64,000 nt of DNA. Origin: Oceanispirochaeta sp. Its GTDB lineage: Bacteria; Spirochaetota; Spirochaetia; DSM-2461. The stretch covers positions 2,304,001 through 2,368,000 of the forward strand of contig CAXXOA010000001.1 of assembly GCA_963666275.2 (NCBI GenBank), read 5' to 3'. The position numbers and the translations under genes were made by a program. Under the pieces are notes generated by a model, which was not told the origin of the DNA, ran no database searches, and saw nothing but the letters and a program-made list of their open reading frames with translations. Shown one piece after another: positions 1 to 64,000 of the stretch. How positions within the stretch are numbered: the stretch's first letter is position 1; each line of letters opens with the position of its first letter.

Positions 1-1244
1 ACAGAAGAAACCGTACCGGACCGGGAAGGATCAAAATACATGACGGTAGGACGCGCTGTATACAGGGGCCAGGATTCGGCATATCGCCACTCCTCCCCTT
101 TTCTGGCATTCAGGGTGTAGTACTGAATGGGAGGAGCTTTATCTATACCGTTGTTGATTCCCTTCAGATTGAAATCAAACCATCGTGTATACACCTCGCT
201 CATATCAATATTGGGATTGCTGTATTTTTCTTTGTCCGTATAGGCCCTTATGGCTTCCACATGATTCCAGGGCCCCATCAGCAGTTTTCCGCCCCACTGC
301 TTCTGGGCAACAAACAGCCCCAGAGCATTGGAATCAAACCAGCCCCCGATCTGATAGAGATTGATCCCGCTGTTAATGAAACCTTCCGAACTGGTCACAG
401 GCGGTATGGTAAGATTTGTTTTCTCTCCGTTGAAATTCACATTGGGTGTATCCCGATACATATTGGCATACAGCAGATTGGGAATGAAATTTTTATTATG
501 AGCATACTGGTCCTCCACATAGGCCTGATAGGCCATATCGCCATCAGGGTCCGCGTCAACGGGGTCCACCTTTTCAAGGAATTCCTCTTTGCTCAGCTTC
601 GGCCCTCCCTGAAAGCCCGAAAGCATCCGGGAAGGAAGAGCGGACACTCCGTTGGGATAGTTCTGATAGTAGAAATCGATATTAGCCACGGCGGGTGTAA
701 TCGCCTCCAGCCCCTTGGGAGCCAGAGTGGCAGATGCCAGCTGGATAAACCCTCTGTTGGATCCTCCCAGCATTCCCACCTTTCCGCTGCTCCAGGGCTG
801 TGCATTGACCCACTGAATGACGGCGACCACGTCCTGTCTGTTCTCCAGGGAGGCAAAGCTGTCGTTCACACCAAAGGAGGCGCCGCAGCCCCGCATCTCT
901 GTGATAACATAGACATAGCCCCGGGAAATCAGATTTTCCACTATGGTCCTGTCTATAATAGCGCCTTTCTCCCATCTCCCTCCGCGGGAAGCCAGAAACA
1001 GGACCGGCAGCTTCTCTTTGACAGGCTTTCCGGAACTGTCCTGGGGCCGAATAATATCTGTAGCGAGCCTGGTACCGTCAAATCCCGGGATATACAGAGA
1101 TTCCCTGGCATATCCGGTATACTTTTCCTCTGACTGGAAACTCTCCGGTTCATCCGTACGGCTTGCACAGGACAGAAACAGAAGTGACAGCCACAACAGG
1201 GGCAGGACAAATAGAATAAATTTCCTCTTTCTTATGTTAACCAT
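1..1244 (-). CDS. CocE/NonD family serine hydrolase lipoprotein (3' end runs off the window)
   Basis: Absent from the ORF track; translated by hand from ATG 1244 (RBS AAGGAG): MVNIRKRKFILFVLPLLWLSLLFLSC (lipobox) ... DGTRLATDI ... EMRGCGASFG ... QPWSSGKVGMLGGSNRG ... GGWFD ... GPWNH, which are CocE/NonD motifs. Confidence 0.85.
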   Translation of the reverse strand, partial: MVNIRKRKFILFVLPLLWLSLLFLSCASRTDEPESFQSEEKYTGYARESLYIPGFDGTRLATDIIRPQDSSGKPVKEKLPVLFLASRGGRWEKGAIIDRTIVENLISRGYVYVITEMRGCGASFGVNDSFASLENRQDVVAVIQWVNAQPWSSGKVGMLGGSNRGFIQLASATLAPKGLEAITPAVANIDFYYQNYPNGVSALPSRMLSGFQGGPKLSKEEFLEKVDPVDADPDGDMAYQAYVEDQYAHNKNFIPNLLYANMYRDTPNVNFNGEKTNLTIPPVTSSEGFINSGINLYQIGGWFDSNALGLFVAQKQWGGKLLMGPWNHVEAIRAYTDKEKYSNPNIDMSEVYTRWFDFNLKGINNGIDKAPPIQYYTLNARKGEEWRYAESWPLYTARPTVMYFDPSRSGTVSS

Positions 1245-1292
1245 TTATAGAGTTCTCCTTTTTTTACAGTAACATGGTTTATTGTGAAATCT

Positions 1293-2648
1293 TTACTCTG
1301 CGAAGGAATCAAAGAATTCGTAGGTTTCCTGAAGTGCCCGGGGCCATTCGGAACCGTGGAGAGCCCCTCCTACAGTGATAAAATCCACTATATTGGCTCC
1401 CTGTCCCAGAGCGGTCTCATAGGCATCAAGCATCAGATCGTAGCCGTTCCTGTCTTCGGTCCCTCCCACATAGAGAGCGGGAGTCGTCACGCTCTGCCAG
1501 TCAAAAAAAGCGGGTTCCACAAAAGCGCCGGAAGGACTGCAGGCGGCAAATCTTTCAGGATAGGCTGCCACCTGATACCAGGTTCCGCAGCCCCCCATGG
1601 AGATTCCCATAAGAAAGACCCTGTCTCCGGAGATATTCCATCGGGATTCCACATAGTCCATGGCCAGCTGCACATTCTCTCCCGAGAGTTCAATATCCCT
1701 CAGCTGCCCTTCAGAGTAGCCGGCAGGATTTTGAGGATCTGTCTCTGCTGTCACCGGAAACATCCCGTAAGGAGGAACTTTCATGCCGAAATTGCCCAGA
1801 AAGTAATAGGATTCGGGCCACATGACGATATAGCCGTAGGATTCGGCATATTCCATCATCAGGGTGCCCTGCGGGCTGTCGGGGATGGATGTGGCATTTC
1901 CTGTGGCTCCATGAAGCTGAACAATCATCTTATTGGGAACAGCCGGATTGTAGGTACCGGGTATATAGACTGTGACGGCTTCAAGGCGTCCCACCGAATC
2001 GTTCCAGTAGGTCCAGTAACTTTTGCCGTAGGGCTTTCCCCGGAAGAACATTTTCAGCTGCCTGGTGTCATCTCTGGTAACGGCAAATTCCGCATTGTTC
2101 CCCAGCCCGAAGTATCCGCCCTGTTCTGTAAGGATTTTTCCAAACCCTTTCACCATGAAATCCAGAAAGGGGACATAGATCTGTTTTCCCTCAGCAAAGG
2201 GAGCTGCTTCGAGCTGAACCTTTCCATTCCATGTGCTCATATCCAGACGATCCAGTTCAATTTGTGCCTCCACAGAGGCATGACTCAGAGTAATACGGGC
2301 ATCGGATATTTCCACGGTAAAATCCGGAGCATAGATCCTTTCCAGATCCTCCAGAGAGATGTAAAGGATATCATCCACTGTCCTGTAGGGGTTTATCAGG
2401 TCGTATCTGAAATAATCCAGAAACAGAGTATTCTGATTTTCCGAGATATAAATTCCGCCGGGTCTCCAGGAATATAAATTCCCGTTGGGGGTTGTGTCAT
2501 ACATCTTTACGACGGATTCCGCCGGTATCTCAGCCGTATTCCCGGACTCACTGGAGTCCGCCCCATTCATAGAGGCACAGCCAGCCCCGGCCAGAACGAG
2601 AGCTGTTACCAATAGGGCTTTGACCCCCTTGTTTTTTTCTTTGGACAT
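1293..2648 (-). CDS. Lipoprotein with N-terminal stalk-like domain and C-terminal alpha/beta-hydrolase (esterase/PHB-depolymerase-like)
   Basis: Lipobox LAGAGC; LHG, GISMGG nucleophile elbow, GTED and ALHG give a plausible Ser-Asp-His triad; RBS AAGGAG. Confidence 0.75.
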   Translation of the reverse strand: MSKEKNKGVKALLVTALVLAGAGCASMNGADSSESGNTAEIPAESVVKMYDTTPNGNLYSWRPGGIYISENQNTLFLDYFRYDLINPYRTVDDILYISLEDLERIYAPDFTVEISDARITLSHASVEAQIELDRLDMSTWNGKVQLEAAPFAEGKQIYVPFLDFMVKGFGKILTEQGGYFGLGNNAEFAVTRDDTRQLKMFFRGKPYGKSYWTYWNDSVGRLEAVTVYIPGTYNPAVPNKMIVQLHGATGNATSIPDSPQGTLMMEYAESYGYIVMWPESYYFLGNFGMKVPPYGMFPVTAETDPQNPAGYSEGQLRDIELSGENVQLAMDYVESRWNISGDRVFLMGISMGGCGTWYQVAAYPERFAACSPSGAFVEPAFFDWQSVTTPALYVGGTEDRNGYDLMLDAYETALGQGANIVDFITVGGALHGSEWPRALQETYEFFDSFAE

Positions 2649-2956
2649 AGTCTTCTCCTTTATAACTCCCTCTTTTCAGGATTCCACGATTCTCCCCCGT
2701 AAGAATCCATCAGTTGTGGGATATCCTTAATTTCTTCCGTTCGAAAAAAATTGTAGGCCTTCCCACCTTGGGAACCTCAAGATTTTATTTCTGTGATTTT
2801 TCCTATGTGTATAAAAATAGAGGAGAAGCTGAAAAGGGGCGTTCCTGTTCCTGCCGGGGAGAGGTACTGCTGAAGAGGTATGATCCATTTATTTCCGGAT
2901 AGGTGTTTTTCAGACTCGAAAAAACAGGGAGAATATCCGGGACAGGAAAAATTATA

Positions 2957-3403
2957 TCAGGGAGTTTCTGATTTTTCTGCGGGCCACTTCCAGGCTGTCC
3001 GGATAATCAGCAGAAGGAAGAGGAGTTCCAGGATTTCATTGATCCGCCAGTAGATCCAGACCTGATCCTCTCCTATAAACTGGGTTCCCCCCAGAACCAG
3101 GATGTGGAATATTCCCATACCAATATTCACAATCCGGTTCACAGAAGCTTTTACAGTCAAAGATATAAAAATCATGAGACTGGGGAGTGCCATAAGAACA
3201 GCAGCAGCTATAAGCATAGGCTGATCAAAGACAACCCCCTCCAGCCCACCTTCGGTCAGTTGGGCAACATGTCCGGGCTGATAGAATGACAGAATATCAT
3301 TATAGATATACAGAAACATCAGAGCCGTCCAGAAAAGGGCCAGTTTGACTTTAACATTGACTTTTTCGTCGGTCAGTAGCCGTTCTCTATGATTTTTCTC
3401 CAT
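2957..3403 (-). CDS. Small membrane protein (DUF6326-like)
   Basis: About four hydrophobic segments; KVKLALFWTALMFLYIYNDI start and AWKWP end resemble this family; RBS AAGGAG. Confidence 0.6.
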   Translation of the reverse strand: MEKNHRERLLTDEKVNVKVKLALFWTALMFLYIYNDILSFYQPGHVAQLTEGGLEGVVFDQPMLIAAAVLMALPSLMIFISLTVKASVNRIVNIGMGIFHILVLGGTQFIGEDQVWIYWRINEILELLFLLLIIRTAWKWPAEKSETP

Positions 3404-3605
3404 TATTATTCTCCTTCCTTTTCCTTGATTCAGATGCTTCTTTCCTTCAGGGCTTATCTGAACTCTCTTATTATTAAACAGGAGATACAGACAAAACTGT
3501 TTCCGGACATCCGAATAATTTTTAAGCAGAATTTTTCAGTAGATTTATAAAATCATAAGATATATTCTTGCGTATTTTTTCAAATCTGCTGAAACTGATA
3601 TCAAT

Positions 3606-4139
3606 ATGAAAAAATACGCGGCCCTTTTTCGGGGAATCAATGTGGGGGGGAAGAATCTCCTCCCTATGAAAGAACTGACGGCTCTGTTGGAACAGCTGGG
3701 ATGTGAAAAAGTTAAAACTTATATTCAGAGCGGGAATGTTGTGTTTCAGACAGAGCAGGTAAATATCCTTGCCCTGAACGGAGAGATCAGACAGAAAATA
3801 CAGGAAACCCGTGGTTTTACACCGGAGATTCTGATTCTGGCGGAGTCGGACCTTGGGGATGCGATACAAAATAATCCCTTTCAGACAGAGGAAGGAAAGG
3901 CCCTGCACTTCTTTTTTACCTCCCGGTCCCCGGATGCCCCTGATTTGGATTCTCTCATATCCCTGAAAAGCCCATCCGAAGAATTTTCCCTGAAAGGGCA
4001 TGTATTGTACCTCCATGCTCCCGATGGGATCGGCCGTTCCCGGCTGGCCGCCCGTGTGGAGAAAGCCCTGGGGGTTCCTGTAACAGCAAGGAACTGGAAT
4101 ACTGTGAAGAAAATAGACGAACTGATTTCCCGATTATAA
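3606..4139 (+). CDS. DUF1697 domain protein
   Basis: ALFRGINVGGKN, TYIQSGNVVF and TARNWNTV signature motifs. Confidence 0.9.
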   Translation: MKKYAALFRGINVGGKNLLPMKELTALLEQLGCEKVKTYIQSGNVVFQTEQVNILALNGEIRQKIQETRGFTPEILILAESDLGDAIQNNPFQTEEGKALHFFFTSRSPDAPDLDSLISLKSPSEEFSLKGHVLYLHAPDGIGRSRLAARVEKALGVPVTARNWNTVKKIDELISRL

Positions 4140-4264
4140 TCCGTTCTTCCCTACTCTGGGGCTCTCTTCATATTTGGTTCATACTTTTTATAGATATAAT
4201 TTGTACTATATATACCATTTTAAATGATAGACTGGCGGATATTACACCATTTCAGGAGTCTGTC

Positions 4265-5392
4265 ATGAAAATCGGAAAAACAGGAAAAGTCCGCCTTACG
4301 GTTCTCACTCTGCTGCTTATATTTATTACCTGGGAAGCGGCTATGCATCAAATAAAGGGAGGCGGCCCTGACGGCGCCCCCTCCATACATGCCCTCTGTC
4401 CCTACGGGGGACTGGAAAGCCTTTACACAATTTTTACAAGCGGGACATTTATTGATAAAATATATGCTGGTACCCTGGGACTTTTTATAGTTACAGTCGT
4501 CCTGGCACTGCTGTTCAACCGGGGATTCTGCGGCTGGTTATGTCCCTTCGGCGCATTGCAGGAGTGGCTGGGGAAACTGGGAGGAAAAATCCTTCCCAGG
4601 AAAATGATCCTACCCGCTAAACTTGACAGAGTTCTGCGCTATCTGAAATATCCGGTTCTTGCACTGACCCTTATCCTCTCCTGGAGAACAGCCTCCATGT
4701 GGGTCTCCCCTTACGATCCCTGGGCTGCCTATGGTCATCTGGGAGAGGGATTTTCTTCTTTGTGGAAGGAATTTACCATAGGTACGGTCCTTCTGGCTGT
4801 CACTGTGATCGGATCCTTTTTCTATGATCGTTTCTTCTGTAAATATCTCTGCCCCATGGGCGAATTCCTCGGCCTTTTCTCCCGGATCAGTCTCACTGGC
4901 ATCAGAAGAGACAAGGAAAAATGTATAGACTGCAATCTCTGTACATCAGCCTGTCCCATGAATATTGATGTAGCCAGGATTGAAAAAACCGGTCATTCCG
5001 AATGTATAAACTGTCAGGACTGTACCTCTGTCTGCCCCAGTAAGGGAGCCCTGGAAAACAGATTTTTAAACAGATTTCCCATAAAACCTCTTACAACAGG
5101 TCTCCTGATCCTGGCTGTATTTTCCGCCGGGCTGGGAATCCTGCGGATCAGCGGCCGGGACAGTTTTCTCCCGGCACCGATCGATGAAACAACGGTTATT
5201 GTCGAAATTGAAAACCTCAAGGGTTATATGACTATAGCGGAAATTTCCACGGTAACGGGAATCCCCCTGGATGAAGTGTACCGCCGCATGAACATTCCTG
5301 AAAACACCCCTTCCGCCACTCCCATGAAAGAAATGGGCGATTATCTCCCGGGATTCGACTTTCATGAAGCCAGAGAAAAACTTGCTGAATAG
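4265..5392 (+). CDS. Membrane 4Fe-4S binding protein (NapH/NosR-type polyferredoxin)
   Basis: CPYG, CGWLCPFG, CKYLCPMG and two CxxCxxCxxxCP motifs with TM helices; RBS AGGAG. Confidence 0.85.
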   Translation: MKIGKTGKVRLTVLTLLLIFITWEAAMHQIKGGGPDGAPSIHALCPYGGLESLYTIFTSGTFIDKIYAGTLGLFIVTVVLALLFNRGFCGWLCPFGALQEWLGKLGGKILPRKMILPAKLDRVLRYLKYPVLALTLILSWRTASMWVSPYDPWAAYGHLGEGFSSLWKEFTIGTVLLAVTVIGSFFYDRFFCKYLCPMGEFLGLFSRISLTGIRRDKEKCIDCNLCTSACPMNIDVARIEKTGHSECINCQDCTSVCPSKGALENRFLNRFPIKPLTTGLLILAVFSAGLGILRISGRDSFLPAPIDETTVIVEIENLKGYMTIAEISTVTGIPLDEVYRRMNIPENTPSATPMKEMGDYLPGFDFHEAREKLAE

Positions 5393-5401
5393 TTCAATGT
5401 T

Positions 5402-6586
5402 TCAGGATCCGGACTTTCCTGCCGGATCCTTCAGATAATCGCAGATGATCCGGCCGGCGCTAATCCAGTCCTGTGTGGCCGTATGGGCACCTCCGGATAT
5501 TCTCAGCGACCGGGATGATCTTTCAGCAGGTCGCCCCATCCCTTCCAGAATGGAACTCTTCCCGTCGACACTGCCTGTACAGGCGCAGAAACGGCTGATA
5601 CAGAGATGATTTTGAGCCAGAAAGAGGAAGAGCTCTTCCATATCCATTTCAGGGACCTCCAGGCTGATATTCAATACACCGGGAACCTTGTTTACGGGAC
5701 TTTCCATCCTGAAGGGAAGATTCATTTTCTTCCAGTAGTGGACAGCCTCTTTTTCCTGAACAGCCAGGCGGGACTGTATCTCCTTCCTCCGCTGCTGATA
5801 CTTCCCTATCCCTTTCACAAGGACCATCTGAAGAGCGGGATTGGTACTGTCCGGAAGAGTCTCCTCTATTTCCCGGAAAGCTTCCTTTTTAAGCCCCAGC
5901 AGAGCGATTCCCCGGGGAACATGAAATTTATGACCGCTCAGGAAGAACAGATCACAGAAAGGCAGCCAGAAAGCCTCGTCCATTCGCGTGAATGCCTGAA
6001 CAGCATCGCAGAGGTCCAGTCCCTTCCGGAAGTGTGCATACTGATACAGGGTTTCAGGTTTTTCAAGGCCACCTGTTTCATGATTGACCGCCGAATAGAT
6101 CAGCACAGGACGTTCTGCTTCCGGGCTGGCAGAAAGAGCGGAAAGGTCCATCACTCCTTCCGGATCTACAGGAACGGCCGTATAGGGAAGCTTCAGAGCC
6201 TCCAGAGCCTGGAAGACCGAAGGATGGCAAATCCCGGAAGGATAGTAATGAAAGGCCTGCCTTCTCCTCTCTGATAGACTTTGACAGAAAAACAGCCCTT
6301 TCAGCACCGCCTCTGTCCCGGTTGAGGGAAAATGGGAATAAAAGTCAGCCGAAAAAATATCATCCAGAAGAGTTTGAGCTTTTTCCGATACTTTCAGCGC
6401 TTCACTGCCCGTACCATGAGGACTCATCGGGTGGCCCCATGAACTGAGTGACAGATTCTGGTATTCTCCCAACAGTTCCCGGTCAGGCTCTGTGGTGGCA
6501 TTATAATCCAGATAGATCTGTTTACGGGAATCATAGTTAAACCGGGAGTTTATGAGGTTTTTCTGAACTTTACAGGGACAGGCCAT
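5402..6586 (-). CDS. Class V PLP aminotransferase, cysteine desulfurase-like (divergent NifS/IscS)
   Basis: IYLDYNATT, NHETG, DAVQA, SGHKF (PLP Lys), FCACTG at the catalytic loop, SLRIS. Confidence 0.8.
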   Translation of the reverse strand: MACPCKVQKNLINSRFNYDSRKQIYLDYNATTEPDRELLGEYQNLSLSSWGHPMSPHGTGSEALKVSEKAQTLLDDIFSADFYSHFPSTGTEAVLKGLFFCQSLSERRRQAFHYYPSGICHPSVFQALEALKLPYTAVPVDPEGVMDLSALSASPEAERPVLIYSAVNHETGGLEKPETLYQYAHFRKGLDLCDAVQAFTRMDEAFWLPFCDLFFLSGHKFHVPRGIALLGLKKEAFREIEETLPDSTNPALQMVLVKGIGKYQQRRKEIQSRLAVQEKEAVHYWKKMNLPFRMESPVNKVPGVLNISLEVPEMDMEELFLFLAQNHLCISRFCACTGSVDGKSSILEGMGRPAERSSRSLRISGGAHTATQDWISAGRIICDYLKDPAGKSGS

Positions 6587-6727
6587 AGGATATACTCCAA
6601 AAATATATGAGAAAACCGGAAGTTCCGTTTCACTCTTATACTACAGGAAATTTTTCTGATTGAAAAATACTTACAGGAAATGAATAAAATGGCAGGATTT
6701 CTCTTGCCAAACCTGATCCTTTTTATT

Positions 6728-6743
6728 ATCGTATATATACGAT
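6728..6743. promoter_or_regulatory. Putative ArsR operator 1 (perfect palindrome ATCGTATATATACGAT)
   Basis: Overlaps the arsR start codon and a possible -10 (TTGCCA 6704 - 17 bp - TATCGT 6727); same motif recurs at 7100. Confidence 0.7.
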
Positions 6744-7071
6744 GAAGGATTTATATACGATTCTCCCCTACGGAGAAAAATGCTGCGAAATGAATCTCAG
6801 CGAAAAAGAGGAAGAGTTCTTTATAGAGATGTCCAGTGCCATAGGCAATCCTATCCGATTCAGGATTGTAAAGTATCTGAAGACCCATGCGGGCTGCATC
6901 ACAGGAGATCTTGTCAATGTCCTCCCCATTGCTCAGGCAACCACTTCGCAGCACCTGAAGGTTCTGAAAAAAGCCGGATGGATTGAAGGTACCATAGACG
7001 GTCCGGCTACCCGTTACTGTCTCCATCAGGAAAATGTGGAACGGTTCAGAGATATTGTAAGGCGTCTTTAA
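6742..7071 (+). CDS. arsR: ArsR/SmtB family transcriptional repressor
   Basis: GNPIRFRIV and AQATTSQHLKVLKKAGWI wHTH; Cys14, Cys15 and Cys52. Confidence 0.85.
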   Translation: MKDLYTILPYGEKCCEMNLSEKEEEFFIEMSSAIGNPIRFRIVKYLKTHAGCITGDLVNVLPIAQATTSQHLKVLKKAGWIEGTIDGPATRYCLHQENVERFRDIVRRL

Positions 7072-7099
7072 GTATCGTCGTTTTTTTTAAAATTCATTT

Positions 7100-7115
7100 A
7101 TCGCATTTTTACGAT
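7100..7115. promoter_or_regulatory. Putative ArsR operator 2 (ATCGCATTTTTACGAT)
   Basis: Same ATCGYA-N4-TACGAT motif, just upstream of the permease RBS (AAGGAG). Confidence 0.65.
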
Positions 7116-7129
7116 ATAAGGAGTAGGCA

Positions 7130-8206
7130 ATGAACATACTATATGAATTGAACTATCTGATGAGTTTTATACTGGAATCCCTGGCAGACAACTGGTGGCT
7201 CCTGGCAGTATCGGTTCCTCTGTCTGTGGCGGCAGGCTTTCTGGATTTCGGAGAGAGAGTCCGGAACAGCATAAACAGGAATCCCCTGGCAGGTATTCTG
7301 CTGGCAACTCTCTTCGGAGCCTTCAGCCCCCTCTGTTCCTGTACTGTGATACCGGCCATCTTCAGCCTTCTCAGCACGGGAGTCCCACTGGCTCCTGTGA
7401 TGAGCTTCTGGATAGCCTCTCCCTCTATGGATCCGGAGATATTTTTCCTTAGCGTGACCACGCTGGGATGGCCTCTGGCAACGGCCCGTTTGACAGCAAC
7501 CCTGCTGCTCAGTCTCAGTGCGGGCATCATCACCCATCACCTTGAAAAACGGCGTGTCATAGGCACTGAGATCCTGAAGGATTACAGAAATCCCCGTGTA
7601 GAATCCCTGGGCACTCTTGTGAGGCGCTGGTTGAATCAGGGTATGAGAAGAGTCAGGATAACTGCCGCCCCGGTGCTGCAGGGTAACAGTCCAGCAGAAA
7701 TCCGGAACCTGAGCTGCTGTGCCGTCAGGGAAACTTCCTGCTCTTCCGAATGCGGATCTGAAAATAGCGGTAAGGAAGCAAACAAATCTGCCGCTGCGGG
7801 CAGAATCCTGACACAAACCGTATCAGCAACCCTTTTTGTGGCAAAATTCATAGTTCTTGCTTTTTTTCTGGAAGCCCTGATACTCCGGTATATCCCCCAG
7901 GAAAAGATCGCCACCCTTTTGGGAAGTTCCTCCTATCTGGCTCCTCTGTGGATGACACTTCTGGGTGTCCCCCTCTACACAAGCACATTTGCCGCCATGG
8001 GAATAACCGGAGGTCTTTTGGAACAGGGCATGTCTCCCGGAGCAGGGCTTGCCTTTCTGATCTCTGGCCCCGTTACGACAATACCGGCCATGGCAGCGGT
8101 GTATCACATCGTGCGAAGGCGGGTATTCCTTCTCTATCTTGCCTTTCCTTTTGCCGGAGCCCTGATAGCCGGGTATCTCTGGGATTTGGTCAGAATGTTT
8201 TTCTGA
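7130..8206 (+). CDS. DUF318/ArsP-like permease
   Basis: PLCSCTVIP, SPSMDP, GAGLAFLISGP motifs; Cys-rich central loop; downstream of arsR. Confidence 0.85.
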   Translation: MNILYELNYLMSFILESLADNWWLLAVSVPLSVAAGFLDFGERVRNSINRNPLAGILLATLFGAFSPLCSCTVIPAIFSLLSTGVPLAPVMSFWIASPSMDPEIFFLSVTTLGWPLATARLTATLLLSLSAGIITHHLEKRRVIGTEILKDYRNPRVESLGTLVRRWLNQGMRRVRITAAPVLQGNSPAEIRNLSCCAVRETSCSSECGSENSGKEANKSAAAGRILTQTVSATLFVAKFIVLAFFLEALILRYIPQEKIATLLGSSSYLAPLWMTLLGVPLYTSTFAAMGITGGLLEQGMSPGAGLAFLISGPVTTIPAMAAVYHIVRRRVFLLYLAFPFAGALIAGYLWDLVRMFF

Positions 8207-8259
8207 TCATCAGGAAGACAATAGGAAGGAAATGAGAGCCTGATACTGAAGAGAGTCCA

Positions 8260-8299
8260 TCTGCTCCATCCCGGCTATACAGAGGATGGAGCAGAAAAA
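8260..8299 (-). terminator. Intrinsic terminator-like hairpin between the convergent permease and YoaK genes
   Basis: TCTGCTCCATCC ... GGATGGAGCAGA 12-bp inverted repeat. Confidence 0.5.
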
Positions 8300-8307
8300 C
8301 GGTCTCT

Positions 8308-8985
8308 TCAGCCGGCTCTTTCCTCTCTGTGAATCAGTAAATAGGCCGGCACCAGAAAAGCTATGCACAGGTAGATGGACGACGCCCCCATTCGGCCCGA
8401 GACGATACCGCCCAGGCTGGCCCCTCCTCCGAAAAATGCTATGACTGATATATAGAGAAGGAATTTCCGTCCGGCCCCTCTGTCTCGGAAGCGCAGAAAA
8501 AGATGAAGGTTCTCCATGGAAGACCGGAGATTCCCGGTTATCATTGTTGTTGCCACCGCAGAACCGTGAAGCCTGTTGAAAGTGGAAACCTGAACCGCCG
8601 CAATAAAGGAAACAATACAGGTAACACTGAAATCCGACAGGGTCTTTCCTGCCAGGCCGATCAGCAGAAAAGAGACAAATTCCAGGGCAAGCACAAGCTT
8701 TATTCTCAGGGAGTTTTCAGAAAGTCTGCGGAGGGATTTCAAAAACTCGGAAATAAGAATCCCCGCTGAAAAAGCCAGGATGGGAAAGAGGTATTTATCA
8801 ATTACCGCAAAATTCCCGCTCAGGAGAGAGATAGAGAACAGGACCACATTCCCAGTCTGGGCATTGGCAAAAACCCCGCCCTTGAGAACATAGGTATAGG
8901 CATCCAGGTAACCGCCGACAAGAGAAAGGGTATAGGCGATCAGAGCGTGCTCATGAATGGATGGAATATTTTGTGCTTTTTTCAA
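8308..8985 (-). CDS. YoaK/DUF1275 family membrane protein
   Basis: GGYLDAYTY, FANAQTGNVV, TTMITGNLR. Confidence 0.9.
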   Translation of the reverse strand: MKKAQNIPSIHEHALIAYTLSLVGGYLDAYTYVLKGGVFANAQTGNVVLFSISLLSGNFAVIDKYLFPILAFSAGILISEFLKSLRRLSENSLRIKLVLALEFVSFLLIGLAGKTLSDFSVTCIVSFIAAVQVSTFNRLHGSAVATTMITGNLRSSMENLHLFLRFRDRGAGRKFLLYISVIAFFGGGASLGGIVSGRMGASSIYLCIAFLVPAYLLIHREERAG

Positions 8986-9074
8986 CGTTTCTCCTTCAGA
9001 ATGGGTTCTTCCCGGGGAGAGTGTAGCAGAAGAGGAGCCTCATTGTCCCGGGGCTCTTCTGTGCTGTACCCCAC

Positions 9075-9103
9075 AAAAAAGGGCTGCCTCCGGGGCAGCC
9101 CTT
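9075..9103 (-). terminator. Rho-independent terminator of gltBD
   Basis: Minus strand reads AAGGGCTGCC-CCGGA-GGCAGCCCTT followed by a T-run, just after the gltD stop. Confidence 0.85.
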
Positions 9104-9121
9104 ATGAAATATCCGATAGGA

Positions 9122-10543
9122 TTATTTCAGATATTCATCCACAGCATCAGCGGCTCTTCTACCATGGTTGATAGCCCTGACAACCAGAGACGCTCCGGTT
9201 TCGGCATCACCAGCGGCAAATACGCCGTCAATGGAAGTACCGTAGTTACCATCGGTCTTGATGTTGCCTCTGCCGTCCAGTTCCAGATTCAGATCTGTAA
9301 TGATTCTGTTGTGCTCCACATGGACAAATCCCATGGCCAGGAAGACAAGATCCACTTCCAGCTCAAAATCGCTTCCGTCGATGACTTTCATCTGGGGACG
9401 TCCGCCTGCAGGATCTGAGACCCATTCCACGCGGTTGAACTTTCCTTTCTGAACTTTTCCGTTTCCTTCAAAACCGAGAGTTCCGATGTTCCAGTCCCTC
9501 TCGCATCCTTCCTTGTGGGAAGAGGAGGTTCTGAGGATCTGGGGCCAGTCAGGCCAGCTGGGGTTATGGGGCTGTGTCCATTCCAGGGGCTTGGGCATAA
9601 TCTCATACTGATAGACTTTTTTGGCGCCCTGCCTGTTGGCTGTCCCCACGCAGTCCGAACCGGTATCACCACCGCCGATGACAAGGACAGTTTTTCCTTT
9701 GGCGTTGATCACTTCTTCATCAAAGAACTCACCGGATACATTCTTGTTGGACTGTCCCAGATACTCCAGAGCAAAGTAGACACCCTTCAGCTCTCTTCCG
9801 GGTACCGGAAGGTTTCTGGGAGTTCCCGCGCCCATGGTGATAAGCACGGCGTCAAACTTGTTCTGCAGATAGCGGATGGATAGGTCCTCTCCGATGGCCA
9901 CTCCGGTTTCGAAGTTGACACCTTCCGCCTTCATCTGCTCGATCCTTCTGTCCAGAACACCCTTGTCCAGCTTGAAATCGGGAATTCCGTAGCGCAGAAG
10001 TCCACCGATTTTTTCACTCTTTTCGAAAAGGGTTACCTGATGCCCCATCCTTCTCAGCTGCTGGCTGGCAGCCATTCCGGCAGGCCCGGATCCGACAACG
10101 GCAACGCTTTTTCCTGTTTCCTTTTTGGGAGGACGGGGAACAACCCATCCGGCGGAAAAAGCTTTCTCAATGATCCCCAGCTCCATCTGTTTGATGGTCA
10201 CAGGGGCATCATTGATACTCAGGGTACAGGAGGTTTCACAGGGAGCGGGACAGACCCGTCCTGTGACTTCCGGAAAGTTATTGGTAATTTCCAGTCTTTC
10301 GAAAGCTTCCTTGTACTGTCCTCTGTAAACCGCATCATTCCACTCGGGAATGAGGTTTGTCACAGGGCATCCCAGGTTGTGGCAGAAAGGAGTACCGCAG
10401 TCCATACAGCGGGCTCCCTGATCGGTCAGATTCTCCACGGGAGTGGGAATCATCACCTCTTTATAGTCTTTCAGTCTCTCCTCTATATCTCTATAGAGGA
10501 AATCCTGTCTATTGTACTCTACAAATCCGAGAACCTTACCCAT
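9122..10543 (-). CDS. gltD: Glutamate synthase small subunit
   Basis: RCMDCGTPFC, GRVCPAPCE, GSGPAG, GGGDTGSDC motifs; overlaps the gltB stop. Confidence 0.97.
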   Translation of the reverse strand: MGKVLGFVEYNRQDFLYRDIEERLKDYKEVMIPTPVENLTDQGARCMDCGTPFCHNLGCPVTNLIPEWNDAVYRGQYKEAFERLEITNNFPEVTGRVCPAPCETSCTLSINDAPVTIKQMELGIIEKAFSAGWVVPRPPKKETGKSVAVVGSGPAGMAASQQLRRMGHQVTLFEKSEKIGGLLRYGIPDFKLDKGVLDRRIEQMKAEGVNFETGVAIGEDLSIRYLQNKFDAVLITMGAGTPRNLPVPGRELKGVYFALEYLGQSNKNVSGEFFDEEVINAKGKTVLVIGGGDTGSDCVGTANRQGAKKVYQYEIMPKPLEWTQPHNPSWPDWPQILRTSSSHKEGCERDWNIGTLGFEGNGKVQKGKFNRVEWVSDPAGGRPQMKVIDGSDFELEVDLVFLAMGFVHVEHNRIITDLNLELDGRGNIKTDGNYGTSIDGVFAAGDAETGASLVVRAINHGRRAADAVDEYLK

Positions 10544-13500
10544 TATGCATATACCTCCTCGGTTATAGCGGTTTCATCCGATTCTTTTGTTTCCTGTTCT
10601 TTGATCTTGGCCAGAGCCTTTCTGTAGTCCAGAGGCATAACCTTCACAAAGTTGGGAAGAGACTCTTCCCAGGCGTCAATCAGCCGTTTTCCCTGGAGGC
10701 TGTCGGTATACTCGATGTGTTTTTCGATCATACTCTTCAGGAAGTCGATATCCTCCTGCTCCACAACTGGTTCCACATCCACCATTTCCAGGTTACATCT
10801 TGTATCAAACAGCTGGTTTTCGTCATACACATAGGCAACACCGCCGGACATACCCGCCGCAAAGTTCACACCGGTTTTTCCAAGGATGATAACCCGTCCA
10901 CCGGTCATGTATTCACAACCATGGTCTCCCACGCCTTCTACGACCGCAAGGGCACCGGAGTTTCTGACGGCGAAGCGTTCACCCGCACGTCCGTTGATAA
11001 AGACTTCACCGCCGGTTGCACCGAAGAGGTTCACGTTTCCGGTAATGATGTTTCTGTAACCAGAGAAAGTCGCTCCCGCATGGGGATAGAGGATGATCCG
11101 TCCTCCCGAGAGGCCTTTACCAAGGTAGTCGTTGCTCTCCCCTTCCAGTTCGAAGGTAATCCCTCTGGTAAGGAAAGCGCCGAAACTCTGACCGGCCGAG
11201 CCTTTCAGTTTTACATGGATCGTATCCTTGGGCAGGCCTTCCGCACCGTAGCGGCTTGTTACTTCGTAGCTGAGGGTGGCACCGACGGTTCTGTTGCAGT
11301 TTTTGATAGCCTGCTCGATAACCACGGGCTTTTTATTTTCAATAGCATCTTTCGCCTTTTCAATCAGCCCCTGATCGAGGGAGAGAGAAAAGTCATGATC
11401 CTGTTTATCGTTGCATCTCAGAGGTTCGTTGTCTCCTCTCTGGGGGGGCATCAGGATCTTGGAGAAATCCAGTCCCCTGGCTTTGTAGTGATCAACAGCG
11501 TCATTCACTTCCAGCATATCAACCCGGCCGACCATTTCATCGAAGGTTCTGAATCCCATTTCCGCCATGTACTCCCGGACTTCCTGGGCAATAAAGGTCA
11601 TGAAGTTCATAAGATGCTCGGGTTTGCCGTTAAACCGTTTTCTCAGTTCCGGATCCTGTGTGGCGATTCCCACGGGACAGGCATTGGTATGACACTTTCT
11701 CATCATAACGCATCCCAGAGATACCAGAGAAGCCGAACCGAAACCGAACTCTTCCGCACCCAGAAGGGCGGCGATGGCAACGTCCCGGCCTGTTTTCATC
11801 TGACCGTCACACTGAACTCTGATCCTGGACCGGAGCTTGTTCATAACCAGAACCTGCTGAGTTTCGGCAAGACCGATCTCCCAGGCTGATCCGGCATGCT
11901 TGATGGATGACAGAGGTGAAGCACCGGTACCGCCGTCCCCTCCGGAGATCAGGACCATATCGGCTTTCCCTTTGGCTACACCGGCGGCGACTGTTCCCAC
12001 ACCCACTTCGGATACGAGTTTTACCGAAACCCTGGCTTTGGGGTTGGCGTTTTTCAGGTCGAAGATCAGCTGGGAAAGGTCTTCGATCGAGTAGATATCA
12101 TGATGGGGAGGAGGAGAAATCAGCATAACTCCTGGAGTTGAATGCCGAACCCTGGCTACCACTTCATTGACCTTGTGACCGGGCAGCTGTCCGCCCTCAC
12201 CGGGTTTCGCTCCCTGGGCCATCTTGATCTGCAGCTCATCGCAGTTGCAGAGATAGGGACTGTCCACTCCGAAACGTCCGGAAGCGATCTGCTTGACCCG
12301 GCTCATGGGGTTGTCCCCGTTTTCCCGGATTTTATAGCGTTCCATGTCTTCTCCGCCCTCTCCGGAGTTGCTGTGACCTCCCAGACGGTTCATGGCGATG
12401 GCCATGGTTTCATGCACTTCCCGGCTCATGGAACCGAAGGACATGGCGGAAGAGACAAAGCGTTTGACAATCTCTGATGCGGGTTCAACCTCTCCCAGAG
12501 GAATGGCTCCGTTGGTCTTAAACTTGAAAAGACCTCTCAGAGTATTCAGATTGCTGCTGATATCATTGATACCGGCAGTGTATTTTTTAAACATCTCATA
12601 ATCATCGCCCCGGACCGCTTTCTGCAGGTTCACAACAGCCTCAGCGGAAAAGAGGTGCTTATCCGCATTCTTTCTGGCGGCGAACTCTCCTCCGGAAACC
12701 AGTCTGTTGCTGTAGACATCTTTTTCCTGCCAGGCTTTTCTGTGGCGGGAAAGAACATCGTGTTCAATCACTTCCACATCGATACCGCCGACTCTGGAAA
12801 CAGTGCCGTCAAAGTATTTTTCAATCATTTTCTCGGAAAGACCGATGGCTTCGTAGATCTGGGATCCCCTGTAGCTTCTGATTGTGGAAACGCCCATTTT
12901 GGACATTACCTTCAGCAGGCCTTTCTTGACCGCTGTAATATAGTGCTCAATGGCCTGGGGCAGAGTCAGATCGTCGGGCAGGTAGCCTCTCTCTTTCAGA
13001 TCCGAAAGGGCTTCGAATACAAGATAGGGGTTGATACCGCTGGCACCGTATCCGATCAGAGTGGCAAAGTGATGAACCGTCCTGACCTCACCGGATTCCA
13101 CGAGAAGACCGGCCAGATGCCGTTTTCCCTGGCGGACAAGGTAGTGATGGACAGCCGAAACAGCCAGAAGGGCCGGTATGGAGGCATGATCTTTGTCCAC
13201 GCCCCTGTCGGACAGGATAATCAGGGAATCTCCGAGATCAATTCTGTTCTCCACATCCCGGCAGAGTTTATCGATGGCGTTTTCAAGCTGATGCTCTTCT
13301 TCGGTCACCTGGAAAAGCATGGGAACTGTGGAGACTTTGAAGTCCTCCATGTCCATGGCAAGAAGGCTCTGGATGTCATCGTTAGTCAGAACCGGATGAG
13401 TCAGTTTCAACTGGTGACAGTGTTCGGGAGTCTCGTCCAGCAGGTTCCTCTCTCTTCCCACAAAGCTCATGAGAGACATAACAAGATGCTCCCTGTAGGG

Positions 13501-15069
13501 ATCGATGGGAGGGTTGGTTACCTGGGCGAAGAGCTGTTTGAAGTACTCATACACAAGCTGGGGTTTTTCGGAAAGGACAGCCAGAGGACTGTCGTTCCCC
13601 ATGGAACCGATGGGCTCCTGGCTGTTGGTAGCCATCTGACCGATGACCATTTTTATATCCTCGTAGGAGTATCCGAAGGATTTCATTCTTTCCAGAAGGG
13701 TTTCAGAATCATGGGTAATCTTTCTGGGAGTTCCATGAAGTCCTTTCAGTTCAATTTTCTGCTCACTCAGCCAGCGTCTGTAGGGTTTCTGACGGGAAAT
13801 GATACTCTTGATCTCATTATCCCGGATGACCCTATGCTGATTCAGGTCGACAAGGAACATTTTTCCCGGTTCGAGCCTTCCGTTTTCCAGTATATCTTCC
13901 GGTTCGATATCGATAACACCGGTTTCGGAAGCCAGAACAACTTTACCGCTTCTTGTGATTGTATACCGTCCGGGTCTCAGACCGTTTCTGTCCAGAGTCG
14001 CGCCGATTTTGTATCCGTCCGTAAAGACAAGAGCCGCCGGTCCGTCCCAGGGTTCCATGATCGCCGCATGGTATTCAAAAAAGGATCTTTTATCTTCGGA
14101 AATATGATATTTCACACCGAACGCTTCGGGAACCATCATCATCATGGAGTGTTCCATGGAACGTCCGCCCTTGGAAACCAGCTCGAAAACATTGTCGAAT
14201 GCGGCTGAGTCACTGCAGTTGGGCTGAACAATGGGATACATCTTTTTGATGTCATTTCCGAAACTGGGAGAACTCAGTGAGGTTTCCCGGGCTTTCATAT
14301 TGTTTGTGTTACGGCGGAGTGTATTGATTTCCCCGTTATGGGCGATATAACGGAAGGGCTGCGCCAGAGGCCATGAGGGGAAAGTGTTGGTACTGTATCT
14401 CTGATGTACCAGGGCCATGGCGGAAACAAAATCCTCTTCGCCCAGATCGGGATAAAAAGTTACAAACTGGGGTGCTACAAACATCCCTTTATAAACCATG
14501 GTTTTTGAGGAAAGCGAGGGAAGATAGTACTCATCCAGCTCCCAGCCTTTTTCCAGGGCGCCGTTTTCCAGGCACTTTCTGAGAACATAGAGCTTATTCT
14601 CCAGAGCATCCCCTTCGAGTCCGTCAAAGCTGACAAAGATCTGCTTGAAAGAAGGCATGACCCTTCTGGCAAGTTCACCCAGACAGTCGGGATTCACAGG
14701 AACATCACGCCATCCCAGAAAAGATCCGCCCTCTCTGGCAATGATCTGTTCCGTCATCTCTACAGCTTCGGCTAGTTTTTTTACTCCTGCGGGAAGAAAA
14801 ATCATACCTGCACCGTATGATCCTTCCGCAGGCAGAGAAAAGGGCAGAACCCGTTTAAAAAAATCGTGAGGCATCTGCAGGAGCATACCCGCACCGTCCC
14901 CTGTCTTCATGTCTCCACCGACAGCACCGCGGTGTTCAAGGTTACAAAGGATCTGTACTCCCTCTTCAACAATTTTGTGGGATCTTTCGCCATCTATACG
15001 AGCTACAAAACCGACACCGCAGGCATCGTGTTCGAAAGCCGGGTCATAGAGGCCCCTCTTCTTCATCAT
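10543..15069 (-). CDS. gltB: Glutamate synthase large subunit
   Basis: EHDACGVG Ntn-amidotransferase start, HNGEINT, GAKPGEGG, CHTNACPVG; start placed at ATG 15069 after RBS GGAGGAG (ORF track extends to 15108). Confidence 0.97.
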   Translation of the reverse strand: MMKKRGLYDPAFEHDACGVGFVARIDGERSHKIVEEGVQILCNLEHRGAVGGDMKTGDGAGMLLQMPHDFFKRVLPFSLPAEGSYGAGMIFLPAGVKKLAEAVEMTEQIIAREGGSFLGWRDVPVNPDCLGELARRVMPSFKQIFVSFDGLEGDALENKLYVLRKCLENGALEKGWELDEYYLPSLSSKTMVYKGMFVAPQFVTFYPDLGEEDFVSAMALVHQRYSTNTFPSWPLAQPFRYIAHNGEINTLRRNTNNMKARETSLSSPSFGNDIKKMYPIVQPNCSDSAAFDNVFELVSKGGRSMEHSMMMMVPEAFGVKYHISEDKRSFFEYHAAIMEPWDGPAALVFTDGYKIGATLDRNGLRPGRYTITRSGKVVLASETGVIDIEPEDILENGRLEPGKMFLVDLNQHRVIRDNEIKSIISRQKPYRRWLSEQKIELKGLHGTPRKITHDSETLLERMKSFGYSYEDIKMVIGQMATNSQEPIGSMGNDSPLAVLSEKPQLVYEYFKQLFAQVTNPPIDPYREHLVMSLMSFVGRERNLLDETPEHCHQLKLTHPVLTNDDIQSLLAMDMEDFKVSTVPMLFQVTEEEHQLENAIDKLCRDVENRIDLGDSLIILSDRGVDKDHASIPALLAVSAVHHYLVRQGKRHLAGLLVESGEVRTVHHFATLIGYGASGINPYLVFEALSDLKERGYLPDDLTLPQAIEHYITAVKKGLLKVMSKMGVSTIRSYRGSQIYEAIGLSEKMIEKYFDGTVSRVGGIDVEVIEHDVLSRHRKAWQEKDVYSNRLVSGGEFAARKNADKHLFSAEAVVNLQKAVRGDDYEMFKKYTAGINDISSNLNTLRGLFKFKTNGAIPLGEVEPASEIVKRFVSSAMSFGSMSREVHETMAIAMNRLGGHSNSGEGGEDMERYKIRENGDNPMSRVKQIASGRFGVDSPYLCNCDELQIKMAQGAKPGEGGQLPGHKVNEVVARVRHSTPGVMLISPPPHHDIYSIEDLSQLIFDLKNANPKARVSVKLVSEVGVGTVAAGVAKGKADMVLISGGDGGTGASPLSSIKHAGSAWEIGLAETQQVLVMNKLRSRIRVQCDGQMKTGRDVAIAALLGAEEFGFGSASLVSLGCVMMRKCHTNACPVGIATQDPELRKRFNGKPEHLMNFMTFIAQEVREYMAEMGFRTFDEMVGRVDMLEVNDAVDHYKARGLDFSKILMPPQRGDNEPLRCNDKQDHDFSLSLDQGLIEKAKDAIENKKPVVIEQAIKNCNRTVGATLSYEVTSRYGAEGLPKDTIHVKLKGSAGQSFGAFLTRGITFELEGESNDYLGKGLSGGRIILYPHAGATFSGYRNIITGNVNLFGATGGEVFINGRAGERFAVRNSGALAVVEGVGDHGCEYMTGGRVIILGKTGVNFAAGMSGGVAYVYDENQLFDTRCNLEMVDVEPVVEQEDIDFLKSMIEKHIEYTDSLQGKRLIDAWEESLPNFVKVMPLDYRKALAKIKEQETKESDETAITEEVYA

Positions 15070-15254
15070 ATAATCAACTCCTCCGCTTTTACGGCAATAT
15101 GTTGCCATAAAAAATATACCCTTAAGTAATTTAAGTCAAGACAGGAAAATAGGATTCAAATCAGAATTCATCCTGAAAATGAAAGGAGATTTCCCGCGGG
15201 AAAGTGACGAGGAGGAAAAATTGACAAAATAGTATTAATTAGAGACAGAAAATG

Positions 15255-15767
15255 TCAGTTTTTTTTCACAAAATCGAATCCGAAATCCACAAGAAAAGCT
15301 TCCTTGTACAGAGACAACCGGACTTTTGCCCTTTTTTTCCGTTTATCCAGCTTCACAATCAGCCCTTCCTGACCCTTCAGAGGGCCTTTTACGACTGTAA
15401 TGGTATTATTTTCATGAAGGTCAATTTCGGAAATACCGGCAATCTCCCCTGTTTTCATAAACCGGTTCAACTGCTGTTCCTCCTCCCGGCAGAGAGGAGT
15501 AATCCTGCCGTCGATTTTCAGAAAAGAGAAAACTCCCGGGGTTGACCGGACGACAACGATCTGATCGGGATCCACCTCTTCTGCCGAGAAGAATAGATAC
15601 CCCGGAAACAGGGGTTCCTCCTTCTCCCTGAGCTTTCCCTGCTTCCGGATCATTAGCTTCCGGCGGGGAAAAGAGAGAGAGTTTTCCGGGAACATCCCCG
15701 ATTTCACAAGAAACCGGCGGCACTCGGTCTCACGGCCGGTTGTGACCTGAATTACAAACATGGACAT
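15255..15767 (-). CDS. loaP: NusG paralogue, LoaP-type antiterminator
   Basis: NGN domain (QVTTGRE, PLFPGYLF) and KOW domain GPLKGQEGLIVKLDKRKKRAKV. Confidence 0.8.
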   Translation of the reverse strand: MSMFVIQVTTGRETECRRFLVKSGMFPENSLSFPRRKLMIRKQGKLREKEEPLFPGYLFFSAEEVDPDQIVVVRSTPGVFSFLKIDGRITPLCREEEQQLNRFMKTGEIAGISEIDLHENNTITVVKGPLKGQEGLIVKLDKRKKRAKVRLSLYKEAFLVDFGFDFVKKN

Positions 15768-16681
15768 CAGGCGCTCTCCTTTCCTACTGCCGGGATTTCC
15801 GCCTTTCCGGAATAGAAAAGCATAATGGCCAGTGCCGTCAGAAACATGCCGCCGAATGTAAGCAGGCTGGGTTTGTCATTGCCAATGAAGACCCAGGTCA
15901 ACAGTGGGCCTGCTACAGGAATGAGAAACTTCCACACGGTTATATAGGAAACAGCCTCTTTACGGATTTTCAGAAGGTAGTACCAGATGGAAAACCCGCC
16001 GGAGGTAACACCCGCCAGCCAGAGAAGTGCGGGATAGAAATACCAGGGTGGCACAATCCGGGGAACGCCTTCCAAGACGAACCCCGTCAACAGCAGAAGA
16101 AGACCTCCTGTGGTCAACTGGGCCGAATTGAGAATAAAGGGATCCACCTCATCTGAACTCCGGGCCACAAGAACCACGGCAACGCCGTTAACCACCAGGG
16201 ATCCTGCCATCAGAAGGATGCCCCATGTTTCATCTCCCCCCTGAGGAAGGGAGCCCTTCCCGGCTGCGGTTACCAGAAAAACACTGAGAACTCCAAGCAC
16301 CAGGCTCATCAGCCGCCTGAAACTCAGCCTGTCTCCGGGCAAGAAAAAATGGGCGATCAGAGCGGTTACAAGAGGTCCCAGCCCGTTGATGATAGCCCCG
16401 GTGGAGGCTCTCATTATATTCAGAGAGGAGTAGAAAAATGCATAGAGCCCGAAAGTCTGAAAGACACCCACCATAAGGATAAAACGCCAGTGCCGCCGTA
16501 TCTGGTTCCAGTATCCGCTCCGGCGGGAAATGAGCCCCACCAGGATCCCCGCCAGAGAGAAACGGATCCCTGCGAATACAAAGGGGGTCATAAATTCAAG
16601 ACCTGTTTTAACCCCCAGAAAAGCAGTAGACCAGAGAAGGCAGGCAAAAACGGCCAGAAGCCGGGAATCAGCCGATTTCAT
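15767..16681 (-). CDS. DMT/EamA family transporter
   Basis: About 10 TM segments; LWSTAFLGVK and AGIRFSLAG; start at ATG 16681 after GGGAGG. Confidence 0.9.
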   Translation of the reverse strand: MKSADSRLLAVFACLLWSTAFLGVKTGLEFMTPFVFAGIRFSLAGILVGLISRRSGYWNQIRRHWRFILMVGVFQTFGLYAFFYSSLNIMRASTGAIINGLGPLVTALIAHFFLPGDRLSFRRLMSLVLGVLSVFLVTAAGKGSLPQGGDETWGILLMAGSLVVNGVAVVLVARSSDEVDPFILNSAQLTTGGLLLLLTGFVLEGVPRIVPPWYFYPALLWLAGVTSGGFSIWYYLLKIRKEAVSYITVWKFLIPVAGPLLTWVFIGNDKPSLLTFGGMFLTALAIMLFYSGKAEIPAVGKESA

Positions 16682-18458
16682 CGGTTTCCTCCCTGAGCCA
16701 GTCTTTCTCATCCTCTTTCAGACCGGGAGCAAGCCGCTCATAAACCTGTCTGTGATAGGCGTTGAGCCACCCCAGTTCTTCCGCATTCAAAAGAGAGGGA
16801 TCAATCAGATTTTTGTCGTAGGGACAGAGAGAGAGGGTCTCGAAACAGTAGAATGGCTCATCCGGATTCGGACAGTCATCCCATGGAACTGTCAGAATAA
16901 GATTTTCAATCCTGATTCCATGTTCCCCCTCCCGGTAGAGCCCCGGTTCATTGGATGTGATCATTCCCGGCAGAAGCGCTTCGTCCACAGGATGGGGACT
17001 GATCCTCTGGGGGCCTTCATGAACATTCAGAATATACCCGACTCCGTGACCGGTGCCGTGACCGTAATTCAGCCCCTCCTTCCACAGAGGCGCTCTGGCC
17101 AGTATATCCAGCTGATACCCCCGTGTCCCCCGGGGGAACTGAGCCATGGAAAGGGCTATATGTCCTTTAAGGACCAGTGTATAATCCCGGATTTCCCGCT
17201 CTGAAGGGGTACCAAGAGCAATGGTCCTTGTGATATCCGTTGTACCCTGCCTGTACTGGCCTCCCGAATCAATGAGAAAAAGTCCCCCTGCCTCCATGGT
17301 GAACTGTTTCGATTCTTCCGCTTCATAGTGACAGATAGCCCCGTGGGCCCTGTAGCCGGGGATGGGAGAGAAACTCTCATCAAGAAAGCCCTCCTGACGG
17401 CTCCTGAAATCCCGCAGTCTGGCTGCCGCTTCCAGTTCAGTCAGGGGTTTTTCATGAATTGTTTTTTTAAGCCATCGGAGAAATTGGACAAGCGCAGCCC
17501 CGTCCTTCTCCATGACCTTCCGGATCTGACTCTGCTCCACACTGTTTTTACAGGCCTTCATGGGAGTTGTAATATCCTGTTTCTGTAAAACCCGGACCCC
17601 TTCGGGAATCGCCCCGGCCAGGATAGAGTTCGTTCTGGCTCCGTTAAAAAGAAGAACCGCTCCATCGGGAAGTGAGGATACGGCATCCACAATGGCTTCA
17701 TAGGAGTGGGGAATCACACCGTCATCTTCAAGGGCCTTCAGAACTGGCTCGCTCAGCTTCTCCTCTGCCACAAACCAATCCAGAGAATCCTCAGTGAGAA
17801 GGCAGTAGCTCTGTACCACCGGGTTATAGGGGACATCCCCCCCCCTGACATTGAGAAGCCAGGCAATATCATCCATAGAGGAGAGAAGGTAATGGGTCCA
17901 GCCCGACTCTGCCATGACCTTCCGGACCCTCTGAAGTTTACCGCTTCTGGATTCACCCGATTCGGCATCCTCCAGAAGCCAGACCTTAGCCGAAGGCTGA
18001 TCCGGACGATCCGTCCAGAGTTCTTCCAGGAGGTCTTTTTTTGTTGCCACAGAGATCTGCAGAGGCAGAAAGCATCCCGCCAGAGTTTCCCACTCTTTCA
18101 CACTGAGAGTCCGGCCGTCCACACCGACCACACTGCCGGGAAGCAGCTGGTCACTTAACCACTGGCTGTACTCGGGAACATCGGGATTCCCCATTTTAAA
18201 AAGATCAATCCCCGTCCCTTCCAGTTCCTGGGCCGCCTGAATAAAATAGCGGGAATCAGTCCACAGACCGGCTTTGTCTCTGGTGATCACCACGGTTCCC
18301 GCGCTGCCCGTGAATCCCGACAGCCAGGCCCGGCCTCTCCAGTGTTCCGCCACGTATTCACTTCCGTGAGGATCCTGGCTGTAGATTATATAGGCATCCA
18401 GGGAGTTCTTTTGCATAAGCTCTCTGAGTTTCTTCAATCTCTGAAAAAAAATATTCAT
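16668..18458 (-). CDS. Aminopeptidase P family (M24B) peptidase
   Basis: GFTGSAG, DSGGQY..GTTDITRT, HGTGHGVG, VHEGP, EPGLY, GIRIEN. Confidence 0.95.
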   Translation of the reverse strand: MNIFFQRLKKLRELMQKNSLDAYIIYSQDPHGSEYVAEHWRGRAWLSGFTGSAGTVVITRDKAGLWTDSRYFIQAAQELEGTGIDLFKMGNPDVPEYSQWLSDQLLPGSVVGVDGRTLSVKEWETLAGCFLPLQISVATKKDLLEELWTDRPDQPSAKVWLLEDAESGESRSGKLQRVRKVMAESGWTHYLLSSMDDIAWLLNVRGGDVPYNPVVQSYCLLTEDSLDWFVAEEKLSEPVLKALEDDGVIPHSYEAIVDAVSSLPDGAVLLFNGARTNSILAGAIPEGVRVLQKQDITTPMKACKNSVEQSQIRKVMEKDGAALVQFLRWLKKTIHEKPLTELEAAARLRDFRSRQEGFLDESFSPIPGYRAHGAICHYEAEESKQFTMEAGGLFLIDSGGQYRQGTTDITRTIALGTPSEREIRDYTLVLKGHIALSMAQFPRGTRGYQLDILARAPLWKEGLNYGHGTGHGVGYILNVHEGPQRISPHPVDEALLPGMITSNEPGLYREGEHGIRIENLILTVPWDDCPNPDEPFYCFETLSLCPYDKNLIDPSLLNAEELGWLNAYHRQVYERLAPGLKEDEKDWLREETDEIG

Positions 18459-18511
18459 GGTTACTCCAACTTTTTCTTAACATTCCGGAGGCTCTGCCGA
18501 TTATTATAACG

Positions 18512-18603
18512 TGGTTTGCCGGGAAACACTATTCCCCTCCCAACGAATACTTTCCGGCAGATCCGTTTAGTCGGTTGCCCCGCCTCGGCGGGGCTATTTT
18601 TTT
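18512..18603 (+). ncRNA. Candidate small RNA (hairpin with C-rich loop plus intrinsic terminator)
   Basis: TTTGCCGGGAA/TATTC-CCCTCCCAAC-GAATA/TTTCCGGCAGA hairpin, then GCCCCGC-CTCG-GCGGGGC-TATTTTTTT; no + strand CDS ends here. Confidence 0.4.
18577..18603 (+). terminator. Rho-independent terminator, + strand
   Basis: GCCCCGC CTCG GCGGGGC followed by TATTTTTTT. Confidence 0.7.
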
Positions 18604-18661
18604 GCCCTATCGATTTTTATTTCTCAATCAAACAGGATTATTTATCATACTCTACCCATTC

Positions 18662-18769
18662 TGTACAATTTATCGCGCCTTCCCTGCTTCGGCTACGCTC
18701 AGACATCAAGAAGAAAGAATATTATCTTTTCCAGCATACCATGCGTACAGACGCGATTTATCGCGCCTC
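18662..18769. repeat. REP-like short palindromes (GTAC-AGACGCGAT-TT-ATCGCGCCT, a partial copy, and CTTCGGCTACGCTCAG)
   Basis: Full copy 18745-18769; truncated copy 18662-18680 sharing ATTTATCGCGCCT; different repeat at 18687-18702. Confidence 0.55.
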
Positions 18770-18812
18770 CTCATACATTAGATCCTTCCTGATACGCGCC
18801 ACCCCTCTCTGT

Positions 18813-18946
18813 CCAACCCTCACCCCCGGCCCCTCTCCCAGAGGGCGAGGGGAGAGAAAGCTAAATCATGTTTTCTTAGAAATTTTTGAAACCATGACAT
18901 ATTTCCCTTCTCCCTCTGGGAGAGGGGATCAAGGGGAGAGGGTTGG
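18813..18946. repeat. REPIN/MITE-like long inverted repeat built from CCCCTCTCCCAGAGGG units
   Basis: 18813-18854 is the near-exact reverse complement of 18903-18946; inner TCATGTTTTC/GAAACCATGA pair extends the hairpin. Confidence 0.75.
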
Positions 18947-18993
18947 TTCCAGAGATGCTGAAATGAAAATATTTCATCTTTTAATACCTAGTT

Positions 18994-19983
18994 TTACTTC
19001 TTAACCGCCCGGATATAGATCCTGGTGGGAGCCGGATACCCTTCGGTTGTCTTAGACGGATCATCGGGATCGAGAAACTGTTCAAGAGAATAGAAGACGG
19101 CCCAGTCGGTCTGACGCTGTTCGTGGGTTTCCAGTTTGAAATTGTCAAACACTTCCACCTTATGAAAACCGCTCCGGTTCAGCATGTTCACAAGAGCCGA
19201 AGCGGTCGGCAGAAACCAGTACCCCGGAGCCTGCATATACCGTCCCTCGGGAAAGAGGCAGTAGGGCTCATCTCCGGGAATGCCGCTGCTCTCCAGGATC
19301 AGAGTCCCCCCCGGCTTCATGGCCTGTGCCAGAATTTCCAGAGTCTGCAGGGGATTTCGTCTGTGATAGATGATCCCCATAAAGAAGATCACATCGAAAA
19401 AGCGGGGAAACAGTTCCAGATCATCCACCCCGAGAAGATCAAAGTTCAGCCTGGGGTCACTGTAAAATTTTCTGTTCAGCCGATGATGATAGTAGTAACG
19501 GACCATAGGGTCGATTCCCAGCACAAACCAGGGATCCTGGGGGAGCATCCGGTACATGTAGTACTCGTTATTGCATCCCACGTCACAGATCTTCTTATTT
19601 TTCAGATCCGGCAGCCAGGGAGCCACCCTGTCCCATTTGAGATTGCTCCGCCACTCTGCATCCACCTCTGTTCCGTAATAGTCAAAAGGCCCTTTCCGCC
19701 AGGGCATCAGGGCTTTGAGTGCCGCCAGAAGCTGCTCTTTTTCTCCCGGTTCCAGGTCAGACTCCTGTCCGAACCTGACAGCCTCTGAGGAAAAATCAAA
19801 GCTGTCCCCCTCCCGGAGGGAAAGGGCTTCGATGGGATCTTCCCAGACCTTCACCGAAGGTTTCTCCAGTTTAGCAGACAGCTCTTTCCTCAGGGACTTC
19901 AGCTGGTCTGTCCTGATTTCACTCCTGTAGGGTTCATAGTAGTGGTCTTTCAGGTATTCCCTGCTTACATGGCTGTGTTTCAC
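18994..19983 (-). CDS. cmoB: tRNA U34 carboxymethyltransferase
   Basis: LMPWRKGPF, DAEWRSNLKW, DVGCN, TEGYPAP; follows cmoA. Confidence 0.93.
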   Translation of the reverse strand: MKHSHVSREYLKDHYYEPYRSEIRTDQLKSLRKELSAKLEKPSVKVWEDPIEALSLREGDSFDFSSEAVRFGQESDLEPGEKEQLLAALKALMPWRKGPFDYYGTEVDAEWRSNLKWDRVAPWLPDLKNKKICDVGCNNEYYMYRMLPQDPWFVLGIDPMVRYYYHHRLNRKFYSDPRLNFDLLGVDDLELFPRFFDVIFFMGIIYHRRNPLQTLEILAQAMKPGGTLILESSGIPGDEPYCLFPEGRYMQAPGYWFLPTASALVNMLNRSGFHKVEVFDNFKLETHEQRQTDWAVFYSLEQFLDPDDPSKTTEGYPAPTRIYIRAVKK

Positions 19984-19986
19984 TGC

Positions 19987-20733
19987 TTATCCTTTTTTCA
20001 GGCAGATAAATGAGGAGAAATTGTACCAGCTGTAGAAAAGATCCACCGCTTCAAAACCGGCGCTTCTGAACAGCTGCTCTTCCTCTTTAAGAGAATAGGG
20101 AATCAGAACATTCTCCAGAGCTTCCCTTTTCCGGGAGATCTCCAGCTCACTGTAGCCGTTTGCCCTCTTCATATTGTAGTAGTTATCAATAAAGATCCTG
20201 CTTATATCCGTATGGGACTGGAGAGTTTTATCACTCACAAGGAGGACTCCGTTATGATTCAGCCCCTGATAGATATTCCTGATAAGCTCTTCCCTGTGAA
20301 GAGGATCAATAAACTGCAGGGTGTAATTCATGATCACCACCGAAGCATTCTGTACAGGAGTGGTCAGAATATCCGATTCGGCGATATCGATGCGACCGAA
20401 ATCCGCATCCAGGCTCTTCAGTTTTTCCCTGGCTTCCCGGCACATGGGCGCCGAATTGTCCACACCCCGTATGTAGTAGTTATGGAGTTCATGCTTTCTC
20501 AGCCCCTCCAGGAGCAGAGCCATGGTTGTACCAGTGGAGCATCCCAGGTCATATATGGTACTCCCCTCTCTGTAAAAGGTCAGTGCCAGAGTAGCCACCA
20601 TGGACTGTACATCTTTATAGTGGGGTATGCTCCTCTCAGCCATATCGTCAAAAACATGGGCGACGGTTTCATTAAACTCAAAAGGCCTGACAACAGGATC
20701 GTAGCTGTCAAATACATCATCCTTGCGATTCAT
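19987..20733 (-). CDS. cmoA: Carboxy-S-adenosyl-L-methionine synthase
   Basis: FEFNETVAHVFDDMAERSIPHY, DLGCSTG, NYTLQF, KREALENVL; start at ATG 20733 after GGGAGG. Confidence 0.93.
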   Translation of the reverse strand: MNRKDDVFDSYDPVVRPFEFNETVAHVFDDMAERSIPHYKDVQSMVATLALTFYREGSTIYDLGCSTGTTMALLLEGLRKHELHNYYIRGVDNSAPMCREAREKLKSLDADFGRIDIAESDILTTPVQNASVVIMNYTLQFIDPLHREELIRNIYQGLNHNGVLLVSDKTLQSHTDISRIFIDNYYNMKRANGYSELEISRKREALENVLIPYSLKEEEQLFRSAGFEAVDLFYSWYNFSSFICLKKG

Positions 20734-21595
20734 AGCTGAATCCCTCCCCGAAAACTTCCCGAACATCCGAAATAAAAACAAAAGCTTCGGGATCAATATC
20801 CGAAACAATCTGCTTCAGATGCGGAATATCCCTGCTGCGGAGAACGCAAAGAAGCACCGGGCGATCCGCTCCGGTGTACATTCCCTTCCCCTTAATCTCA
20901 GTCACTCCCCTGTCCATCTCCTGAAGAATCTTTGCGCTGATGCTGTCTGACTTCAGAGAGATCACATAGGCGGCTTTTGTATAATTCACACCGATAACCA
21001 CAGCATCAATAACACGGGCTGTAATAAAAATGGTGACACCTGCATACAGAGAAAGCTCATACTGGCCGAAAACCAGCCCGGCCATCAGAACAACCAGAGC
21101 ATCAAGAACCAGGAGGATCTGTCCTACCGAAATAAAAGACAGTATTTTATGAATAATTTTTGCCGCCAGGTCGGTCCCGCCGGTGGAAGCGTCCTGACGG
21201 AAAATCAATCCCAATCCCAGTCCCATCAATCCGCCGCCCATCAGAGAAGCCAGAAGATGATCCTGTGTCAGAACAGGAACAAATGCAGTGGCATCAATAA
21301 AAACAGAGAGAACAACCGTGGCAACCAGAGTTTTCACCCCAAAAGAGCGTCCGAGCATTTTCCAGGAAAAGAGAAAGAGAGGAATATTCATAACAAGAAC
21401 CGAAACACCCACAGGGAAGCCGAAAAGATAGTAGAGTACCGTACCGATTCCGGACAGGCCCCCTCCGACGATCTTATTGGGAATCAGAAAAAAATTCATT
21501 CCCAGAGCCATGGCGAGACTTCCAAGCAGGATTACCCCGATGCTGAGGACATTTTTTCTGATCCGGTGGCTTTTACTTCTGAACCACCGGTCCAT
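20717..21595 (-). CDS. YitT family membrane protein
   Basis: GGLSG, STGGTD, RGVT..G.GMYTG, DPEAF, EVFGEGF. Confidence 0.92.
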   Translation of the reverse strand: MDRWFRSKSHRIRKNVLSIGVILLGSLAMALGMNFFLIPNKIVGGGLSGIGTVLYYLFGFPVGVSVLVMNIPLFLFSWKMLGRSFGVKTLVATVVLSVFIDATAFVPVLTQDHLLASLMGGGLMGLGLGLIFRQDASTGGTDLAAKIIHKILSFISVGQILLVLDALVVLMAGLVFGQYELSLYAGVTIFITARVIDAVVIGVNYTKAAYVISLKSDSISAKILQEMDRGVTEIKGKGMYTGADRPVLLCVLRSRDIPHLKQIVSDIDPEAFVFISDVREVFGEGFSYESQG

Positions 21596-22419
21596 TACAG
21601 GTTCCGTTCCTTCCGGATAGACTCCCAGGCTTCCTGAATTTCCCTGAACCGTTCATTGGCGAACTGGGTAAACTCTTCCGGAAGGCCTTTGGCGGCAATC
21701 CTGTCGGGATGAAATTCGTTGACTTTTGTTCTATAGGCTTTGCGGATATCCGAATCAGAATCGGAAGGAGAACAGCCCAGAATACTGTAGGCCCCGGAGG
21801 AGGAAGTCGACTGAACATACTTGCTCTTCAGCCTGTCATAGGAGGTCTGGGTATACCCGAAAATGCTCACAGCCTGCTGAATGAGCTTCTCTTCCTCCGG
21901 ATGGATTCTGCCGTCTGCCGCAGCAACACGCAGCAGGATATCCAGGAGCAGCTCTATAAACTGGGCATTCCCTTTGAATGCGGCATAAAAGCGGCGCGCA
22001 TAGGAATCAAACGATTCTCCCGAACGGACAGCCGCATTGAAGATTTCCATGGCCGCCTGCTGGCTTACCGGATCCAGCCTGAGATCATGCCTCATAAACT
22101 GGGATATGGTCTGCTTTTCCTCTTCAGAAATCTGCCCGTCCGCAGCAGAGATTTTCCCCAGCATGGAAAAAAGGGAAGAGAAAAAAACACGGCTTGTATT
22201 CTGATGCTCCGCAAAGGAAGTCTGCTGCCGCTGGTACTGCCCTCCCATTCCCTGGAAGGGATTGCCCCTGAACTGACTGGAAGACCTGCCTCCTCCGGCA
22301 AAGCTTCTTCCTATGGAACTTCCTATAAGAGCACCTATAATCCCCATAAAAGGGATCCCGCTCATAAAACCGAGAATGAACCCAATGAGTCCTCCGATAA
22401 AACCTTCTAAACCTCTCAA
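21595..22419 (-). CDS. djlA: DjlA-like co-chaperone (TM + TerB + J-domain)
   Basis: N-terminal TM, TerB ADG repeats, C-terminal J-domain with HPD; probable TTG start at 22419 after GGGGAG. Confidence 0.85.
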   Translation of the reverse strand: MRGLEGFIGGLIGFILGFMSGIPFMGIIGALIGSSIGRSFAGGGRSSSQFRGNPFQGMGGQYQRQQTSFAEHQNTSRVFFSSLFSMLGKISAADGQISEEEKQTISQFMRHDLRLDPVSQQAAMEIFNAAVRSGESFDSYARRFYAAFKGNAQFIELLLDILLRVAAADGRIHPEEEKLIQQAVSIFGYTQTSYDRLKSKYVQSTSSSGAYSILGCSPSDSDSDIRKAYRTKVNEFHPDRIAAKGLPEEFTQFANERFREIQEAWESIRKERNL

Positions 22420-22536
22420 AAATATTCTCCCCGGACATCTCTTATGCCCGTTATATAGTAAAAAAACAGTTTTGCCTTTATAAGGTAACAATAAGTTCCT
22501 CTCTGGTAAAGACAGGAATCCCTAAAGAATAGAGAA

Positions 22537-24411
22537 CTATTTTTTCCGTCTGTTATTTCTGCTCCTGCCGGAGCCGCCTGAAGTAAAAGGGGGTATCAGG
22601 CACTTCGGACCTGTCCCTATCAGATCACCTCTCCCCTCTTTCAGAAGGGCCTCTTTCACAAGTGAGTAGTTCTCGGGACGGTTGAACTGAAGGAGAGCCC
22701 TCTGCATTTTCTTTTCCCGTTCCTTCTTGACCACAGGAATGCTCTTCATGGTTTCCGGATCCAGTTCTGTATGATACATGCAGGTGGAAAGGGTTCCCGG
22801 GGTGGGATAGAAATCCTGCACCTGGTCGGGAATAAACCGGGTTTCCTTCATAAACTCAGCCAGCCGGACAGCATCTTTCAGAGTGCTTCCCGGATGAGAG
22901 GAGATAAAATAGGGTATGAGATACTGTTTTTTATCAAGCTCCCTGTTTATGGCGGCAAATTTTGCCATAAAGGTTCTGTAAACCTGATGCTTCTGTTTAT
23001 TCATAGCCTTCAGTACCCGGGGAGATACATGTTCCGGAGCCACTTTGAGCTGACCGCTCACATGATAGCGGCAGAGCTCCCGCAGAAAAGCCTCATTCCT
23101 GTCAAGAAGGAGATAGTCAAATCGGATACCCGAACGGATAAAGACTTTCTTGATCCCCTTCAGCTGCCGCAGCTCCCTCAGAAGGGCAAGATAGTCACTG
23201 TGATCCACATCCAGGTTCCTGCAGGGTTCGGGAGTCAGACACTGACGGTCAGCACAGACTCCGTGCTTCAGCTGTTTGGCACAGGAGGGAGCGCGAAAAT
23301 TGGCCGTAGGACCTCCCACATCGTGGATATACCCCTTGAACCCCTCCTGATGAATCAGTTTCTCTGCCTCGGATATGACAGATTCATGGCTCCTTGAGGA
23401 GATGACCCGGCCCTGATGATAGGTAAGGGCGCAGAAACTGCACCCACCGAAACAGCCTCTGTTATGAACCAGAGAAAACTCCACCTCTTTCAGGGCGGGG
23501 ATCCCTCCTTTCGCATCATACACAGGGTGAGCCTTTCTGGCATAGGGCAGAGCGTAAACCCGGTCCATCTCATCCCTTGTGAGGGCATGGGACGGGGGAT
23601 TCTGCACCACATACCGTTCACCGCAGGGCTCAGCCATGGGGCGGGCGGTCACAGGATCTGTATTTCTGTACTGTATCCAGAAACTGCCGGCATAGGCTTT
23701 CCGGTCCCGGGAAACATCCTCCCAGGAGGATAGGAGTTCGGTCCCTTCAGGGAAATCATCCGGGGAAGAAACAGCATAAACCGTTCCTCTCACATGCCGG
23801 ATCTCTTTTATTCCCGTCCCTTCCTGAAGAGCACGGGCGATCTGTACCATGGAGCGTTCCCCCATTCCGTACATAAGAAGATCCGCTTTGCTATCCAGAA
23901 GAACCGACTTTCTGACCTTGTCACTCCAGTAGTCATAATGGGAAAAACGGCGCAGAGACGCCTCCAGACCTCCCAGGATAACAGGAACCCCCTTATAGGC
24001 CTGCCGGGCCATGGAGGTATAGACAATGGCGGCTCTGTCAGGCCTCAGGCCCGCCTCCCCTCCCGGAGAGTAGGCATCGCTGCGGCGCCTTTTTTTATTA
24101 ACCGTATAGTGGTTGACCATGGAATCGATATTTCCGGGAGACACAAGAAAGGCCAGAGAGGGTTTTCCGAGAACCCTGAATGCATCAGGATCCTTCCAGT
24201 CGGGTTGCGGAATAATGCCTACCCGGAAACCGGCATCCTCCAGCACACGGGAGATAATCGCCGCAGCAAAAGAGGGGTGATCTACATAGGCATCTCCTGA
24301 AATGAGAACAAAATCAACATAATCCCAACCACGCTCTGCCATATCTTCACGGGTTAAAGGGAGAAAATCACGGGACAAAACCACCTCCTGGACAAAGGGG
24401 CATCTTAACAT
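22537..24411 (-). CDS. YgiQ family radical SAM protein
   Basis: GDAYVDHPSF, RGCFGGCSFC, SGIRFD, QVQDFYPTP; true start probably TTG near 24378. Confidence 0.93.
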   Translation of the reverse strand: MLRCPFVQEVVLSRDFLPLTREDMAERGWDYVDFVLISGDAYVDHPSFAAAIISRVLEDAGFRVGIIPQPDWKDPDAFRVLGKPSLAFLVSPGNIDSMVNHYTVNKKRRRSDAYSPGGEAGLRPDRAAIVYTSMARQAYKGVPVILGGLEASLRRFSHYDYWSDKVRKSVLLDSKADLLMYGMGERSMVQIARALQEGTGIKEIRHVRGTVYAVSSPDDFPEGTELLSSWEDVSRDRKAYAGSFWIQYRNTDPVTARPMAEPCGERYVVQNPPSHALTRDEMDRVYALPYARKAHPVYDAKGGIPALKEVEFSLVHNRGCFGGCSFCALTYHQGRVISSRSHESVISEAEKLIHQEGFKGYIHDVGGPTANFRAPSCAKQLKHGVCADRQCLTPEPCRNLDVDHSDYLALLRELRQLKGIKKVFIRSGIRFDYLLLDRNEAFLRELCRYHVSGQLKVAPEHVSPRVLKAMNKQKHQVYRTFMAKFAAINRELDKKQYLIPYFISSHPGSTLKDAVRLAEFMKETRFIPDQVQDFYPTPGTLSTCMYHTELDPETMKSIPVVKKEREKKMQRALLQFNRPENYSLVKEALLKEGRGDLIGTGPKCLIPPFTSGGSGRSRNNRRKK

Positions 24412-24427
24412 CCGGACAGGGGAAAAT

Positions 24428-25024
24428 CTACTCCAGAGAGAGAAGTATTCGAGCTCTATGGGCTAAAAAGACGTGCTTTTGGATATAGCTGTTCTCCCGC
24501 ATGTCAAAACGGATATCATAAAAAGCCGAATCATAGTCTGACTGAAGCTCCACAACCTGCTCATCACCGTTAAGAAAATACCCTGAAAGCAGGTTATCTC
24601 CCCAGGTATCATCTGTTTCGGATGAGATAAACAGGCCGGTAATGGTATCGCCGGTTTTATTGACAAGGGTAAAGGTCAGCCCCTCTCCCGGAGAGAGGGC
24701 CAGAAGATCCTTGGGCTGGATCAGGATCTTATTCCTTTCTCCCAGATCGATATTGTTTTTCAGATAGATCTCCCCATCCTCGTCAACGAGCCGTATCTTG
24801 TACAGTCCTTCCACAAGATCTTCTTCAAAGGAGACAACTGCAAAACTGTCGTTCAGTATCACATCATAGGGAAGAACATCCTCTCCCCAGTCATTGCTCT
24901 CCTGATCAGTGAAATAGACTTCATAAAGGGGAAACCCCGTTTTATTGACAATAACAACCTCTTCCGCAAAAGAAGAGAAAAGAGAGAGCAGAAGAAGCAG
25001 AAAAATAAAATGCACCTGTCTCAC
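24428..25024 (-). CDS. Secreted protein with two internal repeats
   Basis: Signal peptide; repeats IVNKTG..YEVY....WGEDVL and LVNKTG..ITGLF....WGDNLL; 4-nt overlap with the cyclase gene. Confidence 0.7.
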   Translation of the reverse strand: MRQVHFIFLLLLLSLFSSFAEEVVIVNKTGFPLYEVYFTDQESNDWGEDVLPYDVILNDSFAVVSFEEDLVEGLYKIRLVDEDGEIYLKNNIDLGERNKILIQPKDLLALSPGEGLTFTLVNKTGDTITGLFISSETDDTWGDNLLSGYFLNGDEQVVELQSDYDSAFYDIRFDMRENSYIQKHVFLAHRARILLSLE

Positions 25025-26475
25025 AGCACATCCTCCACCTCGTCCAGCCGGAACTGGTATTCCAGAAGGCTGGCTTTGATATGCTCAAAATAGAGGGGAA
25101 AAAGCAGATTGTAAAAATAACTTGTATGGGCGATGGAGTTCTTTATTTCATCATAGTGAGAGGTAATTTTATACTCCTCCGATTTGATATACTCCGCATA
25201 GCCTGGAAATTCCTGCATGAGCTCCTCATCGTTATCTCTGGGATGCTTCACCGCATCCTGAAGATCACCCAGAATATCCATAAGATCCTTGAGTGTAAAT
25301 TCCTGCTGGATCACTTCCCTTGCCTTCTCTTCATCACCCATGGCCTGTGAAATAAAATACCTGTACCTTCCGGGAAGAAGGAGTCTCAGAAGCTCATCTT
25401 TCCTGATCACAATCTTCAGTTTATTGAAAAGGTCTTCCAGCTTGTTGATCACATACTGGTTTCCCCTGTAGTACTGCAGAAAATCAATGATCCTCGATGC
25501 TCCCGGTTCATCCTTCTGCAGAAGAAGGCCCACCTGCCGGACAAGCTCTTCGGGAAGATTGGGTTCCACCTGAACACTGTAGGTACTGAAACCGGCATTT
25601 TTCTTTTCTTTCAGAAAGACTTTGCTGAACCGGAAGAGCTCGTCTTTTTTAATATTCCTGTAGTCACTGAAAAGGGCGGATGCCTCTCTTGTGAAACGGG
25701 CATGATAGGCATCGACGATCCCCTGATCCTCCAGAAGCCTGTAATACTCCTCGGAAATCCGCAATCCCCCTATCGGAGCTGTTGATTCCATCCTCTTGGC
25801 ATAAATAACAGGCATACCGATAACATCCCAGTGCTTGGCTCCGTCAGGACCGAAGTTTCCGATCTGAACTTTACCGATAGAGGCGCCTACCCTGATACGG
25901 ATCTGAAATAGAGCGTTTATGGAGGGAGAGAGGAATTCATTGTTTCGCAGGCCCCGGATAATATCAAAAGCCTGAAGGATATTATGTTTGGTCTGACTCT
26001 CTTCCTCGGAATAGAGGAATTTGTCGTTGGCCTGATTGAAGAGATTACAGACCCTCTGCAGCTCAACACAGGTATAAAACAGTTCCGTGGAGATATAAAG
26101 ACGGATCTCCTCCTCGGTGAGCCCCTTTGTTTTGGGATCAATCGGACCGCCGTACTGGAACATAAGGCTGTCCCCTTCAATTTTGTTCAGATACCCGCCG
26201 TGTTTTTTCAGAACCCAGTCAAAAGCGGAATAGAGTCCGTTCAGAATGGTCTGATTTTCCTTGGCACTGAGGAATTTGGAAAGGAACGTATAGTCTGCCA
26301 CATCCAGGAATCCAATCCCCACGAGGGCCTCTTCGGACTCTTCGGGAATGGCTCCGAATTCGGAAATAGCATCTATCAGATGTTTGGGAAGATAGTATCT
26401 CTCTATATCATTACGGATTTTCTGATCCTGACTTATGGCGGGCTCTTTTTTCTCTTCTTCACTCACTGGGCTCAT
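25021..26475 (-). CDS. Class III adenylate/guanylate cyclase domain protein (soluble)
   Basis: FLDVADYT, KIEGDSLM, IRVG..G...GNFG....WDVIG..V..AKRMES. Confidence 0.85.
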   Translation of the reverse strand: MSPVSEEEKKEPAISQDQKIRNDIERYYLPKHLIDAISEFGAIPEESEEALVGIGFLDVADYTFLSKFLSAKENQTILNGLYSAFDWVLKKHGGYLNKIEGDSLMFQYGGPIDPKTKGLTEEEIRLYISTELFYTCVELQRVCNLFNQANDKFLYSEEESQTKHNILQAFDIIRGLRNNEFLSPSINALFQIRIRVGASIGKVQIGNFGPDGAKHWDVIGMPVIYAKRMESTAPIGGLRISEEYYRLLEDQGIVDAYHARFTREASALFSDYRNIKKDELFRFSKVFLKEKKNAGFSTYSVQVEPNLPEELVRQVGLLLQKDEPGASRIIDFLQYYRGNQYVINKLEDLFNKLKIVIRKDELLRLLLPGRYRYFISQAMGDEEKAREVIQQEFTLKDLMDILGDLQDAVKHPRDNDEELMQEFPGYAEYIKSEEYKITSHYDEIKNSIAHTSYFYNLLFPLYFEHIKASLLEYQFRLDEVEDVL

Positions 26476-26650
26476 AGAGTTACAGTCTTCTCCATCTGGA
26501 TTATGATGATTTAATAATTATACACACATATTATACATAATTATTGATGATGATTCATTCTTTTTTGGGAATTTCAAATTAATGCCTGTTTACAACCATA
26601 TTGTTACTGATATAATTTCCCCATTCACCGGTGAGAACAGGAGCTATTTT

Positions 26651-27838
26651 TTGGTACTGAATGAAACAGTTGAGAAAAAGATCATACCCATTGCCGGCGG
26701 CAAAGGCGGAGTGGGAAAATCTGTTTTATCTGTGAACATTGCCTTGTCACTGGCAATTTCAGATAAAAGAACAATCCTTGTTGATATGGACCTGGGAGGT
26801 GCCAACCTCCATACAATTCTGGGCATTAAAAACACCAATCCCGGCATAGGCACCTATCTGCAGGATAAAAAGAGGACTTTTCAGTCCCTGGTAATTGAAA
26901 CACCCTACAAGAATCTGCATTTTATCCCGGGGGATACCCTGTCCTACGGCATGGCAGACATTACAGACACCCAGAAAAAGGAGATAATGAAGGAACTTCA
27001 GGAACTGGATGCAGACTATATCATTCTGGATCTGGGGGCTGGCAGCAGCTTCAACACCATCGATTTCTTCCTTATATCCAACTCGGGACTGATTGTGACA
27101 ACACCCCATGCCAGTTCGATTATGAATGCCTATTCATTCACGAAAAACCTGACAATCCGATTCCTTCACAAAGCTTTCAGCAGGCATAAGAAGATGGAGA
27201 GCTACCTCAGAAAGAACATCAGGCGAATGCTTCCGGGATCAAACCTCACCCTGGCTCATCTTCTGGAGGAAGTGGGAAAGGAAGACCCTGAAATCAGGGA
27301 TAAAGCGACAGCCTACCTGGAAGTCCTGCAGCCCAAGCTCATTCTGAATATGATGGAGGAGCAGGAGGATTTCCAGATGGCTGAAAACCTGGGACAGCTG
27401 ATTGCCAAAGATCTGCTTGTCGAGATGGAATGCCTGGGAACCGTACTCTATGACAAGGAGATTGATGAATCCCTTCACAACCGGCAGCCCTTCCTGCTGG
27501 ACCATCAGGATACACTCACAGCCCAGCAGATATTTCGCCTGGGCCAGAAAATCGTGCAATCCCGCCATTTTCCCGAGATGCCCCTGGATATAGCTTCCTA
27601 CGGCAGCTCATTCGGCCTGGCTCAGATTGAAACTGAAAATGATTTTGAGCTCTACAGAAAGATTCAGGAAGAGATCGAAAAACAGAATCAGAGCGAATAC
27701 GATGTGGATCAGCTGATGGAAATCATTGAAAAACAGCAGGAGAAAATCCGTGAACTCCAGAGTACTATCAGGATGATGGGCCTCGGCGGAGGAGGCGGCG
27801 GCGGAAACCCTATGGGAGGGCTCTTCAGCATAGGCTAG
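26651..27838 (+). CDS. MinD/FlhG-like P-loop ATPase with C-terminal coiled coil
   Basis: GGKGGVGKS deviant Walker A, DMDLGGANL, DLGAG; probable TTG start at 26651 after AGGAG (ORF track starts 26582). Confidence 0.85.
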   Translation: MVLNETVEKKIIPIAGGKGGVGKSVLSVNIALSLAISDKRTILVDMDLGGANLHTILGIKNTNPGIGTYLQDKKRTFQSLVIETPYKNLHFIPGDTLSYGMADITDTQKKEIMKELQELDADYIILDLGAGSSFNTIDFFLISNSGLIVTTPHASSIMNAYSFTKNLTIRFLHKAFSRHKKMESYLRKNIRRMLPGSNLTLAHLLEEVGKEDPEIRDKATAYLEVLQPKLILNMMEEQEDFQMAENLGQLIAKDLLVEMECLGTVLYDKEIDESLHNRQPFLLDHQDTLTAQQIFRLGQKIVQSRHFPEMPLDIASYGSSFGLAQIETENDFELYRKIQEEIEKQNQSEYDVDQLMEIIEKQQEKIRELQSTIRMMGLGGGGGGGNPMGGLFSIG

Positions 27839-27845
27839 GTCTATA

Positions 27846-27870
27846 CGGGTTTATATAAGATATAAACCCG
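27846..27870. terminator. Hairpin between convergent genes
   Basis: CGGGTTTATA-TAAGA-TATAAACCCG perfect 10-bp stem. Confidence 0.55.
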
Positions 27871-27896
27871 GTATATTTAAAAAAAGGATGAGATGA

Positions 27897-28445
27897 TCAG
27901 CCGAAGGGATTAACCATTTTCGGAATGTATTTATCGATCATTTCAGTGGCTTTCTGCGCATCCGTCCTGGGAATGTTCACATTTTTCCACAAAACCTGAT
28001 TAAAATAATTATTCATGGACTGTCCGATGTTCTCGTCTTTGAAAACAACAAAGGACTGGTTCAGACCGGTTTCATTCATAACAGTAAAAGAGGTGTAGGT
28101 TTCCACAGGCTCTTTTCCTACCATGATTTTCGTCTGTCTTTTCGTCACATAGGTATCCACTTCCTTAAAGCGGTAAGGAATTCTATGCCTGTCATCCCGA
28201 TAACTCGGTTCTGTATGTTTCTGGGAATACGATGAAGGTTCTACAAGAACAAACAGTTTAAGCCCATCGGCCTGAAAAGTAATACCCTGATCATTGGCAT
28301 ATATATCTTTTACATTTCCATAGGATATCATCTCAATTCTGGTATAATTAGAGTTATCATCGAAAAAGTTAGATAGAATATAACCGCCATCGGTAGGGAA
28401 TTCACCCTTCCTGTAAGCATCAAAAAGATCCATTATTTTAGCCAT
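27897..28445 (-). CDS. Hypothetical protein
   Basis: 182-aa ORF with RBS AAGGAG and protein-like composition; no recognised motif. Confidence 0.75.
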   Translation of the reverse strand: MAKIMDLFDAYRKGEFPTDGGYILSNFFDDNSNYTRIEMISYGNVKDIYANDQGITFQADGLKLFVLVEPSSYSQKHTEPSYRDDRHRIPYRFKEVDTYVTKRQTKIMVGKEPVETYTSFTVMNETGLNQSFVVFKDENIGQSMNNYFNQVLWKNVNIPRTDAQKATEMIDKYIPKMVNPFG

Positions 28446-28475
28446 ACCTTCTCCTTATATAATATATGAGACCAT

Positions 28476-28511
28476 TATAGGGCTGTTAGCTCAAAAAGAA
28501 ACAGCCCTATA
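28476..28511 (-). terminator. Hairpin downstream of ilvN
   Basis: TATAGGGCTGTT ... AACAGCCCTATA 12-bp inverted repeat. Confidence 0.55.
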
Positions 28512-28540
28512 TATAAAACTATGGTTAATTATAAAGAATC

Positions 28541-29014
28541 TCAACCTCTTTTTAAAGCAATTTTTCCAGTTCTGATAGTTTCGACAATATCATAGTGACC
28601 GAAAAGGTCAATGACACTGTCGATATCATCGGTATCACCGGTCACTTCCAGAATCCAGAGATCTCCCGAGGCATCAATAATTTTAGCCTGAACCGATGAT
28701 ACCAGCTGGAGTATTTCTGATCTGTGCTGTTTATCCGCTTTGATTTTCAGCAGAGCATGCTCCCTGCCGACAATGGAATCCATTTTATAATCCCAGACAT
28801 TTATCACGTTGATCAGCTTCTGAAGCTGTTTTCTTACCTGTTCCAGAACAGTATCATCTCCATTGACCACAATGGTAAAACGGCTTTTACCCGGGCGGTC
28901 TGTATTACCGACAGAAAGGCTCTCAATATTGAAACCCCTCCTTGAAAAGAGGCCGGAAATGCGGGTCATAACACCGGGGACGTCATCACAAAGAATAGAA
29001 ATGGTATGTTTCAT
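28541..29014 (-). CDS. ilvN: Acetolactate synthase small subunit
   Basis: PGVMTRISGLFSRRGFNIESL ACT domain; RTGKIAL. Confidence 0.95.
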   Translation of the reverse strand: MKHTISILCDDVPGVMTRISGLFSRRGFNIESLSVGNTDRPGKSRFTIVVNGDDTVLEQVRKQLQKLINVINVWDYKMDSIVGREHALLKIKADKQHRSEILQLVSSVQAKIIDASGDLWILEVTGDTDDIDSVIDLFGHYDIVETIRTGKIALKRG

Positions 29015-29016
29015 AA

Positions 29017-30690
29017 TTATTCCCTCCCTTCTACTACATCAACAATTGAGCTTCCGTTTACCATGGGAAATGCATTCTCATCCCGTCCGATAAGACAATC
29101 CACAATATGAACGCCCTTATCCAGTTTTCCGGAAGAGATAAGAGCTCTCAGTTCATCCTGATTGACCACCTTATGCCCCTGCCCTCCCAGACTGGCAGCC
29201 AGATTCGAATAATCGATATCCGCAGACAGATGACTGATATCAAAACCGCTCTGATAGAACTCATCCTGAAGCATACCGATCATACCGAGTTTGGAATCAT
29301 TCATTAGAAACAGGACAATATTAAGATTATGCTCCGCAGCGACGATGATCTCCTGGCTGTTCATCATAAAACCGCCGTCACCGTTAATGACAACGACGCG
29401 TTCATCAGGACGACCGAAGGCCGCTCCCACTCCCGAGGGCAATCCGAAGCCCATTGTGCCCAAACCGCCGGAGCTTATGAAAGTCCTTCCGCTTCTGGAA
29501 TGGATTTCGTGGGCCGAAAACATCTGATGCCGTCCGACATCTGTGGCAACAATCGGATCCTTTATATACTCCTGCATGATCCTGAGTACTGTATTGACAG
29601 TCAGGATAGACTCGGGAATATCCGGCTTCATGGAGTTGGTTTCAATCGTTTTCAGCCTGTCGATCCAGTCCTGATGTTTCCCTTTCTTCACAGCTTCATT
29701 GAGTTTTCCGAGTATCTGCTTGAGATCTCCTACGATGGGCAGAAGAGTCTCTATGTTCTTTCCGATTTCCGCCGGATCAATATCGATGTGAATGATTTTC
29801 TTGTGTCCCGGGTATGTTTCCAGATTGATTGTGTGTCTGTTGCTGAAACGGGCTCCGAATGCCAGGATGACATCCGATTCATCGATAGCTGTATTGGCAG
29901 CTTTTCTACCATGGTAGCCACACATTCCCAGGTTCAGTTCATGGTCATTATCCAGAGCGGATTTTCCCATGAATGTATATGTCAGAGGAATGGATGTTTT
30001 ATCCACAAAGGTTTCCAGTTCTTTGAAAGCCTCTGCCGATACGACACCGCCACCGGCAATAATCAGAGGTCTCCGAGCCTGTTCTATCAATTTGAGAATT
30101 CTTTTGATCTGTCCGGGATGGCCTTCGGAGTTGGGATTATATCCTTCCAGAACAATCTCTTTGACCGGAGGGAGAGTAAACTCCTCCTGCAGAACATCCT
30201 TGGGGATATCAAGAAGCACAGGCCCTTTCCTTCCCGTATTGGCAATATGAAAAGCCTCTTCCACCCTTGCAGGGATCTCTTTGACATCCTGGATCAGCAG
30301 GTTGTGTTTTGTAATGGGTATGGTAATACCGCTGATATCCACTTCCTGAAACGCATCGGTACCTATATTACTTCTGGGAACCTGACCTGTGATAGCCAGG
30401 ACCGGAACAGAGTCCATATAGGCTGTGGCTATTCCTGTGACCAGGTTTGTCGCTCCCGGTCCGCTTGTAGCCATACAGACACCGACTTTACCGGTAGCCC
30501 TTGCATAACCATCAGCCATATGTGCTGCGCCCTGCTCGTGCCTGGCAAGCACATGTTTAATCGAACTGGTAGCTAAAGCTTCGTAAATCGGCAGGTTTGC
30601 TCCGCCGGGATAACCGAAGATTATTTCAACACCCATTTTCTCAAGGGTCCTGACGAGTGCTTTAGCTCCGTAAGTTCGCCCTTTTTTCAT
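29017..30690 (-). CDS. ilvB: Acetolactate synthase large subunit
   Basis: FGYPGG, RHEQGA, TSGPGATN, GDGGFMMN ThDP motif. Confidence 0.95.
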   Translation of the reverse strand: MKKGRTYGAKALVRTLEKMGVEIIFGYPGGANLPIYEALATSSIKHVLARHEQGAAHMADGYARATGKVGVCMATSGPGATNLVTGIATAYMDSVPVLAITGQVPRSNIGTDAFQEVDISGITIPITKHNLLIQDVKEIPARVEEAFHIANTGRKGPVLLDIPKDVLQEEFTLPPVKEIVLEGYNPNSEGHPGQIKRILKLIEQARRPLIIAGGGVVSAEAFKELETFVDKTSIPLTYTFMGKSALDNDHELNLGMCGYHGRKAANTAIDESDVILAFGARFSNRHTINLETYPGHKKIIHIDIDPAEIGKNIETLLPIVGDLKQILGKLNEAVKKGKHQDWIDRLKTIETNSMKPDIPESILTVNTVLRIMQEYIKDPIVATDVGRHQMFSAHEIHSRSGRTFISSGGLGTMGFGLPSGVGAAFGRPDERVVVINGDGGFMMNSQEIIVAAEHNLNIVLFLMNDSKLGMIGMLQDEFYQSGFDISHLSADIDYSNLAASLGGQGHKVVNQDELRALISSGKLDKGVHIVDCLIGRDENAFPMVNGSSIVDVVEGRE

Positions 30691-30820
30691 CTGCTCCTCC
30701 CTGTATAAAGATTAAATGAAACTCATTATATTCAATATTCTTAATTTTGCAATAAAATCAGGGTAAAAAAGTGATAAGTTCTATATCCATGGTAATTTTT
30801 TTTCATTATTATAATTACTT

Positions 30821-31708
30821 ATGCAGGATATTCGCAGATCTCTTATGATTTTTCACCTGAAAGAAGACTATTCTCAAGTAGAGTTACAGAAAGCCTACAA
30901 AAAACTTGTCAAAAAATACCATCCCGATTACAACCAGCAGAACCAGGAATGGGCACATCAGAAGATGACTGAGATAAATCTTGCCTATGAACTCTGCAAA
31001 GAGAAACTGACAGACACGGAGACGGAAGCTCCGCGGGAAAAGGAATCTCAGCAGCAGTATTCAGGACACAGTTCCGAATCCGACCAGAAAGGATCCAACC
31101 CCTTTCAGCGGGAACAGCCCTATCAGGGAAATCCTTCTGCCCAGCCCCTAAGCGCTGAATTCCACAGGCAGATGCAGAAAACGACCTACGCCTTCTGCCA
31201 TGCCACGGATATTTTTTATGAATACGGCCTGCACAACCGCTTTCTCCGCTATGAGGGAAACCGAAAATTCCGCTACCGTCAGTGTCTGAGAGAGCTGGAA
31301 GCGGTGATTGATTCCATCAGGGATCTAACCCCCTTAACACGGACCAGCTATGACAATCATATAAAAGGAATCTATTCCAGATTTATTCTGAACTATTACT
31401 GTTTCATTATACTGGACGAGGGAGATATCCCCCGTCATCCTAATATCAATTCTCATTGGAATAAAATGGAAGAGTATCTGAACAAGAGTCTGATTGAATA
31501 TCTTGCCTCTCATCTGACAGAACAGTTTAAGAGGACCAGCTGGCAGGTATCTCTGGCTCACTGCCTCACTCACATACAGTATCTGCAGAGGAAATTCCCC
31601 GCACTGGAAAAAGAGGATACATTTATTCGTATTGTGAGACTGGCAGAAAGCTATACAGAGATACGTCAGGAAGAAGAGCGGAGTCACCTCCGCTTCTTCC
31701 TTCCCTGA
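30821..31708 (+). CDS. J-domain (DnaJ-like) protein with uncharacterised helical C-terminus
   Basis: KAYKKLVKKYHPD...EINLAYE. Confidence 0.85.
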   Translation: MQDIRRSLMIFHLKEDYSQVELQKAYKKLVKKYHPDYNQQNQEWAHQKMTEINLAYELCKEKLTDTETEAPREKESQQQYSGHSSESDQKGSNPFQREQPYQGNPSAQPLSAEFHRQMQKTTYAFCHATDIFYEYGLHNRFLRYEGNRKFRYRQCLRELEAVIDSIRDLTPLTRTSYDNHIKGIYSRFILNYYCFIILDEGDIPRHPNINSHWNKMEEYLNKSLIEYLASHLTEQFKRTSWQVSLAHCLTHIQYLQRKFPALEKEDTFIRIVRLAESYTEIRQEEERSHLRFFLP

Positions 31709-31710
31709 GA

Positions 31711-34323
31711 CTATTCCTGCTTCAGATTCTTCTGTGCCACTGCCAGTTTGGCAATGGGTATTCCATAGGGAGAGCAGGATACATAATTCAGTCCCTGATC
31801 CATACAGAATTCAACATTTTCCGGTTCAGCACCATGCTCTCCGCACAGCCCGAGTGTGAGATCAGGCCTGACAAGCCGCCCCCTCTCTGCTGCAATGGAA
31901 ACCAGTTCCTTAACAGGACTGTTCAGGTATTTGAAAGGATTTCTCTCCAGAAGGTCAAATTCATTGTAATCCGTAAAGAACGAATTAAAGTCATCCCTTG
32001 AGATACCATTGGTTGTCTGGGTAAGATCATTTGTTCCGAAACTGAAGAAATCCGCATATCGGGCGATCTTATCTGCCTGCAGGGCAGCACCGGGCAGTTC
32101 AATCATGGTTCCCACGCGATAGGGAATCGGTTCGGAAACGTCAAACTTCTGCCTTACAGCCAGTTCCACATCCCGGATTCCCAGAATCTCCGTTCCTTCG
32201 ATCCTTTTACCGAAGCGCATAGATTTCACTTCCCGTTCGGACATGACTACAGGGAGCATTATCTCGGGCGAGGTGACAATACCGTCTTCTTTCAGAAGCT
32301 TGTAGGCCGCTTCAAAAATAGACCGTACCTGCATGGCATAGATCTCGGGAGTGGAAATACCGACCCTGATACCTCTATGCCCCAGCATGGGATTCACTTC
32401 TCCCATCATATCACAGCGCAGACGGATATCCGCATCACTCACATCGGGATGATCCTTTTTATAGAACTCTATAAAATCATTCATACTGTCCCTGGTATGA
32501 GGCAGAAACTCATGAAGAGGAGCATCAAGGAGACGGATTGTCACCGGATGGCCTTCCATAATTTTAAAGAGATTATAGAAGTCGGAAGTCTGCATGGCTC
32601 CCAGTTTCTCAAGGATCTTAAAACGGTCCTCTTTCTCTTCCGCAATGATCATAGAACGGAAAAGCGGGATCCTCTCTTCATCGAAGAACATATGCTCAGT
32701 CCGGCACAGACCTATCCCATCAGCTTTGAACAATTTGGCAAGCTGAGCGTCTTTCGGCTGATCCGCATTGGCATGAACATCAAAATCCCCGATGAACTTC
32801 TGAATGATTTCCAGAAACTCAAGAATACCGCTCTCTTCAATGACAGGTTTGATAAGTTTGACCTGATCAAAATAGATTGTCGGTTTATCATAGGAGGGAA
32901 CATCAAGACTGATATAGTCTCCCTCTTTGATCACATGATCCCCTACCTTCACGGAGGATTTAAGGAATTTGATATCCGGGTTGACCATGGCGACCTTTCC
33001 CAGACTTCTGGCGACAACCGGTGCATGGGAAGCATAGCCCCCATCCATGGTCAGTACACCCTGGGAGACCTCAATGGCTTTGACATCTTCCGCATAGGTG
33101 GAGGGCATACAGAGGATAAAATTGGAATCCAGTCCCCTCTGTGTTGCTATACGATGCTCCTGCATCAGTTTTTCAGTAGAAAAATAGACTTTTCCCACAG
33201 CGGCGCCAACAGATCCGGAAATTCCCCCGTAATAGGAAGGCATCTTCTCTGCAGAAGCCTTATCAATCACAGGATGGAGTATTTCCGCCAGTCTTCCCGG
33301 CTGAATGGCGTTCACCACATATTCATCACTGACAACTTTTTTCTGATTCAGATCCAGAAGAGTCCTTATATGGGCCTGGGTGGATTTATTGTCCGCCGCA
33401 TTCTGGTCAATAACCCAGAGTCGTCCGTCTTCTACGGTGAATTTGATGGACCGGATCTCTTTATAGTGGGTTTCAAGCTGATTGGCTATGGATCTCAGTT
33501 CTTCAAAATACTCATTTTTTATTTCAGTGACGGGATTTCCCTCGGACTGGGTTGCATCGAAAGAGTTGATAAAAAACTTTCCGGAAATGACATTTTCCCC
33601 GTCAACAATATTGCGGGTATAGTAACTTCCGAAAAAACTCTCTTTTCCGTAATTTCCAAAGGTCATTGCCTGAATCAGAAGAGCTGAATCATTCAGGGTT
33701 TCGCTTTCTTTGAGGTACCTTGTATAGAGAGACTGGACGTAACTCAGCTGCGCCCAGGCATCGGAAAAGATTTCCTGAGGGTATACCCCTTCTACTTCGA
33801 CAAGTACATCTTTGGTCTTTTTTGCGGTTTTACACTTTTCCAGAGAATCCGCAAGCTTCTGAAGGACCTTCCTTCTGTTCCCATCCGATTCAATCTCCAG
33901 GTCAAGAGTAATGATTCTCCGAAGCATATTCCTGTATTCGTGGTAGGCAAATTCCTCACCGACGAATTTGGCAAAACCATCTATGGTATTTTTGCAAAGT
34001 CCAATGTTATGAAGACTTGAAAAGGTATCAATCAAATTCAGCTGAGGACTGAGGACACATTTGACAAGAAGAGGATTTTCGCTGTCTCCGTACTGTTTTT
34101 CCACCACATTTCCCATGGACTCGATAGATTCATGGATTTTGCTGCTGAAAGAACCGGGATCTGCCAGTTCAGCCAGTAGAGAGTCGTTGGAAAGGACGTA
34201 TCCCGGTAGAATGGGAATACCCAGTCCTGCAAGATGCATCAGCCTCCGGCCTCTGTATCCCAGCACATCGAGAACATCTTTATCTTCGGTATAAGCTGTA
34301 CTGCTGAATGAATAAATATCCAT
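31711..34323 (-). CDS. Pyruvate phosphate dikinase-like PEP-utilising protein with degenerate nucleotide-binding domain
   Basis: Full PPDK architecture; GGYASHAPVVAR (His433), GIGLCRTEHMFF, TIRLLD, GTMIE, SFGTNDLTQ and GLCGEHG intact; ATP-grasp motifs substituted. Confidence 0.9.
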   Translation of the reverse strand: MDIYSFSSTAYTEDKDVLDVLGYRGRRLMHLAGLGIPILPGYVLSNDSLLAELADPGSFSSKIHESIESMGNVVEKQYGDSENPLLVKCVLSPQLNLIDTFSSLHNIGLCKNTIDGFAKFVGEEFAYHEYRNMLRRIITLDLEIESDGNRRKVLQKLADSLEKCKTAKKTKDVLVEVEGVYPQEIFSDAWAQLSYVQSLYTRYLKESETLNDSALLIQAMTFGNYGKESFFGSYYTRNIVDGENVISGKFFINSFDATQSEGNPVTEIKNEYFEELRSIANQLETHYKEIRSIKFTVEDGRLWVIDQNAADNKSTQAHIRTLLDLNQKKVVSDEYVVNAIQPGRLAEILHPVIDKASAEKMPSYYGGISGSVGAAVGKVYFSTEKLMQEHRIATQRGLDSNFILCMPSTYAEDVKAIEVSQGVLTMDGGYASHAPVVARSLGKVAMVNPDIKFLKSSVKVGDHVIKEGDYISLDVPSYDKPTIYFDQVKLIKPVIEESGILEFLEIIQKFIGDFDVHANADQPKDAQLAKLFKADGIGLCRTEHMFFDEERIPLFRSMIIAEEKEDRFKILEKLGAMQTSDFYNLFKIMEGHPVTIRLLDAPLHEFLPHTRDSMNDFIEFYKKDHPDVSDADIRLRCDMMGEVNPMLGHRGIRVGISTPEIYAMQVRSIFEAAYKLLKEDGIVTSPEIMLPVVMSEREVKSMRFGKRIEGTEILGIRDVELAVRQKFDVSEPIPYRVGTMIELPGAALQADKIARYADFFSFGTNDLTQTTNGISRDDFNSFFTDYNEFDLLERNPFKYLNSPVKELVSIAAERGRLVRPDLTLGLCGEHGAEPENVEFCMDQGLNYVSCSPYGIPIAKLAVAQKNLKQE

Positions 34324-34354
34324 ATAGATTAATCCTTTTTAAAGAACTGAGCAC

Positions 34355-35305
34355 CTAGAACAGATCAAGAACGCTGTTCACTGCTCCTCTTAAAAATACT
34401 TCAAACCGGGGACTGGCCCCTTCAAAAAGGTACTTTCTCAATTTGGAAACATCTTTGATATCATCACCGGCAACACTGAACATAATGGGATTTCCGTGTT
34501 TTACCTTTCCCCATTTGAAAAGGGCATTGATATCATTGATTCTCTCTCCATCGTACCATATCAGAACATCCAGTCCGGGATGCTTGTTTTTATAACTTTC
34601 AATAATTTTTTTCCAGGCTTCCACATTTCCATTGTGGAACAGCTCATTGGTAACCAGAACCGCATATTTGGTAGACACTTTTCGTGATCCTCCGGCAGCA
34701 GGACTAGCAGGAGCAGCCGTTGTTTCGGGTTCGGGAGAGGCTGCAGGCTGAGCAGTTTCTTCAGGTTTCACATCAGGATCAACATAGGCTTTTTTAGTCC
34801 TGATCTTCTTTCCTTCCAGCAGGGAAAATATGTCATTGCAGGCCGAATTCTCAGTTTCCTGATCATCCTCTCTGGCGCTTTTTACAAAACATACCATCAG
34901 TTCATCCTGATAGAGGGGAAGAAGGGCATCCCATTGCTCGCTCTTTGTCGGATTGAGAACAGAAAGATCGCCGTTGGAATCATAAAAAGCAAGAACAATA
35001 TCGAGGAGTGTCCATTCTGAAACAGTTTCAACAAGCTTCTCAACAGACTCTATAGACTTGGTAAGATTCACCGAACGGCAGGTATATCCGAACTTATCGA
35101 CAAGTAAAAGATTGAGTACAGGCCTCAGCTGCTGAGGAGAGATTTCTCTCTCCTCAATAGCTTCAGTCAGTACATCAGCCAGATTAACCCCGTCCTCCAC
35201 ATCACCTGAGAAGGACAGAGCTTTTTTAAAATGCCCCAGAGCAAGGTTAAAACCTGCTCTGGTGGATAACAAATTGAATTTATTATCACTGATGTTTTGA
35301 GTCAT
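34355..35305 (-). CDS. Two-domain protein with C-terminal HPr-like domain (by-eye alignment)
   Basis: Starts 1 nt after the cfpA stop; Pro/Ala linker, then VLVTNELFH(224)NGNVEAWKKIIESY...DVLIWYDG...ALFK...HGNPIMFSVAGDD. Confidence 0.7.
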   Translation of the reverse strand: MTQNISDNKFNLLSTRAGFNLALGHFKKALSFSGDVEDGVNLADVLTEAIEEREISPQQLRPVLNLLLVDKFGYTCRSVNLTKSIESVEKLVETVSEWTLLDIVLAFYDSNGDLSVLNPTKSEQWDALLPLYQDELMVCFVKSAREDDQETENSACNDIFSLLEGKKIRTKKAYVDPDVKPEETAQPAASPEPETTAAPASPAAGGSRKVSTKYAVLVTNELFHNGNVEAWKKIIESYKNKHPGLDVLIWYDGERINDINALFKWGKVKHGNPIMFSVAGDDIKDVSKLRKYLFEGASPRFEVFLRGAVNSVLDLF

Positions 35306-35306
35306 A

Positions 35307-37262
35307 TCAGATCTCGCTTAATTCATCCAGATTGACTTTCTTCCTTTTGGAAGGAGTTACGTCAGCTTGCCCCTTAGGTGCATCATTTTTGCTTTTGATG
35401 GCGGCAGCATACTCAGAAGAGGAAGCTTCAGCCATTGGCTCAGCAGCAAAGCTCTGGTTAATATCCTCACGAACAGTGGACCGTCTCCGTTTGAAGGAAG
35501 CGAATGCCGCATCCTGGAATCCTTTGGAAACACCATTGAGGAACTCATTCATGACGTTAGCCATGCTGTTCAGTGTGAATTTTTTCCGTTTGATACTGCA
35601 GATATCCATATCCAGAACCAGACCGGGCTGAACATGGTAGGGGTTGATCATATAATCAAACTCATTGAACTGGGATTCCAGGAAGTCGATTCTCTGATCC
35701 ATAACCACTCTGGTTTTGGGATTTTCATAACCGAAAGTTGTAGAAACTTTTTCCCTTGTCCGACGCAGCATTTTCAGCATCAGTTCTTTTTCATACAGAT
35801 AGGTCTGATTGAGACGTTCAACATCGGTGTCTTCCACTCTCAGTTTCATGATCTCATTCCAGTTTTTCTCCTGTTCTTCATAGATAGGATCACCGGAAAC
35901 TTCCTTGATCTGTTTTTTGATCTGGGGAGCAACTTTTTTGGCCAGGTCATCAAAGTCATTGATTCCTCTGGCTTTTTTGCCCTGGTAGACAACTTCTGCT
36001 ACATCCCAGATGTGAAGAACTTCCCTATGGAATTCATCCATCTGATCATCATAGTTCTTTCTCAGTTTTTCCAACTGATCATTATCATAGAACTTCAGCA
36101 TGATTTTGTAGCGTTCATCAGGCAGGTTGAGAGGATCTGTATCTTCGTACTCCCTGACAATCAGCTCACGGGCATTTTTAAGGTTTTCAATATACTGATA
36201 TCCCATTTTACTGGTATCCAGAATTGAAGTCAGATTGTTGACTGCAGTATTGAAACCTCTGTTTCTGATGTTTTCATTGTCAATAATCTTTTTGATATTC
36301 TCACGGATATTCTGGGGATCGAATTCATCCTTTGAAATTTCCGCTCTCAGACCTTCGATTTTTTCTACCAGATTTTTTGCCATGAAAGCATATCTTCTGG
36401 AGTTTTCATCTTCTTTCTCGTCATCGGTAAAGTCGGGAACTTTTTTGATCCGTTCGAACATCAGTTCGGTATCGGTTAGTTCTTCTTTTCCTTCATCAAC
36501 AAGCTGATCCTGAAGGACTTCAATTTCCTTATCAATCATGTCCATAACTGTTTTGGAAATCTGATCTTTGATGATGTACTCAACAGAAGCCTGATACTGG
36601 AAGATCGGGCTTATAAGTTCAGATTCCAGGATATTTATGGAAAGTTTAACATCAGTTACAGTTTTGGGCTTGTAGGCATTGTCTTTGAATGCACACTTGA
36701 TGATGGAGTAGGCATTTTCACCACGTATAAATGCACCAACATCAGTTTTCTGACGCAGCAGAGCATTTGTCTCATTTTCAAGGTCATTCAAACCACGCTG
36801 TACATGTCCCTGCAGATGTCCGTACATATTAACGATGGATTTTTCAATCTCACCTGTATTGAACTTGTCTGCACCACCGATCTGATCGAGCATTTCCGCA
36901 ATTTCTTTCGGGGTATACCGGGCAAGGGATTTCTGTTCTTCCTTGTCGATGAAACCACGAATTTTTTTAACCATTTCATCTTCAGTGGTAACAACGTACC
37001 TGTTGAACATGTTCTGGTAGTTCTGGTTGTAGTAATTGTAGAGCTTCTGTTTCAGACCACCCATAACGTCGAGCTGTTTAAGCACTTCAGGGGGCAGTTT
37101 TGTCTGCAGCTCATTTAGAATCTTATCTGATTCTTCCTGTACTACACGTTCGAATTCTTCATTCTGAGAACGTCCTTCCTGAGCAAGACTGTTTCTTGAA
37201 CCGACTGCTGAAGGTTTAGTTGGATGAAATACATTAGGACTTCTGGGAAGATCGCCAGCCAT
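35307..37262 (-). CDS. cfpA: Cytoplasmic filament protein A
   Basis: N-terminal [25 protein letters not shown], plus [13 protein letters not shown] and [15 protein letters not shown], recognised as treponemal CfpA; coiled-coil rich; RBS GAGGAG. Confidence 0.9.
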
Positions 37263-37328
37263 ATTACTCTCCTCTAATAAATATTATTTTGTATAAATCA
37301 CAAAAATTTAGCTATAAGGTTATTATAG

Positions 37329-37356
37329 ATTATAGTACATCGTTTCTCTTTTCCAA
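37329..37356 (-). promoter_or_regulatory. Putative sigma70 promoter of the cfpA operon
   Basis: Minus strand TTGGAA-16 bp-TATAAT in an AT-rich intergenic region. Confidence 0.5.
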
Positions 37357-37452
37357 ATACATTTTTCTTTTTTCCCTCTGATTCTAAAAGAAAAACCTGA
37401 TTTTTTTTCCTACCCTATAAAAAATCATACGTTTTTTCAAGCAATTCCAGGA

Positions 37453-40299
37453 TCAATCGATCAGGGAAAGGATCTTTCTCCGCAGCTGTTCACTCATGGA
37501 ACCTTCGGCGAGGGTTTCCATTCGGCCGGAAACGGAGCTCTTTTCTGCAGGAGTGACTGCCCTGTCCAGTTCTCTTTTCAGTTCCTCCAGTGTCTCCAGC
37601 CTCTGTTCCATATCTCGTCTTATCAGACGGGAGGCTATGAACCAGATAGTATCCCCCCGGACAACTTCATATTCACTTCCGTCGGGAAGTTCAAGAAGAT
37701 TCCCGGCCCAGATCCAGTCAGGGTTCTTCCCTTCGAAGACCCTGTAATCCAGATCCCGATAGCCGTTGCGCACCGCAATGTCATTGGAAACAAGATGGAT
37801 ATCCACAAGGGTTATCTGCAGATCATCCATTTTCAGATAGGCCCGGGCCTCCTCTACTGTAACAGGACGCCGTTCGGTTTCAACCACTGGAGGAAGAGAT
37901 GCGGGCTCCTCGGAAGCACTCTCTTCAGATGCGCTCATACTGGTACCGGAGTCACTCTCACCAGGAGCCCCTTCGGTTTCAGACTGAACAGGAAAAGCTG
38001 CGCTTTGATCTTCTGAGGCTTCATTCGCATCAGCCGTTTCAACTCGGGAATCTCCGGAAACCTCGCCGTCGTTCTGACTGACGGCAGCTGAAACACCACC
38101 GTCTTCTCCCGCCATTCCGGGTGTGACCTCCCCGGAACTTCCGGTGCCGTCAATGGCTCCGGATTCACTGACTGTTTCGGCCCCGGAGGCCTTAGTCCCG
38201 GTAGATTCAGCTTCCATCTGCCGGGAGGAATTTCCTTCACTTCCTGACGATTCTGCGGCTCCGTTTTCCTTATCTGACTGGTCTGAATCTGTATTTTCTC
38301 CGGCCGAACCGGCCCCTGAGGATTGAGCAGAACTGTTTTCACCTGAAGATGCCACAGCAGGATTTTCCTGCCGGCCAGCTGCCATGGCTCTTTCACCTTC
38401 AGAATTCGTTATTCTGAAGAAAGCAAAAGTACCGCTTCCCAGCAGGAGGAGGACAAGGAGAATTGCCAGGGGAAGGAGAGATCTCCGTTTTTTTGCCGGA
38501 GCTTTTCTTCCACCGCTTCCCAGAGAGCCTGATTTCCCCAAAGGTCCTGATGAGGAGGGAGAGGACAGGGAGCCCTTCCCTGAAGGAGGAGTCGTCTTAT
38601 TCACCGCTCCCTGATTTGCTGCAGCTGATGCAGCCGTTTTTACCGGTTCGGATTGTCTTTCCGGGCGCCGGGAGTCTGATAGGGAAGCTGCCGCTGAAAG
38701 GGAACTTCCTGTCAGTGAATTGAGCAGACTTTCCAGACGGGCTCTTTCACTCTGATAGAATTTCAGGTCGGGCATCTCAAGATCAGACATACCCTCGGAA
38801 ATTTCTTCCGCCTTTCTCAGATTATAGGGGTTCAGCTTGTGAGTAGATATCCGGTAGAGAACAAAAGGATCTCTGTAACCATGATAAAGGTCTCCCAGAA
38901 CCGGGAGGTAGACGGAGGGAAAATCCCAGGAGGACAGGATTTCCACAAGGGATTCCACGGCACTGCTGTAATCCCCTTTTGCCAATTTCAGAAGCTCCAC
39001 CGCATTGCTGAGGAACAGGTATTCCAGCCCCGGAGTGGATGGTTTGAGGCGGGAAAAAGCTGAGAGGTCAATCTCAGCATCGCTGCCGCTGAGGGCCATC
39101 TCTATTTTTGTTTCCAGAGCGTAGAATGGCTCCCATCGGTCCCGGCTGTCCCAGGCTTCAAGATAGGAGTGCAGAAAACCCAGATACTTGGATGCCATAC
39201 CGACAAGGTCCGGGAGCTTTTTTTCAAGAAGGAGCGGGTATCCCCTGAGAGGAGTAATTTCAATATCCTCCCCTTCTTTGCTCCGCCATACAAGAGTTGT
39301 TCTGTCGGAACTGACATGCCATCCGGATTTTCGGGAAACCTGGGGATCAGATGATCCGAAAGGAATGAAGAGCGCATTGTCCTCACCGAACTGAACCTTG
39401 AGGATCTCCCCTTCAATGGAGGATTTCATATTTCCCTGGGTCCAGTCGGAACCGGACTTCAGAAGCACAGGTTTTACAGGAGAGGAATTTCCAGAACCTC
39501 CATCGGGAAAAAGTCTGACAAGGTGGTCCGGAATTTCCGGGCTGGTTGTCAGAATGGTCAGATCCTTTTTCCGCAAAGCCCTTCTTTTTATATGCTGTAC
39601 AAGGGATTCCCGATGATCATAGCTCATCTGTTCCTGAGGAAGATGGGTAAATACAGAACAGACTTCATCGGGGTCTATCCCCAGAGACGCCAGTTCGGCA
39701 AAAAAATGATTTTCAAGATCCAGAGCCATCCACTCTTTATTGTAAAGATAGAATTTCCCCTTGCCGCTGACAAAAAATCCCGGCTTGTTCAGTTCTTCCC
39801 GGGAGTAGCGCAGAGGGTTATTAACAAGGAGTTTTTTGATTTCATCGCATCGCTGCAGACAGTGTCTGTCCGCGACTTCCCGCTTCTGAAGATCAAAAAG
39901 GAGGTTACCGTCAAAATTGAGATGGATATTCCCGTTGTTGTAAAAATACAGTGTATGCCTGTTACCGCCATCTTTGACCTGTCTGTAATCGGTCAGATCC
40001 CGGGCCGGAAGATTGAGGCTTTGAAAGAATTTGCGGAAATGTTCAATAACGTCCACATCCCCCAGGTAGGATAGTTTGTGACGCCTGGCATATTCGACTT
40101 CCTGGAATGGATTCCCTGTAAAACTGGAAGTTATTATGATGCGTGAGGTAATTTTATGAAGAGCTTCCGGAATATCCGGAATGTTTCCGATTCTCAGGAA
40201 GGGATTTTCATCATCCCGATCGCTGCCGAGATAGATAACATAACACTCCTGGCCCAGTTGAAAAACTCTCTGACTGATATCTCTGCTGCCTGGAATCAT
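37453..40299 (-). CDS. Large bitopic membrane protein: cytoplasmic domain, TM, acidic linker, C-terminal LysM-like domain
   Basis: Single TM LLPLAILLVLLLLGSGTFAFF after KKRR; S/E/G-rich linker; NPDWIWAGNLLELP and YEVVRGDTIWFIA LysM half-motifs; RBS GGAGG. Confidence 0.75.
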   Translation of the reverse strand: MIPGSRDISQRVFQLGQECYVIYLGSDRDDENPFLRIGNIPDIPEALHKITSRIIITSSFTGNPFQEVEYARRHKLSYLGDVDVIEHFRKFFQSLNLPARDLTDYRQVKDGGNRHTLYFYNNGNIHLNFDGNLLFDLQKREVADRHCLQRCDEIKKLLVNNPLRYSREELNKPGFFVSGKGKFYLYNKEWMALDLENHFFAELASLGIDPDEVCSVFTHLPQEQMSYDHRESLVQHIKRRALRKKDLTILTTSPEIPDHLVRLFPDGGSGNSSPVKPVLLKSGSDWTQGNMKSSIEGEILKVQFGEDNALFIPFGSSDPQVSRKSGWHVSSDRTTLVWRSKEGEDIEITPLRGYPLLLEKKLPDLVGMASKYLGFLHSYLEAWDSRDRWEPFYALETKIEMALSGSDAEIDLSAFSRLKPSTPGLEYLFLSNAVELLKLAKGDYSSAVESLVEILSSWDFPSVYLPVLGDLYHGYRDPFVLYRISTHKLNPYNLRKAEEISEGMSDLEMPDLKFYQSERARLESLLNSLTGSSLSAAASLSDSRRPERQSEPVKTAASAAANQGAVNKTTPPSGKGSLSSPSSSGPLGKSGSLGSGGRKAPAKKRRSLLPLAILLVLLLLGSGTFAFFRITNSEGERAMAAGRQENPAVASSGENSSAQSSGAGSAGENTDSDQSDKENGAAESSGSEGNSSRQMEAESTGTKASGAETVSESGAIDGTGSSGEVTPGMAGEDGGVSAAVSQNDGEVSGDSRVETADANEASEDQSAAFPVQSETEGAPGESDSGTSMSASEESASEEPASLPPVVETERRPVTVEEARAYLKMDDLQITLVDIHLVSNDIAVRNGYRDLDYRVFEGKNPDWIWAGNLLELPDGSEYEVVRGDTIWFIASRLIRRDMEQRLETLEELKRELDRAVTPAEKSSVSGRMETLAEGSMSEQLRRKILSLID

Positions 40300-40383
40300 A
40301 AGGACCTCCTACCTTATATCATACAACATAATGAAGCAGAATTATTATTTAGTATACAAGTTTTTTCTATTTGCAAGTTTTTC

Positions 40384-41865
40384 TTACAATTCTGTATTTA
40401 TAAAATTGTAAAGTGGACGGGGAAAATCCCAGGAAGGATCCTGGAATTCATTCCTTTCATGAAGGACTCCCAGATAGAGGATCACATGCCGCAGGACAGA
40501 ATACAGCGTGAGGGTTTTCTCTCTGAGATCGGAGACCTCCATAATGGCGGAACCATTTTTCAGGGGGTGAGACAGCTCCCTGTAGGTACTGTAGAGAAAG
40601 CTCAGACTGCCTGTCATGGCGTCCTGAAAAAGATCATATACCGCATGGAATGCGGGAGAGCGGGTTTCTTCCCAGACCGGCCGGATCTTGCCCCTGTCGT
40701 GAAAGTATTCCATCAGAGTTTCACTCCCCGGGATCCTGCGGTCCCAGAAAATCTCAAGATACTCTTTCACGGCTCCCCAGAGGGACCAGCCGTGAAGGAA
40801 GGCATTCCGCAGAAGATAGTACTCCATGGTTCCCGGTGCGTATCCGGCGACTCCCGGTTTATTCCCTCCCGGATCGGCATAATCGCGGCCGTCGGTATGG
40901 GTAATACCGTCGATAAGCAGAAACCGCCCGGTCCTGTAGAGTTCGGAAAGTCTTCCGAAAGAGACAGAGAGAGATATATAGCGCTTTTTCTGCTGGGGAT
41001 GGATAGTCAGGCTGCCGCTGCTGAACCGGGCCCGGTCTCCGGCGGCGAAATCGCATTTCCGGCAGAATCCGCAGAGATTCAGATAGAGGCTGTGCCGCAG
41101 ACTGAACATGGTGTACTCATGTTCCTGTTCGGAATTGGTAACGATGCTGTGCCGGGGATACTCCTCCTCGGCCTCCAGGAATTCCCGGTCCCTATGAAGT
41201 TCCAGTATTTTTTTGCGGAGGACTAGCCCTTCCTGGGCGGCATCTTCCCCTTCATCTATCCTGTAAGTCAGATGCCAGGCCTCTTTCAGCAGCTCCCGGG
41301 TATTGGAGCCGTTCAGTCTGGCGTAGGCAGTCATAAGCCGGATTTTTTCTGTCAGGACTTCCGGATCATCAGGTTTATACTTCAATGCGGCCTGATAGTG
41401 CCCCAGAGCCTCTATCCCTCTTCCGGAAATGTGGAGGATCCGCCCCAGCCCCAGACGGATTCTATAGGCCAGATGGTCACTCAGATTTTCATAGGAGAGG
41501 GCTTTTTCATAGCACTCACGGGCGCGGAGGAGTTCTTTCCTCTGGTAATATCCGAAATATTCATTGCTGTAGGAGGAAAGGGTGACCATATTGACAAGCT
41601 GATTTGCCAGATTCAGAAAATAGAACGGCGCGAGATCTTCAACTTCAAGAACCTCACTGCCGTGTTTATCCAGGAGATAGAGACCGTACTTCAGAATCTT
41701 CTCATCCCTCAGGATAAAACCGATATCAATAAGGCATTCAATTTTTTTCAGCAGGGACGAAAGATTCTGGACTTCCTGATCAACGATGAGATCAAATGCC
41801 TCCTGATACTGACCGGAGGACATCCTGCTTCGTGCTTTCTGTAACTGAAGGGCAAACTGGTCCAC
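40384..41865 (-). CDS. TPR protein with LA2681-like HEPN-related C-terminal domain
   Basis: TPR-like YEKAL...GRGIEALGHYQAAL; FSLRHSLYLN and YRELSH segments; start uncertain (GTG 41865 or ATG 41823; the ORF-track start 41988 overlaps the divergent gene). Confidence 0.55.
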   Translation of the reverse strand: MDQFALQLQKARSRMSSGQYQEAFDLIVDQEVQNLSSLLKKIECLIDIGFILRDEKILKYGLYLLDKHGSEVLEVEDLAPFYFLNLANQLVNMVTLSSYSNEYFGYYQRKELLRARECYEKALSYENLSDHLAYRIRLGLGRILHISGRGIEALGHYQAALKYKPDDPEVLTEKIRLMTAYARLNGSNTRELLKEAWHLTYRIDEGEDAAQEGLVLRKKILELHRDREFLEAEEEYPRHSIVTNSEQEHEYTMFSLRHSLYLNLCGFCRKCDFAAGDRARFSSGSLTIHPQQKKRYISLSVSFGRLSELYRTGRFLLIDGITHTDGRDYADPGGNKPGVAGYAPGTMEYYLLRNAFLHGWSLWGAVKEYLEIFWDRRIPGSETLMEYFHDRGKIRPVWEETRSPAFHAVYDLFQDAMTGSLSFLYSTYRELSHPLKNGSAIMEVSDLREKTLTLYSVLRHVILYLGVLHERNEFQDPSWDFPRPLYNFINTEL

Positions 41866-41944
41866 AGGAACAGTATACAGAAAAAGATCAGAAATGTCAC
41901 AAAGAACCTTTGGCAGAAAGCTAAGGAACTGTATACTCTTGGGT

Positions 41945-42790
41945 ATGAAAAAATGCACAATACTTTTTGAATTACTCCTTGCTCTCATTCTGATCCTATC
42001 CTGTACCCCCGGTCAGGAGACAGCCGGTCAGACAGAAGAGCCTGCAGCCTCTGTACTGCCTCTGATTCATCCCGATTTTCTATTAACCCTTCCTGATCTG
42101 AAAGAGCTGATTCAGGATCAGCCCGAAGAGATCATCCGGGCCATAATGAACAGGCCCCAGTATTTTCTGGAACTTACAGGCAGACTCCTTGATCTTCCAG
42201 GAAAGACCCTGGTTCTTGTCAATAAAACAGAAGGGATAACAGCCGAAGACAATCCCGGGGATCTGCTGGAACTGGATGACTATAAAGACACTCTTATTCT
42301 GTCGAGACCGGGACACAGTCTGAGACGCCAGGTTCTTCCCAATCTGCTGGCCATGAATGAAGCCGCCCGACAGGAGGGGTTGAGTCTTATGATATCCTCC
42401 ACCTACAGGCCCTATGAATATCAGGAATTCCTTTATAACAGATATGTTGAGCAGGATGGACAGGAAGAGGCGGACCGATATTCCGCCAGACCAGGCCATT
42501 CCCAGCACCAGCTGGGAACCGTCATTGATTTCGGCACCATCGATGAGAGCTTTGCCAAAACTCCTGAAGGGAAATGGCTCTTCGAGCATGCCCGGGAGTA
42601 CGGATTTTCTCTGACCTACCCGAAAGGGCTGGAAGACCTGACCGGTTATATGTGGGAAAGCTGGCATTACAGGTACATAACACCTGTGGGAACAGAGATG
42701 GAAAAGGAGTTTTTCCTGGGAATCCAGGAGTACATGCTCCGGTTCTTTCATGAAAAAAGGGACGAACTGGAAAAGAGCCGGAAAGGCTGA
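41945..42790 (+). CDS. M15B (VanY-like) D-Ala-D-Ala carboxypeptidase lipoprotein
   Basis: Lipobox LILSC; SSTYR, SARPGHSQHQLGTVID, ESWHYRY zinc motifs. Confidence 0.92.
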   Translation: MKKCTILFELLLALILILSCTPGQETAGQTEEPAASVLPLIHPDFLLTLPDLKELIQDQPEEIIRAIMNRPQYFLELTGRLLDLPGKTLVLVNKTEGITAEDNPGDLLELDDYKDTLILSRPGHSLRRQVLPNLLAMNEAARQEGLSLMISSTYRPYEYQEFLYNRYVEQDGQEEADRYSARPGHSQHQLGTVIDFGTIDESFAKTPEGKWLFEHAREYGFSLTYPKGLEDLTGYMWESWHYRYITPVGTEMEKEFFLGIQEYMLRFFHEKRDELEKSRKG

Positions 42791-42825
42791 AAAAAAAGGA
42801 CGGTTTTCTAAACCGTCCTTTTTTT
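42790..42825. terminator. Bidirectional intrinsic terminator
   Basis: A-run + AAGGACGGTTT-TCT-AAACCGTCCTT + T-run between convergent genes. Confidence 0.9.
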
Positions 42826-42841
42826 ATATCTTCAGTTTGAT

Positions 42842-43891
42842 TTACTGAATGGTAAAAGTCTTTACTTCTTCATCATATACTTTCAGAACGTAGGTAGTGC
42901 CGGCTTCTTCAAGATAGGGAAAACTGAAAGTACCTCCTGGATGCTTCATGTCCAGAATCGTTTCTGTTTTACCACCGCTCATCATTTTTTCCACTCTCAG
43001 ATCTACTGAGATGGGATACTCGGGCAGAGACACTTCAAAGAGTCCGAACCTTTCATCGTCATCCAGACGGGATGGCGCATTGACAGTCAGAACAATGGGG
43101 GTCCCCGAAAGGATAACTTCGCCTGCACCGGGGGTCTGTTCCACCACAAGGGATTCTGTCTGATCTGATTCTTCTGTGCTTATGACAAATTCAAAGGGCT
43201 GATTGGATCGGACAAGCCTGTTCAGAGCATCTTCCCATTTGAGGCTTGTATAATCATCCAGCTTGTAGGACTCCCCTATGGGACCGCGGCTGACAACCAT
43301 TTCAATTTCAGTCAGCCCTGTAATCTGGGTTCCCCCTTCGGGTTTCTGAGCCAGAATTGTCCCGGCGGGAGATTCATCAAAAATATAGGTGACAGGTTCT
43401 TTTATGATCAAAAGAGGTTTATACGAGGCAAATAGAGTCTGCAGCTGGGTTTTTACATCCCGGAGATCCTTTCCCAGATAGTCGCCGACCTTGTCGACCA
43501 CAGCCCCTTTGCTTATGGTGAGTTTGACTCGCCGGCCCGCTTTGACAAGACTGCCCGGCTGGGGATCCTGTGAGATAATTCTGTCTTTCTCCATGGGATC
43601 TTCGGTAAACCTGACCTGCACCCTCGGATAGAGTTCCTTTTCCTGAAGGAGGACAAGTCCGTCCACCAGAAGCTCATTGGTCACATCGGGAACCAGTGTT
43701 TTTTCCGCCCCTCTGACTGCTATGAAAAAAGAGAGCATGAACGTCAGAAGCAGCAGCACCATAAGGGCCAGAATTATATAGAGGGTTTTCCGGAAAAAGA
43801 CTTTCTCATCCGGAGACTCGGAGGCTTCCCTGTTGGCAAGAGAATCTTTGACAGGATTATTTTTGAAGGAAAAGTTCCACTTAGGACTCAT
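42842..43891 (-). CDS. PASTA domain-containing membrane protein
   Basis: One TM, then about three PASTA repeats (VPDV...IISQDPQPG; ILAQKPEGG; VVEQTPGAG); start at ATG 43891 after GGGAG. Confidence 0.9.
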   Translation of the reverse strand: MSPKWNFSFKNNPVKDSLANREASESPDEKVFFRKTLYIILALMVLLLLTFMLSFFIAVRGAEKTLVPDVTNELLVDGLVLLQEKELYPRVQVRFTEDPMEKDRIISQDPQPGSLVKAGRRVKLTISKGAVVDKVGDYLGKDLRDVKTQLQTLFASYKPLLIIKEPVTYIFDESPAGTILAQKPEGGTQITGLTEIEMVVSRGPIGESYKLDDYTSLKWEDALNRLVRSNQPFEFVISTEESDQTESLVVEQTPGAGEVILSGTPIVLTVNAPSRLDDDERFGLFEVSLPEYPISVDLRVEKMMSGGKTETILDMKHPGGTFSFPYLEEAGTTYVLKVYDEEVKTFTIQ

Positions 43892-44825
43892 CAGCATCTC
43901 CCAGAACTGAACCGATAAAATCTTTCGAACCATTAAGGAACGATTTGAAGTCCAGTGGTTTTTTTGACTGCAGTTGCAGACGGGTTACCGCCAGCAGTCC
44001 TTGTCCAGTTTTTATCAGAATTCCCTGACCCTTGTCCACCCCCAGAACTTTTCCGACCGGTTCGTCAGAGCTGTCATCTTCCAGATTATGGGCTTCCAGG
44101 ATATTCAGTCTCTGGCCTTTCCAGCTTGTAAAGCCATGAGGCCAGGGGGTATAGGCCCGGATCAGTCGATCCAGAACCGGAGCAGGTTCACTCCAGTTTA
44201 TAAGACCGTCATTTTTTCCGATGAGAGAACAGAAAGTAGCCTTATTATGATCCTGGGGGACCGGAGTAAGACCATTCCGCTCCATCTTATTCACAACATC
44301 CACAAGATACTCCGCACCCAGTTCCGCGACTCGGGCTGTCAGAGAATCACAGGTCTCTCTTTCATGGATTGCAAGAGGTTTCTGCAGAAGGATATCACCG
44401 CTGTCCATCTCCAGAGCCAGGGTCTGTACGGTAACGGCGGTTTCCCGGTCTCCTCTGAGAATGATGCTGTTCAGCGGAGAGGGGCCTCTCAGATCGGGCA
44501 GCTTCGAGGGATGAAGATTTACCCCTCCCCGGGGGAACAGATCCAGAAAGACCTGTCTGAAGATTTTCCCGTAGGCAATACAGACAAGCAGTTCCGGTTT
44601 CAGCGCCTTCACCTGTTCCCGGAGTTCATGATCCAGCTTATGAGGCTGAAGAACCGGAAGATTCAGGGCTTCCCCGGCTTCCTTCACAGGAGAGGGGGCA
44701 ACCTTGCGCCCCCGGCCTTTGGTTTTATCCGGATTGGTAAGAACCCCTACCACTTCATGATGCTCCGCCAGAGCCTTCAGGGAGGGAACAGCGATTTCAG
44801 GTGTACCCGCGAAGAGTATTCTCAT
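43881..44825 (-). CDS. fmt: Methionyl-tRNA formyltransferase
   Basis: FAGTPEIA, NLHPSKLP..RGPSP, MDSGDI. Confidence 0.97.
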   Translation of the reverse strand: MRILFAGTPEIAVPSLKALAEHHEVVGVLTNPDKTKGRGRKVAPSPVKEAGEALNLPVLQPHKLDHELREQVKALKPELLVCIAYGKIFRQVFLDLFPRGGVNLHPSKLPDLRGPSPLNSIILRGDRETAVTVQTLALEMDSGDILLQKPLAIHERETCDSLTARVAELGAEYLVDVVNKMERNGLTPVPQDHNKATFCSLIGKNDGLINWSEPAPVLDRLIRAYTPWPHGFTSWKGQRLNILEAHNLEDDSSDEPVGKVLGVDKGQGILIKTGQGLLAVTRLQLQSKKPLDFKSFLNGSKDFIGSVLGDADES

Positions 44826-45319
44826 TTGGGCTCCAGAGATTTCATATATTTCCTGACCAGTTTTTCCCTTTTTCTGTCGGAAAGATGATCCACAAACATG
44901 ACGCCGTTCAGATGATCATACTCATGCTGAATAACCGTAGCCATCAGTCCGTCAGCTTCCATGGTGAAGGGACGGCCCCGTCTGTTCCAGGCCTGAATCT
45001 GAATGGCCGCCGGTCTTTTGACATCCCCGTACATACCGGGAATACTCAGACAGCCCTCTTCATAGGAGGATAATTCTTCGCTTGTGCCAATAATCTCCGG
45101 ATTGATAAAGAAAAAAGGATTGCCCTTTTCTATCTGCACAACAAAGAATCTCTCATTCCTGCCCACCTGAGGAGCCGCCAGTCCGATACCGACGCCTTCA
45201 ATAGCCTGAACCATCCTGTCCATATATTCGATCAGTTCCTGATCGATCTCTTTCACTTTCTCTGATTTATTTCTAAGAACATTCAGCTGTTCTTCAATAT
45301 CAATTGTGTATATATCCAT
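44822..45319 (-). CDS. def: Peptide deformylase
   Basis: GIGLAAPQVG, EGCLS, QHEYDHL. Confidence 0.98.
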   Translation of the reverse strand: MDIYTIDIEEQLNVLRNKSEKVKEIDQELIEYMDRMVQAIEGVGIGLAAPQVGRNERFFVVQIEKGNPFFFINPEIIGTSEELSSYEEGCLSIPGMYGDVKRPAAIQIQAWNRRGRPFTMEADGLMATVIQHEYDHLNGVMFVDHLSDRKREKLVRKYMKSLEPK

Positions 45320-45403
45320 ATGCCGTTCCTTTCCCGGAGGGAAAAACCCCTTCCTGATTCATTACCAATAGTACTAAAACACTCCCTGTAAAGTCAATTC
45401 TGA

Positions 45404-47386
45404 TTACAGGAGCTGTACCGGATCCACATCGATCTCCCTGTAGACCCCGGAAGGAACCGGGCACATTTCAAGCTGCCTGGCCACCAGATTATGATCCCGG
45501 GAAAATTCATGGGACCGGATCAGCGTATGGAATCTGTAATTCCCGGCAATGACACCCAGGGGACATTCCGCAGGGCCCATGCACTCGGTCACCCCGGCCT
45601 TCCTCAGACGGTCCGTACACTCCTCCAGGCTCTGTAGCACCTTATTCCTCTGTTTTCCCCTATGCACAATTCTGATGAGCCTGGAAAAAGGCGGAAAACC
45701 CAGAACTTCTCTGGCATCCCTTTCATAGCGGTAGAAGGTCTCCCACTCCCCTTCCGCCGCCAGGGCTATTGCCGGATTTTCCGGCCGGAAGGTCTGGATC
45801 AGAACTTCTCCGTCACTGCTGTAGCGTCCGGCCCGGCCGGCGACCTGAACAATCAGTGAAAAAGCCCGTTCCCCCGCCCTGAAATCCGGCAGAGAAAGCC
45901 CCGTATCGGCCAAGACGATCCCCACCAGACGGACACCGGGAAAGTTCAGTCCCTTAGCAACCATCTGAGTTCCCAGGAGGATATCAATACTGCCTTCCCG
46001 GAAGGCGCTGATTGTATCCTGAAGAACACCTTTTTTCCGGGCGGCATCTGTATCCAGCCTGGCAATACGGGCATCGGGAAAGTACCGGGCGACCTCCTCT
46101 TCCACATGTTCCGTACCGAATCCGGCATACCCGACATCGATGGAACCGCAGGAAGGGCAGACTTTCAGAGGATTTTCCTGATAGCCGCAGTAGTGGCAGA
46201 CCATCCTGTTTCTGTTTTTATGATAGGTCATGGGAATACTGCACTGACGGCACTGCATCTCGTACCCGCAGCTCCTACAGTGAAAAAAATAGGAGTGTCC
46301 CCGCCTGTTCAGAAAAAGGATAACCTGCTTCCGGTCCTTAAGGACCTGTTCCATCGCAAGCATCAGTTCATGGGAAAGGAGGCTTTTTGACTGCTTCATA
46401 TCCACGACAGTGACAGTCGGAAGGGATCCTCCGGCCGGTCTGGTTGTCAGCTTGAGAGAGCGGACAGCCCCGGTTTCCATTAGATGCCAGGCTTCCACCG
46501 AGGGTGTGGCGCTTCCCATCACCAGAACAGCCCCTTCCTGGCGGCATCGCTTCATGGCCACCTGCCGGCCGTGATACCGGGGAGTAGAACCGGATTTATA
46601 GGAGTTTTCATGCTCCTCATCAAGAATGATCAGCCCCAGATTTTTCAGGGGGGCGAAAACGGCACTCCTGGCACCGATGACCATCCTGGCCTCTCCGCTC
46701 TGGATCCGTCTCCACTCCTTGAGCTTCTGGGAGGGAGTCAGATGGGAGTGAAGCACAGCCACAGGCACGGGAATCCGGCTTTTCAGAGAGTCCACAAGCT
46801 GATGGGTCAGGGAGATCTCCGGCACCAGATAGAGAATGGTCTTCCCTTCTTCCAGCAGGGCTGAAGCGGCCTGGAGAAAAACCTCGGTCTTGCCTGAACC
46901 TGTGATTCCATGGAGATAGTAGAAGGAGCTTTCTCTTTTCAGGATCTCCTGAAGAGCCTCTTCCTGTTCACCGCTCAAAACGATGGCGGAACCGTCAGCG
47001 ACGGGAGCATCTCCTCCCAGACCCAGAGGGGGAAGATCCTTCTCCTTCCTTCCGCCGGGGAGCATTATGCTCAGAGCCTCTCCCTGAGTGCACAGATAAA
47101 AGAGGCTAATCCACTGGGCCAGATCCAGGAGGGAGTCATCAAACAGGGGCTGATCGTCTACCACCCGTCGGACAGGTTTGACTTCAGAAAGGCCTTCCGG
47201 CAGGGAGTCTGTCTCGCCGGTAATCCATCCGGTCAGCTCCCGCCGGCCGAAAGGAGCTGTGACGCGGCATCCTATGAGTTCCCGGGATTCTCTGTTGAAG
47301 TCTTCGGGAAGAGAATAGGTATACACGCCGTCCAGAGGCAGATTGAAGACAACTTCAATATACCGGGGAGTTTCAGTTCCGGGCAT
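45404..47386 (-). CDS. priA: Primosomal protein N'
   Basis: GITGSGKTE, DEEH, SATP, Zn-binding CxxC pairs, QVAGRAGR. Confidence 0.97.
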   Translation of the reverse strand: MPGTETPRYIEVVFNLPLDGVYTYSLPEDFNRESRELIGCRVTAPFGRRELTGWITGETDSLPEGLSEVKPVRRVVDDQPLFDDSLLDLAQWISLFYLCTQGEALSIMLPGGRKEKDLPPLGLGGDAPVADGSAIVLSGEQEEALQEILKRESSFYYLHGITGSGKTEVFLQAASALLEEGKTILYLVPEISLTHQLVDSLKSRIPVPVAVLHSHLTPSQKLKEWRRIQSGEARMVIGARSAVFAPLKNLGLIILDEEHENSYKSGSTPRYHGRQVAMKRCRQEGAVLVMGSATPSVEAWHLMETGAVRSLKLTTRPAGGSLPTVTVVDMKQSKSLLSHELMLAMEQVLKDRKQVILFLNRRGHSYFFHCRSCGYEMQCRQCSIPMTYHKNRNRMVCHYCGYQENPLKVCPSCGSIDVGYAGFGTEHVEEEVARYFPDARIARLDTDAARKKGVLQDTISAFREGSIDILLGTQMVAKGLNFPGVRLVGIVLADTGLSLPDFRAGERAFSLIVQVAGRAGRYSSDGEVLIQTFRPENPAIALAAEGEWETFYRYERDAREVLGFPPFSRLIRIVHRGKQRNKVLQSLEECTDRLRKAGVTECMGPAECPLGVIAGNYRFHTLIRSHEFSRDHNLVARQLEMCPVPSGVYREIDVDPVQLL

Positions 47387-48122
47387 TTAAAAGATCCCGC
47401 ACTTTTTTCAGATCTTCCCAGACGGGACGTTTGAGTTCGTCAAAATTCAGGACCTGATCGGGACTGAAAGTGGCCAGCACGGGTATTCCCTTCCAGGCTC
47501 CTGCCATGCCTCTGAGTTCACTGACTTTTCTGCCCGGCGCATCAAGAAAATACGCCGATGAAACAGGACCCAGAGTCAGGATTCCCGCCGGAGCAAGATC
47601 AGATACGGAGGCTTCGATACTGCCGGCGCAGCGGCTCATCTCTTCAGGAAAGGGAGGTCTGTTTCCGGGCATTCTGCACCGGGGAAAATTCATAAGGAGA
47701 ACATCTTTTTCCATATCCAGATCAATGGCAGCCATCCATTTGAGAAAGTAGTCCATCTCCTCTGCAGCCAGAGGCACATGATTCTCCTCGGCTCTGACCG
47801 AAGGGGGCCCGCAAAGGACAAGGAGTTTAGGCTTTGCCGCCCCGATAGCTGGGACAGCGGTTTTCCCCATTCTGGCCACAGGACATCTGCTGCAGGCTTC
47901 CCGTGTATCCAGGTGGACCAGTGGATGATCCGTATTGGGCCTGGGAGCAACGGGGGATTCTGATTTGCTTTGAATGTCCGGCCCTGCCGGAGGAGCGGTT
48001 TGATGCTTCGGATCCTGCCACTGGGGAGGAGAATACTCTCCCGAACGCTTTCCGAAACGGACATAGTCCTCTGCCAGGGAAAGGACTTTCCAGAACTCAG
48101 TATATAATTGTTTCTGACTCAT
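47373..48122 (-). CDS. Family-4 uracil-DNA glycosylase-like protein (catalytic motifs degenerate)
   Basis: CSRC, RCRMPGNRPP and RC Fe-S cysteines; KRPVWEDL; motif A and the HP motif are altered. Confidence 0.75.
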   Translation of the reverse strand: MSQKQLYTEFWKVLSLAEDYVRFGKRSGEYSPPQWQDPKHQTAPPAGPDIQSKSESPVAPRPNTDHPLVHLDTREACSRCPVARMGKTAVPAIGAAKPKLLVLCGPPSVRAEENHVPLAAEEMDYFLKWMAAIDLDMEKDVLLMNFPRCRMPGNRPPFPEEMSRCAGSIEASVSDLAPAGILTLGPVSSAYFLDAPGRKVSELRGMAGAWKGIPVLATFSPDQVLNFDELKRPVWEDLKKVRDLLNARN

Positions 48123-48870
48123 ATAGCACCTTATAGAGAAAAAGTCCTCTGGCCGGAGCGGAGGGCCCGGCCAGGGCTCTGTTTTTTTCCTCCAGAATCT
48201 CTTTCATTCGGGAGGGATCCGCTTTTTCCTGATCAAGCTGAAGGAACGTACCCACCAGGGTTCTGACCATCCTCCATAAAAAGGCATTCCCCGCTATCCG
48301 GAAGACGATGAACGGCCCCTCTCTCAGAAAACAGGCACTGTAAATCTGACGGGTCTTGTTTTCATTCTGATCTCTCAGAGCGGCAAACGAGGTAAAATCA
48401 TGGACACCGGTAATGACATCCGCCAGGGCATTCAGCCTGACAAGGTCCAGAGGGGGTCTCGTGAGATAACAGAAATCCCTGTAGTGAGCAGCCCCCGCAT
48501 CGGCATTGAGGATATAGTATTTATAGACCCGGCAGCGGGCGTCAAAACGGGAATGAAAATCCTGATGCACTCCAGAGCTTTTGAGAATCCTGATATCCCG
48601 GGGAAGATGGGAGTTCAGAGCGTCCCGGAAGCGTTCATCCGGAATGGATTGATGATCCGAATAGAAATTGGCCACCTGTCCGGTGGCATGGACCCCCGAG
48701 TCAGTCCTTCCCGACCCTGTCAGATTCACAGGATGATCGTGCAGAGCCTTGAGGGCCTTTTCAATCTCTCCCTGAACACTGGGCCCGTTCTTCTGAATCT
48801 GCCAGCCCTGATAGGCTGTGCCGTCATAGGATATATCCAGACGGATATTACGATTCGAATCCGATTTCAC
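48097..48870 (-). CDS. truA: tRNA pseudouridine(38-40) synthase
   Basis: YDGTAYQGWQ, GRTDSGVHA, FLWRMVR, APARGL. Confidence 0.97.
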   Translation of the reverse strand: MKSDSNRNIRLDISYDGTAYQGWQIQKNGPSVQGEIEKALKALHDHPVNLTGSGRTDSGVHATGQVANFYSDHQSIPDERFRDALNSHLPRDIRILKSSGVHQDFHSRFDARCRVYKYYILNADAGAAHYRDFCYLTRPPLDLVRLNALADVITGVHDFTSFAALRDQNENKTRQIYSACFLREGPFIVFRIAGNAFLWRMVRTLVGTFLQLDQEKADPSRMKEILEEKNRALAGPSAPARGLFLYKVLYESETIIY

Positions 48871-49711
48871 TTATCTCATCCTTGATCTCTTTGTGAAGGT
48901 CCCTTGCCAGATCCAGAAGAGCGGAGGGTTTGGATTTGGAAGATTTACCCATTCCTACAATCCGGGAAACCGTAGAGCGGGCTTTCTTGAGCTGAGCTCC
49001 TCTCCGTTCGGGGTTATTCCTCTGGCCGTATTTATACTCCAGATAACCTGCCAGGTAAAGGGCGCCGTCAAAACCGTAATTGTTATCCAGATCCGGCCCG
49101 AGATGGGAGATTCCCTCCACAGTCTCTGTGCCTTTCTGTTCCAATTCCACCACCCGGCTGTAGAAATAGGCGGCTTTCCTGTAAAAAACCTGGGCCAGGT
49201 AGTCGTAATTGCCCGATGGATCCTCTTTGTGAAAATCCATGGAGAGCCAGGCGGCCCGGATGCAGCAGAGAGCCTGCTTCATGGTGGGAGCCTGATCCTT
49301 CGGAGAAGAGTCATAACACATCATGGCCAGGATGTAGGAGGAGATGCCCTCAGCCAGTCCCCGGTTTACCTGAAAATCCAGATCGGGAAAGAGTTTTTTC
49401 ACCTCTCCCTTTCTCTGTCCTATTCTCCCTTTGAGATCCGCCAGACGCTCTCCCTGAGGTTTATCAAAATCACTGGGATAGGCTGCGTAATAGCAGGAGG
49501 GACAGACTGTCACAGGATAGAGGAGAGGATAGACAGCTCCGAATTTCGCCGTTGGTCTATACTGCCTGTGAAGTTCTTTTGTCAGATCTCCCGCGTTCAT
49601 CCTTCCCCCTCCCGAGAGAAGTTCCTCTTTGCGGAAGGTATTGTCACATACCGGGCAGGCGGTTTCCTGCTTCTGAAAGAATGTGAGTTTTACTTTTTTA
49701 TCTTCAGCCAT
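48848..49711 (-). CDS. DUF2225 domain protein
   Basis: CPVC and CPSCYYA zinc ribbon followed by TPR-like helices. Confidence 0.85.
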   Translation of the reverse strand: MAEDKKVKLTFFQKQETACPVCDNTFRKEELLSGGGRMNAGDLTKELHRQYRPTAKFGAVYPLLYPVTVCPSCYYAAYPSDFDKPQGERLADLKGRIGQRKGEVKKLFPDLDFQVNRGLAEGISSYILAMMCYDSSPKDQAPTMKQALCCIRAAWLSMDFHKEDPSGNYDYLAQVFYRKAAYFYSRVVELEQKGTETVEGISHLGPDLDNNYGFDGALYLAGYLEYKYGQRNNPERRGAQLKKARSTVSRIVGMGKSSKSKPSALLDLARDLHKEIKDEISEIGFES

Positions 49712-50087
49712 GGGATTCCCCTTCTATCAAGACCTGTGCGACAGCCAGATTTCCTTCGTGAGAGAGAGAAAGATGGACCCGCTCCCCTCCGGCCCGCTGC
49801 AGCGCTTTTAACGCGGTACCCTCCACCGCGAGATCCGGTTTTCCGTCGGCGTTTCTCTTCACCATGATGTCTTTGAGGACAATCCCGCTGAGCCCGCTGC
49901 CCAGGGCTTTGCCGAAGGCTTCCTTGGCGGCGAATCTGGCAGCCAGGGAGGGAGCGGCTCCTTTGCCCCGGTTGTTGATATATTCTACTTCTTCGGCGGA
50001 GAAAAAACGGTTCATCAGTGCCTGATCCTGCAGCCAGGATTCGATCCTTCCTATATCCACCATATCAATCCCTATTCCCAGGATCAT
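49704..50087 (-). CDS. acpS: Holo-ACP synthase
   Basis: GIGIDMV, AARFAAKEAFGKALG, LSLSHE. Confidence 0.96.
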   Translation of the reverse strand: MILGIGIDMVDIGRIESWLQDQALMNRFFSAEEVEYINNRGKGAAPSLAARFAAKEAFGKALGSGLSGIVLKDIMVKRNADGKPDLAVEGTALKALQRAGGERVHLSLSHEGNLAVAQVLIEGESHG

Positions 50088-51043
50088 GGCCGGGTCTCCC
50101 TGTTCAAATCAAAGGAAACGGAGATTTCCCGGGGAGAGTATTTGAGAACAGTGACTCCCGAAGGCACATCGGCCCTGATGGGAAGAGTATATGTTCCGGG
50201 AGTCCTTATATCCGAGCAGTCCAGAAAAAAATGAAAATCCCGGGGCCTGAGAGTTTCAAGGAGGAGCTGACTCCCCTGCATTGTCAGGGAGATCTCGGGA
50301 AGGGCATCGGTAATCACAAGGTTTTCAGCCATGTCCACCGTAATGATCGGCTGATTTGTCATTGTCTGAACAATAACAGACTCATCCACCACGCCGCGGA
50401 TCTCAACAATATCCCCTCCGGGGAAATAGACATTCTCACCCGGAGAAACCAGGCGCGTGGAGAGTGAAAAATCATCGTACCTGTTGGTCAGGTCCACCTC
50501 TTCGGTACTGATGGACTGAATCGATTCCATCTGACTCCGGGGGCCCTGAACCATGATGGTGGAGGGTGAGATAAAATACTGAACCAGTTCATACCCGTTG
50601 GGGGGAAATCCCACCATAACAGGCACAACTTCCAGGCTTTTTATAATCTTCTCCTCCTGGTAGATGGTGATCTCTTCAGGCTCTACACGGATCTCTATGG
50701 TATCTTCCGACAGGGGCAGCCGGGAATCGAAACGGATCTCCACAGGCTGCCGGAAAGTCCCCTCGGATGCGGCGTCACTGAAATTGGCCACAGCGCTTAT
50801 CTCGTTGTCCAGCACTGAGAAGATCTGTTCCTGAGACCCCCGGAGAGAGATCCTCACATTCCGGGGATAGTTTCCTGTGACCGTGAAGTTATCATCCGTC
50901 ACAATGGTCAGGGGAATGCTCAGAGACCGTTCTTCGAGAGTATTGATCTGATACATCAGGGCCAGAAGGACCGCGGCCAGAATGGAAATAATCTTTGCCA
51001 TCCAGTTATCGAAGATCGACCGGAAGAAGTGACTTCTGCTCAA
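50084..51043 (-). CDS. cdaR: CdaR/YbbR-like regulator of diadenylate cyclase
   Basis: NWMAKIISILAAVLL TM followed by YbbR repeats; directly after cdaA. Confidence 0.85.
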   Translation of the reverse strand: MSRSHFFRSIFDNWMAKIISILAAVLLALMYQINTLEERSLSIPLTIVTDDNFTVTGNYPRNVRISLRGSQEQIFSVLDNEISAVANFSDAASEGTFRQPVEIRFDSRLPLSEDTIEIRVEPEEITIYQEEKIIKSLEVVPVMVGFPPNGYELVQYFISPSTIMVQGPRSQMESIQSISTEEVDLTNRYDDFSLSTRLVSPGENVYFPGGDIVEIRGVVDESVIVQTMTNQPIITVDMAENLVITDALPEISLTMQGSQLLLETLRPRDFHFFLDCSDIRTPGTYTLPIRADVPSGVTVLKYSPREISVSFDLNRETRP

Positions 51044-51838
51044 CTATAGACCTCCTGGTTCGTCAATAGAGTCTTCACGGAGATTCAGAAGCTGCCTCAG
51101 CCTGTGCCTGACCTCTTCTGCGGAAAGAGCATAGAAGATATGGGAGTCATAGGCCAGAGAGAGGGCTCCCGTCTCTTCGGAAACCACAAGGATCACCGCA
51201 TCAGTCTCTTCGGCCAGTCCCAGGGCAGCCCTGTGGCGTGTTCCGAAACTCCTGCGGATATCGGGCTGCCGGGAAAGGGGGAGGAAACATCCCGCTGCGG
51301 CAATTCTTCCATTCTGCACCACCACAGCTCCGTCATGAAGCGGAGTATCATGTCCGAAGATCGTGATCAGCAGACTGGAGGACATATCCGCATTCAGTTT
51401 GGTTCCTGTATCTACAATATTTTTCAGTCCCACATTACGGGAAAAGACAATAAGGGCTCCCCGTCTTTTCCCCGAAAGAACCTCTCCCGCCCCAATAATG
51501 GCGTCCATCTGGAGCGTCCTGTTGCGGGACTGGATTTTAAACAGATCCCGCTGGCCGATCCGGGTGAAGATACTCCTCAGTTCGGGCTGGAAGACGATAG
51601 CCACACCGATAAAGATTCCCGGAGCCAGCATATTGAGGATCCACAGAAGTGTATTCAGCTGAAGGAGCCAGGCCGCCAGATAGACCAGGGCGAGAATGGA
51701 GGCTCCCTTGAGGAGCTGTATCGCCTGGGTCTCCTCCATAATGCTGTAGGCTTTATAGAGGAGAAACGCCAGGAGGGCTATATCGATAAAAGGACGGATA
51801 ACCTCTTCCAGTATCCAGGTATTCATCAGCCAGTCCAT
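51044..51838 (-). CDS. cdaA: Diadenylate cyclase
   Basis: Three TM, FQPELR, LHDGA and GTRHRAA catalytic motifs. Confidence 0.95.
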   Translation of the reverse strand: MDWLMNTWILEEVIRPFIDIALLAFLLYKAYSIMEETQAIQLLKGASILALVYLAAWLLQLNTLLWILNMLAPGIFIGVAIVFQPELRSIFTRIGQRDLFKIQSRNRTLQMDAIIGAGEVLSGKRRGALIVFSRNVGLKNIVDTGTKLNADMSSSLLITIFGHDTPLHDGAVVVQNGRIAAAGCFLPLSRQPDIRRSFGTRHRAALGLAEETDAVILVVSEETGALSLAYDSHIFYALSAEEVRHRLRQLLNLREDSIDEPGGL

Positions 51839-52653
51839 TGGATCTCCTTCAGAATACGCACCATGTCGACGGTTTCTCTCACATCATGGACCCGGAGTAT
51901 ATCCGCACCGTGAAGAGCACACCAGGCATTGGCAGCCAGAGAACCGATGAGCCTCTCTTCCGGAGGGGCTCCTCCCAGGATATTTCCTATAAAGGTTTTG
52001 CGGGAAAGCCCCATCAGGACGGGATACCCCTCCCTGCCGAACTCTTCAAGATGCTTCAGCAGCGCCAGGTTGTCCTCCTGCCTCTTGCCGAAACCGATGC
52101 CCGGATCCAGTATGAGATTCTCCTTTCTGACTCCTGCGGCGATGGCTTTCTCCGCAATATCCAGAAGGAAGCTTTTCACTTCCCCCACCACATCGCTGTA
52201 GACGGGGTGTTTCTGCATTTTATCGGGAGTTCCCTGCATATGCATGATACAGACGGGACACTGCCTTTCCGCAGCCAGCGAAACCATAGCCGGATCATCC
52301 CGGAGGGCGGATATATCGTTAATAATGTCGGCCCCCGCATCCAGGGCCTGTTCGGCCACAGCGCTTTTTCTTGTATCTACGGAAATCAGGATCCCCTCGG
52401 ATTCGGGGAGTGCCCGGATAGCTCTGACAACAGGAATGACCCGTTCCAGCTCTTCCTCTCTATCCACATAGGAGGACCCGGGACGGGTGGATTCTCCTCC
52501 CACATCCAGAATGACAGCCCCCTGGTGTATCATGGTCAAAGCGGTCTGAGCCGCTTCCCGGGGAAGGCTTTTCCGGCTGCCTGAGAAGAAGGAATCGGGA
52601 GTACAGTTTATAATTCCCATTACATGGGGAACAGGAGTTTTCAGTTCAATCAT
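51826..52653 (-). CDS. folP: Dihydropteroate synthase
   Basis: MGIINCTPDSF, GGESTRPG, DPGIGFGK, SRK, RVHDV. Confidence 0.97.
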   Translation of the reverse strand: MIELKTPVPHVMGIINCTPDSFFSGSRKSLPREAAQTALTMIHQGAVILDVGGESTRPGSSYVDREEELERVIPVVRAIRALPESEGILISVDTRKSAVAEQALDAGADIINDISALRDDPAMVSLAAERQCPVCIMHMQGTPDKMQKHPVYSDVVGEVKSFLLDIAEKAIAAGVRKENLILDPGIGFGKRQEDNLALLKHLEEFGREGYPVLMGLSRKTFIGNILGGAPPEERLIGSLAANAWCALHGADILRVHDVRETVDMVRILKEIQWTG

Positions 52654-52724
52654 GGTCAGTTAAAGGATACACCATACCCTATATTTTTAAAAGCAGTAGG
52701 ATTTTTCTTTTTTCGGGAGCCTGA

Positions 52725-54056
52725 TCAATCCTCCAGGATGATGATCTCTACCCGGCGGTTCATCCTGCGGCCCTGATCGGTCGCGTTATCCCCCAGAGGT
52801 TCCAGACCTCCCACACCGGAATACAGGAACCGTTCCGGATCGATCCCTCTTGAAGAGAGTTCATCCACAATGGTCTTAGCCCGCACCTGGGAGAGATCAA
52901 TCTGAGACTCCAGAGATCCTACATCGGCCGTATGGCCTTTCACAAGAAATGTTCTGTCGGGAACTTTCTGAAGGATTTCCGCCAGAGTATCGAGAAGAGG
53001 AATATCTTCTGAGAGCAGGACGGCCTGATCCGGAAGGAAATGGAGATCCTTCAGGTTCAAAGCCAGTCCTTCCGGCTTCTGCTCCACAGAGACCTGTTCC
53101 TGCCATCCCCCGGACTCACCCGGTGCTCCCAGAGCGGCAATGGAGTCCTCCAGAGAGCCGCGATCTCCCCGGGGATCCCCGGATTCAGCGGATGATCCTG
53201 CAGATTGACCCTCCTCCTGGGGAACCTCTCCTCCCAGAGCATCCGCCAGAGCGGTCTGTACCTCCCTGGAGAGTCCTGATCTGTCCAGCAGAGTAATCCC
53301 TTTATAGAAGGTCAGAAGAAACCCCTTTTCCCGCAGGGTCGTGCCGTCTGAAAAAAGGTACTCCTCCTCCATGATATCTTTCATGAGGAGAAACTCCCGG
53401 GTCTCCTGATCGATCATCAGGGCCACCACATGTTTTCCTGTCAGATTCCTGAGAAAACTGTCCGCTTCGGGAGAACGTCCGGGACGGTATCGTGCCGCGT
53501 ACTGGGCTTTGATCACATAGACTGGCCGGCCTTCCCAGCTGTCTGTCCCTTCGAAGGTATATTCACAGTAAAGGGGAAGAACCGCACGGGAACGGCCGTC
53601 AGGGGAGGTTACGACCATCTCCAGACCGGCTTCCCATTTATCTCCCGGAAACACAGGTTCTTCGGGAAAGGTGGGAAAGGAACGAAGCCTCGGCCACTGT
53701 TGGCCGGACACAAGCATAAATCCCCTGTCACTGGCTGTAAAAACGGTGTCGGCTTCGCCTTTGAGGGCCGCCGCGACTTTAAACCCGTTTTTTGAGGTCT
53801 CTTCCAGGTCATAGACACGGCCGGTGATCCTGTAAAGCCCCTCTCCCTGGGGAACCGCTTCGTAAAGGGCCCGGTTCTCCCTGTAGACATGCCCCCGGTA
53901 ACTGCCGTTGACGTACTGACTCAGATTGAATTTCTCGATGACCCTGTATTTGTCTGCCGGTTCAAATGAGAACTGAACCCCCTGCCCCTCCTGAGCCGGA
54001 AGCGGGGAGAGACAGGACAGGAGAAAAAAAAAGACTTTATGACTCTTTTTTCTCAA
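52725..54056 (-). CDS. OmpA C-terminal domain protein (exported)
   Basis: GHTAD...LSQVRA...NRRVEI peptidoglycan-binding domain; signal-like N-terminus; probable TTG start at 54056. Confidence 0.85.
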   Translation of the reverse strand: MRKKSHKVFFFLLSCLSPLPAQEGQGVQFSFEPADKYRVIEKFNLSQYVNGSYRGHVYRENRALYEAVPQGEGLYRITGRVYDLEETSKNGFKVAAALKGEADTVFTASDRGFMLVSGQQWPRLRSFPTFPEEPVFPGDKWEAGLEMVVTSPDGRSRAVLPLYCEYTFEGTDSWEGRPVYVIKAQYAARYRPGRSPEADSFLRNLTGKHVVALMIDQETREFLLMKDIMEEEYLFSDGTTLREKGFLLTFYKGITLLDRSGLSREVQTALADALGGEVPQEEGQSAGSSAESGDPRGDRGSLEDSIAALGAPGESGGWQEQVSVEQKPEGLALNLKDLHFLPDQAVLLSEDIPLLDTLAEILQKVPDRTFLVKGHTADVGSLESQIDLSQVRAKTIVDELSSRGIDPERFLYSGVGGLEPLGDNATDQGRRMNRRVEIIILED

Positions 54057-55971
54057 GAGTCGACGTTTTGATAAAACGGGCACTTGTAAATTCCTTTGGT
54101 TTAATCCGGACACCTCTGGCTTTGACGCCTTTTACAAGATAGTCTTCCACCGGGAAGGAATCCCCTCCGGTCCGGATAAGGGTCTTCTGGACAAAATCCA
54201 CCACAACGGACACATCGGTTTTCGTGGTGAAACGGACAAACTCAGCCTCTTCGGGCAGAAGATCATATACTTTATTCAGAATATACTGGGTTATTTTACA
54301 CCGTTTTATATAGGGATAGTTGTTCTCTTTATTCCTGTAGACCACAGAGAAAACAGTGGACTCCAGGGTTTCCTTGTCTGTCAGACCGCAGTAGAGAAGC
54401 CCTTTTCCGATAAATAGCTTATCCGGTACATCGATGATCTGATAGGTACAGTCCTTCCGGATAATCAGAAGTCTGTCGTACACAGAAGCATCGCACATGA
54501 CTGTCCCGGAGGAGAGATCCGAACCGAGATAACCGGTGTCTTTATTATAGCGGATCTTAAGGTTTTTCTGAGCCGCATCCCGGATATCCACTTTTTCGAT
54601 GGTCATGATCTCGGTTTTTCTCTTCTGGGATTTTTTATGCTTGGCGATAAAACCATCCAGAGTGGAGATCGCATATTCCACGATATTTTTAAGGTGTCCA
54701 CGGATTTCCTTCAGCCGTGCATTGATCTCTTCCACCTCTTTTTTCATCTTGTTGATGTCATAGAGAGAGATACGGCGGATGGGAATTTTAAGGAGTCTTT
54801 CTATATCCTCTTCCAGAATATCCCGTTTGATCTCCTTCATAAATGGAGCGAATCCGTCCCGGACAGCCAGGAAGATGGATTCGGGTGTTTTCATCTGTTC
54901 GATCCGTTTGTAAATTCTCTCTTCGATAAAAATCCTTTCCAGAGTCCGGGCATGAAGCTTATCCAGCAGCTGCCCTTCCTCCAGTTTCAGTTCCTGTTTG
55001 AGGATAACCACCAGCTGTTCCGCATGATGGCCGATAACCTCGGGAATAGTCATCACTTCGGGATTATTATCTTTTATGAGCAGAAGATTCACAGAGATGG
55101 AAACTTCGCAGTCCGTAAAGGCATAAAGTCCTTCCAGAACATCCGCTGTGTGGACTCCCCGGGGGAGCTTTATCTCGATCTCAACATGATCAGTGGTAAA
55201 ATCATTGATACTTCCGATCTTGATCTTATTTTTCCGGGCGGCATTTTCCACCGAGGCTATCAGAGACTCTGTGGTAGAACCGAAAGGGAGCTCCCTGATT
55301 GTTATCTTTTTCGGGTCTGAAGTATCCAGCCTGGCTCTGGAGAGAACCTTTCCATTCCCCTGCCTGTATTCGGAAACATCCACCAGCCCTCCCGTGGGAA
55401 AGTCGGGATACAATTCGTATGCCTCCCCTCGGAGACAGGATTTTTCCGCTTCCAGGACCTCAATCAGATTATGGGGCAGAATCCTTGTAGACATTCCCAC
55501 AGCAATTCCCTCGGCTCCCAGAATCAGGGGCATGGGGATTTTACTGGGCAGGGTGACAGGCTCTTTCCTTCTGCCGTCATAGGAGTCTTCAAACTCCGTA
55601 ATCTCCGGATTGAACAGGACCTCCCTGGCAAAAGGCAGCATCCGGCACTCAATGTACCTGGCGGCAGATGCGGGGTCTCCTGTAAAGATATTACCGAAGT
55701 TTCCCTGTTTGTCTATGAACAGTTCCTTGTTGGCAAGATTGACTAGAGCTCCGTATATGGAGGCGTCCCCATGGGGATGGTACTGCATACAGTGACCGAC
55801 CACATTGGCTACTTTGTGAAATTTCCCGTCGTCCACATCAAACAGGGACTGCAGTATCCGGCGCTGTACCGGCTTCAGACCGTCTTTCAAATGGGGAATG
55901 GCCCTGTCCTTGATAACATAGGAGGCGTACTCTATAAAATTGGTATCAAAAAGTCCGTTGATATATGCCAT
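54037..55971 (-). CDS. parC: DNA topoisomerase IV subunit A
   Basis: DGLKPVQRRIL, HPHGD, AARYIE catalytic Tyr; short C-terminal domain, no GyrA box seen. Confidence 0.88.
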   Translation of the reverse strand: MAYINGLFDTNFIEYASYVIKDRAIPHLKDGLKPVQRRILQSLFDVDDGKFHKVANVVGHCMQYHPHGDASIYGALVNLANKELFIDKQGNFGNIFTGDPASAARYIECRMLPFAREVLFNPEITEFEDSYDGRRKEPVTLPSKIPMPLILGAEGIAVGMSTRILPHNLIEVLEAEKSCLRGEAYELYPDFPTGGLVDVSEYRQGNGKVLSRARLDTSDPKKITIRELPFGSTTESLIASVENAARKNKIKIGSINDFTTDHVEIEIKLPRGVHTADVLEGLYAFTDCEVSISVNLLLIKDNNPEVMTIPEVIGHHAEQLVVILKQELKLEEGQLLDKLHARTLERIFIEERIYKRIEQMKTPESIFLAVRDGFAPFMKEIKRDILEEDIERLLKIPIRRISLYDINKMKKEVEEINARLKEIRGHLKNIVEYAISTLDGFIAKHKKSQKRKTEIMTIEKVDIRDAAQKNLKIRYNKDTGYLGSDLSSGTVMCDASVYDRLLIIRKDCTYQIIDVPDKLFIGKGLLYCGLTDKETLESTVFSVVYRNKENNYPYIKRCKITQYILNKVYDLLPEEAEFVRFTTKTDVSVVVDFVQKTLIRTGGDSFPVEDYLVKGVKARGVRIKPKEFTSARFIKTSTLEKKES

Positions 55972-57767
55972 CAGACAAGATTCTCCATAATGTATTTCCG
56001 TCTGTCCGGAGTGTTTTTACCCATGTAGAATTCCAGCAGTCCCGGAACCTCTTTCATGGATTTGATATTGACCGGGACGATCCTGATATCCTCACCGATA
56101 AACTGCCCGAACTCTTTGGGTGAAATCTCTCCCAGACCTTTAAACCGGGTCACTTCAGGCCCCCGCAGCGAGGCCATGGCTTTATCCCGCTCTTTTTCAT
56201 TATAGCAGTAAATAGTCTTCTGCTTGTTCCGGACCCGGAACAGGGGCGTTTCCAGAATATAGACATGATCGGCAAGTACAAGCTCTTCAAAATAGTTCAG
56301 GAAGAATGTCAGCAGCAGATTCCGGATATGGAATCCATCCGTATCCGCATCCGTGGCAAGAACAATCCGTTCATACCTCAGATCATCTATGGAGTTTTCT
56401 ATTCCCAGAGCCATCATGAGATTGTAAAGCTCTTCATTCCGGTAGATTTCGGTCTGCTTCTTACCAAAGGTATTCCAGGGTTTACCCCGGAGAGAATAGA
56501 TAGCCTGCAGATACACATCCCGGCAGGAGACCATAGACCCCGTTGCGGACTGTCCCTCGGTAATAAAGATGGTAGACCCCTCCCCTTTGGGACCGTCCTG
56601 CCTGTGGTACTTGCAGTCCTTCAGCTTGGGGATGTTCAATGAGATCTTCTTGGATGCGGCTTTGGCCTCTTTCTTGACAGCATTGAGTTCTTTCCGGAGT
56701 TTCTCATTGGTAATGATCTTGTTTTCCATCGCACGGGCGGCTTCCTGATTTTTATGAAGGAAGTCTACAATTCCGGCTTTCGTTTCATTCACAATCCAGC
56801 TGCGGATATCAGAGTTCCCCAGCTTGTTCTTTGTCTGGCTTTCAAAGACAGGATCTTTTATTTTAACTGCAATGGCACCTGCCATCCCCTCCCGGACATC
56901 CGTTCCGGAGTAGTTCTTCTTGAAAAAGTCGTTCACTCCTTTGAGGAGCCCTTCGCGGAAAGCGCTGAGATGAGTCCCTCCGTCGGAGGTATACTGACCG
57001 TTTACAAAGGAGAAATAGCTCTCACCGTAGGTTCTGGTGTGGGTAAAGGCGCATTCTATTTTATCATTCTGGCTATAGCCGATATCGTAGAGGGTGTCCT
57101 CACCGACCTCGGCATGGAGGAGGTCCCACAAACCTTTTTTGGATTCAAATTTCTGTTTGTTGAAGTAGAGTCGAAGCCCCTTGTTCAGACAGGCATAGTT
57201 CCAGCATCTCTGTTCCAGGAACTCGTGATTGAAGATGTATTCACCGAAGATCTCCACATCGGGAATGAACTCTACAAAGGTTCCGTTCGGTTCATCCGGA
57301 GCAGACCCCTTCTTCTCTTTGATGAGACGGCCCTGCTGGAAGTAGGCCTCCGCATACTTTCCGTCCCGGAAGGCTCTTACCAGAAAATGGGATGACAGGG
57401 CATTTACGGCTTTGGTTCCCACACCGTTAAGGCCCACACTGAACTGAAAAACATCATCGTTGTATTTGGCACCGGTGTTGATGATAGAGACACAATCGAC
57501 AATCTTGCCCAGAGGAATTCCCCGCCCCTGGTCTCTAACCTGGACTTTATTATCTTCCAGAGTTATATCAACCCGGTTTCCGAAGCCCATGATGAACTCA
57601 TCAATGGCATTGTCCACAACTTCTTTGATTAATATATATATACCGTCGTCCGGATTAGATCCGTTACCCAGACGGCCGATATACATACCTGACCTCAAAC
57701 GGATATGTTCCAGGGAACTGAGGGTTTTTATCTTACTTTCATCATAAACACTCTTTTTGGCACTCAT
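55971..57767 (-). CDS. parE: DNA topoisomerase IV subunit B
   Basis: EVVDNAIDE, GRGIP, GLNGVG, EGQSA, DADTDG, RFKGLGE; start at ATG 57767 (ORF track 57839). Confidence 0.9.
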   Translation of the reverse strand: MSAKKSVYDESKIKTLSSLEHIRLRSGMYIGRLGNGSNPDDGIYILIKEVVDNAIDEFIMGFGNRVDITLEDNKVQVRDQGRGIPLGKIVDCVSIINTGAKYNDDVFQFSVGLNGVGTKAVNALSSHFLVRAFRDGKYAEAYFQQGRLIKEKKGSAPDEPNGTFVEFIPDVEIFGEYIFNHEFLEQRCWNYACLNKGLRLYFNKQKFESKKGLWDLLHAEVGEDTLYDIGYSQNDKIECAFTHTRTYGESYFSFVNGQYTSDGGTHLSAFREGLLKGVNDFFKKNYSGTDVREGMAGAIAVKIKDPVFESQTKNKLGNSDIRSWIVNETKAGIVDFLHKNQEAARAMENKIITNEKLRKELNAVKKEAKAASKKISLNIPKLKDCKYHRQDGPKGEGSTIFITEGQSATGSMVSCRDVYLQAIYSLRGKPWNTFGKKQTEIYRNEELYNLMMALGIENSIDDLRYERIVLATDADTDGFHIRNLLLTFFLNYFEELVLADHVYILETPLFRVRNKQKTIYCYNEKERDKAMASLRGPEVTRFKGLGEISPKEFGQFIGEDIRIVPVNIKSMKEVPGLLEFYMGKNTPDRRKYIMENLV

Positions 57768-57828
57768 AGCCAGGAATGATAAAAGCTGTCCAGACTTTTG
57801 TAAAGTAGAGAGATAAATGAATGATCTT

Positions 57829-58455
57829 TCACGAGGCAATCAAACCCTTCAGCTGACTGGCAAGGGGTGCAAAGAATCTGTCCATCATCTCTTTTTCAGA
57901 GGGGAAGGTTTCCCGGGGATCCTGGAAGACAGCGCAGCAGCATCTGCCCAGTTCAGACAGGTACATTTTCAGAACCTCTTCAAGCATAAAGAAAATAAGG
58001 TCTTCCAGAGTATCTTCTCCGGATATATGACCTTTTCTGACAGCCTGATTCTTCAGCAGACATATGATGTTGCTGTTCAGAGTTCCGAGCCCCTTCAGGA
58101 CATCTTCCGTACTCTGTCCTTCCATCTCCAGTAAATCCATCAGATATGCCACTGTACCGGTATTGCTGCGGCAGTAACGGTAGAACATGATGAGAACCAT
58201 TTTCATGGAATGCAGAAAATCCCTGTCCGAACGGTCCAGATTGACAAGAGTATTTTCCGCTGAAATTAAAATGGCTGAAATGAGTTCCGCGGGAACCGGC
58301 AGGTCATTGCTGTTTTTTTTCACAAAAAACACAGCCGGACGAAAGTTTAGCGCCGATCGCGGCTGCTGCAGAAAGATATTCCTGTCGTAGTCCTGCATAC
58401 CTGCTTTATCAGCATCCGGAAACATCCTGTAAATTTTAGCCTGCATACGCCCCAC
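57829..58455 (-). CDS. Hypothetical protein
   Basis: 208-aa helical ORF filling the gap; no recognised motif. Confidence 0.55.
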   Translation of the reverse strand: MGRMQAKIYRMFPDADKAGMQDYDRNIFLQQPRSALNFRPAVFFVKKNSNDLPVPAELISAILISAENTLVNLDRSDRDFLHSMKMVLIMFYRYCRSNTGTVAYLMDLLEMEGQSTEDVLKGLGTLNSNIICLLKNQAVRKGHISGEDTLEDLIFFMLEEVLKMYLSELGRCCCAVFQDPRETFPSEKEMMDRFFAPLASQLKGLIAS

Positions 58456-58487
58456 TCCCCTTTTCTGTTATTAATAGTATGCCGTCA

Positions 58488-58551
58488 TCTTCACACAATT
58501 TCCACATAAAACACACGTATTCTTTTATTTTCACATAACTTCTTCACATAA
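58488..58551. repeat. Four 11-bp direct repeats (consensus TYTTCACATAA)
   Basis: TCTTCACACAA 58488, TTTCCACATAA 58499, TTTTCACATAA 58528, TCTTCACATAA 58541. Confidence 0.55.
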
Positions 58552-58557
58552 AAGGAG

Positions 58558-58598
58558 AAAAAAAAGGAGAAATCCCGGATTTACCGTGAATTTCTCCT
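58558..58598 (-). terminator. Intrinsic terminator after fprA
   Basis: AGGAGAAAT ... ATTTCTCCT stem with a T-run on the minus strand. Confidence 0.65.
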
Positions 58599-58640
58599 AT
58601 TATCAATCAAAAGATTACTGATGAATCAGGGGGTGCCCTT

Positions 58641-59873
58641 TCAGTCGCACTCTCCGCCGGCAAACTGTTTCACAAGCCGGGCCAGTTCCTGACCTCTTTC
58701 AAAAGCCTTTTTCTTCTCTTCCTCTCCGGGAGCGCCCTGCCATTCCACAGACTCAAGGAATTCCCAGTTCAGTTTCTCTGTAGAAACACCCAGTTCCTTT
58801 TCCGCCCCTCCGGACCATCCGAAGGAACCGAACCGGAAGGCCTTCTTGTTCTGAACCTTCTTTCTGTTGAAGTCATCGATCACATGAGCCATAGGAGGAA
58901 ACATCTGGTACTCATAGGTGGGCATCCCCAGGACAATACCTGCAGAACGCCAGGCATCGGCAAGGATGAAGCCGATATCGTCTTCAGGAACCCGGTACTG
59001 ATGGACAGGAACTTTTTCGCTCCTGATCCCTTTGATTACCTCTGTAACCACCTGCTGGGTATTCCCGTACATGCTTCCCCAGATCACGGTTATTTCAGGA
59101 CAGGCCGGCCCTTTCAGATAAGAGGCATACCTGGCATATCGCTCAACAATGATGGAAGGATTTTCCCGCCAGATGATTCCGTGAGAGGGGGCTATCATCT
59201 TGATTTCCAGTCCCTCAAGCTTTTTCAGACCCCGTTCAACAAAGACAGAAAAGGAAGCCACAATATTGGCATAGTAGCGCAGCGCTTCCTTTTCAAAAAA
59301 GGCATGTTCATCATCCGAAAGCTGATCATCAAAAACAGCGTCATTCACGCTTCCGTAGGAACCGAAAGCATCGCAGGAAAACAGAATTTTCTGACTCTGT
59401 TCATAGGTCATCATTGTTTCAGGCCAGTGAATATTGGGGGTTTCAAAAAACTGAAGGACCTTGCCGCCTCCCAGATCCAGGGTTTCCCCGTCTTCGATGG
59501 CATGGACATTCTCCTCCACGCCGGAAAACTCTTTTACAAGAGGAACAGCTTTTTTGGAACAGTACACTTCCATATGGGGATTTTTCTTTCTGAAATCCCT
59601 GAGCCAGCCCGAATGGTCCGGTTCCATATGGTTTACAATAATATAGTCAATGTTCTCAAAGCTCACATCCAGTTCTTCCATCTGGGCTGTGATACTCCCG
59701 GGAAAATCATCTTTATCCTGGGTAAGATCAATGACAGCGGTCTTGTCACCCTTCACTACATACGAGTTAATAGACGTTCCGTCGGGTATGGACCAGATTC
59801 CTTCAAAGAGATTTCCCGGTTCAATATTTACACCCAAGCGGTATATGCCATCGGCCATTTTTACTGATTTCAT
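58641..59873 (-). CDS. fprA: FprA family flavodiiron protein
   Basis: NHMEPDHSG, HWPE, SCDAFG and PSHG diiron ligands; flavodoxin SMYGNT, GSFGWSG. Confidence 0.93.
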   Translation of the reverse strand: MKSVKMADGIYRLGVNIEPGNLFEGIWSIPDGTSINSYVVKGDKTAVIDLTQDKDDFPGSITAQMEELDVSFENIDYIIVNHMEPDHSGWLRDFRKKNPHMEVYCSKKAVPLVKEFSGVEENVHAIEDGETLDLGGGKVLQFFETPNIHWPETMMTYEQSQKILFSCDAFGSYGSVNDAVFDDQLSDDEHAFFEKEALRYYANIVASFSVFVERGLKKLEGLEIKMIAPSHGIIWRENPSIIVERYARYASYLKGPACPEITVIWGSMYGNTQQVVTEVIKGIRSEKVPVHQYRVPEDDIGFILADAWRSAGIVLGMPTYEYQMFPPMAHVIDDFNRKKVQNKKAFRFGSFGWSGGAEKELGVSTEKLNWEFLESVEWQGAPGEEEKKKAFERGQELARLVKQFAGGECD

Positions 59874-59945
59874 CGCATCACTCCTTCCTGAGATTCAAAT
59901 CTATTATTTAATACTTCACCACTATAATATAGGAGAATATTTTAC

Positions 59946-60440
59946 TCAATTCAATTTATCACCTGCTTTTGCTTTACGGAACTGCTCTTCGACCATCATC
60001 TGACGGAGAGTCCTGTCAAAGGCATTGGCAAAAGCTTTTGTCTCCCGGGGGCCGAAATTGCCTGATTTTTCATCACCCAGCCCCGCCTCACGAAGCATCT
60101 GGTTGAAATCTCTCTCAGCCAGTCTTTCCCGGACATTTTCCCTGTTATAGACGACGCCCCGGTCGTTCAGAACCGGGATATTCCTGTCGACCAGTTCTGC
60201 CGCCAGGGGAATATCCCTTGTAATGACCAGATCATGGATATCAGCATTTTCAATGATATACCGGTCAGCACTCCCTTCCTCCCGGGAGGTTATGATCTGA
60301 CGGATCCGGTCTGCTTTCCTGTTCAGGGGGAGGCTCCGGTTGGCCACAAAGTTTAAAAGGATGCCCTCCCGTATGCAGGCCCGGCAGAGGATATCCCGGA
60401 CCGGCCGGGGACAGGAGTCTCCGTCAACCCAGACTGTCAC
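59946..60440 (-). CDS. YaiI/YqxD (DUF188) family protein
   Basis: VDGDSCP, ADRYI, VITRDIPLA, FANAFDR. Confidence 0.92.
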   Translation of the reverse strand: MTVWVDGDSCPRPVRDILCRACIREGILLNFVANRSLPLNRKADRIRQIITSREEGSADRYIIENADIHDLVITRDIPLAAELVDRNIPVLNDRGVVYNRENVRERLAERDFNQMLREAGLGDEKSGNFGPRETKAFANAFDRTLRQMMVEEQFRKAKAGDKLN

Positions 60441-61651
60441 TCGGGCACCGCCCGGGCTATAAAAGCTTCAGCCTCGCCCTCCCGGGAACTGAGATTGATG
60501 CCCCTCCCGCCGGAAGGGATGAAACATGACTCCCCTTTTGACAGCTCCAGAACCGATTCATGATCCCGGACGGTCAGGGATCCTCTGACCACCACAAGAA
60601 TGGAAACAGGATACCCTGCCTCCAGATGGAGAGCGGAAACTTTCCTGTCCAGCTTTACCGATACAAGCTGAAACTCTCCGGATGGAGTGGGATACAGGGA
60701 TGTTCCGTCGGGAAGTATCCGGGAGCGGAGAATTTCCGGAGCCCCTGAAGAGAAGGTCAGGGTCTTCATAAGTTCGTCCACATCCATATATTTGGGAGTG
60801 AGTCCTCCTCTGAGAACATTGTCAGAGTTCGCCATAAGTTCCACACCGAATCCCTTCAGATAGGCATGAAGCTCCCCTGCCGGCAGAAACAGGGCTTCTC
60901 CCGGCTGAAGGCAGAGTGTATTCAGATACAGAGGCGCCAGGATCCCGATATCCCCGGGATACTTCTCCTGAAGAGCCAGGACCCATCGGGCAGCGTCGTC
61001 TTCCTGTCCATCACACCAGCTCAGAGCAGCAGTCAGCAGGGGCACTTTCTCCCTCTCTTCCAGGTTCATGAGGGAACTGAAAAAGGTCCTGAGAAACCCT
61101 TCGTTATTTTCACTGTCCTCAGGAAGAAGAGCCGCAGAAAGAGAAGACGGCAGCCAGGGAAGGAAGAAATTCCGGATTTCTTCGGGATCCCGGAACCCTT
61201 TCATTGCCCAGTAGGGGGTGAGTGCACAGATAATCTCTGGTTTATGGTTATCGTCCTTGTAGTTTCTGTTGAATCCGTCCAGAGGAATTCCCATGGCATT
61301 TTCCCTGGCAAATCCCTCTTCCGCCTGCTCTTTGCTGGGATGGGCCTGAATGGAGAGAGGCTCTCCCGCAGCCAGCAGTTTAAAGAGAAAGGGAAGGTTG
61401 CCGAATTTCCTGTTCAGGGATTTTCCGATGAATCTCTCCGGATCAGCCTGAATGAGATCCGACAGAGGGGTCTGTTTCCCTCCGGAAAGATCAACGATAG
61501 ACCCTCCCCGGGGATGAACTCCCATCCATAATTCTGCCAGAGGGCCTTTCTGATCAGTTCCGATAAGCTCCTGGAGATACTCTTTTGATCCCCAGGCGTA
61601 GTCCTGTATGGTATTGAACATTTTCAGTATCATACTTTCTATTATAATCAA
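60437..61651 (-). CDS. manA: Mannose-6-phosphate isomerase, class I
   Basis: YAWGS, ELWMGVHP, LSIQAHP, DDNHKPE, HAYL, ANSDNVLRGGLT; exact start uncertain. Confidence 0.95.
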   Translation of the reverse strand: MIIIESMILKMFNTIQDYAWGSKEYLQELIGTDQKGPLAELWMGVHPRGGSIVDLSGGKQTPLSDLIQADPERFIGKSLNRKFGNLPFLFKLLAAGEPLSIQAHPSKEQAEEGFARENAMGIPLDGFNRNYKDDNHKPEIICALTPYWAMKGFRDPEEIRNFFLPWLPSSLSAALLPEDSENNEGFLRTFFSSLMNLEEREKVPLLTAALSWCDGQEDDAARWVLALQEKYPGDIGILAPLYLNTLCLQPGEALFLPAGELHAYLKGFGVELMANSDNVLRGGLTPKYMDVDELMKTLTFSSGAPEILRSRILPDGTSLYPTPSGEFQLVSVKLDRKVSALHLEAGYPVSILVVVRGSLTVRDHESVLELSKGESCFIPSGGRGINLSSREGEAEAFIARAVPE

Positions 61652-61714
61652 ATGTGAGATTCTGACAAACCGTCGGTAATTTCGCTCCGCAGATAGCCTG
61701 AGTATCCTAAAAAA

Positions 61715-62737
61715 TCAGACAGAGTCCCCTTCCACAAGCCGGGGAAGAATCGTCCGGCTTCTGGGATCCCCCTCTTGGCCGTCGCTTTTCAGTATTTCAA
61801 GCAGCATACTTACACATTCCCTGTACAGAACCGCCGGCCTGAGATCAACAGAGGCCAGGCTAAAGGGCAGCACATAGTTGAAAGGCATGTTGTCGTAGCC
61901 GATAAGTCCCACATCCCGTCCTGGCTTTATTCCCCGGTCCAGGAGGCACTGGATCACACCAACCGCAGTCATATCATTGACAATTCCCAGAGAGTCCACC
62001 TCTCCCTTCCGGATAGAATCGATAAGGGTCTCCGCGGCTTCATACCCCCCCTTCTTACCGGGTTCACTCAATAGAAGGGGAACCTCCCGTGAATCACCAT
62101 AGGCATTCTGAAACCCCTCATAGCGCTGCCTGCTTGAAAGGATAAGCTCCGGCAGGTATGAGATATAAACAGGTTTTTCATACCCCTCTGACTTCAGATA
62201 GGCACCAGCCAGCTCCCCGCCGGCGGTGTTGTCGGTTGAACAGCGGTTGCAACCCCTATAGTCCATTGTGTGGTGACCGATTACAGTGGGGACTGAACAG
62301 GAGGCCACAGCTTCGGCTTCCCGGGGATCATCAATATCAAAGAAAATAATCCCGTCACACTCTTTCTCCCAGGAGACGGAAGAGATTTCCTCTGCCGAAT
62401 GGAGAGATTTCAGATTCAGACGGTACATGGAATCTTCCACCACATCCAGTATGCCCTGCAGAACATCTGTAAAGAACCATTTGGCTCCGGGAAAATCTCC
62501 CCAGTACCAGGGGCGGTCCTTTTTTCTGATGCTCACCAGAGAGATCTGCCCGGTCCCCTTCCGTCTGAGGGCACTGGCCGATTTGTCCGGAGAGTACCCC
62601 AGCTGCCTGGCAGCTTTCAGTACCGCCTCTCTTCTGGCGGGAGAGACTTTTTCCGGCGTGTTATAGACCCTTGAAACCGTTGCGCTTGAGACACCGGCCA
62701 GACTGGCCACCCGGTCCCGGGTATTTTTACTGCTCAT
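61715..62737 (-). CDS. LacI family transcriptional regulator
   Basis: VASLAGVSSATVSRV HTH, LGYSP, sugar-binding domain with GYDN. Confidence 0.93.
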   Translation of the reverse strand: MSSKNTRDRVASLAGVSSATVSRVYNTPEKVSPARREAVLKAARQLGYSPDKSASALRRKGTGQISLVSIRKKDRPWYWGDFPGAKWFFTDVLQGILDVVEDSMYRLNLKSLHSAEEISSVSWEKECDGIIFFDIDDPREAEAVASCSVPTVIGHHTMDYRGCNRCSTDNTAGGELAGAYLKSEGYEKPVYISYLPELILSSRQRYEGFQNAYGDSREVPLLLSEPGKKGGYEAAETLIDSIRKGEVDSLGIVNDMTAVGVIQCLLDRGIKPGRDVGLIGYDNMPFNYVLPFSLASVDLRPAVLYRECVSMLLEILKSDGQEGDPRSRTILPRLVEGDSV

Positions 62738-62751
62738 ACCTTATTCTATCC

Positions 62752-62791
62752 TTGACAAACCTGATTGCCAATAGTATTGTACTCGTGTACA
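62752..62791 (+). promoter_or_regulatory. galT promoter with overlapping LacI-type operator TGTACTCGTGTACA
   Basis: TTGACA (62752)-17 bp-TATTGT (62775); CG-centred palindrome at 62778-62791. Confidence 0.7.
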
Positions 62792-62894
62792 TATTTATAT
62801 TCAACTACCTGTTTCCTCAGCAGGTTGCAAGTTCTTAACAATAAAGCTTTCAATGCCGGGGAAAATTCATAAAGCTTTTAGATGGAGGAAGAAA

Positions 62895-63956
62895 ATGGAA
62901 AAAACCGATCTGCAGGAACACCCCCATAGAAGATACAATCCCCTGACGGGAGAATGGATTAAAGTCTCTCCCCACAGGACAAAACGCCCCTGGAACGGCC
63001 AGGTGGAAAAACCCATGCTGGAAAAGAAGCCCCCCTACGATCCGGGATGCTATCTCTGTCCGGAAAATGAAAGAGCCGGAGGGCATAAAAACCCCGGTTA
63101 TACAGGAACATTTGTCTTTGACAATGATTTTGCCGCCCTTCTGGAGGACACTCCGGAAGGAAGTTTCAAAGAGGGTGATCTCTTTCAGGCCAGAAGCGAA
63201 CGGGGGATCTGCCGGGTGATCTGCTTCTCTCCCCGTCATGACCTGACCCTGTCCCTGATGGAAGTCCCTCAGATAGAAGGAGTTGTGAAAACCTGGCAGC
63301 AGGAGTACAGCGATCTGGGAAGCCGGGATTTCATCAATCATGTCCAGATTTTTGAAAACAGGGGCGCTGTGATGGGCTGTTCCAATCCCCATCCCCACGG
63401 CCAGATCTGGGCGGAGGAGATTATTCCTGATATCCCCGCAGCGGAAGGCGGCAATCAGAAAAAATATCTTGAAAAAAACGGCATTCCTCTTCTGGAGGAG
63501 TATGTGAAAAAAGAGATGGAATCCGGTGAAAGGATTATTTTTTCCAACGACAGTTTTGCCGCACTTGTTCCCTTCTGGGCGGTCTGGCCCTATGAGGCGA
63601 TGATCCTCCCCCTCTCCCCCCTCAGCTCAATCGATAGGATGAATGCCAAACAGGTCACAGATCTGGCGGATGCCCTGAAACGGATGGGAACCCGATTCGA
63701 CAATCTTTTCCAGACCAGCTTTCCCTACTCCATGGGAATTCATCAGGCCCCTACGGACGGAAAGGAGCACCCGGAGTGGACAATGCATATTCACTACTAC
63801 CCGCCTCTGCTCCGCAGCGCCACTGTCAAAAAATTTATGGTGGGATATGAAATGCTGGGTATGCCCCAGAGGGATATTACAGCCGAAGGAAGTGCTCAAA
63901 GCCTGAGGAACTGCCCGGAAGAGCACTACACCACAACTCTGGAGAACAGCAAATGA
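62895..63956 (+). CDS. galT: Galactose-1-phosphate uridylyltransferase
   Basis: HPHRRYNPL, CYLCP, FENRG..MGCSNPHPHGQ, KFMVGYE; start at ATG 62895 after GGAGG. Confidence 0.97.
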   Translation: MEKTDLQEHPHRRYNPLTGEWIKVSPHRTKRPWNGQVEKPMLEKKPPYDPGCYLCPENERAGGHKNPGYTGTFVFDNDFAALLEDTPEGSFKEGDLFQARSERGICRVICFSPRHDLTLSLMEVPQIEGVVKTWQQEYSDLGSRDFINHVQIFENRGAVMGCSNPHPHGQIWAEEIIPDIPAAEGGNQKKYLEKNGIPLLEEYVKKEMESGERIIFSNDSFAALVPFWAVWPYEAMILPLSPLSSIDRMNAKQVTDLADALKRMGTRFDNLFQTSFPYSMGIHQAPTDGKEHPEWTMHIHYYPPLLRSATVKKFMVGYEMLGMPQRDITAEGSAQSLRNCPEEHYTTTLENSK

Positions 63957-64000
63957 AGAGCACTCAGATAATAAGCCGTCTGAATGAGGGCAAACTCAAT
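63953..64000 (+). CDS. Start of the next coupled gene (possibly galactokinase; too short to identify)
   Basis: ATGA overlap with the galT stop; open frame MKSTQIISRLNEGKLN runs to the window edge. Confidence 0.4.
   Translation, partial: MKSTQIISRLNEGKLN

Follow-up and report, generated by a model that had tools for sequence, protein, structure and literature searches.

The locus raises the question of what a PPDK becomes when its nucleotide site is exchanged and its PEP site is kept. It lies in the window analysed here, a 64,000-nucleotide stretch of an Oceanispirochaeta genome. The ORF is intact at 870 aa, as an earlier note on this DNA had described it, and encodes a three-domain protein:

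31711..34323, minus strand: PPDK-derived protein (TP0746 family), 870 aa, described from its intact ORF, alignments, a tree and a model
33259..34323, minus strand: remodelled ATP-grasp N-domain, aa 1-355, with canonical Mg-ATP residues lost and new conserved ones
32824..33258, minus strand: swivelling phospho-His domain, aa 356-500, with the His433 codon at 33025-33027
31714..32823, minus strand: PEP/pyruvate TIM barrel, aa 501-870, with R541, R597, E742, N765, D766 and C827

A PPDK-derived protein with an altered nucleotide site

We compared the protein with ten PPDK residues that a passage of PMC13147460 lists from structure 1DIK, five in the nucleotide domain and five at the His/PEP site. 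The alignment held 67 canonical PPDKs and a derived set of 144 proteins (118 of the 120 listed matches, two short ones being dropped, and 26 from loci); the N-domain query matches 248 protein clusters. All five listed nucleotide-site residues are replaced relative to Clostridium symbiosum PPDK (K22 by R24, R92 by V90, D321 by S292, E323 by K294 and R337 by A309), and this pattern of loss is common to the 144 clade members. The E323 position (294 here) carries Lys or Arg in 128 of the 144 and is acidic in none, while the R337 and E279/D280 equivalents vary across the set. The QGEDVVAG motif of PPDK is also replaced, and the losses that the earlier note had proposed for this motif and for R92, D321, E323 and R337 are thus borne out. 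Its claims on two further residues held in part. K22 does read as R24, but the swap is conservative and fixed (143/144). Q335 is possibly kept, since a one-residue insertion makes either Q307 or D/E306 its equivalent (each 144/144). Single mutants at PPDK nucleotide-site positions are reportedly inactive or impaired.

The His/PEP residues H455, R561, R617, E745 and D769, together with N768 and C831, are each present in 144/144. They correspond to His433, R541, R597, E742, D766, N765 and C827 of the 870-aa protein, and the earlier observation that all of them are kept was correct. That note had also argued, from an Ala in place of the regulatory Thr, that the PPDK regulatory protein could not act on this enzyme. 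Ala431 does stand two residues ahead of the His, but the regulatory argument is too strong here: a search for the PPDK regulatory protein (PF03618) came back empty in the source genome and in four others (0/5), so the exchange has little bearing.

The protein could be an ordinary PPDK of divergent sequence, as annotated. Its closest solved relatives are PPDKs over the full length (C. symbiosum chains were compared), and its AlphaFold2 model (pLDDT 87.3) has the three-domain PPDK fold of ATP-grasp, His domain and TIM barrel, with maize PPDK as the best structural match (Z 40.3, rmsd 7.3, 819 aligned). TP0746 of Treponema pallidum is also called a PPDK in Swiss-Prot and in papers, but in the passages concerned its activity is worded 'most likely' and no assay is cited. 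The 870-aa protein passes the PEP-binding and mobile-His Pfam models and falls below the cut-offs of both Pfam PPDK_N (PF01326; 19.3 bits against 27) and TIGR01828 (654.6 against 843.45). The second, canonical ppdK that the earlier note had suggested looking for is present in the source genome (L002), where it has all motifs and scores 1342.4 bits on TIGR01828 and 188 bits on PPDK_N. Considering these scores and the replacement of all five listed residues, we regard an ordinary PPDK as highly improbable. Mislabelling as ppdK, which had been predicted, was found in Swiss-Prot, GenBank and JGI names; RefSeq now uses 'putative PEP-binding protein'.

The three-domain architecture, the swivelling His domain, the complete PEP site and descent are shared with PPDK (EC 2.7.9.1; 1DIK/1KBL, maize 1VBG). 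The derived protein differs in its replaced residues (E279 and D280 as well as K22, R92, D321, E323 and R337), in its new invariant pocket residues and sub-cut-off score, and in a clade-specific insertion at aa 705-710 of the TIM barrel; a canonical copy usually coexists with it.

The loss is targeted mainly to the nucleotide domain, as had been proposed. Among positions that are invariant in canonical PPDKs, the derived clade kept 21 and lost 73 in the N-domain, kept 20 and lost 19 in the His domain, and kept 102 and lost 17 in the PEP domain. These counts of invariant positions are inflated by the abundance of Pelagibacter sequences among the canonical PPDKs. Within the derived clade, no other part is as poorly conserved as the N-domain, whose mean identity is 40% against 61% among canonical PPDKs. 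Such divergence would fit a decaying duplicate, an explanation to which we give practically no credence. Decay is refuted by PPDK-like frames that are open and stop-free in all 87 genomes carrying them, by N-domain dN/dS values of 0.04-0.05 against two relatives (rough values, because dS is saturated), and by newly fixed residues. The latter are R24 (143/144) and K88, S92, R291, D/E306 and Q307 (144/144 each), while Q240, G245, N246, G254 and R259 are kept despite the remodelling (143-144/144). The modelled N-domain keeps an ATP-grasp fold (9goj_A, Z 15.5, rmsd 3.1, 216 aligned within aa 1-313), and the modelled His domain matches 2fm4 (Z 16.6, rmsd 1.8). Judged by purifying selection and its new invariant residues, the N-domain is remodelled rather than dead. 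The word 'dead' in the earlier note was too strong, because the pocket holds a new invariant residue set.

In a phylogenetic analysis of the PEP domain, the 23 derived rows formed one side of a 100/100 branch with a long stem. They grouped with the PPDKs, at a distance from PtsP and from Enzyme I, which only two rows of the tree represented. This tree shows a single origin of the derived clade inside PPDK. The single clade and the low dN/dS agree with the neofunctionalisation, rather than decay, that had been suggested for this gene.

The cfpA cluster in Spirochaetota

The PPDK-like gene is the third of a cluster on one strand, in the order cfpA, TP0747-like, PPDK-like, with spacings of 1 nt and then 31 nt:

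35307..37262, minus strand: cfpA, encoding the 651-aa cytoplasmic filament protein A (1058.9 bits on NCBIfam NF040882, cut-off 500)
34355..35305, minus strand: TP0747-family protein, 316 aa (PF27497, TP_0747_N)
37329..37356, minus strand: weak sigma-70-like site upstream of cfpA, 10/12 matches (12 sites against 10.0 +/- 3.3 in shuffles)
31677..31694, minus strand: weak terminator-like hairpin directly past the PPDK-like stop codon (7 against 5.1 +/- 2.1 in shuffles)

In this shuffle comparison, neither the promoter nor the terminator counts were higher than chance. No RNA holder was listed for the locus.

The derived N-domain was found in 87 of 251 Spirochaetota genomes, with motifs checked in 24 of the 87 and the remainder assigned by a gap in E-value (best E <= 6.4e-42 in the class, 4.5e-32 in the next genome). 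A search with the C-domain of the TP0747-like protein found its gene in the same 87/87 genomes, adjacent to the PPDK-like gene in 82 and unlinked in five of one family. The cfpA gene is also present in 87 genomes, 86 of them shared with this pair, and none of the three genes occurs in 163 of the 251, a co-occurrence that is overstated because related genomes are not independent and that we give as counts without a test statistic. Of the two exceptions for cfpA, one is a genome whose contig ends 46 nt beyond the partner match (G044), and in the other cfpA stands apart in a genome that is 93% complete (G228). A weak match to the partner domain in G182 contains a stop and has no matching ORF, and it was dropped. 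Where metagenome loci were selected through the partner domain, the PPDK-like gene lies downstream in 63/63, and cfpA lies upstream in 56 of the 62 with room for it. The earlier note had overlooked this widespread spirochaete clade and its link both with cfpA and with an HPr-like neighbour that is likely to accept the phosphate.

The cluster was also searched for further associations. No EIIA-like downstream acceptor was found to travel with the cluster genes, and the partner gene was not found in the viral contigs or plasmids searched. There were no partner fusions to other domains among 6097 longer candidates, which is weak evidence. CfpA had no usable match in the protein atlas. Four of its His residues are invariant, at His13, His149, His153 and His543.

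The orthologues TP0748-TP0747-TP0746 of T. pallidum and TDE0842-0844 of T. denticola stand in the same order as the source locus. Identities to the treponemal locus are 47% for the PPDK-like protein, 36% for the partner and 62% for CfpA. The public names of the proteins in one genome, G088, are those of T. pallidum (PPDK_TREPA, Y747_TREPA and CFPA_TREPA), and further cluster proteins carry names from T. denticola and Spirochaeta africana. In the treponemal literature, as far as the passages available go, TP0746 is a glycolytic PPDK and TP0747 a hypothetical protein, and neither the nucleotide-site loss nor an HPr-like fold is mentioned. TDE0842-0844 are repressed together, according to a passage of PMC3914990, and an excerpt of PMC3398590 describes filamentation, chromosome condensation and lost infectivity in T. 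denticola on loss of CfpA. The CfpA filament ribbon is linked to division and chromosome state. A yeast two-hybrid table (PMC2386257) is uninformative here: TP0746 is absent, TP0747 has five low-score preys outside the cluster, and TP0748 has one.

The partner protein and a proposed PEP-driven relay

The 316-aa partner consists of a helical N-part, a predicted HPr-like domain 1, a flexible linker, a predicted HPr-like domain 2 and an invariant C-terminal Leu-Phe. The parts that matter here are:

34808..35086, minus strand: predicted HPr-like domain 1, aa 74-166 (9s8b_C, Z 8.3, rmsd 2.0, 80 aligned)
34403..34669, minus strand: predicted HPr-like domain 2, aa 213-301 (1kkl_H, Z 7.1, rmsd 2.5, 77 aligned)
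34634-34636, minus strand: codon of the invariant His224 in domain 2, a candidate phosphate acceptor

When the partner model (pLDDT 80.7, pTM 0.56) was compared with 48,161 chains, the top four matches were all HPr and NPr came seventh. For the domain 1 region (aa 74-167), the three best chains were HPr (Z 8.3, 7.9 and 7.5; rmsd 2.0-2.4; 80 aligned). The best match of domain 2 was also HPr, at a middling Z of 7.1, level with those of two unrelated alpha/beta folds, a phosphoglucosamine mutase domain (6.9) and aIF2-alpha (6.6). The sequence of domain 1 gave no signal above shuffles against HPr, and homology between the two domains was likewise not above shuffles. A domain 2 profile gave a weak signal above controls against 31 HPrs (P 0.009; local score 19.9, with 0/40 column shuffles as high), at a profile probability of only 4-8%. 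Searches for HPr in the partner by Pfam, where scores stayed below the PF00381 cut-off, and by PDB profiles returned only chance matches.

Domain 1 has no conserved His. In domain 2, the profile alignment puts His224 on HPr His15 and Asp258 on Ser46, and the model places His224 at the start of the helix 225-241. His224 is invariant in 123/123 aligned proteins and 59/59 locus matches, two overlapping sets, and in 80/80 metagenome loci found with His-containing patterns; this invariance is not specific to the residue, because it lies inside an almost wholly invariant 13-residue stretch. The equivalents of HPr Arg17, Pro18 and Ser46 are Gly226, Asn227 and Asp258.

On balance, we think it probable that phosphate passes from PEP to His433 and on to the partner His224, in a relay of the Enzyme I kind, built anew from PPDK, that would serve the CfpA filament. 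This is the simplest reading because the PEP step is intact, the nucleotide step is gone, and an invariant His sits on an ever-present HPr-like partner. The observations behind it are the residue pattern, the selection, the single origin inside PPDK, the co-occurrence and the gene order. His433 would be phosphorylated by PEP, as its fully conserved site suggests, in a step that is common to PPDK and Enzyme I according to a passage of PMC5371819. The His domain would then swivel to the N-domain, where the new basic residues likely dock the partner instead of Mg-ATP. From there the phosphate may pass to His224, whose predicted fold, position and invariance are consistent with an acceptor. Finally, the PEP:pyruvate ratio might set the phosphorylation state and tune filament assembly, anchoring or a division role; the basis of this step is gene co-occurrence only, and it is the weakest of the four. 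Canonical PPDK is also present in 45 and pyruvate kinase in 46 of the 50 clade-carrying genomes examined, so in most of these glycolysis does not depend on the derived protein. The source genome encodes two pyruvate kinases.

The proposed path from PEP to a His and then to a His on an HPr-fold protein resembles Enzyme I/HPr and also EI-Ntr/NPr, and the 870-aa protein shares with Enzyme I the PEP-binding barrel and the phospho-His domain with their catalytic residues. Unlike Enzyme I, it branches inside PPDK and is missing the helical HPr-binding domain (PF05524), which is present in the three scanned Enzyme I-like proteins. The source genome keeps its own PTS proteins, namely Enzyme I, three further Enzyme I-like proteins and HPr. 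The partner differs from HPr in its length of 316 aa, its two domains and its lack of Arg17, Pro18 and Ser46, and Asp258 at the Ser46 position would help to separate it from the cell's own Enzyme I/HPr. In this reading, the 870-aa protein works like Enzyme I with HPr, yet the pair belongs to neither family and the protein fails the PPDK test. If true, a metabolic enzyme would have given rise, for a second time and independently, to a protein phosphorelay driven by PEP. For CfpA, the analysis puts forward two candidate partners. We counted against the relay the middling, tied fold match of the His-bearing domain, its low profile probability and the chance-level Pfam and PDB searches, the replacement of Arg17 and Pro18, the unspecific invariance of His224, and the lack of an EIIA-like acceptor among the genes that travel with the cluster.

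Alternatively, the two proteins may form a complex on CfpA, for example as a bridge or anchor, that acts as a filament-bound switch or scaffold. PEP would phosphorylate His433 and shift the domains, nothing would be passed on, and His224 would be part of a binding surface. The strict co-occurrence with a cytoskeletal gene, the missing Arg17 and Pro18, the long invariant patch around His224 and the His-less HPr-like domain 1 all fit such a complex. So does a high transcript level in T. pallidum, reported in a passage of PMC8525777, and one paper names unidentified filament bridging and anchoring components in its title. This explanation would make a coincidence of the invariant His that stands at the His15 position beside a conserved phospho-His donor, and we consider it unlikely. 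Our literature search, with most subscription journals outside its scope, found no paper that names TP0747 or describes a relay such as the one we favour; the gene order of the cluster has likely been mentioned before.

Treponema pallidum TP0746 and other remodelled relatives of PPDK

By its sequence, T. pallidum TP0746 (Swiss-Prot PPDK_TREPA) is a member of the derived Spirochaetota clade. In G088, the 99% complete, single-contig genome that encodes PPDK_TREPA, no pyruvate kinase, canonical PPDK, PEP synthase or PPDK_N match was found, and the only PEP-binding domains are those of PPDK_TREPA and one Enzyme I-like protein. The lack of both enzymes in G088, which we also counted against the relay, calls for either an enzyme with a rebuilt site or another route of flux.

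This genome fits a retained ATP-yielding role and favours a re-tooled small-molecule phosphotransferase. In such an enzyme, the new pocket (R24, K88, R291, K/R294, D/E306 and Q307) would take a nucleotide or another phosphorylated acceptor, such as ADP/AMP, and ATP would be made from PEP by a changed mechanism. The ATP-grasp fold retained in the model agrees with this, as do the basic and acidic residues that have become invariant in the former pocket. However, the never acidic E323 position, with its Lys or Arg in most derived proteins, and the variable R337 and E279/D280 equivalents argue against it, as does the possession of both pyruvate kinase and PPDK by most carriers. Nor would it account for the link with cfpA and with the partner. 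For G088, a bypass is possible. The genome has GTP-PEPCK and oxaloacetate decarboxylase beta, which could lead from PEP to pyruvate with a gain of GTP. Formation of pyruvate from PEP through PEPCK and oxaloacetate decarboxylase with GTP gain is established chemistry. Taken together, we judge a re-tooled enzyme to be quite unlikely.

Returning to the relay, we tentatively extend it to a fuller proposal, which is possible but which we doubt more than we believe. An Enzyme I/HPr-type relay would have been rebuilt again from PPDK as a private PEP:pyruvate channel to the CfpA ribbon, and the acceptor would dock in the former ATP pocket. T. pallidum, without PPDK or pyruvate kinase, would end glycolysis via GTP-PEPCK and a sodium-pumping oxaloacetate decarboxylase. 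If true, the relay would extend to the sole 'PPDK' of the syphilis agent. The view of TP0746, in a passage of PMC10013896, as the final, ATP-yielding reaction of T. pallidum glycolysis is called into question. The passages of PMC10013896 and PMC8525777 that concern TP0746 treat it as a glycolytic PPDK and cite no assay.

Rifampin phosphotransferase (5HV1) and the ligases PigC/RedH are also PPDK relatives with a swivelling His in which one half-reaction is replaced. Rifampin phosphotransferase and PigC/RedH keep the ATP half, and their PEP domain is replaced. The 870-aa protein keeps the PEP half instead. Over aa 1-487 of its model, 5hv1 aligns at Z 14.2 and rmsd 11.0 (326 aligned).

Conserved residues of the PPDK-like protein and its partner

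Window 32194-32211 (-): insertion in the PEP barrel of the 870-aa PPDK-like protein (aa 705-710), invariant and specific to the clade
Window 34358-34363 (-): invariant Leu315-Phe316, C-terminal end of the 316-aa partner

Residues G705, K706, E709 and G710 of the insertion were present in 23/23 derived proteins, and the insertion was not found in the 67 canonical PPDKs of the alignment. It is a candidate contact site for the partner or the filament. Leu315-Phe316 ends all 123 of the 123 aligned partner proteins. This invariance suggests that the partner's C-terminal tail is recognised.

Neighbours of the cassette and cfpA paralogues

Window 37453-40299 (-): 948-aa protein, upstream of cfpA
Window 30821-31708 (+): J-domain protein gene, convergent with the PPDK-like gene
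Window 26582-27838 (+): MinD/ParA-type ATPase
Window 25021-26475 (-): adenylate/guanylate cyclase-domain protein

The 948-aa protein had no family match. Proteins of this type lie upstream of cfpA in the window and likewise at 9 of the 26 related loci, and could possibly be a fourth cassette member in part of the clade. The converging J-domain gene recurs in 7/26 related loci. The cyclase-domain and ATPase genes were seen in the window downstream of the cassette, separated from it by a few kb. Two additional cfpA paralogues in another genome, G005 (loci L275:6692-8506 and L276:6421-8244), have neither cassette partner gene in their vicinity.

Enzymes encoded elsewhere in the Oceanispirochaeta genome

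L272:5700-8069 (-) = G000:C2:2208699-2211068: second PPDK derivative, 789 aa
L006:28-2091 (+): Enzyme I-like protein with a fused N-terminal GGDEF domain
G000:C2:315050-317823 (opposite strands): GTP-PEPCK and oxaloacetate decarboxylase beta genes

The second PPDK derivative, a long branch in the tree, wholly lacks the nucleotide domain and retains intact catalytic motifs in its His and PEP domains, besides which it has an unassigned C-terminal part of ~240 aa. Its gene adjoins a molybdenum-hydroxylase-like operon, as read by eye. Two further Enzyme I-like proteins (loci L005 and L007) carry GAF domains. The genes for GTP-PEPCK and oxaloacetate decarboxylase beta lie next to each other.
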